DNA of 56,870 nucleotides, the filler included, from Dirinaria sp. TL-2023a (taxonomy: Eukaryota), in the NCBI GenBank assembly GCA_051941275.1. It is 3 parts of 3 records of this genome, joined end to end, with 100 filler letters (N's around TTAATTAATTAA, not from the genome) between each part and the next. Parts side by side here need not be neighbours in the genome. Positions count along the whole stretch, not along the records: positions 38,043 to 56,870 come from JAVEBF010000363.1; 2 more parts are not named here. One strand, 5' to 3'. The position numbers and the translations under genes were made by a program. The notes below the pieces were generated by a model. The model saw only the letters and a list, made by a program, of their open reading frames with translations. It had not been told where the DNA came from and made no database searches. Shown here one piece after another: positions 1 to 56,870 of this stretch. Position 1 is the stretch's first letter. Each line of letters begins with the position of its first letter.

Positions 1-530
1 GTTTCAGATTTAGTCCACCTCCACAGTTCAAAGATTCTTCCATGCTTCGCAGCCCCTTTTTTTTTTTTTTTTTTTTTTTTTTTCCGGTGAAAAAGTGGTA
101 AATGCAGCATTTCGGAAGCGGATTTCCGAGATTGCGCTTCATGCCATCGTACCCGGAAAAGAAAAAAGCCCTCAATTCTGCTCAATTTTGCTCAATTTTT
201 GGACGCCAAGCCCGCCTTAGCTTACCTGAACTGGAATTGAGCAAGTTTGAGCGCATTTTTATTCAAGGCATCCTCATGATATAAATCCTTTGTCCATACG
301 TCTCAAAAGCCCCACAAAGAGTTATGACTTTCCCCGAACAATGGTATTCGCAGTCTTGATCTATCATCACTCGCAGCATTGGATCTCCATAATATAATTG
401 TTTTCTCAAGGCAGGCTCAACCAAAATTTCTCAAAGCAAAGGAAAACAGGGATCTTACCAGTATCCGCTTGGACTCTTGAATCCTATCAACAGCGAAAAA
501 AACCGCACACATATAGTATAGAATACTTTC

Positions 531-1058
531 ATGTGTGGTCCTGCTTCCGCGATTTCCCGCAATGGCGCTGGCGCCGTTGCCATCATTCATTGCCGCCCAG
601 GATCAGGTGTTGCGCCAAACCAGCTTCGGCTCTTCTTTTGGAATCCAAGCTCGCCCACTACGAGCGTCACGCAGGTGAGCGCCGAGACGGAAAACGGGCT
701 TTTGTTCGGCGACAGATTGCTCGGATTGAGGATACAGTACGTCTCTTTCTTGCTCGGATTCACTCTCGACGTGCGGAACAGAGTTGCTAATTTGAGATAC
801 AGTAATCATGGCGATCTTACAGTCGCTCCGTCTTTGACTTTGCCTTCAGTGGCTGCTCATGTGGACTGTGCGTCGGGTATTCTGGATGATGCGTCTGAGG
901 CTCTGGATTTTGTGGTTTCGGATGATGGCCAGATGGCGATGGCGAAGCTAGGAGAACGCCTTGAGCTGGCTGTTGGTGGGGAGGGCGTGATTGGGAAGAT
1001 GGTTTCTGTTACGAGCGGAGGGTTAGAGTACGGAGATGGGATTATTGGATGGAATTAG
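531..1058 (+). CDS. Degenerate Cu/Zn superoxide dismutase-fold protein (2 exons: 531-736, 803-1058)
   Basis: In-frame 66-nt intron GTACGT...GCTAAT...CAG (737-802). Splicing gives LRIHNHGDLT, like the SOD/CCS (F/I)HIHxxGDL motif. The C-terminus GVIGKMVSV...GDGIIGWN resembles SOD IIGRxxV...CGIIG. Most metal-ligand His residues are absent. Confidence 0.6.
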   Translation: MCGPASAISRNGAGAVAIIHCRPGSGVAPNQLRLFFWNPSSPTTSVTQVSAETENGLLFGDRLLGLRIQYVSFLLGFTLDVRNRVANLRYSNHGDLTVAPSLTLPSVAAHVDCASGILDDASEALDFVVSDDGQMAMAKLGERLELAVGGEGVIGKMVSVTSGGLEYGDGIIGWN

Positions 1059-2265
1059 CGTTTGACTAAGCTGACGGAATAACTTGGCGTGCGATTGTTT
1101 TGGATGTATACTCACCTAGGTGCCTGCAACTCCCTATATACAAATCGCGCGTTTTCAATTCCGCAATCAGCTCTCATATACTAGGTTCCGAAACTGTTTC
1201 TAAGGCTCAACAAGCTGCGTCGGCTTTGCTCCTAGCTGAGAGTAGATCTATCGAAGAGCATATTGAAAATATTATCAGCTTTTTATCGTCACTTAATCAA
1301 GCCGTTCTAACGACTCAGCTTCATCATCTCTCGGGCTTGAGCAGCACTTGTATCAGTTAAATAATACTTTTGTCCAACATACGAAATAGATCTCGCTACA
1401 TATCCATCGATACTGCGAGAAGCGCCTCCCACGAGAAAAGCATACTGTGAGGAGAGCGTGACGTAGAAAAGATATAAGCGTGAGCAGAGTCCCGTGAGGA
1501 CGCAATGTAGAGATGAGATGATTCAGTGAGAAGAGGATGCCCTGGATATTTGCCGTAATGTTAGTTCGCATCGAAGAAAGCTAAAATGAAGTCGGTGGTT
1601 CCAAAGAAAGCTAATATTGACAACACGAATGCATTATAGACTGCTGTAGCTGGCCGCCAGAGGTCTGTTGAGAAGCTGTGCGCAACAGTTCTGGGCCGCC
1701 ATCTTTCCGTGCCTCCGTGACATCAAGCTTTGTCCAAGCATACGATGCCCGAAAACAATCTTCAGGACCTGCCGGGTCTACAGCGAGCGGTGAGCTGCAC
1801 GGTTTACGCCTGGACATTATGTTTTTAGTGTTCCAGGGTAGCAAGAACGCTTCGAAAATTTTGTGACGTTCTATTCGACAGCAGTTAGCGATTTGTAGTG
1901 CCGTTAGAGGAGCAGATCCTAACTGACATCTTCGAGACTGCCTCGTATAATCGCATCCCCAATTCGCAAAGATATGGCCCTGTTTTCAGGTTCTCTCACG
2001 CAAAATCAGGGATTCACAGCTTTCGATACGAATTAACCGGTCGCTAGATTATTGTCGAAATGGGATGCGCCTTCGGATTTTCGCTCATTTTCTTTTTACA
2101 AAGTCGAGTGGCGATGGCGAACCCGCTCGGGTAGCGATTCAATGGGTCATTTCTCAACAAAAAATTTCCATGGGCCCAGGTACATAAGATCTTTTAGACT
2201 TCCGATTTTCCCTTTCGCACTGCTCTCGAAAGCACACATCAGCGTTCAACTGTTCATCAACTAAA

Positions 2266-3387
2266 ATGCCGCCTTCAGTTCAAATCGTGATACAAGCACT
2301 TCATGATGCGAAGAAAAACCTTTTCTCTCGTAAGACAAAAGACAGCAAAACTAGACTCAACGACTCGCAGGAACAATTGCTCGGTACTCAACTAGGTGAA
2401 AAACAGATAGATTTTGAGGACCATAAGCAATCTCTTACGGAATGGATAGCGAGTCAAAGGTCCAAGATACCTATTTTCCATCTTCCAAGGCATCTGATAT
2501 TACACATTTCTGATTTGCTTGACGAAGTTTCTCTGCTGTGCCTAAGAAACACCCATCATCACTTTCGGCAGGTTATCTCGCTGGATAACGCTCAGATCTC
2601 CCAATGCGCTCGTTGGAGAGCTCTCACTAAACTCGAGAAAGATATACCACGAGAAAAGCGCCTTTTCCTGAAGCGAATGGCCTGTTGGTATTGCAAAACA
2701 GCACACCCAAGATCGGATTTCGGGGTGTATCAAGGAAACGTAGGATATGGCATCGAACGCCTCAACTTCATTGAGACACTCACGCCCTGTTACCGCATAT
2801 GCTGGCGAGGCATTCCAAAATTGATTGATTACAATTCTGAAGGTTTTAAAGTGAATGAGCTCTTGGGCGAGAAGGCCACCGAGGATAAATGGCTCTGGAT
2901 TCCTCGGCTAATGTGCTGTCACTGTGCCAGTATCTTGCAAATGGACAGAAATCACAAAGTGAGCTGTCCCGGTTGTACTGAAGAATGCAAAGTATGCGGG
3001 GCTGGAATGCTTCGTTGCTTCGAGAGACATGGTCCGCCACGCCCCTTTGAGTCGTTTGAGAACATCAGATTCATAAGGCGCTCGAGAGATTACAAACTTG
3101 AGATTTGGGATTTCAATAGGATACGACATCCTCAAAGACCCTTACCACCAAACTCTATCACGTGGTCGCCTCGGGATCTCGAATTTGAAAGAGAACAGCT
3201 GGCGAGGGACAAAGCGTGTCTAGTTCATTCATCCTCGACTTCTCCCGATCATTTTTCGTTGTACAGTCTCGTTGAAACGCTCACACCAAAGAGGGTCAAC
3301 CAGTCGGTCGAGAAGAGCCCACCTTCAGTACTAAAATACGCCATGATCAGTCGATGCCTACGCTTAGCAGAAGCCATGACTCACTGA
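2266..3387 (+). CDS. F-box domain protein with Cys-rich C-terminal region
   Basis: 373-aa ORF. IFHLPRHLILHISDLLDEVSLLCLRNTHHHFRQVI matches the F-box pattern. Followed by CWYCKTAH, CCHC, CPGC and CKVC putative Zn ligands. Confidence 0.75.
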   Translation: MPPSVQIVIQALHDAKKNLFSRKTKDSKTRLNDSQEQLLGTQLGEKQIDFEDHKQSLTEWIASQRSKIPIFHLPRHLILHISDLLDEVSLLCLRNTHHHFRQVISLDNAQISQCARWRALTKLEKDIPREKRLFLKRMACWYCKTAHPRSDFGVYQGNVGYGIERLNFIETLTPCYRICWRGIPKLIDYNSEGFKVNELLGEKATEDKWLWIPRLMCCHCASILQMDRNHKVSCPGCTEECKVCGAGMLRCFERHGPPRPFESFENIRFIRRSRDYKLEIWDFNRIRHPQRPLPPNSITWSPRDLEFEREQLARDKACLVHSSSTSPDHFSLYSLVETLTPKRVNQSVEKSPPSVLKYAMISRCLRLAEAMTH

Positions 3388-4964
3388 TGTTCGGGCAGTC
3401 GCAAGGTCCCTCACTTCCTTCTCCATTAACCTTGGCCAATAACCCAGGCAATCAAATTTGCGAAGGACAACTGTAGTCGGCCTTCGACCTACAAAGGGGC
3501 TTCTTAACGTAGCGCGGTAATATGTGGTCGAATCGCCCCTAAAAGAGTGACTACGTCCATGTCCACGGAGGTTGAAAGATAGCAGGACGCGTCATGCTTT
3601 CTGACCACGAGTTGGACAATGCCCACTATCTCAACCACTACGCCGGCAAACGCCTGACATTCATCGTCGAGGTAGCTGCGTAATGTGCCTTTACCCTGCG
3701 GACATACAATGAAAGCTCGGGTAATAAGGGTCATACCCTTGTTCTATGCTGTAGACTGGGTCAATTTTACGCAACCCAAGAACTGAAAAAGCGAGAGTCG
3801 GGGTTATTTGGCCGTTAGCAAGTATTTCCAAGACAGCACCGTGGACTCTGATATCAACAACGAGCCGTTTATCCCTTATTTCTCGGCCGCAGGCGTGGAT
3901 TGGCCGGTGCCGTTAACCTTCGAAGCAGGAACCGGGTCTTTGAGCTTCAAACTTCTGGCAGGCCCAAGGGGTGAGCTAGGCGTTACGTTGACGAAAGTTG
4001 AGGCAAACGCTAGAAATGAGGCTATATGGTTGAAGTTGTGAGTGGCAGATCAGATGCCAGCGTTAGAAGATGATTTGCGAAATCCGTCGCAGCAATCAAG
4101 CGCTTTATTTAGCGGACGAAGTCCGAAAGAAGTTTGCAGCATTAATTGTAATCGCTTGCTGAGGTCATTTGTCTGTTGTCCATGTTCGAAGGAAGCCAAA
4201 CCTCGTCCACCAGCCAATAATTTAGAACGTTGTTGGATTCTATGCACAATGACATATCTCGCACGGCTTGCCCAGCCCCACAACAACCCTAAAGCACCAT
4301 CACCCACGACTTTTTAACTTTGATGCCATTGCATCCGCATCCAAGAAAGAGAATATATTCGGCAGATGTAAGTCTGAGAACAAATACCTATTTTTTGAAA
4401 GATGACGTTGTGTTTCTTATTTAATGTGTCGTCTCGCCCGCTCTCGGACTGGACACGAACTAAAGGTTGCGTACTGTACTCCGTACGATTCAGTGAATTC
4501 TTGCGAACAAACCGTGCGTCCTGAGCGGCAGCGTCATGCGTCGACTGTGGAGAGCGGCTGATGGCAAACCTGGCTATTACTCGACTCACGCGATGGCTAT
4601 CCCACAAGCAACAAAGCTCCTCTTACGATACCTGAGAGAAAATGAGTCCTTTCAGCAAAACGAATTAGCAAGCCTTGATCCTCGTTAATATTATCAGAGC
4701 ATTGACATTGAACGACGGGTCGAAATGAAAACTCATTGATGGATATCCCGATCACAGCTGCCGAGCGACTTGATGCGCGTGTAGGCAGCATATTGTGGGA
4801 TCTGATCGCCTCTTATGGCGCTCTATGCGCTCGCAGAGGCGCTGGAATCCAAAGTCCTATAAGTTCCAGCCACAATGATTCCGCGGAGATGCAATCGATC
4901 TTCGATAACATCTCGTGCGGTCCGCAAGTCGACAGATTTCGAAGTACCTTGTCTGGACCACACA

Positions 4965-5528
4965 ATGGCTAGGCTCGCATGTATCTCCAACCTACTTTGC
5001 ACCCTAAACCTATTATTCGCCATCGTAAGAGCTACAAACCCGTCGTTCTCTTCTTTTCCTTCAATTGGCCAAGTTTCCAGATCCAACATAAGCATACCCT
5101 CCCTTCTTACCACTCCAGGTTCAAACACCACTCTCAGCGACGATGATCCCTTTCTTACGTGCTTTGCTCCTCGAATCCTTCCTCCTCTCTATCCTATCAA
5201 CACCGCCGACGCTCTCATCCTCATAACCTCGTTACTGGCTAGAGGCAGCGCTTCTATGGTTGCGTGGAATACCCCTGACTATTCGGTGCCTCATACCTGG
5301 ATACACGGCACGGTTATGTTCACCTTTACGCGGTTGACAGACGATGCTTGGGATGTGTTTAGCGAGTTGCAGGTTGCGAAGGCGCTCGCCGAGGTGATCA
5401 TCCGGTGTGTCACACCAGCCGAACGTTTCAGAGGTGGCAAAACGAGGGTTGGTCCAAGGCATCAATTTAGTGTGGGTGTTATTGGCAGGGGAGCGCGAGA
5501 GCCTGTAGATGAGGCAAGTCGAAGCTAG
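4965..5528 (+). CDS. Small secreted protein of unknown function
   Basis: ATG at 4965 in CACAATGG context. Hydrophobic signal peptide MARLACISNLLCTLNLLFAIVRA, S/T-rich linker, C-terminal domain ending C...GG..RVG..F.V.V.G. Confidence 0.7.
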   Translation: MARLACISNLLCTLNLLFAIVRATNPSFSSFPSIGQVSRSNISIPSLLTTPGSNTTLSDDDPFLTCFAPRILPPLYPINTADALILITSLLARGSASMVAWNTPDYSVPHTWIHGTVMFTFTRLTDDAWDVFSELQVAKALAEVIIRCVTPAERFRGGKTRVGPRHQFSVGVIGRGAREPVDEASRS

Positions 5529-5984
5529 GTCTGCTTCAGGTTGTAATTGGAACGCATATCATTTATTCGGCACAGATAATCTTGGATGATCTCCGGAAAT
5601 CGACTGCTGCCGGCGAGGAAACCTTTAGGTCCTTCAAAAGGATTGAAACAGTAGATGGCTTTTGGGGGAGGTTTCCATGAGATTTTAACCTGGCTGATAT
5701 GCCTGGAAATAAGCTGTCTATTACGAAGGCTGAGGAGGCATGAACAGACAAGGGCACCCGATATAATGGCTCAAGTTGAAGGACATGGAACAAGAAAGCA
5801 TTCAAGCTGTGTCTTCTTTGATGGGGGCAGCATCTCCGGAAAAGGTATTTGTGTCTTTCCAGCCAAGCTTTCTCGTCTATTTTCTCCATTCCAAGGTCTT
5901 CGACAATTTGTTTCTCTTGTGTCATGGGACGAAAACAGCTCTTTTCGTGATCTTCCCGATGGACATCGCACCAAGACCTCCTGT

Positions 5985-6445
5985 GCTTCGCCCTTTTGAC
6001 GTGTGCATGTGTGTTGCGAAACCTTCGTATCTCCCAATTCTACCCTTCCCTACATGCGCAGTCTGCAAGGCAACTTTTTTTGAGGAATATCGCTGCCGTC
6101 ACATCCCTCTCGTTCAGTGGCAACAACTCTTTTCATCTATCAAGTCAATCCTCTTCGATTTTTTGATGTCTCAGGCTTCGGATTTTAGCACAATAACGTT
6201 TTCACGAAGTGTCGATGAATCGATTCTCCATGAAAGTGCCACTGTCAAATCGACAAATCGTTAAGTGTCAAGAGACGCTAGAAAAAGGATGACTCTTACG
6301 ATCTTAATTCTGAAGCATCGAGTTGAGAAGGAAGACATTGATAGACGACAATACGTATCTTAGTGACCAATACGACATTTAGGGAAGAGAAAGAACTTTG
6401 GATGTCAAGGATTCGCAACCCACATGCACACGCCAAATGGGAAGC
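5985..6445 (+). mobile_element. Non-autonomous TIR element (MITE-like), family A copy 1
   Basis: Imperfect ~70-bp terminal inverted repeats: GCTTCGCCCTTTTGACGTGTGCATGTGTGTTGCGAAACC versus the reverse complement of the right end GCTTCCCATTTGGCGTGTGCATGTGGGTTGCGAATCC. The interior is collinear with 21780-22277 (reverse strand). No clear TSD. Confidence 0.75.
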
Positions 6446-7276
6446 TCATGACTTAGTAATGAACGTCGCGCAAACTAAAATGAGAACTACAGGCATTTCT
6501 CCTGGAATTTCTCAGTAGTTATACTAGTCAATCAGCACCTTATCCGTAGCTCCAGGGAAGCCGTTCAAGTACCGAGGTTCGGTTTACTGAAGGCCAAGAC
6601 GAGCACAATGTTTTCACTGCAAACGAACTCAACTCCGATCAGGAGAAAAGTATAGCCACTGGTCCGGTAGTGTGCAAAGCAGGAGTTATCATGCTCCGTC
6701 ACCACAGCCTCCATCCAGCAATCCAAGTGAGATGACAACATGTGTATCCGGCATTCAATTGAAAGGGCTGATTTATCTCGATCCTATCGTGTGGTCGATC
6801 ATGTAACATCCAAAATCGATTCTGATGTTTATTTCATTCACTGCCAGAGCAATCTGAACATGGATATGTACACTGTTACATCCATAGGTATAGGGTTAAT
6901 TTGGACTCGCCACTTTAGCCTTTCTTGGAAATGCCTGAAAATGATGATCGCTAGGAAAATAAAAATCTATCATGCGCATGCCCCAATACGCATAGGCGTC
7001 TGATGTTTGTCTACATAATTGCCATATCGGCAAGTATGATTAAAAACATCAAAGGAATATATGAAAGCAAAGCATACTAGGAAGGAGACCAAAATCGCGA
7101 AAAAAGACAGCCTTCCAGAACTCATCAGCTCCATTCTGTGCAGAGAGAAGATCCTTGAGGATTGCTGCGCAGCATGTAAGAACCACTACCCTCCTGCTCA
7201 AGCTTGAAGCACGCTGTGAGCGCTACATCGCATTCAAACCTTCCATAGATGCCAGCGGATCCCAAATGAAACCTTC

Positions 7277-7672
7277 CTAATAACGATTGCGAGGAGTCTC
7301 TTCCCTGCGAGGGGATTTCTTCTTGCGAGGAAATTTCTTCCGGTGCGACCTGGAATCGCCGCTCTCGCCTGGTTTTGGTTTATCATAGAACAACTCGAGA
7401 AGATTTTTGGATCCTTGGTGCTTGAGCCGAAAGCGGCCGACATCGTCGGGAATTTTGTCGGGATCATCCTCGTATTGGCTGTCATTCTCTAGAGTTTTTA
7501 TGCCCCGCAGTACGCGGCTTTGGAAAAGAGTAACTTGGTTCGAGGGTTCGGATTTTTTGTTTCCTTTGTCATTCTGATCCATGTCTTCAGGATATCTCCG
7601 ATGTGGATACCAGGTATGATGGCATACCCATCCAAGATACATGCCCAGAATGACAAAAAGTATCGATATCAT
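7277..7672 (-). CDS. Possible small single-pass membrane protein
   Basis: ORF MISILFVILGMYLGWVCHH followed by a charged tail. No recognised family. Confidence 0.35.
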   Translation of the reverse strand: MISILFVILGMYLGWVCHHTWYPHRRYPEDMDQNDKGNKKSEPSNQVTLFQSRVLRGIKTLENDSQYEDDPDKIPDDVGRFRLKHQGSKNLLELFYDKPKPGESGDSRSHRKKFPRKKKSPRREETPRNRY

Positions 7673-8264
7673 TGAAGCTCCGTTCAAGAGCGAAAATTGG
7701 TTTGGCAGTGAATGGATGGCAGCCCCAGTAACAAGAAGATGCGCAACAATCCAATCACGCTTACTGATCGATTGATAGGTGGGCTAGTGAAAAGTGTTGA
7801 AAGTCAGGTCCGAGGATTTGGCTCCTTTATAGCCAGAGCTCACTTACACTAGACCTACTTTCCGCAAGCATGTCTAGTTTTTTACGAAAAACATGCAGTT
7901 GGACCCCGAGGGCTGATTTGTCGCAGGTTTGCTTTTGATCCTTAGATGAACAGATGGTCTGCAAACACTTGCGTGGCAGCGATTGCTGCGAAACCCAATT
8001 CCGATCTCAGGCTTGGCGATCGATCAAGCAACACACTTGCCGTAACCGCGAAGATTTGCGTAACGACTAAGTTGTTCACCTAGCACTTGTGCATGGTGGC
8101 TCTTCTCCATGCACCCAGTTGAAATCATAAAGACTAAATAATTCTACTGATGCATTGAGAAAGGTGGAGAGCGATGCTACTTTAGGCTTATTTATAGGCT
8201 CCCACTACCGCAACACCACCTTCACTTTTGCTGCCCACGTCGCCCTCCCCACTTATTGTTTTCC

Positions 8265-8550
8265 ATCTATCAATGCCTCTCTCAAAAAAGTTTTCTTTTC
8301 TAACACCAACCTGCTTTAACAGTTTTCCTATTTGACGATGACACGTTCGTGGTGAAATCAGTTCATCGTCATCTCGTGAAATCATCGTTGCTTGAAACTC
8401 GCGCTCTGTCAGAGCAAGAGAGATCGATAGATCTTCAGCCGGAGGCATCAAAGAGACCGAATCCATTATCACTCGAGAATGAGTAGTAGTTTCGCGGGGA
8501 AGAGTGGTGTGCCAGTAAAGTAGGGTGGTGTGGCGGCAGTGGGATCCTAT
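8265..8550 (-). mobile_element. Family A element copy 3 (diverged internal fragment, TIRs lost)
   Basis: Collinear matches to copy 2: TCTATCAATGCCT; ATTTGACGATGACAC..GAAATCAGTTCA; GGAGGCATCAAAGAGA; AAAGTAGGGTGGTGTGGCGGCAGTGGGAT (compare 22146-22178). Confidence 0.6.
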
Positions 8551-8817
8551 TGAGAATCTGATTAAAAGGAGCTAGAAGAAATTGGAAAAGGACGAATATA
8601 ATTACCGCCAAACACCTATGGCTGGGCATTCCCGTCCAAACCATATGGCTGACTCAATCACATCGGCGGTAAGAGTATACAAAAGATCACCCCTAAAAAG
8701 TCACGGAACAACTTGATTCTCGAAGCTTGCTCGATCGCGATAAGATGCAGCCATCAACCACTTTCATGGGTGAGAAAATGTCACGTCCGACTTCCGCAAA
8801 GCCGACTTAAATGGTTC

Positions 8818-9561
8818 TTACAATGATCCATATTGGGCGTCTGGGCACTCTGAAAGTTCATACAACCTTTTCGTCAGCAGCTCAATCAGGACGGATATGC
8901 CAATACCAGAAAATCCAAAACACCACCCAAATCGCTTCCCTGTAACCCTTTTAATCGACACGTAAAAATCCGGCTGCGTATAACCCGCCGTCTTGACCAA
9001 GCGATCAGCCTCCTCAAGCGGCAGCAGCGCCTGGATCTCCTCCCACTGCATCTCGTTGTACTGCGTTACGAGATCCGTGGGGAACATCATGTAGCCGGGT
9101 TCTCTCCATTGCTCCCATGGCAGCCCGGTGTTGATAAAAGTGATAACCTCGTGGTCTTCCCTGAGGGGACCGGGTTCTCGCGGTATAGTCAAAATCCAGA
9201 TCTCCCGAAGGGAGGAGGCGGAGGTTGTGAATTGTCCATCATGTTCAGGTCTTAGCAGGCTTAGGGTGGCGAGGTAACTGTGGCTGATTTTGTCATCGGG
9301 ATCGTTGGCGATGGCGGCCAGCTTATTACGGATGTTGTGCTCGATGCTCAGCGCGTTGGGTAGAGATACGTCGAATACCGACGAATTTTGGGGGATCGGT
9401 TTGTTTGTCTCCGTCGACTGCAAAGGTAGTGTGGATGAATTGAGTGTCAACGATGGTTGTGAGAGTGTTAAGAATCCACCAGCTGCCTGAAATCCCAGTG
9501 CGTTACACGAAAAACTTGCGAATACATTTAGGGCGAAGAACGACCACTTGGTGACCACCAT
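8818..9561 (-). CDS. Secreted protein of unknown function
   Basis: 247-aa intronless ORF with N-terminal signal peptide (MVVTKWSFFALNVFASFSCNALG), N-glycosylation sequons and a globular C-terminal half. Confidence 0.7.
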   Translation of the reverse strand: MVVTKWSFFALNVFASFSCNALGFQAAGGFLTLSQPSLTLNSSTLPLQSTETNKPIPQNSSVFDVSLPNALSIEHNIRNKLAAIANDPDDKISHSYLATLSLLRPEHDGQFTTSASSLREIWILTIPREPGPLREDHEVITFINTGLPWEQWREPGYMMFPTDLVTQYNEMQWEEIQALLPLEEADRLVKTAGYTQPDFYVSIKRVTGKRFGWCFGFSGIGISVLIELLTKRLYELSECPDAQYGSL

Positions 9562-11721
9562 CACGGGATTGGCAGATCCAAAGAGTTACACAAAGCAAAG
9601 GTGTAGGGGCATTCATTTGATGATCTTTACCATATCGTTATCGAGTAAGGTACGTTGGCCCGCTTTGCACGGGTACAGCCGCTGCAAAGAACAAGCGCTG
9701 AACAACGCCAGGCGCGAATAGATATTTACAGGCAGAGAAATCGGAATTTAACGAAAATGCTAGAATCTTGTCATGCATGAGATGACTAGAATCCGAACCC
9801 AATCTTGGCCGATGTTGAGCAGCTCTGCTATTTCGATCCTAGAGACGAGGTGCGTGACGAAATAGCAGACTGGAATGATAGATGAGTGCGATTCTCATTG
9901 ATGAGGAAGATATCAACGCAGAGACTAGCCCAACGCATTGATGGTCGACTGCTGATGAGATGTATTGATAAACTAATAGGTGAGTACAAGGAAGGACAAC
10001 ATATAATCGTTGACCATCATCCTTGCGGACGATACCAAGAATCTTGCCAAAAAAAAGTACAGTACCTAGACAAAAGTTATCGCGAAAATGCGTCAATTTC
10101 GCATTTCGAGGTGATAACTCTTTAGCTCATCGTCTTTTTTCTTAAATCGCATCAAGTTTCGAGGTTCGCTTGCTTGGGATTTGGGCAACATTTCCAGAAA
10201 ACATCGCCAAAATAAGCAAGACTCTTGATAGTGTCATGACGGTTGCCGATAATTGCGAAAGAGACAATCACTTGGAGTACGTCCATTTTCTAAGCAGTAA
10301 AAATTCGCTACATGCTTCGCCTCACTTACTGCGTATCAGAACAGTCTTGCACGTCATACACCGCCAATAGAGATACCGTCAAGACCTTTCCGGGTGCGCT
10401 TCTACAGCTTAACAATTGAGCGTGTCTGCCTCATCTACCCGGTAGAAAGAATTTACATGCCACCATTCTCGTCCGGAGCCCGCTTGTGCATGACTGGTGG
10501 CATTGAGCACAAAGCATATGCATCATCAAACTAGATTATTCCACTGATCATTCTGGTTCGCTGGACCAAAGCGACAATCACAGCGGACCGAAGTGGCAAT
10601 GACGGCTCTGTGCGAGCGATTTTGCCCGGACAGCGCTCGTCTTCTGAATCGTCACGGTCCAGAACATGTTAGCAAATGATACACTCAGCTGAGGGATCTG
10701 CTCAGATGTAAGTCTCGCCTATGAAAATGAACAAAAAAGTTTGTATACGACCCTCCTTTGGAGCCACCATAGTCAGCAAAACGAACGTGTTCGTTGAAGA
10801 AGCCTCAAACGTCTTCAACTATAAAATTCTTAGACTGGCAGTCTGCTGCTGTACCTTGTTGGATAAGTAGACTTCTAAGCGGGGTTTCGATTTGCCTGGG
10901 AAGTTGGACATTATGTCGAGACACGGTATGAATTGCGCAAAGTTCAACAGGTGGTCCTAGTGTCTGAACGCTCTCGGAACTCATGCTGTCTCTCATTGGT
11001 TGCGCCGGTTCGATCATTCGTCTGGGCATGACCACTTTCGATTCAAGTTCATATCATTTCTTCGCGGTTGATTGACGTATGTTAGGTTCCCCATTGTGGC
11101 TCTGTTCCAGTTCGCGTGCAAATATCCCGAAATCGAGCTGTTCTTTGACATGTTGGTCTTCGAGGATTTTCATCGACACCAAAATAAGCCACACTGCAGG
11201 AGCATGCGTGCTGTCTCGGCAGATCCTTGGTAATGGGTTTCTGTATGGATCGCACGAAGCTGGTTGAAGGCTTTTACACTGCCAAGCCGTCGCCAAAAAA
11301 TTTTCGTCCGAGCAGACTGCGCGTAGCGGCAATTTGTCGCCTGGACCTTTAACGTTGCGAGATGGACAGCCTGACAGATGCGATAATATCTTTTCCCATG
11401 GGATTTCACCAGTATCGTTGTCTTCGCGGAACCGTCCAGCTCTCCCTCATCCAATTTCTGGTTTTATAGATAAAATCAGTGTTCTGAATGATGAAGAAAA
11501 AATATCATCGACTGCACTGGCTTCAGAGAGTGGCCGCTCTCCAGCTCCTATACACCGTCTCTGCAGCTCCGGTCCAGTTCTCGACACCGAGTTTCACTCA
11601 ATCCTCACCCTGCGGCGCTTTTCGAATGTCTCCTCAACTATTGCCGAACATGTCGCTACCAATCTCATGCAAGCCTTCTTTCCTCAGGCTCCCTCATCCA
11701 CCGTTGAGATCACCTAATCGC

Positions 11722-12284
11722 ATGGAAACCAGTTTCCCTTATGCCCTATTTGATCTTGAGGGATGGTCTCCCAAGGTAAGTCCAGATTTATTCAAGCTGT
11801 CCCCACCACCGGACATCCTACCTTTCAATTAACATGGAAACATTAGCTCCTAGACTCCCTCCTCACCACAGCTAAAGAAGAGAGCACCGTGGATTTATGG
11901 ATGTGGTACCTCATGACCCCGGACTGGAACGAAGCGCCGAAACGATTGCCTTATCCGGCCCCCAAGGCCATGGGTACCGAAGCACCGATCGATGCATCAT
12001 TCACTTCTGCCTTTGCGGGCGGAAGCCTCGCCGATGTTGCCGGGTACCTGAGGAATAAACCGGAGATCGTGGATCTGGACCCGATCTATTTCGGGCTCTT
12101 GGATAAACAGGCGGATTGGGGGAAAGTTGTGGTCTGTAGACTTGCGGATCCGGAGAAGGAAGAGGATGGAGCTACTTGCCTTCTTCAAGAAGTGGGATAT
12201 AGCTCGCTGTTTTTGAGTGGATTGGACTCGACCCTTGATTGGAATGAGTTGATCCACTTGAACAGGTATTACCCTGTACTATGA
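11722..12284 (+). CDS. Hypothetical protein (2 exons: 11722-11775, 11847-12284)
   Basis: ATG-METSFPYALFDLEGWSPK, then GTAAGT donor (11776) and CATTAG acceptor (11846). This joins in frame to ORF 11889-12284. Confidence 0.65.
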
Positions 12285-12430
12285 TGCAGTCTTGTTCATT
12301 TTACTCTTTAGACCGTCAGCACAGTGCATTATGAGCAAATTCAGGTGGAGCTAAGCGAAGGCGCAAAGGGTGTATTCCTCTAACTTGATCATTTTCAGCA
12401 ATTCATGTTTTGCTGCTTCTTCAGATTATA

Positions 12431-13591
12431 TTACAAGAGATAAGAGACTATGAGCAGGCCTCCAGCAATCATCAATGCTTCTTTTTGCGGGTACATGGCG
12501 GAAAAAGCAGCACCTTGAAACGGTGTGATTGGGGGACCTTGAGTTCCGGTCGGCTGAGAAGTACCAGCAGAAGCGCTGCCGTAAGGAACAGTTGCGTTGG
12601 CCCGACATGAAGCTTGGCTCGCTGGTTGAGATCCACCGACTGGTACGCAGAGCTCTTCCACGATGAATAAAAGTTCTGTCCAGTCACGGTCAGCGTTGGC
12701 ATGCCAAAGTACGCGTACTGTGGAATCCGGTGACTCACGTGAGAGCTCGTCTTGATAATTCTCATTGGAACAAGTCTTCAGTTCACACTGGCCGGCGAGT
12801 TCATTCACAATTGGGCAGCGGCAGGTGCAATCTCTATCAGCGAGACCAGCGCAACCTGCAGCTCTCAAAGCAGGCGGGATGCATTTTTGCTAGTCATAAC
12901 ATTTAGTAATAAGTCCCTAGAGAGAAATGGAGTAAAGGCACGGTACATACAGCACATTTAGGGTATGTGCTGAGATCAGTGACATCGACTTTCTTGACCG
13001 TATCCAACGCAGCCCTCGTCGCTGATGCGATAGCTGCTGAGACCGATGATGATAGAGTCGCATTGGCTTTATAGAAGGGACCACATGCATCACGAGCCAA
13101 GGCTGCCGTTTCTGTCAAAAAATTAGCGAAAGTGACTTGATCGCAATGGCCATGAATGCAAGGATTATTAAGGAACCTGGATTTCCAACTAGGTTGGTGG
13201 CTCAACCAAGCTTCTATTCCTCGATTCGACGCGACGCTGTGCTCAGGGAGAGACCTACTCAGATAATCGGCATCGCTGCACGTCAAAGCCTCACAAGATG
13301 ATGCATTGCTTCTATTCTCGGGACCACAAAGGCAGAGGAAATCGGGTGTGCCGCAGCGAGGAGAAGGGGTCGGGTCACATTTGGCCTTAAAACCTGGGTC
13401 AACATAGGTTTCTCCCCACTTCAGGTCGGCCGTCTTACAGCGCATGCCGGGTAATTGCTCAGATTAGCGGCGTCAACACCAGTATCGTTGCCAGAGCCGG
13501 TGATTTGGACGGGATACGAGCCCTTGATCTGAGCGAACGCGCTTCTGCCAACGATGAGGCTGAAAATGAGTACAATGTTGAAGGTGTGCAT
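12431..13591 (-). CDS. GPI-anchored protein with two CFEM-like domains (multi-exon)
   Basis: Signal peptide MHTFNIVLIFSLIVGRSAFA (ATG 13591). Repeat 1: LSNYPACA|AKC...RCGTPDFLCLC...SCEALTC...C. Repeat 2: LSTYPKCA|QKC...GCAGLADRDCTC...QCELKTC...C. Hydrophobic C-terminus ALMIAGGLLIVSYLL. Canonical introns. Confidence 0.8.
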
Positions 13592-14471
13592 GATGAACAA
13601 ATCATCGTAAAGAAGGCATCATCAGATGCTTGGCTAGGTTCATCCAATAACTTATAGATTTTCGACCGTGTTGACATCTGACTAGTCGAAGGATTATTGT
13701 GCGCACTGAAGGATTGTGACTATTTGTTAGCTCGGAGCTGTTAGGGACATAGCGCGAAGTGAGAAATGAAAGACGGAAGAGCGTTGGCAGTAACGCACTG
13801 CCAATGTGCGTTATGGATCTCATGATTCCACATTGCGCGTCGAATAATATATGTCCTTGCAGACTGAAGTCCGGATTGTAAATTGGCGATGTCTAACGTC
13901 TAATGTGGACCGTTTCAATTTCGTTCAATCATTGCATGTCACGTGACAACTAATCCGCTTGAAAAGAGCAACAACGGCAAGAGTGAAGAGATCCGAACAG
14001 GAACTCGAGCGCCTCGAGCGGAATGATAGCGTGATATGATGTACGGAGCTTTTACCGTACCTGCATTTCCACCCCGCACTATTATTCAGACCAACTGTTG
14101 GTCTACAGTACAGGTTCTTTGCCTCGAGCAGACAGCGGATTCTCAGTCCGTCACTCTGTGCACAACATGTGCGACGAATGATCCTGGCCTTTCTTGTCGC
14201 AATCGTTCGGTGATGCTACAGCACGGCCCTCTCAACGCACAATGATATAAACATGCATCAAGTGTGGATCTTTCCACCAGAGACTGATAACAGCATTTAC
14301 ATATATACACCCTCAGGATGGTGGGCAGTGGACTTTACATTCGAAGTCAGGTAGTAGAGGAAGTTGGCCTGGCAGTTAGTAACGTGAGAGAGAGGCTCGT
14401 TGGACGAGGGCAATAATATTACTCTATAAAATTCCTCGGCACGCGCAGAGGATCTACGTTGAACCATTACC

Positions 14472-15226
14472 ATGAAGTTGCATTTGCCCACCATCTTCTT
14501 CCTCTCGGCATGCTCAGCGTTGACAACGCCCGTCTCCAACCTAGCAGGTACCGACGCTTTTCACCATCCATTTCCGCCCCAATCTCTGACATCTTGCTAG
14601 CTACTTCAGCCTCTGCCTCGCTCCCATCCTCGGGAACAACAATAACCATACTCCCCACCCAGCTCGTCCTTCCCTCCACAACCCTCACTCGCGCCGCTCC
14701 AGCCGCCACTCTTAACGGCACCCAGGTCTCCTTCGGCCTTTCCGCTCTCGTTCTGGGCACGCGCACCATCCCATACCCTGCCCCTGGCCCTGCAGTCCCA
14801 GTTCTTACTATCGCTAGCCAAGCCACCTTCGCCGCCGGCCCTGGAGGCATCATCCTCGGCGATACTGGCACCACGATCTCGAACAACGGCCCAGATGCCA
14901 CTGTTGGGGGGACGGAGGTCTCGCTAGGCAGCCAGGGGCTGGTGGTAGGAGGCACGAGCACACTGAGCATACCAACGGTACAGCCTTTGAGCAGCGTGTT
15001 TACCGTGGGCGGGACGCTGGTCACAGAGGAGTTTGGCCAGATTGTCTTCCCAGCGGCTACAGGAGCACAGAATGCATCAGGTGCTGGTGCGAGTACAGGC
15101 GCGGCGGCGACGAGGTCTGCGACGGCGGCTCAACCATTCCTGGGAGGGGCGGAAAGGGTCTCGGGACGTCATGGAGTGATGCTCGGGATCGCTGGGCTGG
15201 CGGTTGGTTTCATGGTGAGCTTGTAG
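14472..15226 (+). CDS. GPI-anchored T/G/S-rich cell-wall protein (2 exons: 14472-14547, 14601-15226)
   Basis: Signal peptide MKLHLPTIFFLSACSA; intron GTACCG...CTGAC...CTAG. Repeats of the type T-L/I-x3-P-x2-T-x2-GT-x-VS-F/L-G-x2-A/G-LV-x-G. C-terminal FLGGA...hydrophobic tail. Confidence 0.8.
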
Positions 15227-16391
15227 TGTTCAAACCGGGCTTGGGTCGATGTCTTGCAGGACGGTGGTAAGCAGGAGCCATACGAAGTCTTCACGTCCAG
15301 CGTTTTGAAACCCGCGAAAAGGCGAAACTCGAAGCGCGTTTGATGTGAGGAGACAAAATGAATTTTCCTCCAAAGTCAATCACGTTCGATAAGGTAGTTT
15401 CTGCTAAATCTTTGGCGCCGACTAGGTATAGGCCACCCTACAACTTGCTCGCACGCCATCCTTTGGACTTAATCAGGCAGGATCTATGCCCCAGCGGGTA
15501 ATCATCCGATTTTCTTTTTCTTTTTTTTCTTTTTTTAATTTTTTATTTTTATTTTTATTTTTTATTTTTTTTCCCTTTGTTTTCCATGTTTGGGTGACTT
15601 TGAGGAAGTTGTAAGACAGCAACGACCTTGTATTTTGCACCAAAAAGGGGCTCACACTTGGTAGGTGATAATTGCAGTATTTGATGGTATATTTGGTCCG
15701 ACAGAAGTCTACCATTGAACGATCACTATTCCTTTTTCTTTTTTTTCTCTCTCTCTCTCTTTCAAAACTTCTTAATGAACATGGAGTCAGTAAAAGCTTC
15801 AATTGAGTTCCAGAGAGGACTCTCTGAGTGTACATGGATCTGAAAAGAGCTCCAGTCCAAGTCTCGTCAAAAACTTCTACAACGCGGCGGCCCGAGGATT
15901 GATTGTTACCCGATTAGGTATAGATCGAACCTGAACAGGTCTAGTGGAAAAGGTGGTGTGCGAGCAAAGGGCCGAAGGTGGTGTCCATCCAGATGGCGCC
16001 TTTCTGACTTGGGTAATACGAACCCATCTACAACAACTAAGGCAGTTTTACGCAATCGGCTTCTGCCCATCGTGCATTACGCAATTCTGTACTTTGGTCA
16101 CGCCAAACATGAAATGACTGCATGTAGGTATACAAGGCTGCAGTACCTTCGAATCGGAAGATTTCCTCTCCTGGCTATATCAGCGCACTACCTGCTAGTC
16201 GATAGGCAGATCTAGCTATTATATGAAATTCATACAAGTCGTCTTCCAAGTCGTCTAGAATCACGTCATGGATTACGTTCGACCGAGATCCATATATGAA
16301 TACAGGATTTCTTTCGCCATGATGCAGTGTTCGTCTTACCCTGCATTCGATCAAATTCCGATTATTGCAATAACAGAAACATCACGCAAGG

Positions 16392-18196
16392 ATGCTTCGA
16401 TTCGTCGTTGTCTTGGCCATTGGCGTCACACTGCTGCCATCCATAGTAGCGCAGAACTCGACTGTCATATCCTTGGACCAGACGCCAAACAATACTCTCG
16501 AGGCAACTGCTTTTGCGCTCATCGTAAGTCCAGTCTGTTCGCATGTTCAAACTCAGAAGCAGCGCCATTCTTGATCTGACAGTGTTTTCAACGTACAGTA
16601 CGCGTTGCCACTGATCCAGCTGGTTAATCAGACAACTGCCGTATTCCAAGCTGTGAATGGAACAAACAAGATCAACAACCAGGACCAGCTTGCATCATTG
16701 AGCTCTGCAGCAGTCGTCAAACCAAATGTCGACACGCTTTATAGTCGTGTAATTGTCGATCTTTCGCAGAACGACCTCGAATTGAATATTCCCGTTATCA
16801 ATGACAGGTTCTGGATTTTTCCTTTCTACGACACGTAAATATTTCTTCTTTGCCGTCCACGATCATATATTGACGGCTCTAGGTTTGGTAACAACTATGC
16901 CAATCTTTCTCCCATCAACAACTCCCAGCCCGGATTATACCTTATTCGACGTGCTTCTGATGCCCTTGCTGCCCCTGGCGTCCAGCTCCTGAACTCAGAT
17001 GCCGCCAAGGCCTACTACCCCAAGTACACCGGTATCATCAACGCTCCCACCACCCACGGCACCGGACTCTTTCGCCTTCTTCTCAAATTCAACACCACCG
17101 ACAACCTAAACATCGTACACAGACTTCAAAACGCCACTACCCTCACCCCGGTCCCGCGCGCCATTGCGCAACCCAACACGCCTGCGTCTCCGCAGTGGAC
17201 GCCGGCATTCTTCAATCAGTCGTTCACTGGAACACCTCCGGAGCAGCTGTTACAACTACTCGCACGCGTAGCGCCATATAATCAGCCCCTAGCAGCTAGC
17301 GAGCGCTTTCGTGTTGCTTCTATCCTCGGCGATGCCGGTATTGTAGGTGGAAACTACTCCAGGCCAAGTAGTGTAAATATAACTCAAGCCTACGCGATAG
17401 CGAACGCGACCATCTCGCGAGATATCGCGGACAACAGCACCATCAATTTCTTGGCAAACGGCTGGCAGCTCCCTCGTCCGGATTACGCCGGGAATTTCGG
17501 CACCCATTACTCCCACCGCGCCTACATCGCCCGGACCGGCTACCAACAGCTCCTCACTTCCATCGTCCTGTACCCAGGCCTCAATGGCCCTGCCTTCGGT
17601 CCTTTCTCGATCGCGGGCAACAAATCCTTCCTGTATACTTGGTCCGGCAAGCCGCCCGTGAACACGGCGCTCAATGGCCAGCCAGACGTCGGCGGCTTCT
17701 GGTCTCTCACCTTCTACGGCGAAGACCAATACCTCATCCCGAACGCGCTGGGACGCTTCTCGGTCGGCGACAGACCCACGGGGCAAGGACCGAACGGGGG
17801 CGTGGAGCTGACGTATCCCGACGGCGCACCCATTTACGGTCCCAACAGCAGCTCGACGAGGGACGGGCCGTTCAAGCTGCTGGTCCAGCCTGCGAATGTG
17901 GTGCCCCCCGCGAATTGGACGAGTAATTGGTTGCCTGTGCCCAGCGGTGGCGGAAGCGGGAGTTTCATATGTGAGTTTTACACATGCGCCTTTTCCTGGG
18001 AGAAAAGAGTAGGAGGATAGGCTCCGTGGCTTGTAGCACGGCCACAGTGCCATACGGCGTGAACACTCGAAATATTTCGAACGCTGGCTAACGAGTACTT
18101 GGATTCGCAGTACGATTCTACGCTCCAAGCGACGCGTTGAGTAATGGCCAATATGTGTATCCGAAGGTCGAGACGATTGATTCGATTCGGGCATAG
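16392..18196 (+). CDS. Secreted DUF1254/DUF1214 domain protein (4 exons)
   Basis: Signal peptide MLRFVVVLAIGVTLLPSIVA. DUF1254 motif VVKPNVDTLYSRVIVDLS...RFWIFPFYD. DUF1214 motifs GFWSLTFYG, NWLPVP and LRFYAP. Introns start near 16524, 16835 and 17971. Confidence 0.85.
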
Positions 18197-18930
18197 GGGA
18201 AGCTGTAGCGACGACGGTTAAAAATTCCACTGATGAGGTTCCTTAATTAAAAAAGAGCTGCAAATATAAGAAGCGTATATGTATATATGTCCAGTTTCGG
18301 CTCATGTTTTTAAATTGAGAAAAGATGACTTGATTACCTAGATTGAGATAGCCGCGAATCTGGATTTTTCGACCCCCTCCCCCCGAAACTTTTAATCTAC
18401 TCTACAGCACAAAACTAGATCACAGCAATAGCACATACATGTCTCTCTAAACTGTTTACAATCATGAATCCTTGGAGGGCGATTCGTGGCATTTTTCTCC
18501 GCCACTTGTGAGAAAATGCCCCACATGAGCCCCGAATTTCGCTTTTTCTATTGAATCGCATCAAATCGCATCGAACCAGAGCTGTATTATAGCGATGATA
18601 TATAATCTTTTTCCCTTGAGGGTCGCTGAGAGAGAGAGGGAGCAAAAGTAGCATACCCCCCTTAAGCGCCCCAAGCGCGCTTTCACAATAATCCCAATAT
18701 ACTACTTTATATAGAGCAACTCACAAACCAAATACTCTCAACTATCAAATTCAATCCACATTTTTCATATTCATATTACCGATTCCCCCCCCGGGCCCTT
18801 TTTTTGTTTTTTTTTGCTTTTGAGAAATAATCTCCGGAGCAAAAATATCCGGAGGGTGTTTGCATGTATCCCAAATGGCGATGGTTTTATGGTTTAGATA
18901 TTTATTATGAGGGGGGTTCTGTGTAGATGG

Positions 18931-19030
18931 NNNNNNNNNNNNNNNNNNNNNNNNNNNNNNNNNNNNNNNNNNNNTTAATTAATTAANNNNNNNNNNNNNN
19001 NNNNNNNNNNNNNNNNNNNNNNNNNNNNNN
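18931..19030. other. Artificial contig linker (N44-TTAATTAATTAA-N44)
   Basis: Exactly 100 nt with a six-frame stop cassette; identical to 37943-38042. Confidence 0.98.
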
Positions 19031-19050
19031 CCCTCCCCCCTCCAACAAAA

Positions 19051-19200
19051 ATGGTAAAACGCAACATCGTGGTGGCGATCATAATAATCTGTCTCTTCGT
19101 GGTGCTGGCCATCGTCGGGTACGCGATCTACGCAGTGCAGGTGCGCGTCAGCCGGTTCAACCGGCAGGGCAGGATCAGTGATGAGGAGGATGAGGGATAA
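19051..19200 (+). CDS. 49-aa single-pass membrane microprotein
   Basis: CAAAAATGG start. Translation MVKRNIVVAIIIICLFVVLAIVGYAIYAVQVRVSRFNRQGRISDEEDEG*. GC3-rich codons. Below the 60-aa ORF-track cutoff. Confidence 0.65.
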   Translation: MVKRNIVVAIIIICLFVVLAIVGYAIYAVQVRVSRFNRQGRISDEEDEG

Positions 19201-19326
19201 GAGTTGGAAGGAGAGGAGGGATAGGGGGGAGGGGAGACATGGCTTTCTTGTTGGATAAGGTACTGGGGATATTGCAATTGGCATGTGCATAGCTGGGGTA
19301 TATTTTGGGATGTTTCTGGGAAATTA

Positions 19327-19358
<32 letters not shown>

Positions 19359-19645
19359 GAGAGTGAATAGAGTTGCATAAGGTAATCGGATGATGTATGG
19401 TATTGTTTGTACGCTGGGAAAACCACTTTGCTTTTTTTGAAACCGCACAAAAGGTAACTTAGGAAATTCCCTTTTGCAACAAGTTTTTTAAATCGCCCTT
19501 GCCATGGTTTCCCCCCCCGCTTATGGTGGATATCTTGATTTTTTTGATGTACAAAGTGTGAAAAAGGAGGCGATTACATCAATTGTTTACTACAGTGCTA
19601 CATGTTGGCAGAAACCGCACTTTCTCTCTCCGTGCCCCAGTATAT

Positions 19646-21280
19646 TCATCGTAGGCTATGGGCCTGGGAGATTCCATTAGGCCCATTATTGCCCATCATC
19701 GTATCTTGGGTTTCGGTCGGTTTCTCTTTGAGATTCGGATCGAGGGGATGATCCCGATGCATCAGCGGTGTAGGCTCGGTGTCGTCTTCTTCGCCCGGTG
19801 CGTCGACCAGATCCTCATCCTCGTCCAGGTCGTCCGCTTCGTTCTTCTTCTGTTCGACACGCATTTGCTGCTGCATCTGATGGTATACGCCGGTGTTATT
19901 GGTGTAGGACGGGCTGAGTGCGGATTGGAGGATCGAGGCGGTCTTGGGTGTGGGCGGGGCAGGTAGCGGACGCTGCTGAGCTCGGTCGAGCTGGATCCGA
20001 GTCCGCCATTTGGTGATGAGCTTGTCGTAGTCCCACGCCGCCAGATCAGTGGCGCTGTCGAAAGTCTGCAGAGCGGTCTGGTGCGAAAGAGGGAATGTAG
20101 ATGGGGCCTCGTTGAAATTCCGCTCGTTGAGCTCGGCCTGCAGGCTTTGCACTTCTCGTTCCAGCCGTTCCATCCGATCCCGCGTGTCTCGGTGTCGGTC
20201 TTGCTCGTGTGTCAATGCTGTGACACATTCCGAATGCCATCGTTCGTGCTTCTGTAATTCCGATAGGTTTTGCCACGATTGGAACACGTCGTTGAGATAT
20301 TGTGTGCAAGCCGCTTCATGTTCGTCGGCCTCGGGGTCGACCATGGACCACGCTGGAGCTTGGTCATCATGCCCATTCGTGGCCTCATGTTCTGTGGCGC
20401 GCACCATACCCAAAGCTTTCCTCCGGATCCTCCAGTCGCGTATTTTGGTGCTGAGCCATCTTCGTAACGCTTCAAGATGATATACTGTCGGCGGGTCGAT
20501 TGACCAAGACCGTTCTCTCGAAAATGTGGATCCGAACGAGAGCGACGGCGGTACCGATAGGCATCGTAAGCATATTGCGGGAAAAGAAAGATTGAAGAGG
20601 TTGAAGTCAAAAGGTGACTGGGGGTGTGCTCGCATACTAGACGCAGCGCATGGTGTTAGCACATAGGCCTGGAGACTACATCATTTGAGACAACCATACT
20701 TTGCAGCTTTAACACTAGCCAACACCTCTTTCAACGCGTATTCTGCTGCGCGGGCCCTGTCCTTCTCAGCTAGCGCCACCTCCTTCCGGCTCAGCTCTTC
20801 TTTGACCGACGTTCTTCTGGACGGATTTTTTTTGCTGTTGGGTGCCGGCGAGCCATCTTGTACTTCCGCCGGTAAGTCATTGATGACGCCGGTACTCGTC
20901 CAACACGGCTTCTGGGTAATCGTCTTCAGCGCTCCTCCATTGCGCTGACTCCGAGATGCGGCTGTCGCGGAAGCGGATGGAGAGCGTTGATCGCGTAGAG
21001 AAGTCGGCTTCGAGCTTGCCGGGGTCGAGTCTTCCCGCTTAGTTGAGGCAGTGCGTGCTTGACGCCGTGTGACGTTGCCCCTTAGCTTGCGGATCTCTTC
21101 GACATCGTGTACGCCGTCGGGTGCTTTTGGGTTCTTTTCTCGGATATAGAGATCAAGATGGCGGCCTAGAGAAGATGATGTGAATCGGGTATTGCAGAAG
21201 GGGCACTCGCGATCTTTGTCTGCGGTAGGTTTGGCCTGGGGAGACTCAACGGCTTCAGGGGTGGGGTGTGTCTCCGACAT
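19646..21280 (-). CDS. Conserved fungal hypothetical protein with N-terminal C2H2-like Zn finger and coiled coil (2 exons)
   Basis: CPFCNTRFTSSSLGRHLDLYI...DGVHDVEEIRKLRG in exon 1. Intron GTATGG...GCTAAC...CTAG (about 20699-20637). Coiled coil RMERLEREVQSLQAELNE in exon 2. Confidence 0.85.
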
Positions 21281-21779
21281 TGCGGAAACCTTGGTGGTGG
21301 TAGCTCGGCAGCTTCACAGCGAATTCTCGCACCCAAGACTCCGGCGATCACTGTATAGGTGCAACGATCAATGAGGAACAAGTGATCGGGGTTGGCGACA
21401 GGGAAGGTTAGGAGCATGAAAGGGGTCGTCGCATCGAGTCAGAGAGTCGGGCATTCACCTGAGCTCGCTTATTCAACCCAGCTAGGCCTAGTTAGAATGG
21501 AGGGTGCTAACAATAATGCGAAAAAGACGTGTGAGCTCGGCTCGGAGGCGCGGAAGATACCCTCATGATATTATTATTGATTATTATTTTTGTTATTATT
21601 ATTATTTCCAATTAAATTTTAATAGTGAGGTATCCAGAGGATCAGGCAAGGGGCAGCTTTTTCTGTTTACGGAATCCCAGAGCGAATTTTGGGGTGGCAC
21701 ACGGACCCGCTAGGACCCTTTCGTCTTCTCCTTACATTGGAGGTGGTTAGACTCAGAGCACTCCGTACAGAAAGGTCGT

Positions 21780-22277
21780 TGTGCATGTGTGTTGCGAAAT
21801 CTTGGCATCTCAAATTTCTTCCCTTCCCTCATGTACTTACATACTTTACGCAATTAACACTACCTTACTTACTGTCGTCTATCAATGTCTTTGTGCTCAA
21901 CTCGATGCTGAGAATTGCAAAGTCGTCTTCCTTGAGAGTCTTTGAAACACTCAACGATCGATCGATTTGACAGTGAGACTTTCATGATGAATCAATTCAA
22001 CAGCACTTGGCGAAAACGTTATTGGCTTGGATCTCGTTCTTTGACTAGAGAGGAACGGATATATTGAATCCTGAGGCAGCAAAAGATCGCAGGGTATTGA
22101 TAGATGAAAAAAAATTGTTGACACTGAGGGTGATGTGACAGAAGAAAAGTAGGGTGGTGTGGTGGTGACAGTGGGATTCACAACAAAAAGTTACCTTGTG
22201 ACTGCGCCTGTAGGGGAGGGAAGAAATTCGAGACGCCAAGATTTCGCATCATACAAGCACACGCCAAATGCGAAGCC
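21780..22277 (-). mobile_element. Family A TIR element copy 2
   Basis: TIRs: TGTGCATGTGTGTTGCGAAATCTTGGCATCTCAAATTTCTTCCCTTCCCT versus right-end reverse complement GGCTTCGCATTTGGCGTGTGCTTGTATGATGCGAAATCTTGGCGTCTCGAATTTCTTCCCTCCCCT. Interior homologous to 5985-6445. Confidence 0.8.
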
Positions 22278-22616
22278 GACGCATGAATCCAAATCCCTCG
22301 GAACCTAAGCTGCCACGGATGAAGATTCAGCTTGATACAAGACTGACACCGTCCCCTCCGTTTCAGAGCCGTTCCCCTCGCTCCTCTCCCCCCTGCAAAT
22401 CCCAAAGCTACTGTATTGAAAGTTGAAAATTTGAATAAACCCATGACCACGGATGTTTTGCCCGTATAAAAAGACGTCTCGTTACATATGTTCTCTCGAC
22501 CAATCGAAAGTATCCTGAGAGTTGCCTCGCTGGGTTGGAAAGGAGGCAACCGTAGGGTAATCCAGAGGCTGGTTGATGCTGAACGTGATTGAGAGGGTAC
22601 CATACACATCTCTAGC

Positions 22617-24699
22617 TTAGATCTTCGATCGAGCTGTGCTACCCGATTTGATGGCTTGGCCGAGATACTCTGCTAGCGCGAGCACCTTTTCTTCCTGTAA
22701 ACGGCGGCCGACAATCTGCAATGCGACGGGTGCCCCATCATTTATGTCCGGATTGTCTGTACCAAGTGTTGAGTCAGTGGGCTTGCATGCTTGAGAGCGT
22801 ACATACATGTCGCCATTATTTCTTTGTCCCTGTTATCGATTGGCTTAAATTCGTGGTCGATCACATCAATGCTCTTGTTGGCAACGCTAACTGGAAAGCT
22901 GCAGGAAGTATAGTCGAGCAAGTTGATGATTGAAGAGTACCCATAGTACTTGTACTCCTTTGGCCGTGCAGCAGCGAATGGAGCCAATGGCATAATCAGT
23001 GCGTCGACCGGCCTGTCAGTGCCCGTCTTCTCTTTGGTGGTATTCCAATAGTCCATATACTGCTTTTGATATTCCCGCTTCGCCACGTTGGTTGCCGCAA
23101 TCTCGGTGGCATTGTATTGCGGGAGCGGCTTGTCTCTATAGCGGACGGCGACGCTGGTGGCATTACCCATGTTAGTGTTTCAAGACTTGAGTAGCTTCTC
23201 GAGCTCCGAGAATTATCCATTGTATGGAAATACTTTCCGCATGGGAACACTCACTGCGGGAGAAGCGGCTCTCCTGAGAGACCAAGTGACTTGTGGATGT
23301 CCTCGCCTCCATCGTACGCCCAAGATGCCTCCTGTAGCCTATGAGTGGGAGTAAAGGTTAGGTTTTAGCTCACATACCACAAGTTTAATGCCAGTTCCAT
23401 GTGCAGGGGGCTGCCAATCGACAATCTATGACGATCTATCAACATGAATAGCGACATCAGGATCCCACATTACCTTATGCCCAAGTTGCTGAATCGTCTC
23501 CTGGACAAGGTCCATTGCCCTTCGCACTGGTGGGTGGGGAGTCACACTGCCGTCGTGTTTGAGGAAGCCGAATGCCAACTGCCCGGATCGATCGCTTGTA
23601 TTGTTGATCATCGTCAGTATTTGCCTTTCCTGCTCCTCTCGCCACGGGATCTCGTGCACAAGTGGATCATGAAGCCAGGGTTCTTGGCTCAAGAGAGCTC
23701 GAGTCACGAAGCGCAAGGATGCGGCTGAATGCGATAAAGGCCCAACTACTGAGAGTACTGTATTCTGGCCGTCCATAGAGTTGGCCATTCCTTCATATGG
23801 AAGACGGCCAGAGCTAGGACGAAGCCCGTACAAGCCGTTAAAGGCGGCAGGGATTCGAATGCTACCCCCAATATCCGTACCAAAACCCACTGGCGAGCCT
23901 TTGAGGCTGATCAACGCTCCCTCGCCCCCGGAGCTACCGCCGCTGCTGAGGTTGCGATTATTCGGGTTTGACGTATATCCAAGGATGTTGTTGACTGTTT
24001 CACCACACATCAAAGTATGGGGCACACTGGTCTTACAGAAGAGGACCGCTCCCAGGTTCCGCAGCTCCCTGACCATCTCACTCTCGAAGACCTTCTCACG
24101 CGCCGTGCCCTGTCTACCTTCAAAGGTACCGATCCACCCTTTCTGGCTTTAGCGAAGTGAAGTACCATAACAGATTTCGCCCGGGTTTTCATACCAACAT
24201 AACCCATTGATGTCTCTACACCCTTGACATGGAATTGATCTTTCAAGCTTACAGGCAGGCCGTGAAGGGGACCGATAGGCTTCTTGTACTGAGCAAAATA
24301 CTCATCCAACTTTTTTGCATCTTCGATCGCTGCGTCAAAGAAGGTCTCAAGTAGGCAATTCACCTTGTCTCAGGTCAGCAATCCATTACGAGAGTTCTGC
24401 TCTGCTCTTTGCCGTCGCACAAATTGATGAGCAAGGCTTGCGCGGTGGCAGAACGCTCTTGTGACGTCTTCAGCCGTCCACTCCCCCGAAGAAGTCTTCT
24501 TCACAATGTCAACGGCATCCTTCTCTGTGATGTTGATCTCATTTCTCGAGAGGTATCTGCAGATATAATCTCCAGTGACGTCTCGTTGCTGCTCTGCAGA
24601 GGGAAGTGGGGCGGTCAGCCATGATTTTGGTATCGAATCATGGATGGCATCGCGTTTCTCTTTTGCAATATCCTGCCATTCTCTACCCTGGGCAGCCAT
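22617..24699 (-). CDS. Amidase signature family enzyme (acetamidase/FAAH-like), multi-exon
   Basis: GPLHGLPVSLKD (catalytic Lys), GGSSGGEGA, GTDIGGSIRIPA (Ser-cisSer), C-terminal PVALQIVGRRLQEEKVL. Several canonical introns. Confidence 0.95.
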
Positions 24700-25297
24700 T
24701 ATGAGTGTACAGCAGTGGCAAAGAAGATGCACAAAGCTGCAAGATTGTCAGTCGCAACGGAGCCTTTTTGCCTGCTCATGTTTTAAATCGAAGCAAGCAA
24801 AAATCTCGGCCTGAGCAACTTGCTTTCCATGAGGTGCCTAAGATAGCTCAGGTAAGGTAAATCGTCAGCTGCCGCTTATGGTTAAGCCTGCCGAGAGACT
24901 GCCTAAGCTTATCGATAGGGTGTACTCGCGTTAAGTATGGAATAAGGTAAGGAAACTCAACCTGGGCGGGGGTTGAGGGGTAGCGGCACAAGATACAGCA
25001 GATCGACGTATTTCGTGAGAAGGCAGTATGTCAGCTGAAGTCAGGCCAAAGGAAAGATTCCCAGTACCTCAGTACCCGATTAATCAGCGAAGTCGAAATA
25101 TCTCGAGAATGCAATGAACGAATAAAACCGGTCCGGTGATTTTCCAGAAGGGAGCGTTCAAAAAATGGTCACCCTAACTGGTAATGTAAGATAAGTGAAT
25201 CACATAAAATAGTATCTACCTTGCATCATTGTGTTTAGAATCTGTGGGACATCTCGAGAAGGCGGGGCCCAAATTTCAACCTACCTTACTATGAAGC

Positions 25298-26101
25298 ATG
25301 CCTACAGCAGTCGTGACTGGCGCCAACTCGGGCATTGGTCATGCCTTTGCTAAGGTCCTTATCGGAGAGGTCAGGCTGACAATTCTGTGCACTGGTTAAG
25401 TTGTCCTAGACTTATGTCTCGCACAGGGCTATGAGGTGTACGCAATCGACGTGAGTATAGGAGAAAATATGCAGAAACTGGGATGCAAAACCTACCAATG
25501 TGATCTGGCTTCTACCAGTTCGATCCGTGCATTCGCGGATAGTTTCGGCAATCGGCAATTAGATGTCCTCCTCAATATAGCCGGGTAATGCACGGGCTTT
25601 ATTCTTAGGGCGGAGAAATCGTATGCTAACTATTGCAGTGTCATGGCTCCTCCAGAGCAAGACGGTCTTCCCACTGTGTCGCAGCCCACTCTAAGCGAGA
25701 CCTTCTCAACTAATACGTTCGGCCCTCTACTTCTCACGCAAGCCCTGCTGCACTGTCTGCTACAATCTCCATCGCCTCGCATCGGTCTCATGTCCTCGCG
25801 TGTAGGCAGTATCGCTGATAATAGCTCTGGTGGGAGCTATGCATATCGTGCCTCAAAAGCCGCGCTCAACAGCGTTGGTAAAAGCATGGCAGTTGACCTC
25901 CAAGAAAAAGGTGTTGTGGTTGTCCTCATGCATCCCGGCTTTGTGAAGACAGCACTTGACACAAGTGGTAAAACTCACAAGTTGAAGGAAGCCGTTGAAC
26001 CAGAAGAGGCAGCGGTCAAGTTGTGGGCAGTTTTCGCAAGCAAATCCATCGTAGACACGGGCAAATTCTGGCATCGAGAGGGCCAAGAGCTCCCATGGTA
26101 G
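25298..26101 (+). CDS. Short-chain dehydrogenase/reductase, CsgA/C-factor-like (3 exons)
   Basis: MPTAVVTGANSGIG (TGxxxGxG), LDVLLNIAG, SSRVGSI, YAYRASKAALN (YxxxK), HPGFVKT, C-terminal GQELPW. Confidence 0.92.
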
Positions 26102-26254
26102 AGGCAAATGCATTGATTATGCGCAATGCATCGAGCTGGCATTCTTGAATCAAGTCGCCCAGTCGTTCATGAGAAATTTCAAAAATAGAATTGGCAGGTG
26201 GTGCAAAGATGCGCACTTGATGGTGGGCGTGTATTTGTTAACTGTGGTAGTCTT

Positions 26255-27429
26255 TCAAGCGTTCTCTAATTGTCGCAAATTCAAATTGATTCGTTTGCTT
26301 GACATCCAACCTCGCCAGGCTTCATATTTGTGGTCAAGGCTTCCTTGTTGGGTACGGCTAGTAGCTTGATTTGCAGGCCACTCGCTCAACCAGGTTGGGC
26401 AGGTACCAGCGATGATCTTAGGTACACCGTGCCAGGCGTGTCGTGCAGGACCACACATATAGAGCGCGTCACCGGATCGAAGTCGCACAGCTATGTTCCT
26501 CATGTCTTCGCTATTTTTGCTTTCTATGCCTATGACGAATATAGCCTCGCAGCCCAAGCTGATGCTAACAAGCCCATTTCCCGAACCCTCGCTGACATCG
26601 CGATGGACACTTAATGTATCGCCAGGACTGTATACATTGACTATCGCGACGTCAGGTCTCGTTTTGGGGAAGAATGACCGTGTTAGTTCAGCAATGTCCT
26701 CCGGGAAGGGTGGAGCACCATCAGTGTGGTAGGTTTTCTCAGTCCAGTCGTACTGTCCCCCCAAATCAATCCAGCGAAGCTTTTTGCAAAGAAATTTAGT
26801 AACTGTACAAGCTTGATGCAGTGCAGGTTTGTGCGGTTGGAGCAACTGCGCCGAGTCCGGGGACAGATTGAAGAATGAAGACGTTCTTCTGCTAGTATTT
26901 CTTGACGTGTCTTGATCACCTGGGAGCGTACCTCCTTTGCTATCCTCGATGGATTGATACGGCACTTTCCAGTGCAGACCTACATTATTTTTGTGCCGTC
27001 TATCCGCAAGCATGTCGTGCAACAACCTAGATGTAAGGTCATGTTGCGTTTGGGGAGGCAAAAGAGATGGTATTATGAAAAGCCCTGATCGGTAAGGAAG
27101 TGTCAGAGCGAATGAGCCATGTAGTACGTACCCGGCACCTTTTGAATTTCATAGCAGGGCAGATCCTCGTTCCGAAATTGATATTGACCAACGCCATGAG
27201 AGCCAAAGTTAGCACATGCCGTCTCGAGTTCTTCAGAGCGGATATGATCGACTATTCTAAGCTCGCTGCTTTGTCCACCACTGCGCTCAGGGTCAAGATT
27301 TCGCAAGTCAAGGATTTCTTGGTCACTCTCTATGGTAGCACTGCTCGCTCGCTGATATTTTTTGTACAGAGCCTTTATTGAAAATGGGGGTCGTCTATGG
27401 GGATCTAGACTGTGCTTTGACTCATCCAT
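26255..27429 (-). CDS. alkB: AlkB-family Fe(II)/2OG dioxygenase (ALKBH1/Abh1-like), 2 exons
   Basis: KLRWIDLGGQYDW, AIVNVYSPGDTLSVHRD (HxD), VSISLG, LRSGD, HAWHGVP, RINLNLRQ. Confidence 0.92.
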
Positions 27430-27580
27430 ATTATTCTGCTCCACTGACTTGATTCGAATATATCCCCGAGAGTGGTTTCCTCCGAGAATAGTAGGTAGAG
27501 CACATGTACTGGGTAGTGGACTTACGGTAGAGTTAGAAGTGATGAAGGGTAGCAGGTAAGTGTGCCTGGACGGCAACAGT

Positions 27581-27650
27581 CACGTGATTGGACGCGTTAC
27601 CGAACCTTGGCTTCGATTGTTTACGAGACTCGGAACTCGACACTAAACAA
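27581..27650. promoter_or_regulatory. Cell-cycle motif cluster in the bidirectional AlkB/CDK1 promoter
   Basis: CACGTG (27581-27586), MCB ACGCGT (27592-27597), forkhead-type TGTTTAC (27618-27624) and TAAACAA (27644-27650), all within the ~395-bp divergent intergenic region. Confidence 0.5.
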
Positions 27651-27823
27651 CAGCATTCGTTCAATTGACTGTTAACTCGACACTCATTGTACACTTGCAT
27701 TCCGTCAGTCTTCTTGTAAATTGAGGATCCGACCTGCGAGCAATCTAGTTCTGCTATTCAAGATCCACTTCGGTGACCCCTGCAGCAAGCAAGGGTAACC
27801 GTGCATGCTCGATCACAGGCATC

Positions 27824-28988
27824 ATGGAGAATTATCAAAAGATTGAGAAAATCGGTGAAGGTAGGGCTTTTCATCAGGATACGGAACACGATATATTTAC
27901 GAGAACTGTTTGCAAAGAGGCGCTGCTGACAAGGTACTGCTAGGTACCTATGGAGTAGTCTATAAAGCCCGCGATCTGACGCATCCTAACCGAATCGTCG
28001 CTTTGAAGAAGATTCGCCTTGAAGCTGAGGATGAAGGCGTCCCAAGCACAGCGATCCGGGAAATCTCATTATTAAAGGAAATGAACGATCCGAACATTGT
28101 GCGCCTCCTTAATATCGTGCACGCCGACGGCCACAAGCTCTACCTTGTCTTCGAATTCCTCGACCTCGATCTCAAGAAATATATGGAAGCTTTGCCAGTC
28201 AGCGATGGTGGCAGGGGCAAGGCTTTCCCAGAGGGTACAGGGGCAGACCTTGGGAGGCTCGGACTCGGTGAGAGCATGGTCAAGAAGTTCATGAGCCAGC
28301 TGGTCGAGGGCGTGCGATACTGCCATAGTCACCGTGTTTTACACCGGGATCTGAAGCCTCAAAACCTACTGATTGATAGAGATGGCAATCTGAAGCTTGC
28401 GGACTTTGGCCTTGCTCGAGCGTTCGGAGTACCGCTGCGGACATACACACACGAGGTACAGACGAGTGGTATTCGACATCAATCTCCCAATTGCGTCTGA
28501 CATGTTGTAGGTTGTCACGCTGTGGTATCGAGCCCCCGAAATCCTGCTGGGCGGACGACAGTACTCAACCGGTGTTGATATGTGGTCTGTCGGCTGCATC
28601 TTCGCTGAAATGTGCACACGAAAACCTCTGTTCCCTGGAGACTCGGAGATTGACGAGATATTCAAGATATTCCGGTATGCCTGAAGCTGTTGCTCGCCCA
28701 TTTTTGGAAGCTGACATGGGGACCAGTGTACTCGGCACTCCTGATGAGCAAGCGTGGCCTGGGGTGACCTCTTTCCCAGACTTTAAGCCATCTTTTCCAA
28801 AATGGTCCCGAGATCCCTCGCGAGCACTGATCTCAGGCCTTGATGAAAATGGGCTGGATCTCCTTGATGCGATGCTAGTGTACGATCCTGCTGGACGTAT
28901 CTCGGCAAAGCAGGCTTGCATTCACCCATATTTCGAGGCCGGAAGTAGTGCATACTCCGGTCGAGGCAAGAGCAACGGCTACCATTGA
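27824..28988 (+). CDS. cdk1: Cyclin-dependent kinase 1 (Cdc2/Cdc28/NimX), 4 exons
   Basis: [85 protein letters not shown]. Confidence 0.98.
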
Positions 28989-30092
28989 GTAGCGAAGCTG
29001 TCCTCGCCTTTCCATGCCTGGAGAATCTACCCGCGGCGAACATCATTACTATTTGTTATGGCTACCAGGAGTTATAGACTGGATGGAGTATCACGGCATC
29101 AAAGTAGGAGGGCATCGATTCGTACATGGGATTGCATACATAAGGAGTAGGTGGTCAGGTTACGGAAAGACGTAGCTTAAGCCAGTTGGGCTAGATAGTC
29201 GGCAAAGGCGTGTCGAGGCACCATTCTACATACATACGCAAGATCACAGACGCTACGCTAGCATTTGGATTTGTTCGCTTTCGTGGGATGCAAAGAAGAA
29301 TCGTGCATTGATGTAAATCGTATTTTGGCTGTGAGTTTGCGCTGCAAGTAAGCAGTAATGTACATGTAAATTGGACATTTAGGCCCCTCGGGCCCTCCAA
29401 AGGTCCTAGTATTGTAAGAGCTGCAGCCCGCATCGTAGAGCAGTGGAGCGGTTTGACGGCCCGTCTGCGGGATAGTATGTAGTAGGCTAACAGCCGAGAC
29501 AGCGTGACACCGTTACTGTTACGAAATAATCTTTACGAAATAATAATCTGTTGGCGCAATGACAACACTGTCCATCTCAAATGCTCAAATGCAAGCCTTC
29601 GGAAGCTCCATCACGTCCGACTTCAAATAATGTATTTCTGGACATGTGGCGGATGGGAGGCCCGGACATTTTGGCGCCGAATAAATCATACTTAATGTCT
29701 GGTGTTCAGCGGATCGTCCGAATCTGCATGGTTCCTCAAAAGGAAATTAGGCCTCCAACGCTGCTGATCGCTATCTGCAGCCCTCCAAGGCTCCAACTGT
29801 TGCCTGTCCCCCCCCAAATTTGAAACCGCGGTATTTGGGTTCTAGACCTGCAACCCAAGCTTCAGCCGCACGCAATGAAGAAAATTGAGTTAGTAGTGAA
29901 GCTGCCATGGCGGGATTACGCCCGTGGCCCAGTCATAAAATGTCTGCGAAACCCCCCGAGAGCCCCCACAACAACAGACCAGCCGTGCCGCTGTCTTAAT
30001 TTGGAGTAAGTGGACAGCCTGACGACTGGAATAATCAGCGTTTCTTTCTTCACTGAAATTTGTTGGTCGATTCTGATCAAGTCCCAGTCAAC

Positions 30093-33000
30093 ATGGGAGG
30101 CTCAACAACATCCTGCACCTCGGCTTCACGTTCTACACCTGATCAGCCTCCCAAAAAGGTGAAAAAGCAACCGCCTCAGAAAAACATCGATGATCTGTGG
30201 GATGCTTTTACCACCAAGTATCCGGGCAAAGTCTTCTCTGTTCTGCCAAATAATGTCTATGCCGAGACAAAGGCTGCTAAAGCTCCCAAAGGCGTCGTCC
30301 TCGGCCAGCAGGCTGGGAAATCCTACGATGAAGCTCGTGCGGAGTGCAAGCACGCTGTGGAGAAGATTGCTATGGAATGTAGGAGAGTTAACATGAAGTA
30401 TCGAGACGCGCACTTCGATATCGAATTCGACCTGAAGAATGGGATTCGAGATTGTTTGGACGGACTGGCCCGAGGAGGTTACGATTTGTCTCCGAAATCC
30501 TGTAAAAGAGTAACAGTACGTTCCACCATCCCTTCAACCTGCTCCAGGTGACCTCTGATAAACTCTCATGACGAGTTTTAGCAAATTTTCGACAAGCCTA
30601 TCTTCCTCGAAGAAGGCGCAACAGCGAGCGACGTCCGCCAGGGCCGAAACGGAGATTGTTGGTTTATGTCTGCCTTGTGTGCACTAGGTGGAAAGAAAGA
30701 CCTTATCGATAAAGTCTGTGTTGCTCAAGATGAGAAAGTCGGCGTCTATGGTTTTGTTTTCCATCGCGGTACGTTTCCATTACTACATTACTATATCGAG
30801 ATGAGATTACCACGCTGTACCACTCTTCTATCACCTGCAGCTGGAAATGCGTTCGAAATCCTACCGTTGGTTAGGAATCAGGGGTTGCTTCTTCCCCAAG
30901 TCGTCAAGCCATGTCTCCTCATGATCTGGTGCTTTGGCTGTGCCTTGGCGCTAAATCACAGTCTTCGCATTGCCCGTCTACCATTGAGATTTCCTTCGTT
31001 GCCAATGCTGACTTTTGACAGACGGCGAATGGATACAGACGATAATCGATGATAAGCTTTACCTAACTGCCGCCGATTGGGACGAGAGTGTTGAAGAAAA
31101 ATGGACCTGGTTGCAGATTAATAGAACTGACGCCGAGGAGGAGTATCGCAAAGCCAATCAAGCTGGATCACGTGCCCTTTATTTTGCGCAATGTAGTAGT
31201 GAGAACGAGACATGGCTGCCTTTGCTGGAGAAAGCTTACGCCAAGGCTCATGGTGACTTTAACTCTATACAGGGAGGATTCACTGGGTAAGTCTGCTTGT
31301 ATCATGACTGTAAAGGCTTGCTGAATGACGCCATGTAGAGAAGCTATCGAAGACTTAACGGGCGGCGTAACAACGGAAATATTCACAAGTGATCTACTGG
31401 ATACCGACAAGTTCTGGAATGAGGAGCTTATGAGCGTCAACGACGAGTTCTTATTCGGTTGTTACACCGGCTTCTTCGACAGCTGGCAGGGGTTTGGTGC
31501 TTGGGCCGACCGAAAAGACATTGTTGCGCTGCACGCGTACTCAATCCTAGAAGCAAGAGAGGTTAAGGGCGAGAGACTGCTCCGGCTCAGAAACCCATGG
31601 GGCCGTGGCGAGTGGAAAGGCGCCTGGAGCGATGGCTCGGAGCAATGGACTCCTGAATGGATGCAGCTGCTGAACCATAGATTCGGCGATGATGGCATGT
31701 TCTGGATCTCTTACAAAGATTTGCTAAGAACATTCCAGTCATTCGATCGCACTAGGCTATTTGGCCCCGACTGGCAGGTCACCCAGCAATGGACTAGTGT
31801 CAACGTGCCCTGGACAGCGGACTACAATGACACCAAATTTAGCGTCACCTTGAGCAAATCAGGTCCGGTGGTTGTTGTATTATCGAAGCTTGATGATCGT
31901 TATTTTCAAGGCCTGGAAGGACAGTACCAATTTTTCCTGCACTTCCGGCTAGAAAAGGATGGGGAACAGGATTATATCGTGCGCAGTCACGGGAATTATA
32001 TGATGAACAGATCGGTCAGCGTTGATCTTGATCTCGAGGCCGGGACATATTCCGTCTTAATGAAAATAACTGCAAGACGTTATTCTCATGATTCGACAGT
32101 AGAAGAGATAGTTAGGGAAAATTGCCGAGGCCGTCAGGATAAGCTCATTCAGGTTGGTCTAGCATATGATTTGGCCCACGCCAAGGGTCAGATCAGAGAG
32201 ACCGAGTCCGAGAAGCAGCTACGCCTAGAACGTGAAGAGAAGAAGAAGGCAGCTGAACATCAGAAGCGTCGTAAGGAGCTACGAGCAACATGGTTGAAGA
32301 ATTGGGAGATAAACAAAAAGCGGGTTGCCAGGGAGAAGCGGCAAGCCAAGCGGAAAGAGGAGCATGACAGGAAAGTCGAGGCCCGCAAGGCGGCCACAGC
32401 TCAGGCAAACGACAATGAAGGTGCCGCTTCTGCTGGCCAGGTTGAGTCACAAGACGCTGAAAACACGAAGAAACAAGACGGTAATAGGACAGATGCGGTC
32501 AACCCAGACATGCCAGCGACAACTGATGGCGTGCCGGCAGAGCCAAATTCGCCAGAGACCAAGCTTGAGGAACAAAAGGTGGAGACTGAGACGAGTGTTG
32601 AGGAAGCTCCAGTACAGGCCGAAGTTGGAATAGAAAAGCAAGGTGACACGACTACTGTGGGCGAGCAGACAAGAAGTGAGCAGCTTCAAGGCACTGATGC
32701 GGAGTCCAAGCCGGACACGGCCACTGAAGAGAAAGCCGCCCAGTTCGAAGCTGCGCTGAAGAATGTGCCGTCTGTCGTTATCAACGGCAATACTCCAGTT
32801 CCAGGTACTGCTCCCGCAGCCGGTACCGCACGACCGCCCTCCACTGCCGCTGCCAACGACAATTGGGAATACGACTCCCTTGCCTCGTTCAACTCCTCCA
32901 TCGTTACCGAGCTCGACCTCCCTGATCCGCCACCACCTGATGAAGAAGCCGCACCACCGACAGCACCAGCCAATCCGGACGAAGAGGACGACAACGCGGA

Positions 33001-33265
33001 GTTCGAGAATGATCCTTGGAACGCGGTGTGTGTGGTGGGTCTAAGGGTGTACTCAAAGGACGAAGGGTTATCTATATCGGTTGTGAGGCCGAAGCGTGAA
33101 GATGAGGAAGATACGCCATTAGATCTGGACGACAACAGCAGAGGGGCAAGTGGTGAAACGATCAAAGATGAGGAGGGGACTGTGAAGACTGGAGATGCAG
33201 CTCAGGACAAGATCGAGGCGGAGATCAAGGAAGGGGCCAAGCCAGAAAGCGCTGATGCGAAGTAG
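30093..33265 (+). CDS. Calpain-family cysteine protease (4 exons)
   Basis: Catalytic triad motifs DVRQGRNGDCWFMSAL (Cys), HAYSI (His) and LRNPWG (Asn); WLPLLEKAYAKAHG; long acidic/coiled-coil C-terminus ending DPWNAVCVVGLRVYSKD. Confidence 0.93.
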
Positions 33266-33729
33266 TTCAAAAATAATCTCGCAGGATGTCGATTGCTATT
33301 TACTGGCCGCTACTATGGTGGGCAAAATCTTTACGCTGTCAAATTGCAGTATCTACACTATTCAATAATAGAAGATTGAACATGCATTTGTTACTGTCTC
33401 CGACAGCATCTTGGCGTGGTACGTAGCAGATCCGTAGATATTCCCGTACCACTCAAAGCAGTCTCAGAGTGGCGCAGTACCGGCTTTGCGACTTGCCGAC
33501 ACTACTTGAAACCTCGTAGAGATCACAATCTGATAGGCATTGATTCTCCAGATCACTCGCACCCTGTCTGTTGAAATCCAAAATTCCGCATGATCATAAC
33601 AGCATATCCATTCATGGCACATACACGCCTAGATCGGCTCACGGTTCTATACCTGACCAGCTTTCGCTATACCCAAAACATTGTTGTTCCCCAACCTTGC
33701 CACCAGTAGCACTTGGTGCCTTTCGTTTG

Positions 33730-34657
33730 TCAAGCGTACTTGACAGCCCCGTCGGCGGGCGATGCAGGCTCACTATCCACATTCGACGCACCTTTGCCGT
33801 CCAAACTATAGCCGGGAGGCTGCTGGGCCGCATGTGTTTCGGGGTTACGATGGTATTGTAGCTCGATGTTCCTTCTCTCGGCTTTCCGAAGCTTGGCTTG
33901 CTTTCGCCATTTATGGGTGGCAATGCATGCCATTACAAAGAGGGTGAAGTGAATAATCCTGTATCCGGCCCCAATCGTGATCAGCAATCGCTGTGACCTT
34001 GCTTGTGGCATGATTGTCAGCACTTACAAGATCAGGGCCAAGAAAACGTTCGCTGCGATCTCGATGCCGCCGATGGTATAGATGTCAGGCTGGCACGCTT
34101 TGGACCAGAAGTTGAACTCGTCGCAAGGCACCAAGTCCCCAACCTCAAGCATCACGGGCTGCCACCACCAAAACCAGCCATCGCCGACCGAAAAAACGAT
34201 ACTAGGCACGGCGAGCGCCCAGATGATGAGGTCGGCGCCGACGTCCCATCCAGGGTGATAGGCTCTCCCGCGCCGATAGCGTATGAGCAAAAAAAGGGTA
34301 AGAGGATTGTACAAGAGGGCAAGAAGCACCTAGAGCGATCCCGCGTGTCAGTATCGGAAGAGATCGTCCCGCCGGGCACAGTGGTAGCTGCGTGCTCTGA
34401 GATCTTGTACGCCGGGTACAGGGCATCAGGTGGAGACGTACCGGAGCCAGCGGCATGCCATCAGTCCAATCATTGCCATATCCATTGTCCCAGGTCTTCT
34501 CCCATTGAAGAGTCTTGCTTACGGCAACGGCGAACAGGATCAGGGCGAGGAAAGCGAAGAAGGTGGAGATGAGCCGCAGAGTCGCCTTGGAGATCCATCT
34601 AGGATCGCCCTCGTGCAGGCGGCGTTTACTCTCCAGCGAAATCGGTATCCGAGCCAT
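33730..34657 (-). CDS. Four-TM (MARVEL-like) membrane protein, 3 exons
   Basis: Exons encode TM segments LRLISTFFAFLALILFAVA, LLALLYNPLTLFLLI, HPGWDVGADLIIWALA and EIAANVFLALIL|IIHFTLFVMACI. GT-AG introns between them. Confidence 0.75.
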
Positions 34658-36025
34658 AGGGGAGGTGGAAGGATAAGGGTAAGTGATAAAAAAAACTACA
34701 ACTAATAATGATGCTGCTACACTTTATCGTGAGTCGACGTCGTCGGTAGCTGGAGGGACGTGTACTTTTAATTTAGAAGAGGCTGGATCAAGAGGTCCGA
34801 GGGGGCGATCCATGGGGGGAGGTATCGGGCTAGGGCGAGCATGGTGACGCAGAAGGTGACGCTTGAATTGGCAATCCACTATCTGGAGGGTGGGAAGGTG
34901 GAATTCATCCTCAACCACTCGTCAGAGATGCTCATACTACCTAACCCACCATCATGGAACTCCCAGTATCTGAAACCCCGAGCAGAGCCTCCATCATCAC
35001 GAAGGCTTCGCTGCGGGTTACTGATGAATACCTATCCGGGATTCAGATTCATGCGTTACATCTCGTCCACGTCTCCCCCACTCCTAGTTTAGTAGTCCCT
35101 CGGTCGGGGTCAACGATCTGCTGCCAAGACCAATGGATGCGCTGATACTTTACTCCGTACTGTTACTACTGTAGGTCTGTAGATCAGCCCGAATGACGGC
35201 GGCCACCAAACAAGCAAGCTAAGGTAGCTTTTGATTGACTGACGCGTTCTCCTACACTTCCTCTGTCCCGGATCGAGGGGATCAACTATGTACGTCCGGC
35301 TGTACTCGTACTCTTCATTTTCATGTACTCGTACATACCAAAAACCACATTTCCTCCCACATACCTAAGCAAGTTAAGCCAAGAGGAACAATTTAGAAGA
35401 TCGAGCCTTTCACACAGTGGATCTTCGCGTATCTTACGGGAGCATTCGAATGGTCGCGTTCGCAATATCCGCGCACGCTGCGATAGGATTGTCGTGGGTA
35501 CTACAGTACATTATTAGTCGACGCGTTTAGCGGGTAAGTACTTTATCTAGAACCGAACAATGGTGTGACAAACTTACATTATTATCTTCCATTCTCCCTC
35601 ATTCCTCATCCTATGGGGCACATCGACTTGCTACTACCGGTCTGAAAGAAACAACGATCCTATTTCCTGCGAGTCGGCGATAAATTAATGCTCAAGCACT
35701 GCTCGAGATGATGAATGACTGGACCACTGGCCACCGTGGCCCCCACAAATTCATCGGAGGGAACAAAAAAAGAAAAGAAAACCGAGAATTGGTGAAACGA
35801 AGTATGCAATACGCGCTCTTCCCCTGACCGCCAAGCGATGGCGCTTGATAGTTTTCATTTTATACCTCAACTAAGGAGTGGAATCGGAGGTAGCCGACAC
35901 GTCTATACTAGATTAGTTACCATCATTCCTTCAGCGCGGCGGGCTCATTGAAGTTTCGTTCCTTCTCATAAATACCTCTTTCATCATGTCGGGATTTCAG
36001 TTTTCTTTTCCCAGCGTCAAATGTT

Positions 36026-37516
36026 ATGATCCTTCCGCATTCCTCCTTGCGTTCAGCAAGTGTACTATGTCTTACTTTGCTGACGCTGGCTACCGCGTCC
36101 AATCTGAGTTTGGATAAACGTGCAACGGTGGGTTCAAGACTTTTTCTACCTAAATTTCCTTGGTGGCTAAGAACAAAGAGTAAAGCCCCAGATGGTGTGT
36201 GGGCCGCAATGCAGGATTCCATCGATGTTCGGCACCTCCCACGGGGCAATAGACGCTCGGCTTGTCAGGTTTTCGTCTTTGTACGATCTTTGCTCAGGCT
36301 ATACCGAGGGAATGGGCTACTATTGCAGCCCAGATAGAACTTTAGCCACTCAGCCTCCAGTTTGGCCGCTTTATGGGAATTTTCTTTACGTCAGACACTA
36401 TTGCAATATATGCTGTTGGTGCGAGGATCTCGAACCAGACGTTGAGGATTCCGTCACTAGTAATACTGCAGTATCTGACATGGAACGTGAGGGCTGCGAG
36501 AGCGAGAGCGATTCTTCTGGCGCCGTTGTTGCCAACGAGTGCGCTGATTCGGCTGCTAATCCTCTAAGAACCGACAATGTTGCCTGTAGCCCGGTTATGT
36601 ACGGACACCCACCAGATTCAGATTGTGAGCAGGCTATAGCGGCGATCACAGCTAATATTGAGGAGCCATTACAAGTCCGGGAATTTCTGGGAATCTCTGG
36701 CATGGCTCCTCAGTACAGTAATTACCAAAAGGTCCAGACACCACAGTCTTTTACAGTTCGTGAGTCTTCCGAACCCTCAATGGAGCATAGGTGATCCTGA
36801 TCCGAAAAGGTCAATGTACCGTGTCTGTCGTAGTGCTCGAAGGTAGGTATGACAACACAGACCTTGAAAGTTGGGACTACATTGCGAAGCGAGCATCGGC
36901 TATACGATCGACATGTGTGCAAGGCTCTCTTCACTGCGGCGGTTGGACAAAGGCAGGTTTGGTGAGCGGGTCTATCGGCGTCTTCGTACATGGACCCAAT
37001 TCAAAATTTGAAGCCTTCCTCGCAGCGCACTATGCCTGTATGCCAAACCGTGAAGGAATCATGGAATGCGAATCACAAAGCCCTCAGAGGTACAAGCGTC
37101 CTCCAGACACGGGTGCCAACAACGACCGTCCTTCGAAAGTCTGTGGCAGCCCTGGCAACGCTTGCAATCAACCTTTTCCGGACATGGCCGCTGTAGCCGT
37201 GGCCGCTCTCAATTTCATCACCAACTGTCGCGGACGCTGCCTCATCGATGGCAACGATACTGTGGAAATTGCAGCGACGCCGAACAACACTTCTGCGACT
37301 GCTGACTTAGCTGGTATGACCTGTCCCTGCAATTGCACATATGTGTCAGAAGCGTGCTGCCTCTCCACCACCGGCATTGTCTTCGAAGATCCTATCAAGA
37401 AGATTAATATTACGTTGCAAGCCCCAAATAGTAGCGTCTGCTGCGACCACCAGACCGGCCAATGGGCGAACACTACGACTCCAAGAGATCCAGCTCAATC
37501 GAATCCAGCTTGTTAA
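36026..37516 (+). CDS. Cys-rich multidomain secreted protein (3 exons, 3' end uncertain)
   Basis: Signal peptide plus Kex2-like LDKR. Introns start near 36128 and 36759. More than 20 Cys. Central domain C..YGHPPDSDC...QTP..GQCTV...D.ESW..I...A..I...C....GG. C-terminal CPCNCTYVSEACC. Confidence 0.7.
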
Positions 37517-37942
37517 TCCGTGGCACAGTCTCGGACTCAGGCACCCACCAGCGGCAGCGACAAAAATATCACTTGAAGCTAACCTCGAGAATAAAGTCCT
37601 TCTGCTACGGATTCAATGCATTTCACGTCCCAAATGAATTTAGCGATATAAAATGTACTCACGTGATCGAAGATGAATAGCTTAGAATATATTATAGATC
37701 CCATTTTCAGTTTATGAATTGAAACCAAAAGTTAATTGGTCCGGATCAGCAGCAGCTGAATAGCGTATCGCACGCATATTATTCAGGAGTCCCCCCCCAC
37801 CAAAACAAAAAAAAAAGAAAAAGAAAAAGAAAAAGAAAAAAGGAATTATTAAGCATCCCACCACCACCATACACCCCCACCCTCCGAAGAATGCCAATCA
37901 TATCTCAACTCAACCCATCTTTTCTTTCTTCAATACACCAAC

Positions 37943-38042
37943 NNNNNNNNNNNNNNNNNNNNNNNNNNNNNNNNNNNNNNNNNNNNTTAATTAATTAANN
38001 NNNNNNNNNNNNNNNNNNNNNNNNNNNNNNNNNNNNNNNNNN
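37943..38042. other. Artificial contig linker (N44-TTAATTAATTAA-N44)
   Basis: Same 100-nt cassette as 18931-19030. Confidence 0.98.
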
Positions 38043-38360
38043 GGGTCCAACGCCCACACATCCATATTATGCCTGGTTTCAGTTCATAGATTTCTTTTCT
38101 TCTTCATGCTTTGTGCATTTAGTTGATAGCACCTGCATAGATCATATCTTCTGCATCGGTCCTGACAGCAAAGACATTCGAGAATATTCAAAACATTACA
38201 GTTTTTACGATAGAATTGTCAGTTTTTGTTACGATCCTGGAACATAAGTAGTAAGATAGACATCAAGTCGCTGACTTAGTTTAGTTAGTCTTTTGGCCAT
38301 GTCGGGATTTTTACCATTGGGAAATCTATCTAATCAAGGTTGTATCTTTGACAGTTTTCA

Positions 38361-38570
38361 CATATGAGATAAAGAGTCGAGATATACATTAAACGATGCT
38401 CTAATTGTCAAAAGAATAAATATACGACTCATGCTAAATACGAAGAGTTACAATATCAAAAATCATCAACGATATCATGAAACGAAATCACGATGAATTT
38501 TATCATCAAATTATCGAGATCAAAGAATTCAACGACGAATGAAATTTATGATTTCATACTGATAGTTGTT
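38361..38570 (+). pseudogene. Mutated Ty3/gypsy integrase fragment
   Basis: Reads HMR*RVEIYIKRCSNCQKNKYTTHAKYEELQYQKSSTIS*NEITMNFIIKLSRSKNSTTNEIYDFILIVV. This matches the gypsy integrase pattern V..YI..C..CQ..K...H..YG.L......PW..I.MDFITKLP.S......YDSILVVV after C>T/G>A changes. Confidence 0.85.
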
Positions 38571-38607
38571 GTTATGATGCTAAGTTGCACAGTCCTTTAG
38601 TCAAGCT

Positions 38608-38798
38608 TGTCAAGCCTCCTACGGGTCGCGTATGCGGCTATAGAGGTTGCTAATGTTATATTCCAGGGCAACCCCATTCCCCTTCTTCTTTCCTTGTCTT
38701 TCATCTTGTATAGTACTCAATACATAGATCTAAGTCCACCTAGTAATAAAACCTCGTTAACCTCTATCTATGAATAGATCCCAGCTCAGCCCTTGACA
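38608..38798. mobile_element. Solo LTR (~191 bp)
   Basis: TGTCAAG...CTTGACA termini (TG...CA with a 7-bp inverted repeat), internal AATAAA-like signal, flanks AGCT/AGAT (4-bp TSD with 1 mismatch). Retains CC/GG, unlike its flanks. Confidence 0.7.
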
Positions 38799-38882
38799 AG
38801 ATTCTTGATTCTTAATCTTGCAATTACTTAATTTACTCGTGCAACGTCGACGAGTGCAAAGATAAAGATGACAAATAATGTA

Positions 38883-39352
38883 ATATCAGAGTCTACACAG
38901 CGCTTAATAACATATGAGTACAAATAAACTAAAACACTATCTATGAAAAAGAGAAGAAAAGAAAATCTAAATATAGACAGATTTAAATATAAAATCGAAA
39001 TAACATCGATTCGAGAACGCTAAATTTGATTAAATAAAAACACAACATCTTTAACAAAACAATTAATATAGATCTTTTCACACACATGTGATAATCAGAG
39101 ACTCTTCTTCAGGGTTCAGAGTTTAGAAGATCATGTGACCTAGTTATGTGATCGAGCCCATAGGGGTCTAGTTTATGACAAAGATAATTTGATTTTGCTC
39201 GATTAAATTTAGTAGTATTCACGAATCGATATTATTTCGAGTCTTTATTTGAGTTTTTCTATAAGTGAATTTTCTTTTCTTTTCTTCTTTATAGTTAGTG
39301 TCTTAGTTTATTAGCACTCATATATCATTGAGCACTGTGCAGATTCTGATAT
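38883..39352. mobile_element. Foldback/TIR DNA element with ~175-bp inverted arms, heavily mutated
   Basis: Left arm ATATCAGAGTCTACACAGCGCTTAATAACATATGAGTACAAATAAACTAAAACACTA matches the reverse complement of the right arm ATATCAGAATCTGCACAGTGCTCAATGATATATGAGTGCTAATAAACTAAGACACTA. Similarity continues to about 39060/39171. Outer differences are mostly transitions. Confidence 0.85.
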
Positions 39353-39637
39353 CTGTCAGAACAGCGCTGCTCAAAAAATAATCGCTTCGCTGTTCAATTA
39401 AGATTATTCGAAATTGAGTTTTCTATCACTATTATCTGATTTTCAATTGTCGTCGAATTATGTCAAATACACTTGTTATTACTATTCTGCTGAACTGGGA
39501 AGACTAAGTAGACAATCGAATCGTTACTCAGATGGGATCAGATATAGCGTGCTAAGGCGCTGCGGTTTAGTGGTGGTCTTGGCGTTCTCAATAGGACCCT
39601 CGTTCGAGCATTCTCAATGAGCTTCCCAGGTAAGATA

Positions 39638-39808
39638 CTCGTATTCACCTACCTTACTTTGTTGCGTCACCTACTTTGTTGCGAGGGTTAGGGTTATCTC
39701 ACCAAAAGCCCCATAACCCTATGTAAGGTAGGGTTAGAAGAATTTTGATAGGGGTAACCCTAACCCTCGCAACAAAGTAGGTGACGCAACAAAGTAGGTG
39801 AATACGAG
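39638..39808. mobile_element. Young Tc1/mariner-pogo-type MITE (171 bp) with telomere-like units
   Basis: TA TSD (39636-37 and 39809-10). The 54-bp TIR CTCGTATTCACCTACTTTGTTGCGTCACCTACTTTGTTGCGAGGGTTAGGGTTA is identical on both ends apart from a 5-bp insertion in the left arm. Confidence 0.92.
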
Positions 39809-40319
39809 TATTATACTAATTCCAGGTATGAATCCGGCGGCAGCTGTTTCATCTACCTGAGATAGTTCGGTGCCAGCTTCGTTTCAAGATCGACCATCGT
39901 TCAATTTCATTCTATGTATTCCAACACGTAGTGGAAATGCAAATCATCGGGGTATGCCCGTCTTGCAGAATCTGCCTTGAGCAACAGGGCGTCCCCAAGC
40001 GAGCCGCACCCTCCTGCGCAGGAGCTGCGGCTCAAATCCTGTTTCATGTACATATGGGTCATGTCATGGCGGCAACAGTTGCCTTTCCGTGTCAAGTCTC
40101 CGCTCGTCCAGCTGTACAGCCTCGCTGGCCACGATGGGTTGGTGAACAATGAAGCAAGTAGTACTTCTCAATTTCTCGATATCGTTCATGTGCAAGCGAT
40201 GCATTCATCAGAGCATTGATAGGTGATTTGTAAGCATCATGTCGGGTCCTGATCTTATTATAAGCGTTTTAGGTAAGGAGCACTATGTGCGATTCTCCGG
40301 TCACTGACACCTCGCATAG

Positions 40320-41602
40320 GCCTGGTTCCTCCGGTGCTACAAGCTGCTATCGCTGCAAAAGATCGCCTCGCAAAACCCACCGCGGCCAGAATGCACGCTC
40401 GAGATATTGCCGAGCTCAACAATGATGCTGGTCAAGAATTCCTTGCTGCAATATATTCAAATTTACAGGTTTATCGCGAGGTGGTGGAGCCCAACGTCGA
40501 GGAGAGAGACAGAGTATTTGCATCCAATATCCACAAGGCCATTTACAAGGTCATCAAACAAAGCCAAGAAACCGCGCAAGAACTCGACCATGCGAGCAAA
40601 GACAAGCAAGTCAAACCGGCGGATCTTAGGGCCTTGGAAGACAAACTACGAGAATGCGCGCAGTGGCTGAATGGCTTCCAGCTATCCCTGATGAAGTTTG
40701 TTACAGTCCATAATGATATTTTAAAGATCTGTGGCAGCTGATCATGTGCAGCCGCTTGTTGCTTCGACAATTCCCGCGACTTGGCCGAGATGGAGATATT
40801 GCTTTCGTCCAACCTCCGACAGAGCAGACAGAAATTTCTGAGATCACGCTTCGATCTGACATAGAACCCATCCGAATACCTTATGACAGCGATCTGGAGC
40901 TTGACTGGCCGGTCAGTAATGGGGACACGAAGCTACTTGAAGAGTTGTTCGAGTCCAGAGGGGAAACCCCAGGTGTAAGCCATAACCCTCTCCGCATTTA
41001 ACATATTGCTGCTTTTCATTGAGCCTCTTCTATGGCTCAGGGTTCTCAGCAACTACGTGAAGGATTATGCACACGGAGTCTAAAATTAGCAGCCAACAAA
41101 CCGTCCATCCCTCGCGCTTCTGCTAGCGTGCCGCGAACGGCGCCCCGAAGTTGTTATAACTTGTCTTGACTATTCTGCGGACCCTACCGTGGTTGGTGAA
41201 GATGGACTTGGAACCATCCATAACGCCATAGGCACGGCAGACGTAGAGCATGATTCTCCCGAGGCACTTGAAATCCTCACCCTTTTGATAGATCATGGCG
41301 TTGAAGCGTCGGCCCCTGACTCTACCGAACAGCGCTTCAGGCCCTTACACAGAGCAGCAATGACAAAGAATGTCAGTGCCACGAGATTTCTGCTCGACAA
41401 AGACCCGGAAATGGTCAACCTGGTCGATGCAGAGGGGAAAACGGCGCTATATCAAGCTTGCGCTACTCCTAATCAGAAAATGGCACTAGTCAAAGAGCTG
41501 ATGGAAAAAGGCGCTGACTTTGCTGATAAGCCTAGGCCTTTAATGCCGGATTATCACGGACAATCCATAGGGAGGTATCTGGATGCAAAGGGCCTTAACT
41601 GA
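40320..41602 (+). CDS. Ankyrin-repeat protein with N-terminal helical region (multi-exon; true start not resolved, upstream of 40320)
   Basis: Ankyrin motifs GLGTIHNAI...LIDHGVEAS, RPLHRAA...FLLDKDP and GKTALYQAC...ELMEKGAD. Exons are linked by GT-AG introns (e.g. 40696-40751). Confidence 0.75.
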
Positions 41603-42535
41603 TCATATCCGCTGTACGCGCCAAAGGGGGAAGAGTCGATGGGAGTTAAGAGGCATTTTTAAGGATGAATCTTGGCTGTTACCTAGTTGACCGTGCCAGT
41701 GATCTTTCCTAACTACGTCGGAGCTACTCCCATGACGAATCACGACCTGGTCAGGCTAACGCAGTCAAAAATGCGTTTTAGGAGCATTGGTACGCTCTTT
41801 ATTTGATGTAACATGGAATAAATATGCTGCCACTATGTTTTGAATGTAGAGCATCGCAGGATAAAGATAGTGAGGTTCTTGGCAACAGGGAACGATCAAG
41901 CTATCTACTGGCTGTAACATCCTTCAATACGTGTTGCTGGTTGCGATTAGCCTATTCAGAAACTAAATTGTGCACGCGGAATCATACTCAATGATGTTAT
42001 CGCAAAACGAGCTAAAATGTGAAATATTGGGAGGACTTCCAGGCAAGATGGGGCTACCAGGGCGCATCCATGGTGGTACGGGCTACCTTGCACGAACAAG
42101 CCAGTGGCTAGCCGACAGGGCAGCCCTGCTGCGCCAAGAAAAAACTTCAGACTCCAGAATATACCTCCTGATCGATGATTGCACTGGTGACAGGGCTACT
42201 TACAGCCTTGGTTGGGCTTCTAATGTCTCTTCATCGGTCCAAATGTCCCAAGAAAAGATATTCTTTTCCAAGGTTCCATTCATTGAGTCTCAATTTAATT
42301 GGAGCACCTCTAAAATGATTGCATTGGGAAAATGACAAGGCTGAAGAGACGACAAGGCTGAAAAGGACACTGCCCTGCAATAGGACGCGTAAGCGGTAGC
42401 ACAGAAGTCGAGATTGCCAGCCAAGAACAGAGGAGGAGCAGAAAATCGAATGATGTCGAGGCTCCTTGATCTGCCTCCAGCCTTGTGCCACTGGCCTTTT
42501 TTAAAAAGGTCGGTCTTCCACTTGATACTGATTAG

Positions 42536-45439
42536 TCCAATGGTCAAATTGTCGACCTTCTTGTTAGAACTTTTCATCCAAACACTGGCCTACGGGAATC
42601 ATGCCAGAACAAATCCACCTACATCGACCGACACTTATTCGGACGGTAAGTGGGCCATTATTAGAGTGAGGCTACTCAAACTAAGTATAACACGCGCAGC
42701 CTTCATATAGACAGCTAATCGAGCGTTTCCATCAATACTTGACCAATAATGAAGGAGGCATTATTGATCATCCGCTACGTTACATTGAAGATCATAAGCT
42801 CCCTCAGTTTCTCAGCGGACTTTACGAGAGATTTGAAGATCTTGTGACAATGGAGGAGCTCATAGAGAGCGCCAAACTAGCTAAACAAGAACACTCACTT
42901 CTTATAGGTGAGCGCGTCGACGCTTTGACCCCAGCGGAGAAGAAGGCATATGATATCCAGCGATCTGGTGCTTTCTGGAATGAACCAAAAGACCTTCTCT
43001 TCACTCTTGCAGTCTGCTGCGTCGCAAGTATGGTGCAAGGCTGGGACCAAGTTGCAAATGGCAATTTAGGATGGGCAAAGGAATTTGGTATCGACATTGA
43101 TCCTCGAACTTGGAAATTCGCCGCTGTTCAAGCTATACCTTGGTTCTCAGCATCCATCTTAGGCTCGTTTCTTTCCGATCCTCTGTCAGAGTTCACAGGT
43201 CGACGAATAGCTCTTTTCACTTCTGCGGCATGTAGCTTTACGTCATCCATTGCTGGGTCGCGCGTTACGAGCTGGAAAGCTCTTGTTGGGACAAGAGTCC
43301 TTCTGGGCCTTGGAATTGGAGGGAAAGCCTCGATCGTTCCTATACTTCAGAGCGAGGTGGTTCCTGCCAGTAAACGTGGTCGATTGCTTGTGAGCTGGCA
43401 ATTATTTGATGCTGCCGGTATCTTCTTCGGTTCGATAGCCTGCTATATTCTACGTAGCAGTTGGAGAAGCCAAATTCTGAGCGGGGCATTACCTGCTTTC
43501 ACTCTCCTGATACTCACTTTCTGGTCTTGCGAAAGTCCCCGGTGGCTGATAATCCAGGGGAAGTATCCCAAGGCTTTGACCACTTTGATGAGGCTGCGCA
43601 AAGAGCGTCGACTCGCCTTGCTGGAGCTAGTTTCTATCTATTATCAGACACAAGCGGAGAGAAGACTACTAATTCGACGTGAGAAAGACAGCGAGTCAGG
43701 CCTTAGTCTTACGCCATTCGGATCTGATCTTGGAAGGACTTCATGGTGGGAGCGTCTTCGCAACATGTTCTTCATACCAAGAATTCGAAGAGCTGCCATT
43801 GCAGCCATGATCGTTATGATTGCGCAACAACTCAGTGGGTAAGTGGCCCAGAAGCTCTGCGTCCATCTTTGGAAGCTTTATTACACAGTAGTTCTACAAA
43901 GGTAGACTGCCGCTGGTGTATTCGTTCTTCGCTTCTTCTCATCACCGTATGAACAAAGCATCGCTGAAACGAGAACTACAGTATCAACATCTATGCATTT
44001 CTGGTAACTCAGTTCTACAGTAGAGCTGGCCCTGCGGACAAGAATAATGAGGTTGACAGCCTCAAATTCGCTATCGGTCAGCATCATCCTCACTGATTGA
44101 GCTCCTGATCCTCTCGCTGATAAATCGTATCGGTTTAGGCTTCGGTGCGGCAAACATGCTTTTCTCATGCCTCGCATATTTTCTAGTCGAAAACAAGGAG
44201 CCCAAGTATGCTAGCAACAACCCGACGACCGCCGCTAGGCAAATTTTCCCGAAAATTGCGGACCACCTTGCAGGGAATAGGATGCCTGAGAACAGGGGAA
44301 GTAGTAATAACAAAGGGTCGAGCGCAGAAGCAGCCGATGACATGTAAGTCATACACTGCCTAGTTTGTAACAGTCGTTAGCCACCCTATCGGCTCCTCTG
44401 TGGGTTTGAAACGATGCGATGACGACGGCGACGACACTTTTAAAACTTAGCACTTGATGTACCAGAAAAAGACGATTTTGCCGGAAGATGCTTTGCCGAG
44501 CTTTGACGAATGCAATAATAGACAAGAATAATGACCCCAAAGGGACTCTTGAAGGGGCTACATTTTCTTTTGAGCTACCTTTCTAAGCTGATTTAGGCAC
44601 GGAGTTTTAGGAAGAATCCGAGCCCTTCAGGCAGCTCCAGTGAAGACGTCGAAGAGCAAGCAAGGATCGCGAGCAGTACGAGCCAGAACAATAGCGATCG
44701 TCTAATGGAACATGGCAGATCCTCTAACGACGATGTTTATGAAGAGGATAAAATGTTTCCCGAATACAGAGAAGCCCCCAGTTTTCGTGGCCGCCGCTTT
44801 CTCCTACTTACCTCTCTTGCATTCGGTGTGGTGACACTATTCCTGACATCCATGATGTTCAAGATCCCCGATAAGAACCCGGCGCGTATAGGTATGATTA
44901 CCTTCTTCATCATTGTTTTTACCGCATTCTATTCGCCAGGTGCTGGTGCTATACCTTTCCTGTACTGCGCTGAGATATTCCCCAACGAAGGGAGGGAGCT
45001 GGGAATGTCTTGGTCTACCTTCTGGAACTTCCTCGGCTCAGGTGTCGTTGCACTTATTGCTCCGGTGGGCATCAAGTGGGGTGAAAGCAAACTCCTTGGT
45101 CTTTTCTCAGGTCTCAATGCGGCAGCATTCATTCTCGTCTGGTTCGGTGTTTACACGACCAACCATACTGCGACGCTGGAAGACTATTCTTACGTCTTCG
45201 GTAAAAGGATGCGAGATCATGTCCGTGCGCAAGCGTTGAGGATTTGGCATTGGAGAAATGAGCTGAGACCGAAAGGCAAAAGCCATGACACTGAGCAATC
45301 GGATGACGGCCCACTTGATACGCGGCTTTCTCAGCCAGGAGCTCCCGTCCTTCCTCACATTCGAAGGGTATCGATGGGTGGAAACAGTACTGATGGTGGG
45401 GCCGACGTTGCTCCTATGTCTAGCGGCGCCTCCAATTGA
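42536..45439 (+). CDS. MFS sugar porter family transporter (myo-inositol/polyol transporter-like), multi-exon; first exon not resolved
   Basis: VQGWDQ, DPLSEFTGRR, RVLLGLGIG, SEVVPASKRGRL, ESPRWL, QQLSG|INIYAF (exon about 43982-44074), GRRFLLL, YSPGAGAIPFLYCAEIFPNEGRE. Confidence 0.9.
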
Positions 45440-46858
45440 TGGGAAACAGATATTAAAGAAGAGGGACGGGTGGGATGGCAAGGCAATTCTATCGTTTTTG
45501 ATTTGATAACAGTGGAGTCATCTGCCCTGATGTTCAAAGCTTGCGCTCGATGTGAATCAGTACAGGGATAGCTCACTAGCCATCAGAAGTGGACCATGAT
45601 TTAGGAGGCGCCATAAGGGGGCTTACCGGAGACTTATACTTGATACCGCAATAATATAGCAAGCTCGCGAGCCTTGTCAAGACTCGGGCTGCAAAGCCAC
45701 GGGCATTCGCGTGCAGGGGCGAGCACGAGCATGTGACGAAATGCAGCTAATGCTCAAGTCATTATTGCTGTGCGACTATTCAGCAGTTCTTGTGCTGGGA
45801 GACAGCCATTTTTGCCTTTCTTCATCGATTTGCCGTCCGAAGCTTAGTTCATCTCTCTTCCCATATCCAGCGCCGCGATGCGATTATCATAACGCGAAGC
45901 GATGAGCAACCTGTACGCGGCCAGCGCCAAAACTACTTTTCACTTTCGATAAAAAGGCGGCACGGAGAAATCTGCGGTCAAACTATCGCAGAGCTGGAAG
46001 ATCGGATAAATTTTCCATTGGAGCGCATAGCAAGGCCAACTTGGCCTAGGCGGACGGCTGGGCCCTGCTAGTGTCAGCAACCCCAGGTTTTAGGTAAGTC
46101 AGCTCGTGGCTTCTAGAATTCTAGTGCTTGGAATTTTAGTTCGACGAACGAAATAGCGCGCACATGGGCTTGGGCAGCGGTGAAGGTTAGTCAGTGTGTT
46201 CCTAGCAATTCAATTTAAGCTAAAATCGAAGCGAATCGGCGTTGACTTCTTTGGATGCAGGAACACAGCGGAAGTACTACTAGTAAGGCATCGACCGGTG
46301 CAGACTCTGATGTAATAATGCTTTTCATGGAGATTTGATCAAGCATGATCCATCATTGAAGATTGGTGGGGACGACACATACAATTTAAAAGACACTCGC
46401 TGACTTCTACTATACATACGTCTTAGCAAGCAGTGATAGACACGGCATGCGCAAGGCTTCGCGCATCACCGTCTTCCGAGCTACCCTGTACGAGTACACG
46501 TGCTGATGCGGCTGAATCCCCACAATGTTAATCTCCTCACGTCTAAACGGACTGTGGCTTTGAAGACGAAGACGGGACATCTTTCGGAGAATTATGCGAA
46601 ACACGCCAGTAACGTCGCCCACTAATATGCCGCTAGGACTCATATCGACACCACACTAGACTGTATGCCAGGGGCACTCCATGCACTCCGGGAGCTAATA
46701 TGGACCTTGTTCTACCACGTGAAGCCGCTTGCTGGACTCCCCTGACAGTTCTTTAAATGTCAAAGTAGGCCTCATCTGTTTAGTTGCTCGATGAAGCTTT
46801 GAAACTCTTTTCTCGAAACCTCGGAAAGAATATCTCGATTTATCACGTGAGGAACGAC

Positions 46859-48159
46859 ATGCAGTCATCAACGGACAGCGGCCAGTCGTTGGGTACTACG
46901 ATTCTCATCGTGACCCTCCTCTTCACCGTACTGTCAACTCTGTTTGTACTACTACGATTGTACGTAAGGGTATTTCTAAAGCGCACTTATGGACGGGATG
47001 ATGGAATGATTGTCATTGCTCTCGTGAGTTCACATATTGGAGCCACGGTATATTCTGACCTCGCTTTAGGTGTTCTCTCTCGTATCCGCAGTTTTCATCT
47101 GCCTGGCGTTAAATGCCGGCTACGGGAAACCGTATCCGATGCTCTCCAAAGTCCACTTGGTCGAATCAACAAAATGGTTGGACCTGTCTACCTTGATCTG
47201 CTTGTCCAGCCTATCCGTCAGCAAAATTTCGATTTGTCTCTTCTTGCTCAGGCTCATCACGAGGGCTACATCGAGAGCGCACAGCGTCTTCTTGTATTCC
47301 ATCATAGCTGCCATGGCTGTCAATGCAATCATAATTGTCGGCTACGGTCTCGGCCAATGCCATCCTGTGTCAAAGCAGTGGGAAGAAGAACTGCCTGGTC
47401 ATTGTAATAAGCCAGCTACCTACAATCATGTCATTGTCGCAACTTCCGGTGAGCATCATCGATTGAACAGCTTTTTTCGACTGATATCGTGCAGCCGTCA
47501 ACGCGTTTGGCGATTTCGCTTTGGCGCTTTTCCCGACCTTGATTCTCAAGGATTTGCAAATGCAAATGCAAAGGAAGATCGTAGTGATATCCTTGATGTC
47601 TTTTGGTATCGTGTGAGTCTTGAGTGTTCAAATATATCTGGCTCTCTGCTGGTGCTTGCAGTTCACTGACCTTGGGAACGTACAGTTGCGGCGCTTTGGC
47701 AGTTGCGAGAACAATCTTCGCAGCTCAACTCTTACACCATTACACTGACATACGTAAGTTCAATGGGCATGGCGCGAATCTATCGCACAAAGTCTAATCA
47801 GGCTACGCAGACCGTAGCGTGAACCTCCGCATCCTTGCAAAGTACGTTTTCTGAGGACAGATACTGCTGTCTTGCACTAATCCTGCCCGTCAAGGACAGA
47901 GGAACATATTTCCATAATTGTGGCATGCATTCCCACCTTGAAACCAGCATTCGACGAAGTCTCCACGAGATTAGCTTCGTATAGGCTGTTTAGCTCTGGT
48001 GACGAAGGCCTCACTCCGCTCAAAAAGATCGCGTCCACGAAGCAGGACCCATCGTCTCAAGAGCTGGGGTCTGCGAAGGAAGGCTCGGAGCAAGCCCACG
48101 GCAGTCTTGAAAGCCCTAATAAGCACAATTACACAGTGGAAATCCATGAGCAGGCATAA
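46859..48159 (+). CDS. Pth11-like (fungal rhodopsin-domain) integral membrane protein, multi-exon
   Basis: FVLLRLYVRVF...GRDDGMIVIAL, GYGK, SKISICLFLLRL, QCHPVSKQW...GHC, DFALALFPTLILKDLQM..K, EEHISIIVACIPTLKP. Confidence 0.9.
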
Positions 48160-50445
48160 TACCTTTCTTCAGAAAGTCCAGGAAGCCGACATTGACTCAG
48201 ATGAAGAGCGAGATAAGACCGGTCTGTCTTCCATGTTCTTGAACCTCCATTTGATGAGTTTAGCGAGCCAGATACCTATTTCATAGCAGCAATCAAGAAC
48301 TGCATAACCTGGGTTATTCCGATAAAGTCAAAGCGTACAATCTGTCTTCACCTGATGGTTCGGTTCCAAGTCACATAGGATGAAGATGAAAAGACGATAG
48401 AACATTCTAGAAGCTTCATCGCGATGATCTGAGGGCAAGTGCCTAGTGGGCCGGCGTGCTGTACATGCAGCCCTTCGACACGATTTTGAAGATGTCTAGG
48501 TCGATCCTACTATTCAGACAAGCAGCCGATAATATTTTCAAGGAACAAGATTCTTGTATCTCTATAGCGGTGAGATAGAGAAAGTTCGTTAGCGCCAGAG
48601 GCAGTGCACATAGCAGTTTTTTTTTTTTCGGTCGTGTACTCGTACACTGCACTCTCTGGATCGTACATTCGGAAGAAGAAGAAGAAGGAGAAGAAGGAGA
48701 AGAAGAGAAAGAGCAATTAAGTACACGCAGGTGCAAGCAATACTAAATCGGGGGCTGGGCAATCTAGTAATCTACGCGCCTGCGGGTAACACTGCCCGAA
48801 AGGGATAAGTGCAAAATACAATCATAATGGAAGGTCGGTGCTTTTAGGATCCTTCAGGAGTTTTCAGCACAGGCACATGGCCAAATAAATACACGGATGT
48901 TTTGAGGCCAAGCATATGACAAAGGAAAGGTACGAAGAAGAGATATCGTGAATGTAGCATCCAACAGTATCCAATTCGAAGAGCGCGATTTAGTAGAGAG
49001 AAGAAGAAAAAAAACTCAAAGAGGTCGCACGAAACCGCTCATGTTAAGTTTACAATGAAAATATTGTTATATCTATATCGGGATTGACCGTTTCGAACGT
49101 TCGATTTGCTCTTTGCGCAGAGCAGATTACATGGCGAAAAAGATCAAGGATAGATTAAGGTAGTACCTTACGGTTGAGTCGTGAGACCAGGGTTAGGTGG
49201 AAAATATGGAAAATACAGGATTAGGGTAAGGTGGTAAGATTCTGTCACTCTGTGATGTAACCCTAACATCCGCAACTTGAAGGGTGGCGCAAACGATCCA
49301 TTTCCTTACAACTCTATTCAAGACCTGCAAACCCTCCGGAGCAGAAAATCCAGGACCTATCTTTGAGCACTGCGACTCATTCCCTCGTATCCTAATTTGG
49401 GATGGACCCTGCAAAGGATCACTGCCACCGCATTTCATCAACGCTCCGTCTTTACGAGATTCTGATCATCCACACGAAAGTTTTCTGTGGGGCGTCTTTT
49501 TTGGATTATCAACGTGTTTCCGACCTGGAATTGGGATGCGAGAATCGAGACTTGAATGTACATTTATGCATACAGTAGCCTCTTTTCAATCGCGTGTCCC
49601 CGCAGCGGCTTATACAATATACAGATCCTTTATTCTAGGTGCGTTCGTTGTACATCTTATAGCCCTGCAGAGGAGAATTCTGAGCTAGCTCTAGATCGGC
49701 TAGACAATCTGATTAGAGCTAGAAAGCTCTCGTGGGGTCGTATAAGAAGCTTTGTACAGTAGCTCTTCGCGCTTGAACTAATGCACGCTTTACCTGGACT
49801 GGCCTGCATGGCTGACGTGATCGGCTACAACTAGTGACTTATCAGAAGCAGGCCAAATCGTATTACACCCTCGCACGGTGCTGAACCTTCATCACAAGCG
49901 AGTACGAGACCATCAGCGTCAATTTCTTGGCTGTCTGCATTTGCCAAAGATCTGGCCATAAATGGGCCCAGCCACATAGTCCGTGAGTCGTATTCAATGT
50001 ACCCCACCGTTCGCCCAGACTGAGGGGCGTAGCTGATGATTCGAAAAGGTTCTGTTATCATCCACTCATCGCGAGAAGATGAAGCCACATGGGCTTACTC
50101 AGCTCAGCCGCAGGACGTCAAAGATAATAAGCACAATTGGATTCCATCTAATTGGTACTCGCCATGCTTTGGCAAGCTGACGGCGATAGAGAAATCTGCA
50201 ATGATCTTGCGAGCGTGATGCTTCAAGCGACCCCACTCTCTGTCTTCAACCAATTGTGTCGTATTGCCTTGTTCGTGGCTGCCTCTGGCCAGCTGAACCC
50301 CCATGATAGCCTGCACACATTGATTGCGTCGATTGTGGGAGAAAGAATTTATAACGGTGTGAAGTCCAACCATCATGTCCGTTCTTCTGGCCTCACAGTT
50401 GGACTGCAACCAAAGTAAGCTTCCAGAGATCCATTTTCAAGAAGT

Positions 50446-51675
50446 ATGGCAACCCAAACAGCTCTTCCCAAGGGAGCGACTATTAGCCTTCCATCCGATT
50501 TTGAGATTCATGGTGTTACGGGGAAGCTACTTGCAGAGAAGCCTTCCACCACACCACCACCGCCGCTGCTCGTGTTAGGCAATTTTCAAGGAACCTTTGC
50601 TGGAAATGGGTTCAATACAATCTTCCGTCCACAAAATTCAGCGACGCCAACAACATTCCCAACCAAAGTTAACCTAGAAGGAAAGCCCGATGATAACGTG
50701 CTAGAACTTAACCTTACCGCCGAGACGCTGGCTTTTGCCGATCCCCTCGGTAGCGTGCCCAATCGTGGGCTAGGCACACAGGGTGATATCTTCCTCAGCG
50801 GCGTGCCATATGTGCAGACCATCCAAGACGTGACCAATCCGGCCACAGGAACGGCTGATGGACCGCCAACAGGCATTCACTTCGAGCCTGGGCTATGGAT
50901 GCGTGTACCCGCGTCAACGAACAACCCAGTGCAAGCTGAGTCGCTGAATCGTATGGCTTCCATTCCGCACGGGACCACGATTAACGCCCAAGGCGCCGCG
51001 CCTACCGCCACTACTCCGGGCCCACCAAAGATTCCCGCGGTGGATATCACTCCATTCGTCATCAACAGCACGACTCTTATCCAATTCCCTAGCCAGACCG
51101 CAACCAAAACCACCACCTCTAGAGTGCCGCAAGACCTGACGGCGTTCATCAAGGCGGGAACTATCAATGACGACATCCTCAAGAATCCGAATCTCGTACT
51201 GACCAACGCCAACAAGGGAAAGACCATTAACAAGACGACCACCATCCAAATTTCCACGAGCCCAACAGCTCCCGAGTCGGGTGGTGGCACAGCGAACATT
51301 GACTTCCTCGTGGGTGCCACGACAGGCAATGTCACCGGGCCAAACGCCAACGCGGCTCAGATGCAGGCTACGTTCTGGGTCTCCGAGGTGTCGCACAAGA
51401 TCACGGTTCCGGTGCACACACTCGGCCAAGGGCCGTTGGAGATCGCCGCTCCCAGCCCCGTGGCGGGCGCTCCGGCGGGTTTCCACGCGCCGTCATTCAT
51501 CGTCGATCCGCCGGCCGCGATCACGGCGCCCAAGACAATCACGGTCACCTCCACGCAGATCCAGTATTCCCAGAGAGTGATCCTTAATTTCGCCGGGCTG
51601 AGCTGGCCGCATGTTTCGGTCGCGACTCTGATTCCCAAGGATCCGGTCAAGGTTCCAAGCTCTGTCTTCTCTTGA
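50446..51675 (+). CDS. Putative heme-binding FMP-type peroxidase-like protein, intronless
   Basis: Motifs G.F.GNGFNTIFRP, LELNLT.ETL.F, VPNRG..QGDI.L.G.PY.Q.I.D, IHFEPGLW, RMASIPHGTTINAQG, ATFW, IQYSQ.V.LNF.GLSWPHVSVATL. Family assignment is from memory, not a search. Confidence 0.7.
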   Translation: MATQTALPKGATISLPSDFEIHGVTGKLLAEKPSTTPPPPLLVLGNFQGTFAGNGFNTIFRPQNSATPTTFPTKVNLEGKPDDNVLELNLTAETLAFADPLGSVPNRGLGTQGDIFLSGVPYVQTIQDVTNPATGTADGPPTGIHFEPGLWMRVPASTNNPVQAESLNRMASIPHGTTINAQGAAPTATTPGPPKIPAVDITPFVINSTTLIQFPSQTATKTTTSRVPQDLTAFIKAGTINDDILKNPNLVLTNANKGKTINKTTTIQISTSPTAPESGGGTANIDFLVGATTGNVTGPNANAAQMQATFWVSEVSHKITVPVHTLGQGPLEIAAPSPVAGAPAGFHAPSFIVDPPAAITAPKTITVTSTQIQYSQRVILNFAGLSWPHVSVATLIPKDPVKVPSSVFS

Positions 51676-52083
51676 AACTACTGTTCCCGCAGCCGGTTGT
51701 AGATCGGGGTGGGGGGCTGCGTGCTGCCCCGAAGAGGAAGAGGACAAAGTATGGTTGTTCGCTTCGATATGACTGTCGCTGTTTTGTAGTTGAATCTAGC
51801 TAACCTACTATCGTTCAAATGAAATTTAAGTTCTACGATCCAGCTCAACATCATTGATCGCTATTTGCTATCTAATTGCCGATCAATCCATCGATGGCGG
51901 GCAAACGCAGAGAAAAACAGAGATGATAAAACTTTTCCGACACCCTTGATCCCCTTCCTCCTAATGCTGTAAGAACTTCACTAAAGCAAATCGAATCTTC
52001 CCTCCACCGCCCCCGCTGCCCTTTACTTCCAAATCAGTTAATCAATCCGAACCAAAAGTTTACCCAGCTTCATCGATTGTACA

Positions 52084-52084
<1 letters not shown>

Positions 52085-52122
<38 letters not shown>
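52085..52122. repeat. (AC)19 microsatellite
   Basis: Perfect dinucleotide run. Confidence 0.95.
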
Positions 52123-52128
<6 letters not shown>

Positions 52129-52638
52129 TCAATTTCTATCCAGATCATCAAAATCTGACAGCTTCAGTGGTTTTTGAATATTGTGTGGAGGAAGGTTATG
52201 CGATCTGCGCTTTCTTTGAAGAAGACAGTTTCTTTTTGGATTTGTAATTTTTACAGTGAGTCTCTTGCTCACGTTTAGTCGATATAATCTCTGCGGACAG
52301 GTCATTATCAATTAAGACGAGATAGACGAGCCAATTTCGGGAGTATCGCCTGGGTACAAGTGCGCAAATCGTTGTTTAAGTAGTTTCGGTGAGGCTGCAA
52401 TATTTGGCGCAATCCCGAGCTATGGCTATGAAGCTTAACCATGAATAGTTAGCGCCTGACGGATTGGGTTACTTGCATGATGGAGGGTCGCAGCAATTCA
52501 AACCTCGCGATCGAGCTTGATTCAAGTCTCACTCCACTTGAACCGAGCGCAACAACTCATAAGAATCACTCGTTTTATCAAGTCAGCCAGAACGAAAAAG
52601 CGCCGAGTACCGGCTGTTACAAGGGAAATATCTGTGTG

Positions 52639-55600
52639 ATGGGCCCTATAACGGCTTTCAGCCTTGCCTGCGGGGTCATACAGGTAGTCGCGTTCAGTAT
52701 CGACGTGGTCAAGACATGTAAAGAGATTTATGATCGTGGTACTTTGGCTGAGTACGAAGACATTGAGCACATAACGAAGCATCTCGCAGAACTCGAATTA
52801 AATATCAGCCTCCTGACTCTAAGTCAACCTTTAGGAAGTACTCAAATGCCAGGGGATAAGGCGCTCAAAGATTTAATCGCAGGGTGTTCCGCTACCGCCA
52901 AGGAGCTCATCAAACTTCTTGATACTATAAAGATTGGGACACCTCAGAGAAAGCGAGAGACCATCAAGAAAGCTTTAAGGTCTTTTCGAGTAAAGAAGCA
53001 AATCCAGGACATTCAAAAGCGGCTCGACAGCTACCAAAATGCCGTTGACACACATGTTCTGATCAGTCTAAGGTAAGCAGTGATGTTCATGTATTCTAAA
53101 TGAGTCCAACGACACAGATCATACCGAATATGGTCTAGATTTCTTTTGAGTATAATATTTTCCTACTATCATCCCTCAAATGTCAAGCCGCTTCGGGACA
53201 TCATTTGGAGTCACCTTTAAGGCAAAGCCATTTTTCTCTCATAGATTTAATCTAGACATCGATCATTCCATATCAACTTTTCAATTCGCAATGAACGAGA
53301 ATTTCAACTCCTTTTCCGATTCTCAAAAGTTTATTGGCTACGCCTGTCAGATCCCGATATTGAGCTGAGATGATGATTCTATAGCTATACAAGACAACTT
53401 AAGTATGCTAACGTGTGCGAGTAGGCAGCGATGTGATCTGAATGACCTTAAGCAATCTGAGAGCTTTCAAAGCTTAGAAGAGAAGGTTCAAGACATGATC
53501 AATACCCTTTCTGAAGGACCGAAGAAATTCGATGATATTGCAAAAGCCATTCAGGGCGAAAATCAAGAGATAAGAAATCATATCGATAGTGCCTTTAAGG
53601 ACCATAGAAAACTAGGAGAGGAGCAAGAGTATTATCGGCGCCTACTCAAAAGCTTATGGTTTACCGAAATATACAGTCGTGAGGAACGGATTGCAGATGC
53701 CCACAGACAGACTTTCGAATGGGTATTTGATCAGTCTGGGCAAGCTCTAGGTCCTTGGGATAATTTTGCTCAATGGCTTGAGACTGGGCAGAACACGTAC
53801 TGGATCAATGGTAAAGCTGGTTCCGGGAAGTCGACCTTGATGAGCTTTTTGTGTGAAGATGCTCGAACAAAGAACTCATTAATGAAATGGTCCGGAAGCA
53901 AACCGCTACTAACGCCGAAGTTTTTTTTCTGGACCGCTGGTACCCCACTGCAGAAGAGTGTCGAAGGGCTTCTACGATCTCTCATCTGGCAAGTCCTAAA
54001 GGAAATGCCCAATACTCATCATAGACAGTCTCACTTTCTGGGGCTTGACGACAGTGCTCAACATGGTATTGACAATTTTGCGGCTTGGACGGATCGCCGC
54101 CTTCAGAATACTTTTAGGGAGGTTGTACATTGGGCAACAAGCTCACATCGCCTATGTCTCTTCATTGATGGACTAGACGAATACGCAGGGGATGAAGATG
54201 AGCTGATAAATCTTATCGAGGCCACTGTGCAACGTTCTGAAGTCAAGATATGCTTATCCAGTCGACCTCATCGAGCGTTTGCACAAGCCTTCGAGTCATC
54301 GGCACAGCTTCGTCTTCAAGATTTAACGCGTACAGACATCGAGAAGTTTGTAGTTGACCAATTCAAATCCGTGTCACAGGTGAAATCCATAAGTTCGCAA
54401 CAACCGAGATGGCTCGAGAGAACTACGTCAGAGATCTTGTGGAAAGCTCAAGGAGTCTTTTTGTGGGTTTCTTTAGCAGTAAAGGACCAGATACGTGGCC
54501 TTAAAGCTGAAGATAGCCCACAGCAACTCGAAGAGAGACTTGCTTCTTTACCTTCTGAGCTTGAGGGTATATATGAGCGCATGTTGTACCGGATTGAAAC
54601 CCCACATCGAAGGGAAGCGTCATCCTTTTTGACTACTGTGCTTCATCACCGTTCACAAAAACATCCTTCGATCCATGCATCTCTGCTCGATCTTGTGCTT
54701 GCATCGCGAGAAGATCTAGCCGATCTGATTGGCTCCGCCGAAAAAATGCCAGAGCTTGAGCTGATCCATACCTCGTCAATGGTACGACGAAGAGTTCAAA
54801 CAATTTGTGCCGGCCTTTTAGAAGTTTTCGACAAGAAGGAAGGTAATGACTGGGACGAGGAGGAAGGTAACGACTTCATAGACTATGACGAAGAGAACGT
54901 AGATGACGACGAGGAAGATTCCAAAGGTGATTATGAAGAGGTCAAGCACAATGAGGAAGACGAGCATGCAGACGATGACAATTACGAAGTTGGAAACAGT
55001 GATAGCGACATCCACGGTCGCCCCATGGTAGCTGAAACTGAGAACAAAGGGCCGTATTGTAAGGGGGAACTCACGGAGGTAGCTTTAAAAGATCTTGAGT
55101 TCAGAACATCTGTTGAGTTCATTCACCGTACAGCCTTCGATTTTATGAGGGAGTCGAGATGCGGAGTTGAGTTCCTCCGGGATAACTCGTTTCTTCGGTG
55201 CAGTCCTTATGTCACAGCTGTGCATCTTCGCATAGCAAAGCTACGATTATTCGGATGTCGAGCCGATGGTTCGAGCGTGGAGAATATGATGGAGCTAATC
55301 TCCATTGCTGAAATTTCGACCGGAGTTGCACAAACGTCATTATGTTACCTCCTAGATAATGTAATGCGCAGGATTGACGAAACGTATGCAGATCAGCGAG
55401 ACAACTCGCGTTGGCCTGAACGCTGGACTATATTGCGACTTCGAAGGTCACGATATCAAGACACTCCGGAACTGCCTCCCCATGAAGTCCGGGCCTGGTT
55501 CAAAGATCATCTCCAAGAAGCTGATTTGCTGAGCCTAATAGTTTTTCACGGTCTGACGTTGTCTTTCCGACAGATGCTCCAAAATAGAAAGACTGTCACT

Positions 55601-56272
55601 ACTAGCGGCGGAGTTGGACGTCACTTGATTTGGTCTGTGCTCGGTGTGCCCAGCACCGTCCTATACACTCGTGCGACTATAGAGTCTCAGCGTCTGAAGA
55701 CTGCCTCAAGCTTAGCCGTAGTGGATGAGTTGTTAAGGCGATCTGCCAATCCTAATCTGGGCTCTCCTGGGCTGACGCCATGGTCAATATTCTTGCGACG
55801 GATGCACAGTTTCTTCAGAGAAAATGCATATCGCAATAGAGATTCTGAAGCTCGCCCAGAGCACTTGCGTCCAGCATTCATCCACACTGCCTCTAGCTTC
55901 ATTGAACGAGGTGCGGACGTGCGTACGAACTGCTTATTGAAAGTGCCGGTGTATTTTTATCACACATTGGATCCTCTCAATGTCATGTTCATATATATCG
56001 TGTTCATAGTGAATATATCTCCACTAGGTATACTTGAACACTGTCTCGGTAGTCGAAAAGATATCTCTGAGCTGAAAGAGAGGGCGTTAGCTAGAGGCGC
56101 TCAGTGCTACTCAAGATGCACTAAACTTTATGCCTTTTATACAGACAGTCCTATGAGCACTTACGCGAAGGATTTCGCAATGTCTGACGCAGAGTCAGCT
56201 GCATTCCTTGAAAGTTTCAAAGGACAAATGCCCTATGGCGGAACGATAGATTTTAAAGACCATGTTAACTAG
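52639..56272 (+). CDS. NLR-like NACHT NTPase with N-terminal SesA/HeLo-like helical domain (2 exons, intron about 53073-53424)
   Basis: N-terminus MGPITAFSLACGVIQVVAFS. R.ERIADAHRQTFEWVF, Walker A WINGKAGSGKSTLM, Walker B LFIDGLDE, KICLSSRP, LRLQDLT..DI, AQGVFLWV, LPSELEGIYERML, VEFIHRTAFDF. Confidence 0.92.
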
Positions 56273-56473
56273 CTTGGTCATGAGATCTGGCAAAATCGTT
56301 TAGCGGCTTCGAATAACGTTTCTACAGACAAGAAAGAGGGGATTCTTAGCTGGATGGAGAGAAAGGATTTCGTTAACCGCTGGTTCCTTTCGATTATCCT
56401 TTTAATTTTGGAGCTTTCAATGTTTCAACATGGTACACAGCTTGTCTTATGCTATAGAATTCACACGAATTAG

Positions 56474-56870
56474 AACACATGATATGTAAACTTGATTGTC
56501 CGAGTTTGAATCATAATAACAGTCTGATTGTTGTGTTTTTACCCAATGATCCAATTTAACAATTCTCGAGACTTGATCCAAAGAAATAAAAATTTTTTTT
56601 TACAAAATTTGATAATGAGCAATATACTTGTTCAAAAGTGCAATTCGTATTAAATCAAGATTTTTTTTAAAAAAAATTCCCACTTGAAACTCTATGATAA
56701 CCAATAGTGTGTAAAGACGTAATCCTCAATAAAACAAAATTCTTCAATTAACAATACAACGACAACATCTTTATTCAGATTCAAACTTGGAGACAAATAA
56801 CTTTAGATATCATTTTTTATTTTCTATATAAATTCGGTAATATAGAACAAGCTGTGTACTATCTTAAGAC
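56474..56870. repeat. AT-rich, GG-depleted relic (probable mutated repeat)
   Basis: Sharp GC drop after the NACHT gene, no long ORF, no GG between 56434 and 56788. Confidence 0.45.

Follow-up and report, generated by a model that had tools for sequence, protein, structure and literature searches.

Relics of repeats lacking CC and GG in a lichen-forming fungus are consistent with RIP that prefers CpC

Sequence context of cytosine mutation in repeats

In Neurospora crassa, RIP acts through RID and the DIM-2/H3K9me3 pathways. RIP takes place in premeiotic dikaryotic cells during the sexual cycle. It changes C:G to T:A only, on both strands and within repeats alone, leaving AT-rich relics with stop codons in transposon genes, and young intact copies beside old mutated ones. 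The relics described here resemble that system in each of these respects. Apart from the context of mutation, little that can easily be seen remains of the mutating enzyme, whose chemistry is unsettled. Neurospora uses CpC less than any other context. RIP-like hypermutation elsewhere falls on CpG and CpA in Aspergillus and Penicillium, and on TpCpG in Microbotryum and other Pucciniomycotina; from these cases it is plain that fungal lineages differ in the context of repeat-directed C>T change. None of those contexts is CpC, however, and in our material CpG is the least affected. A CC target that yields stop codons from Trp is also shared with APOBEC3G, which edits one cDNA strand, mutates the 3' C of CC and converts TGG to TAG.

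RIPCAL already defines a class of CpC>TpC / GpG>GpA change, with the index (CpC+GpG)/(TpC+GpA) (Hane and Oliver 2008, PMC2621366); the accessible part of that paper names no species in which this class dominates. Among lichen fungi, a study of Cladonia rangiformis describes strong RIP with sharp borders together with RID and DIM-2 homologues (PMC12542154), and RIP-affected regions are reported in a study of Xanthoria (bioRxiv 10.1101/2025.11.25.690456). A kingdom-wide survey from 2025 gives a CpA preference as common to RIP-like defences (PMC12543289). Full-text searches of the literature yielded no description of a CpC-preferring RIP; the k-mer enrichment tables by class in the supplement of that survey may contain a Lecanoromycete signal.

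Tracts devoid of CC and GG in the window

The window, the whole 56,870-nucleotide stretch of DNA that we analysed, consists of contigs of a lichen-forming Lecanoromycete (an ascomycete of the class Lecanoromycetes) joined in a chain. An artificial contig linker (44 N, TTAATTAATTAA, 44 N) occupies 37943-38042, with an identical linker at 18931-19030, and the repeat relics are found right at the beginning of the third contig. A preliminary description had reported three blocks without CC or GG, at 38340-38593, 38793-39111 and 39167-39496, and our count likewise gives zero of each dinucleotide in all three. From base composition 5.1, 7.8 and 7.6 CC and 6.0, 4.8 and 6.7 GG would be expected in blocks 1, 2 and 3, respectively. 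In length they exceed every other CC/GG-free stretch of the window (38339-38594, 38792-39112 and 39166-39497; 256, 321 and 332 bp), the next-longest free of N being 101 bp and the median gap 6 bp (n = 6086 gaps, whole window). In the shuffled control that the description had named, zero CC/GG was reached in none of 20,000 mononucleotide shuffles per block; the minimum was 2, with means of 10.8, 12.3 and 14.0. Of 2175 segments of 250 bp from the rest of the window, 22 have a GC content of 0.36 or less, and each of these 22 contains at least 6 CC plus GG, with a median of 15. The stretches between the blocks contain 21, 25 and 8 against 21.5, 20.6 and 7.1 expected; the second of these is the 199 bp between blocks 1 and 2 (38594-38792) and the third is the 55-bp spacer between blocks 2 and 3 (39112-39166).

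The other dinucleotides are informative. As first reported, CA, TG and CG are undepleted in the blocks (observed/expected 1.08-1.33, 0.98-1.34 and 1.40-1.81), and TCGA occurs 2, 4 and 5 times in blocks 1, 2 and 3. TC (1.38-1.54) and GA (1.48-1.61) are enriched. TA stands at 0.71-0.84, so that the rise in TpA of Neurospora-type RIP is absent. Depletion of CWG was sought in the blocks and is absent (3, 4 and 11 observed, 3.9, 5.4 and 6.3 expected). The signature of UV is loss of TC; UV damage was ruled out as a cause because it would deplete TC, yet the blocks are enriched in it. TpA/ApT is 0.58-0.84 and (CpA+TpG)/(ApC+GpT) is 1.12-1.40, values that the usual thresholds (0.89 and 1.03, respectively; PMC3897900) would class as non-RIP. 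The suggestion that standard indices miss the process thus holds for these blocks, but it fails for the heavily mutated regions of the relatives analysed below, which pass at 1.03 and 0.88. Only lighter or CpC-only relics escape.

Block 1 is a fragment of a Ty3/gypsy integrase that was later split by a 123-bp insertion. The larger piece (38348-38593, plus strand, zero CC/GG) runs from the end of the H2C2 region to the start of the catalytic core. Its match to Pfam PF17921 is weak (E = 0.0012, 19.4 bits, under the cut-off of 25.5), and a HMMER search with block 1 gave 106 matches, the best at 1.5e-20, which include pol proteins of 1128-1483 aa. At the DNA level there is an ungapped 227-bp match to the pol of three Ty3 copies (L008, L009 and L013), and the relic is colinear with the pol of intact elements and retains the Cys, Cys and His columns. 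The upstream piece, from the zinc-binding H2C2 region (38165-38224, plus strand), lies inside a CC/GG-free stretch at 38162-38236, and aligns with positions 3791-3850 of the intact copy L009 with a score of 61, where shuffles reached at most 31. Between the two pieces is the insertion (38225-38347), bounded by a 9-bp target duplication (38216-38224 and 38348-38356), with L009 positions 3842-3850 matching the window on both sides. The block coordinates first given therefore stand for the absence of CC and GG, but not for the extent of the integrase relic, which gains 38165-38224 and excludes 38225-38347. An assignment of 38295-38339 ('GHVG') as a GG-bearing start of the zinc finger was wrong, that segment being part of the insertion. 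The insertion has a normal density of CC/GG, with 8 CC plus GG within 38295-38339, and therefore either arrived after the purge or was too short to be a target. The purged tract coincides with the transposon-homologous tract (38165-38224 plus 38348-38574), the insertion and neighbouring DNA being normal.

We compared the codons of block 1 with columns conserved among 22 intact relatives. TCN stands in all five Pro columns, TGA in place of Trp, and GAA or AAT in place of Gly. Asp appears twice as AAT following G, Thr as ATC, Ser as TTC, and a Val column as ATA, again after G. The individual changes proposed earlier are borne out: KLP to KLS (TCG at 38514, in a conserved Pro column), PW to S-stop (TCA at 38475 and TGA at 38478), YG to YE (GAA at 38442) and MD to MN (AAT at 38496). 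The codon changes in block 1 obey the rule CpC>TpC / GpG>GpA. The other stop, TAA at 38370, had been ascribed tentatively to CpA, and fits one CpA>TpA change because the relatives have Gln at that position. Past about 38568 the frame is lost. Against the intact copy L008, C>T changes were found at 18 of 21 CpC, 11 of 23 CpT, 8 of 38 CpA and 5 of 22 CpG sites.

Blocks 2 and 3 are the left (38793-39111) and right (39167-39496) arms of a diverged inverted repeat. The left arm is non-coding, and a Pfam search of all six frames of both blocks found no family. Over 177 aligned columns the arms have 137 identities, 27 transitions (13 in CpA, 9 in CpT and 5 in CpG context) and 13 transversions, differences that from the alignment look like ordinary drift and not hypermutation. 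In simulation, 5% unbiased substitution recreated about 10 CC/GG and left none in only 1 of 2000 runs; the purge is therefore recent or recurrent. Positions 38043-38345 were considered as a third copy and rejected because the alignment to the arms did not convincingly beat the shuffles (score 159, shuffle maximum 157). RIP spares repeats under a minimum length, which may bear on a 187-bp palindromic element at 39630-39816 that retains CC/GG, as does the 123-bp insertion. An Rfam scan of 38043-40200 gave zero matches.

Mutation in related Ty3 elements

Within this organism the evidence amounts to some 900 bp; the mutation table comes from other lichen-fungus assemblies, in which the related Ty3 DNA is only 65-70% identical to the window relic. 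The family comprises 73 distinct Ty3 copies from lichen-fungus metagenome contigs. Of these, 65 were aligned to the nearest of eight GC-rich, near-ancestral intact copies, three of which contain 4-6 in-frame stops, and C>T changes were tabulated by 3' neighbour. The 65 are not all independent, as L028/L029, L033/L037 and L034/L036 are each the same insertion in two assemblies.

CpC leads the table. Pooled over the 65 copies, C>T occurred at 8874 of 14922 CpC sites (0.595), compared with 4630 of 19929 CpA (0.232), 4056 of 19141 CpT (0.212) and 1753 of 14125 CpG (0.124, the lowest). CpC is thus preferred over CpA, unlike in Neurospora, which together with the block 1 codons supports the preference put forward in the preliminary description; the family alignment that it proposed as a check is led by CpC, and shows neither an even spread nor one led by CpA or CpG. 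The top context is CpC in 63 copies and CpT in the other two. In L001 and L002, the most lightly mutated copies, comparison with L006 gives a CpC rate of 0.44-0.48 and 0.05-0.09 for other contexts, a difference of 6-9 fold. In terms of the RIPCAL classes, CpC dominance has a median of 0.78 across the 65 copies and rises to 2.5 in the lightest. The preference is strong and non-exclusive, and in some copies there is a second context, CWG. CpG is relatively enriched in the relics (observed/expected 2.27 in the pooled relatives).

The changes run mostly in one direction and on both strands. There were 9194 C>T (48%) and 10119 G>A (52%), compared with 3204 reverse transitions (1350 T>C and 1854 A>G) and 1542 transversions of all kinds over the 65 copies. 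Per site, transitions range from 0.064 to 0.237 and transversions from 0.000 to 0.036, the median ratio being 12.9. A strand-run test on 12 copies gave weak same-strand clustering (z from 0.13 to -3.17). At isolated CC (n = 10,283) the outcome was TC in 5403, unchanged in 2600, TT in 1303 and CT in 906, so that TC is about six times as frequent as CT and the 5' C is preferred. TGG became TGA 339 times, TAA 143 times and TAG 36 times, and was unchanged 126 times. Of 2659 Pro codons compared at the DNA level, 1124 became Ser and 721 Leu, the frequency of Leu again showing that CpC is not the sole target.

Depletion ends at the borders of the element. In L036 (the insertion also seen as L034), CC plus GG is at 0.48-0.57 of expectation within the LTR-bounded element, while the 600-bp flanks stand at 0.95 and 1.17. 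Such confinement was observed in a single element of the related family and at a single locus of the window. The LTR pair is 91.9% identical in L036, compared with 99.4% in the intact L004. Stretches of as much as 10 kb outside the element likewise lack CC and GG.

A proposed mechanism and its alternatives

We consider that the blocks are relics of repeats mutated by RIP with a CpC preference in a lichen-forming Lecanoromycete, a reading to which we give a probability of about 0.8. RIP would target first and most efficiently a C that precedes another C, giving CpC>TpC, or GpG>GpA on the opposite strand. Its substrate would be double-stranded DNA of the genome, either strand of a repeat being open to change and unique sequence spared, and the process would continue until no CC or GG remained. 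CpT and CpA would be slower targets, as would CWG in a part of the copies, with CpG the slowest. The direction and context of the changes, the scarcity of transversions, the equal use of the two strands and the restriction to the element are observed directly. The agent may be a cytosine-methyltransferase-like machinery of the RID and/or DIM-2 type, active premeiotically with an altered sequence preference; the specificity of the methyltransferase or deaminase would then differ from that in Neurospora. More broadly, we lean slightly towards the view that in Lecanoromycete RIP the primary target has moved from CpA to CpC, at the 5' C, with a second symmetric CWG/CHG-like component in some lineages. 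If so, either RID and/or DIM-2 homologues have changed their preference or two differing enzymes act in turn, and early lichen RIP would be invisible to the TpA-based indices of all published surveys.

The same contexts might be produced slowly, if a CpC-preferring maintenance or heterochromatin-guided methyltransferase marked cytosines that then suffered spontaneous deamination of 5-methylcytosine, with no sensing of repeats. The arms of the inverted repeat are old, judged from their transversions, and yet lack CC and GG, and a standing process could explain a purge that is recent or recurrent. Set against this, a comparison of L034 with L009 along 3306 bp gives 0.129 transitions per site but 0.000 transversions, which points to a burst and not to slow decay. 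Intact and mutated copies moreover co-occur in one assembly series (L009 with L029, L034 and L055), and the depletion halts at the LTR borders. We regard slow decay as unlikely.

RIP with a CpC preference also accounts better for the strand pattern than does editing of retrotransposon cDNA during retrotransposition by an AID/APOBEC-like deaminase. The affected dinucleotide is indeed CC, as for APOBEC3G, and the best documented target is a retrotransposon. However, C>T and G>A lack the strand asymmetry of such editing, it is the 5' C of CC that is mutated where APOBEC3G uses the 3' C, TGG gives TGA far more often than TAG, and CC and GG are missing from the non-coding arms of the inverted repeat and from stretches of as much as 10 kb outside the element. 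Editing of this kind is very improbable. Chance, base composition or an artefact of sequencing or assembly can be dismissed as hardly credible given the shuffles, the CC/GG kept by other AT-rich DNA, the in-frame transitions at conserved codons and the recurrence of the signature elsewhere, even though the blocks lie at a contig end of a metagenome-assembled genome, where repeats often misassemble.

A lineage that mutates CpC first and CpG last would be a natural specificity variant, whose RID and DIM-2 homologues could be compared and swapped with those of Neurospora. Detection of the TpA/ApT type overlooks CpC-only relics such as the blocks of the window, and reconstruction of lichen transposons by de-RIP requires another rule.

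The signature is also found in contigs of at least eight other assembly series and in proteins from several sources. We compared 57 ORFs of the family that are poor in Pro and Gly with 35 intact relatives. At 500 positions that are Pro in the intact proteins these have Ser in 244, Leu in 54, Phe in 42 and Pro in 12; at 410 Gly positions they have Glu in 148, Asp in 60, Asn and Lys in 57 each, Ser in 26 and Arg in 20. This ORF comparison gave no CpA signal (His>Tyr 36, Tyr>His 40). Gene callers seem to render the relics as long ORFs free of Pro and Gly, with TGA probably read as Trp, and such ORFs pollute the protein databases. A Protein Atlas search with one protein (P0156) brought up nothing but generic Ty3 clusters, spread across many phyla, and did not narrow the host range. 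The host gene adjoining L036 has its best named matches also in the lichen-fungus group, at 62% and 57-58%. In the window, a calpain ORF is 100% identical to a protein labelled as from a lichen-fungus metagenome-assembled genome, Dirinaria sp.

Absence of CC and GG from the relics

Three blocks, at 38340-38593 (block 1), 38793-39111 (block 2) and 39167-39496 (block 3), had been described by eye as free of CC and GG dinucleotides, and counting agrees: there are 0 CC and 0 GG, against an expectation from base composition of 5-8 of each in every block. No CC/GG-free stretch in the window is longer than the three that hold them (256, 321 and 332 bp). Below these, and leaving aside stretches with N, the longest measures 101 bp, and gaps over the whole window have a median of 6 bp. 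A zero count occurred in 0 of 20,000 shuffles of each block, the lowest count being 2. The other 250-bp windows with GC ≤ 0.36 (n = 22) always have at least 6 CC+GG, so AT-richness alone is insufficient to explain the blocks. Between and beside the blocks the CC+GG counts (observed/expected) are 21/21.5, 25/20.6, 8/7.1 and 14/16.8, and the loss is all-or-none between block and neighbouring DNA. Within the blocks TC and GA are in excess (observed/expected, o/e, 1.38-1.61) and TA is under expectation in all three. As first reported, CA, TG and CG are not depleted; each is at or above expectation. The AT-rich end of the window (56426-56870, GC 0.24-0.29) has normal CC/GG counts (6-8 per 250 bp) and provides an internal control.

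Identical artificial linkers (44 N + TTAATTAATTAA + 44 N) lie at 18931-19030 and 37943-38042. The window is therefore three contigs, and sequences across the linkers are not physically linked; since the second linker ends at 38042, the relics sit at the extreme start of the third contig.

Block 1 is a Ty3/gypsy integrase fragment. Its translation, with stops as X, resembles Pfam Integrase_H2C2 weakly (E = 0.0012, short of the cut-off), and HMMER returned 106 matches among 1.84 billion representatives (top 1.5e-20), including full pol proteins. The DNA at 38348-38574 gives an ungapped 227-bp alignment to pol of related elements. A further integrase piece lies upstream (38165-38224; score 61, shuffle maximum 31), which in the intact element adjoins the block 1 part. 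Nine bases of the reference align at two places in the window, which marks the intervening 123 bp (38225-38347) as an insertion flanked by a duplicated 9-bp target (38216-38224 and 38348-38356); no clear terminal inverted repeats were found in the insertion. Comparison of the CC/GG-free tracts (38162-38236 and 38339-38594) with the alignment indicates that the purge coincides with transposon-derived DNA; the insertion and neighbouring DNA have normal CC/GG.

Blocks 2 and 3 together make up an inverted repeat whose arms have diverged (177 aligned columns: 137 identical, 27 transitions, 13 transversions). They flank a 55-bp spacer with normal CC/GG, and no recognisable coding content was found in either. 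A 187-bp palindromic MITE-like element lies at 39630-39816. Its arms (39655-39696 and 39755-39796) are 100% complementary and contain telomere-like GGGTTA repeats and a tandem duplication of 17 bp. Its CC/GG count is normal (25, with 17.1 expected), so this element was spared by the mutation process.

Direction and context of mutation

Block 1 codons were judged against columns conserved across 22 intact relatives. The preliminary description had read the codon changes as CpC>TpC on one strand or the other, and the conserved columns bear this out. All five conserved Pro are TCN Ser (38358, 38466, 38475, 38514, 38529), the conserved Trp is TGA (38478), one conserved Gly is GAA (38442) and a second AAT (38538), and Asp preceded by G is AAT (38496 and 38526). 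Further columns show a conserved Thr as ATC (38505), a Ser as TTC (38553) and a Val preceded by G as ATA (38562). All the codon changes listed fit CpC>TpC or GpG>GpA. The TAA at 38370, suspected of a CpA origin, does fit one CpA-type change, as relatives carry Gln there. Against an intact copy of the related Ty3 family (L008), just 66% identical, C>T/G>A changes are present at 18/21 CpC, 11/23 CpT, 8/38 CpA and 5/22 CpG sites.

The same signature is seen in protein. Of 151 gathered relatives, 17 lack Pro, Gly and Trp altogether. When 57 Pro/Gly-poor ORFs were each set against the best match among 35 intact relatives, the 500 intact Pro positions carried Ser 244 times, Leu 54 times and Phe 42 times, and the 410 intact Gly positions carried Glu (148 times), Asp (60 times), Asn and Lys (57 times each), Ser (26 times) and Arg (20 times); His>Tyr (36) and Tyr>His (40) are similar. 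Many long relatives without Pro or Gly retain Trp, and public protein collections hold such ORFs of up to 604 aa with several Trp (P0156, of 604 aa, P0208, P0194, P0240 and others). The Trp probably reflects TGA decoded as Trp by gene callers on mutated fungal transposons, and these ORFs look like a systematic gene-calling artefact on mutated transposon DNA.

Searching metagenome contigs with the family alignment gave 445 matching stretches, of which 243 encode relatives; the best 80 were kept, 73 being distinct. For the host gene flanking one locus (L036), the top named matches come from lichen fungi of the group to which the window belongs (62%, 57-58%), which suggests from this one flank that the contigs derive from Lecanoromycete mycobionts. 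Among the best 80 loci, intact copies have GC 0.46-0.50 and CC+GG o/e of about 1, with a graded series down to 0.07 and CC/GG-free stretches of up to 3322 bp; in L077 such stretches cover 10,044 of 10,582 bp.

For each of the 65 non-reference copies, pol DNA was aligned to the nearest of eight intact copies (three with 4-6 in-frame stops), no rows being dropped. In this family, related to but distinct from that of the window relic, and among copies that share ancestry and are in some cases one insertion present in two assemblies, transversions run at 0.000-0.036 per site and transitions at 0.064-0.237, with 9194 C>T and 10119 G>A against 1350 T>C and 1854 A>G. By 3' neighbour, the C>T rate is 0.595 for CpC (8874/14922), 0.232 for CpA, 0.212 for CpT and 0.124 for CpG. 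CpC has the highest rate in 63 of the 65 copies (ratio to the next, median 2.33, range 0.78-7.11). L001 and L002, which are the lightest clean copies, give 0.44-0.48 for CpC and 0.05-0.09 for the other contexts when compared with L006. Isolated CC mostly becomes TC (5403) and rarely CT (906), with 2600 remaining CC and 1303 becoming TT, so the target is the 5' C; a 5' C neighbour gives no rate increase (CCG 0.15, CCT 0.17). Trp TGG has become TGA 339 times, TAA 143 and TAG 36. At L036, an insertion also represented by L034, the depletion stays within the LTR-bounded element, where CC+GG o/e is 0.48-0.57, with 0.95 and 1.17 in the flanks; its LTRs are 91.9% identical, compared with 99.4% in one intact element.

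The CpC preference is not exclusive. CpA and CpT rise to 0.3-0.4 in heavier-mutated copies. In the pol of four copies referenced to L009 (L028, L032, L034 and L055) a G at +2 raises the rate (CAG 0.46, CTG 0.57, CCG 0.87; CAA 0.20, CTT 0.13). This is a second, symmetric CWG/CHG-like context, due perhaps to another enzyme or pathway; the lightest copies show it weakly, and it was absent when looked for in the window's three blocks. A T at -1 promotes mutation and a G reduces it.

Nature and timing of the process

We consider repeat-induced point mutation (RIP) with a shifted, CpC preference to be the process responsible, with a probability of about 0.8. This rests on a burst of transitions without transversions, mutation of both strands, confinement to repeats and the presence of intact young copies adjoining mutated ones, together with published reports from lichen fungi of strong RIP and of homologues of RID and DIM-2 (PMC12542154; bioRxiv 10.1101/2025.11.25.690456). 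As parts of this proposal we infer an enzyme, premeiotic timing and a requirement for homology, by which CpC-type RIP would operate. Intact or young Ty3 copies are embedded in 17-18% GC DNA without any CC/GG at L013 (1-1000) and in the L055 flanks, a nested young-in-old pattern that resembles RIP-affected regions reported from Cladonia and Xanthoria.

Transversions separate the two arms of the inverted repeat at 7% of aligned positions, yet about 900 bp of blocks have no CC or GG. In simulations, 2% unbiased substitution regained about 4 CC/GG (none in 54 of 2000 runs) and 5% about 10 (none in 1 of 2000). We infer from this regain and the arm divergence that the purge in the window is younger than most of that divergence, or recurrent. 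Slow decay through context-biased methylation would be compatible with a recurrent purge; it is at odds with the transversion-free bursts, and we think it improbable. APOBEC-like editing of cDNA is contradicted by the strand symmetry and by the position of the mutated C within CC, making it highly implausible. Chance or artefact is the least credible explanation, with next to no weight.

The CpC>TpC class was already defined in RIPCAL (PMC2621366). In searches of open-access full text we found no species with it as the leading class; an earlier description may exist. The term CpC is absent from the text of a 2025 kingdom-wide survey, whose conclusion is that a preference for CpA is common to RIP-like defences (PMC12543289). 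It had been anticipated that standard RIP indices would largely miss the process. This holds for the window's blocks (TpA/ApT 0.58-0.84; (CpA+TpG)/(ApC+GpT) 1.12-1.40) and fails for heavily mutated relatives. Their pooled CC/GG-free stretches (161 stretches, 110,891 bp; GC 23%, CG o/e 2.27) give 1.03 and 0.88, so heavily mutated DNA passes the indices. Published work therefore detects lichen RIP and overlooks its context; the two lichen RIP studies cited here applied only GC content or RIPper (PMC12542154; bioRxiv 10.1101/2025.11.25.690456).

Gene content of the window

The gene set is of filamentous ascomycete type, with a NACHT/NPHP3_N NLR, calpain, sugar transporters and an AlkB-like oxygenase. 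The calpain ORF (31325-33265) shows 100% identity to a protein labelled at source as coming from a metagenome-assembled lichen fungus, Dirinaria sp., and the named relatives that follow are all lichen-forming Lecanoromycetes. The large NLR-type gene (NPHP3_N/NACHT + DUF7791) at 53369-56272 is of a kind ordinary in Pezizomycotina, and lies 14 kb from the relics.
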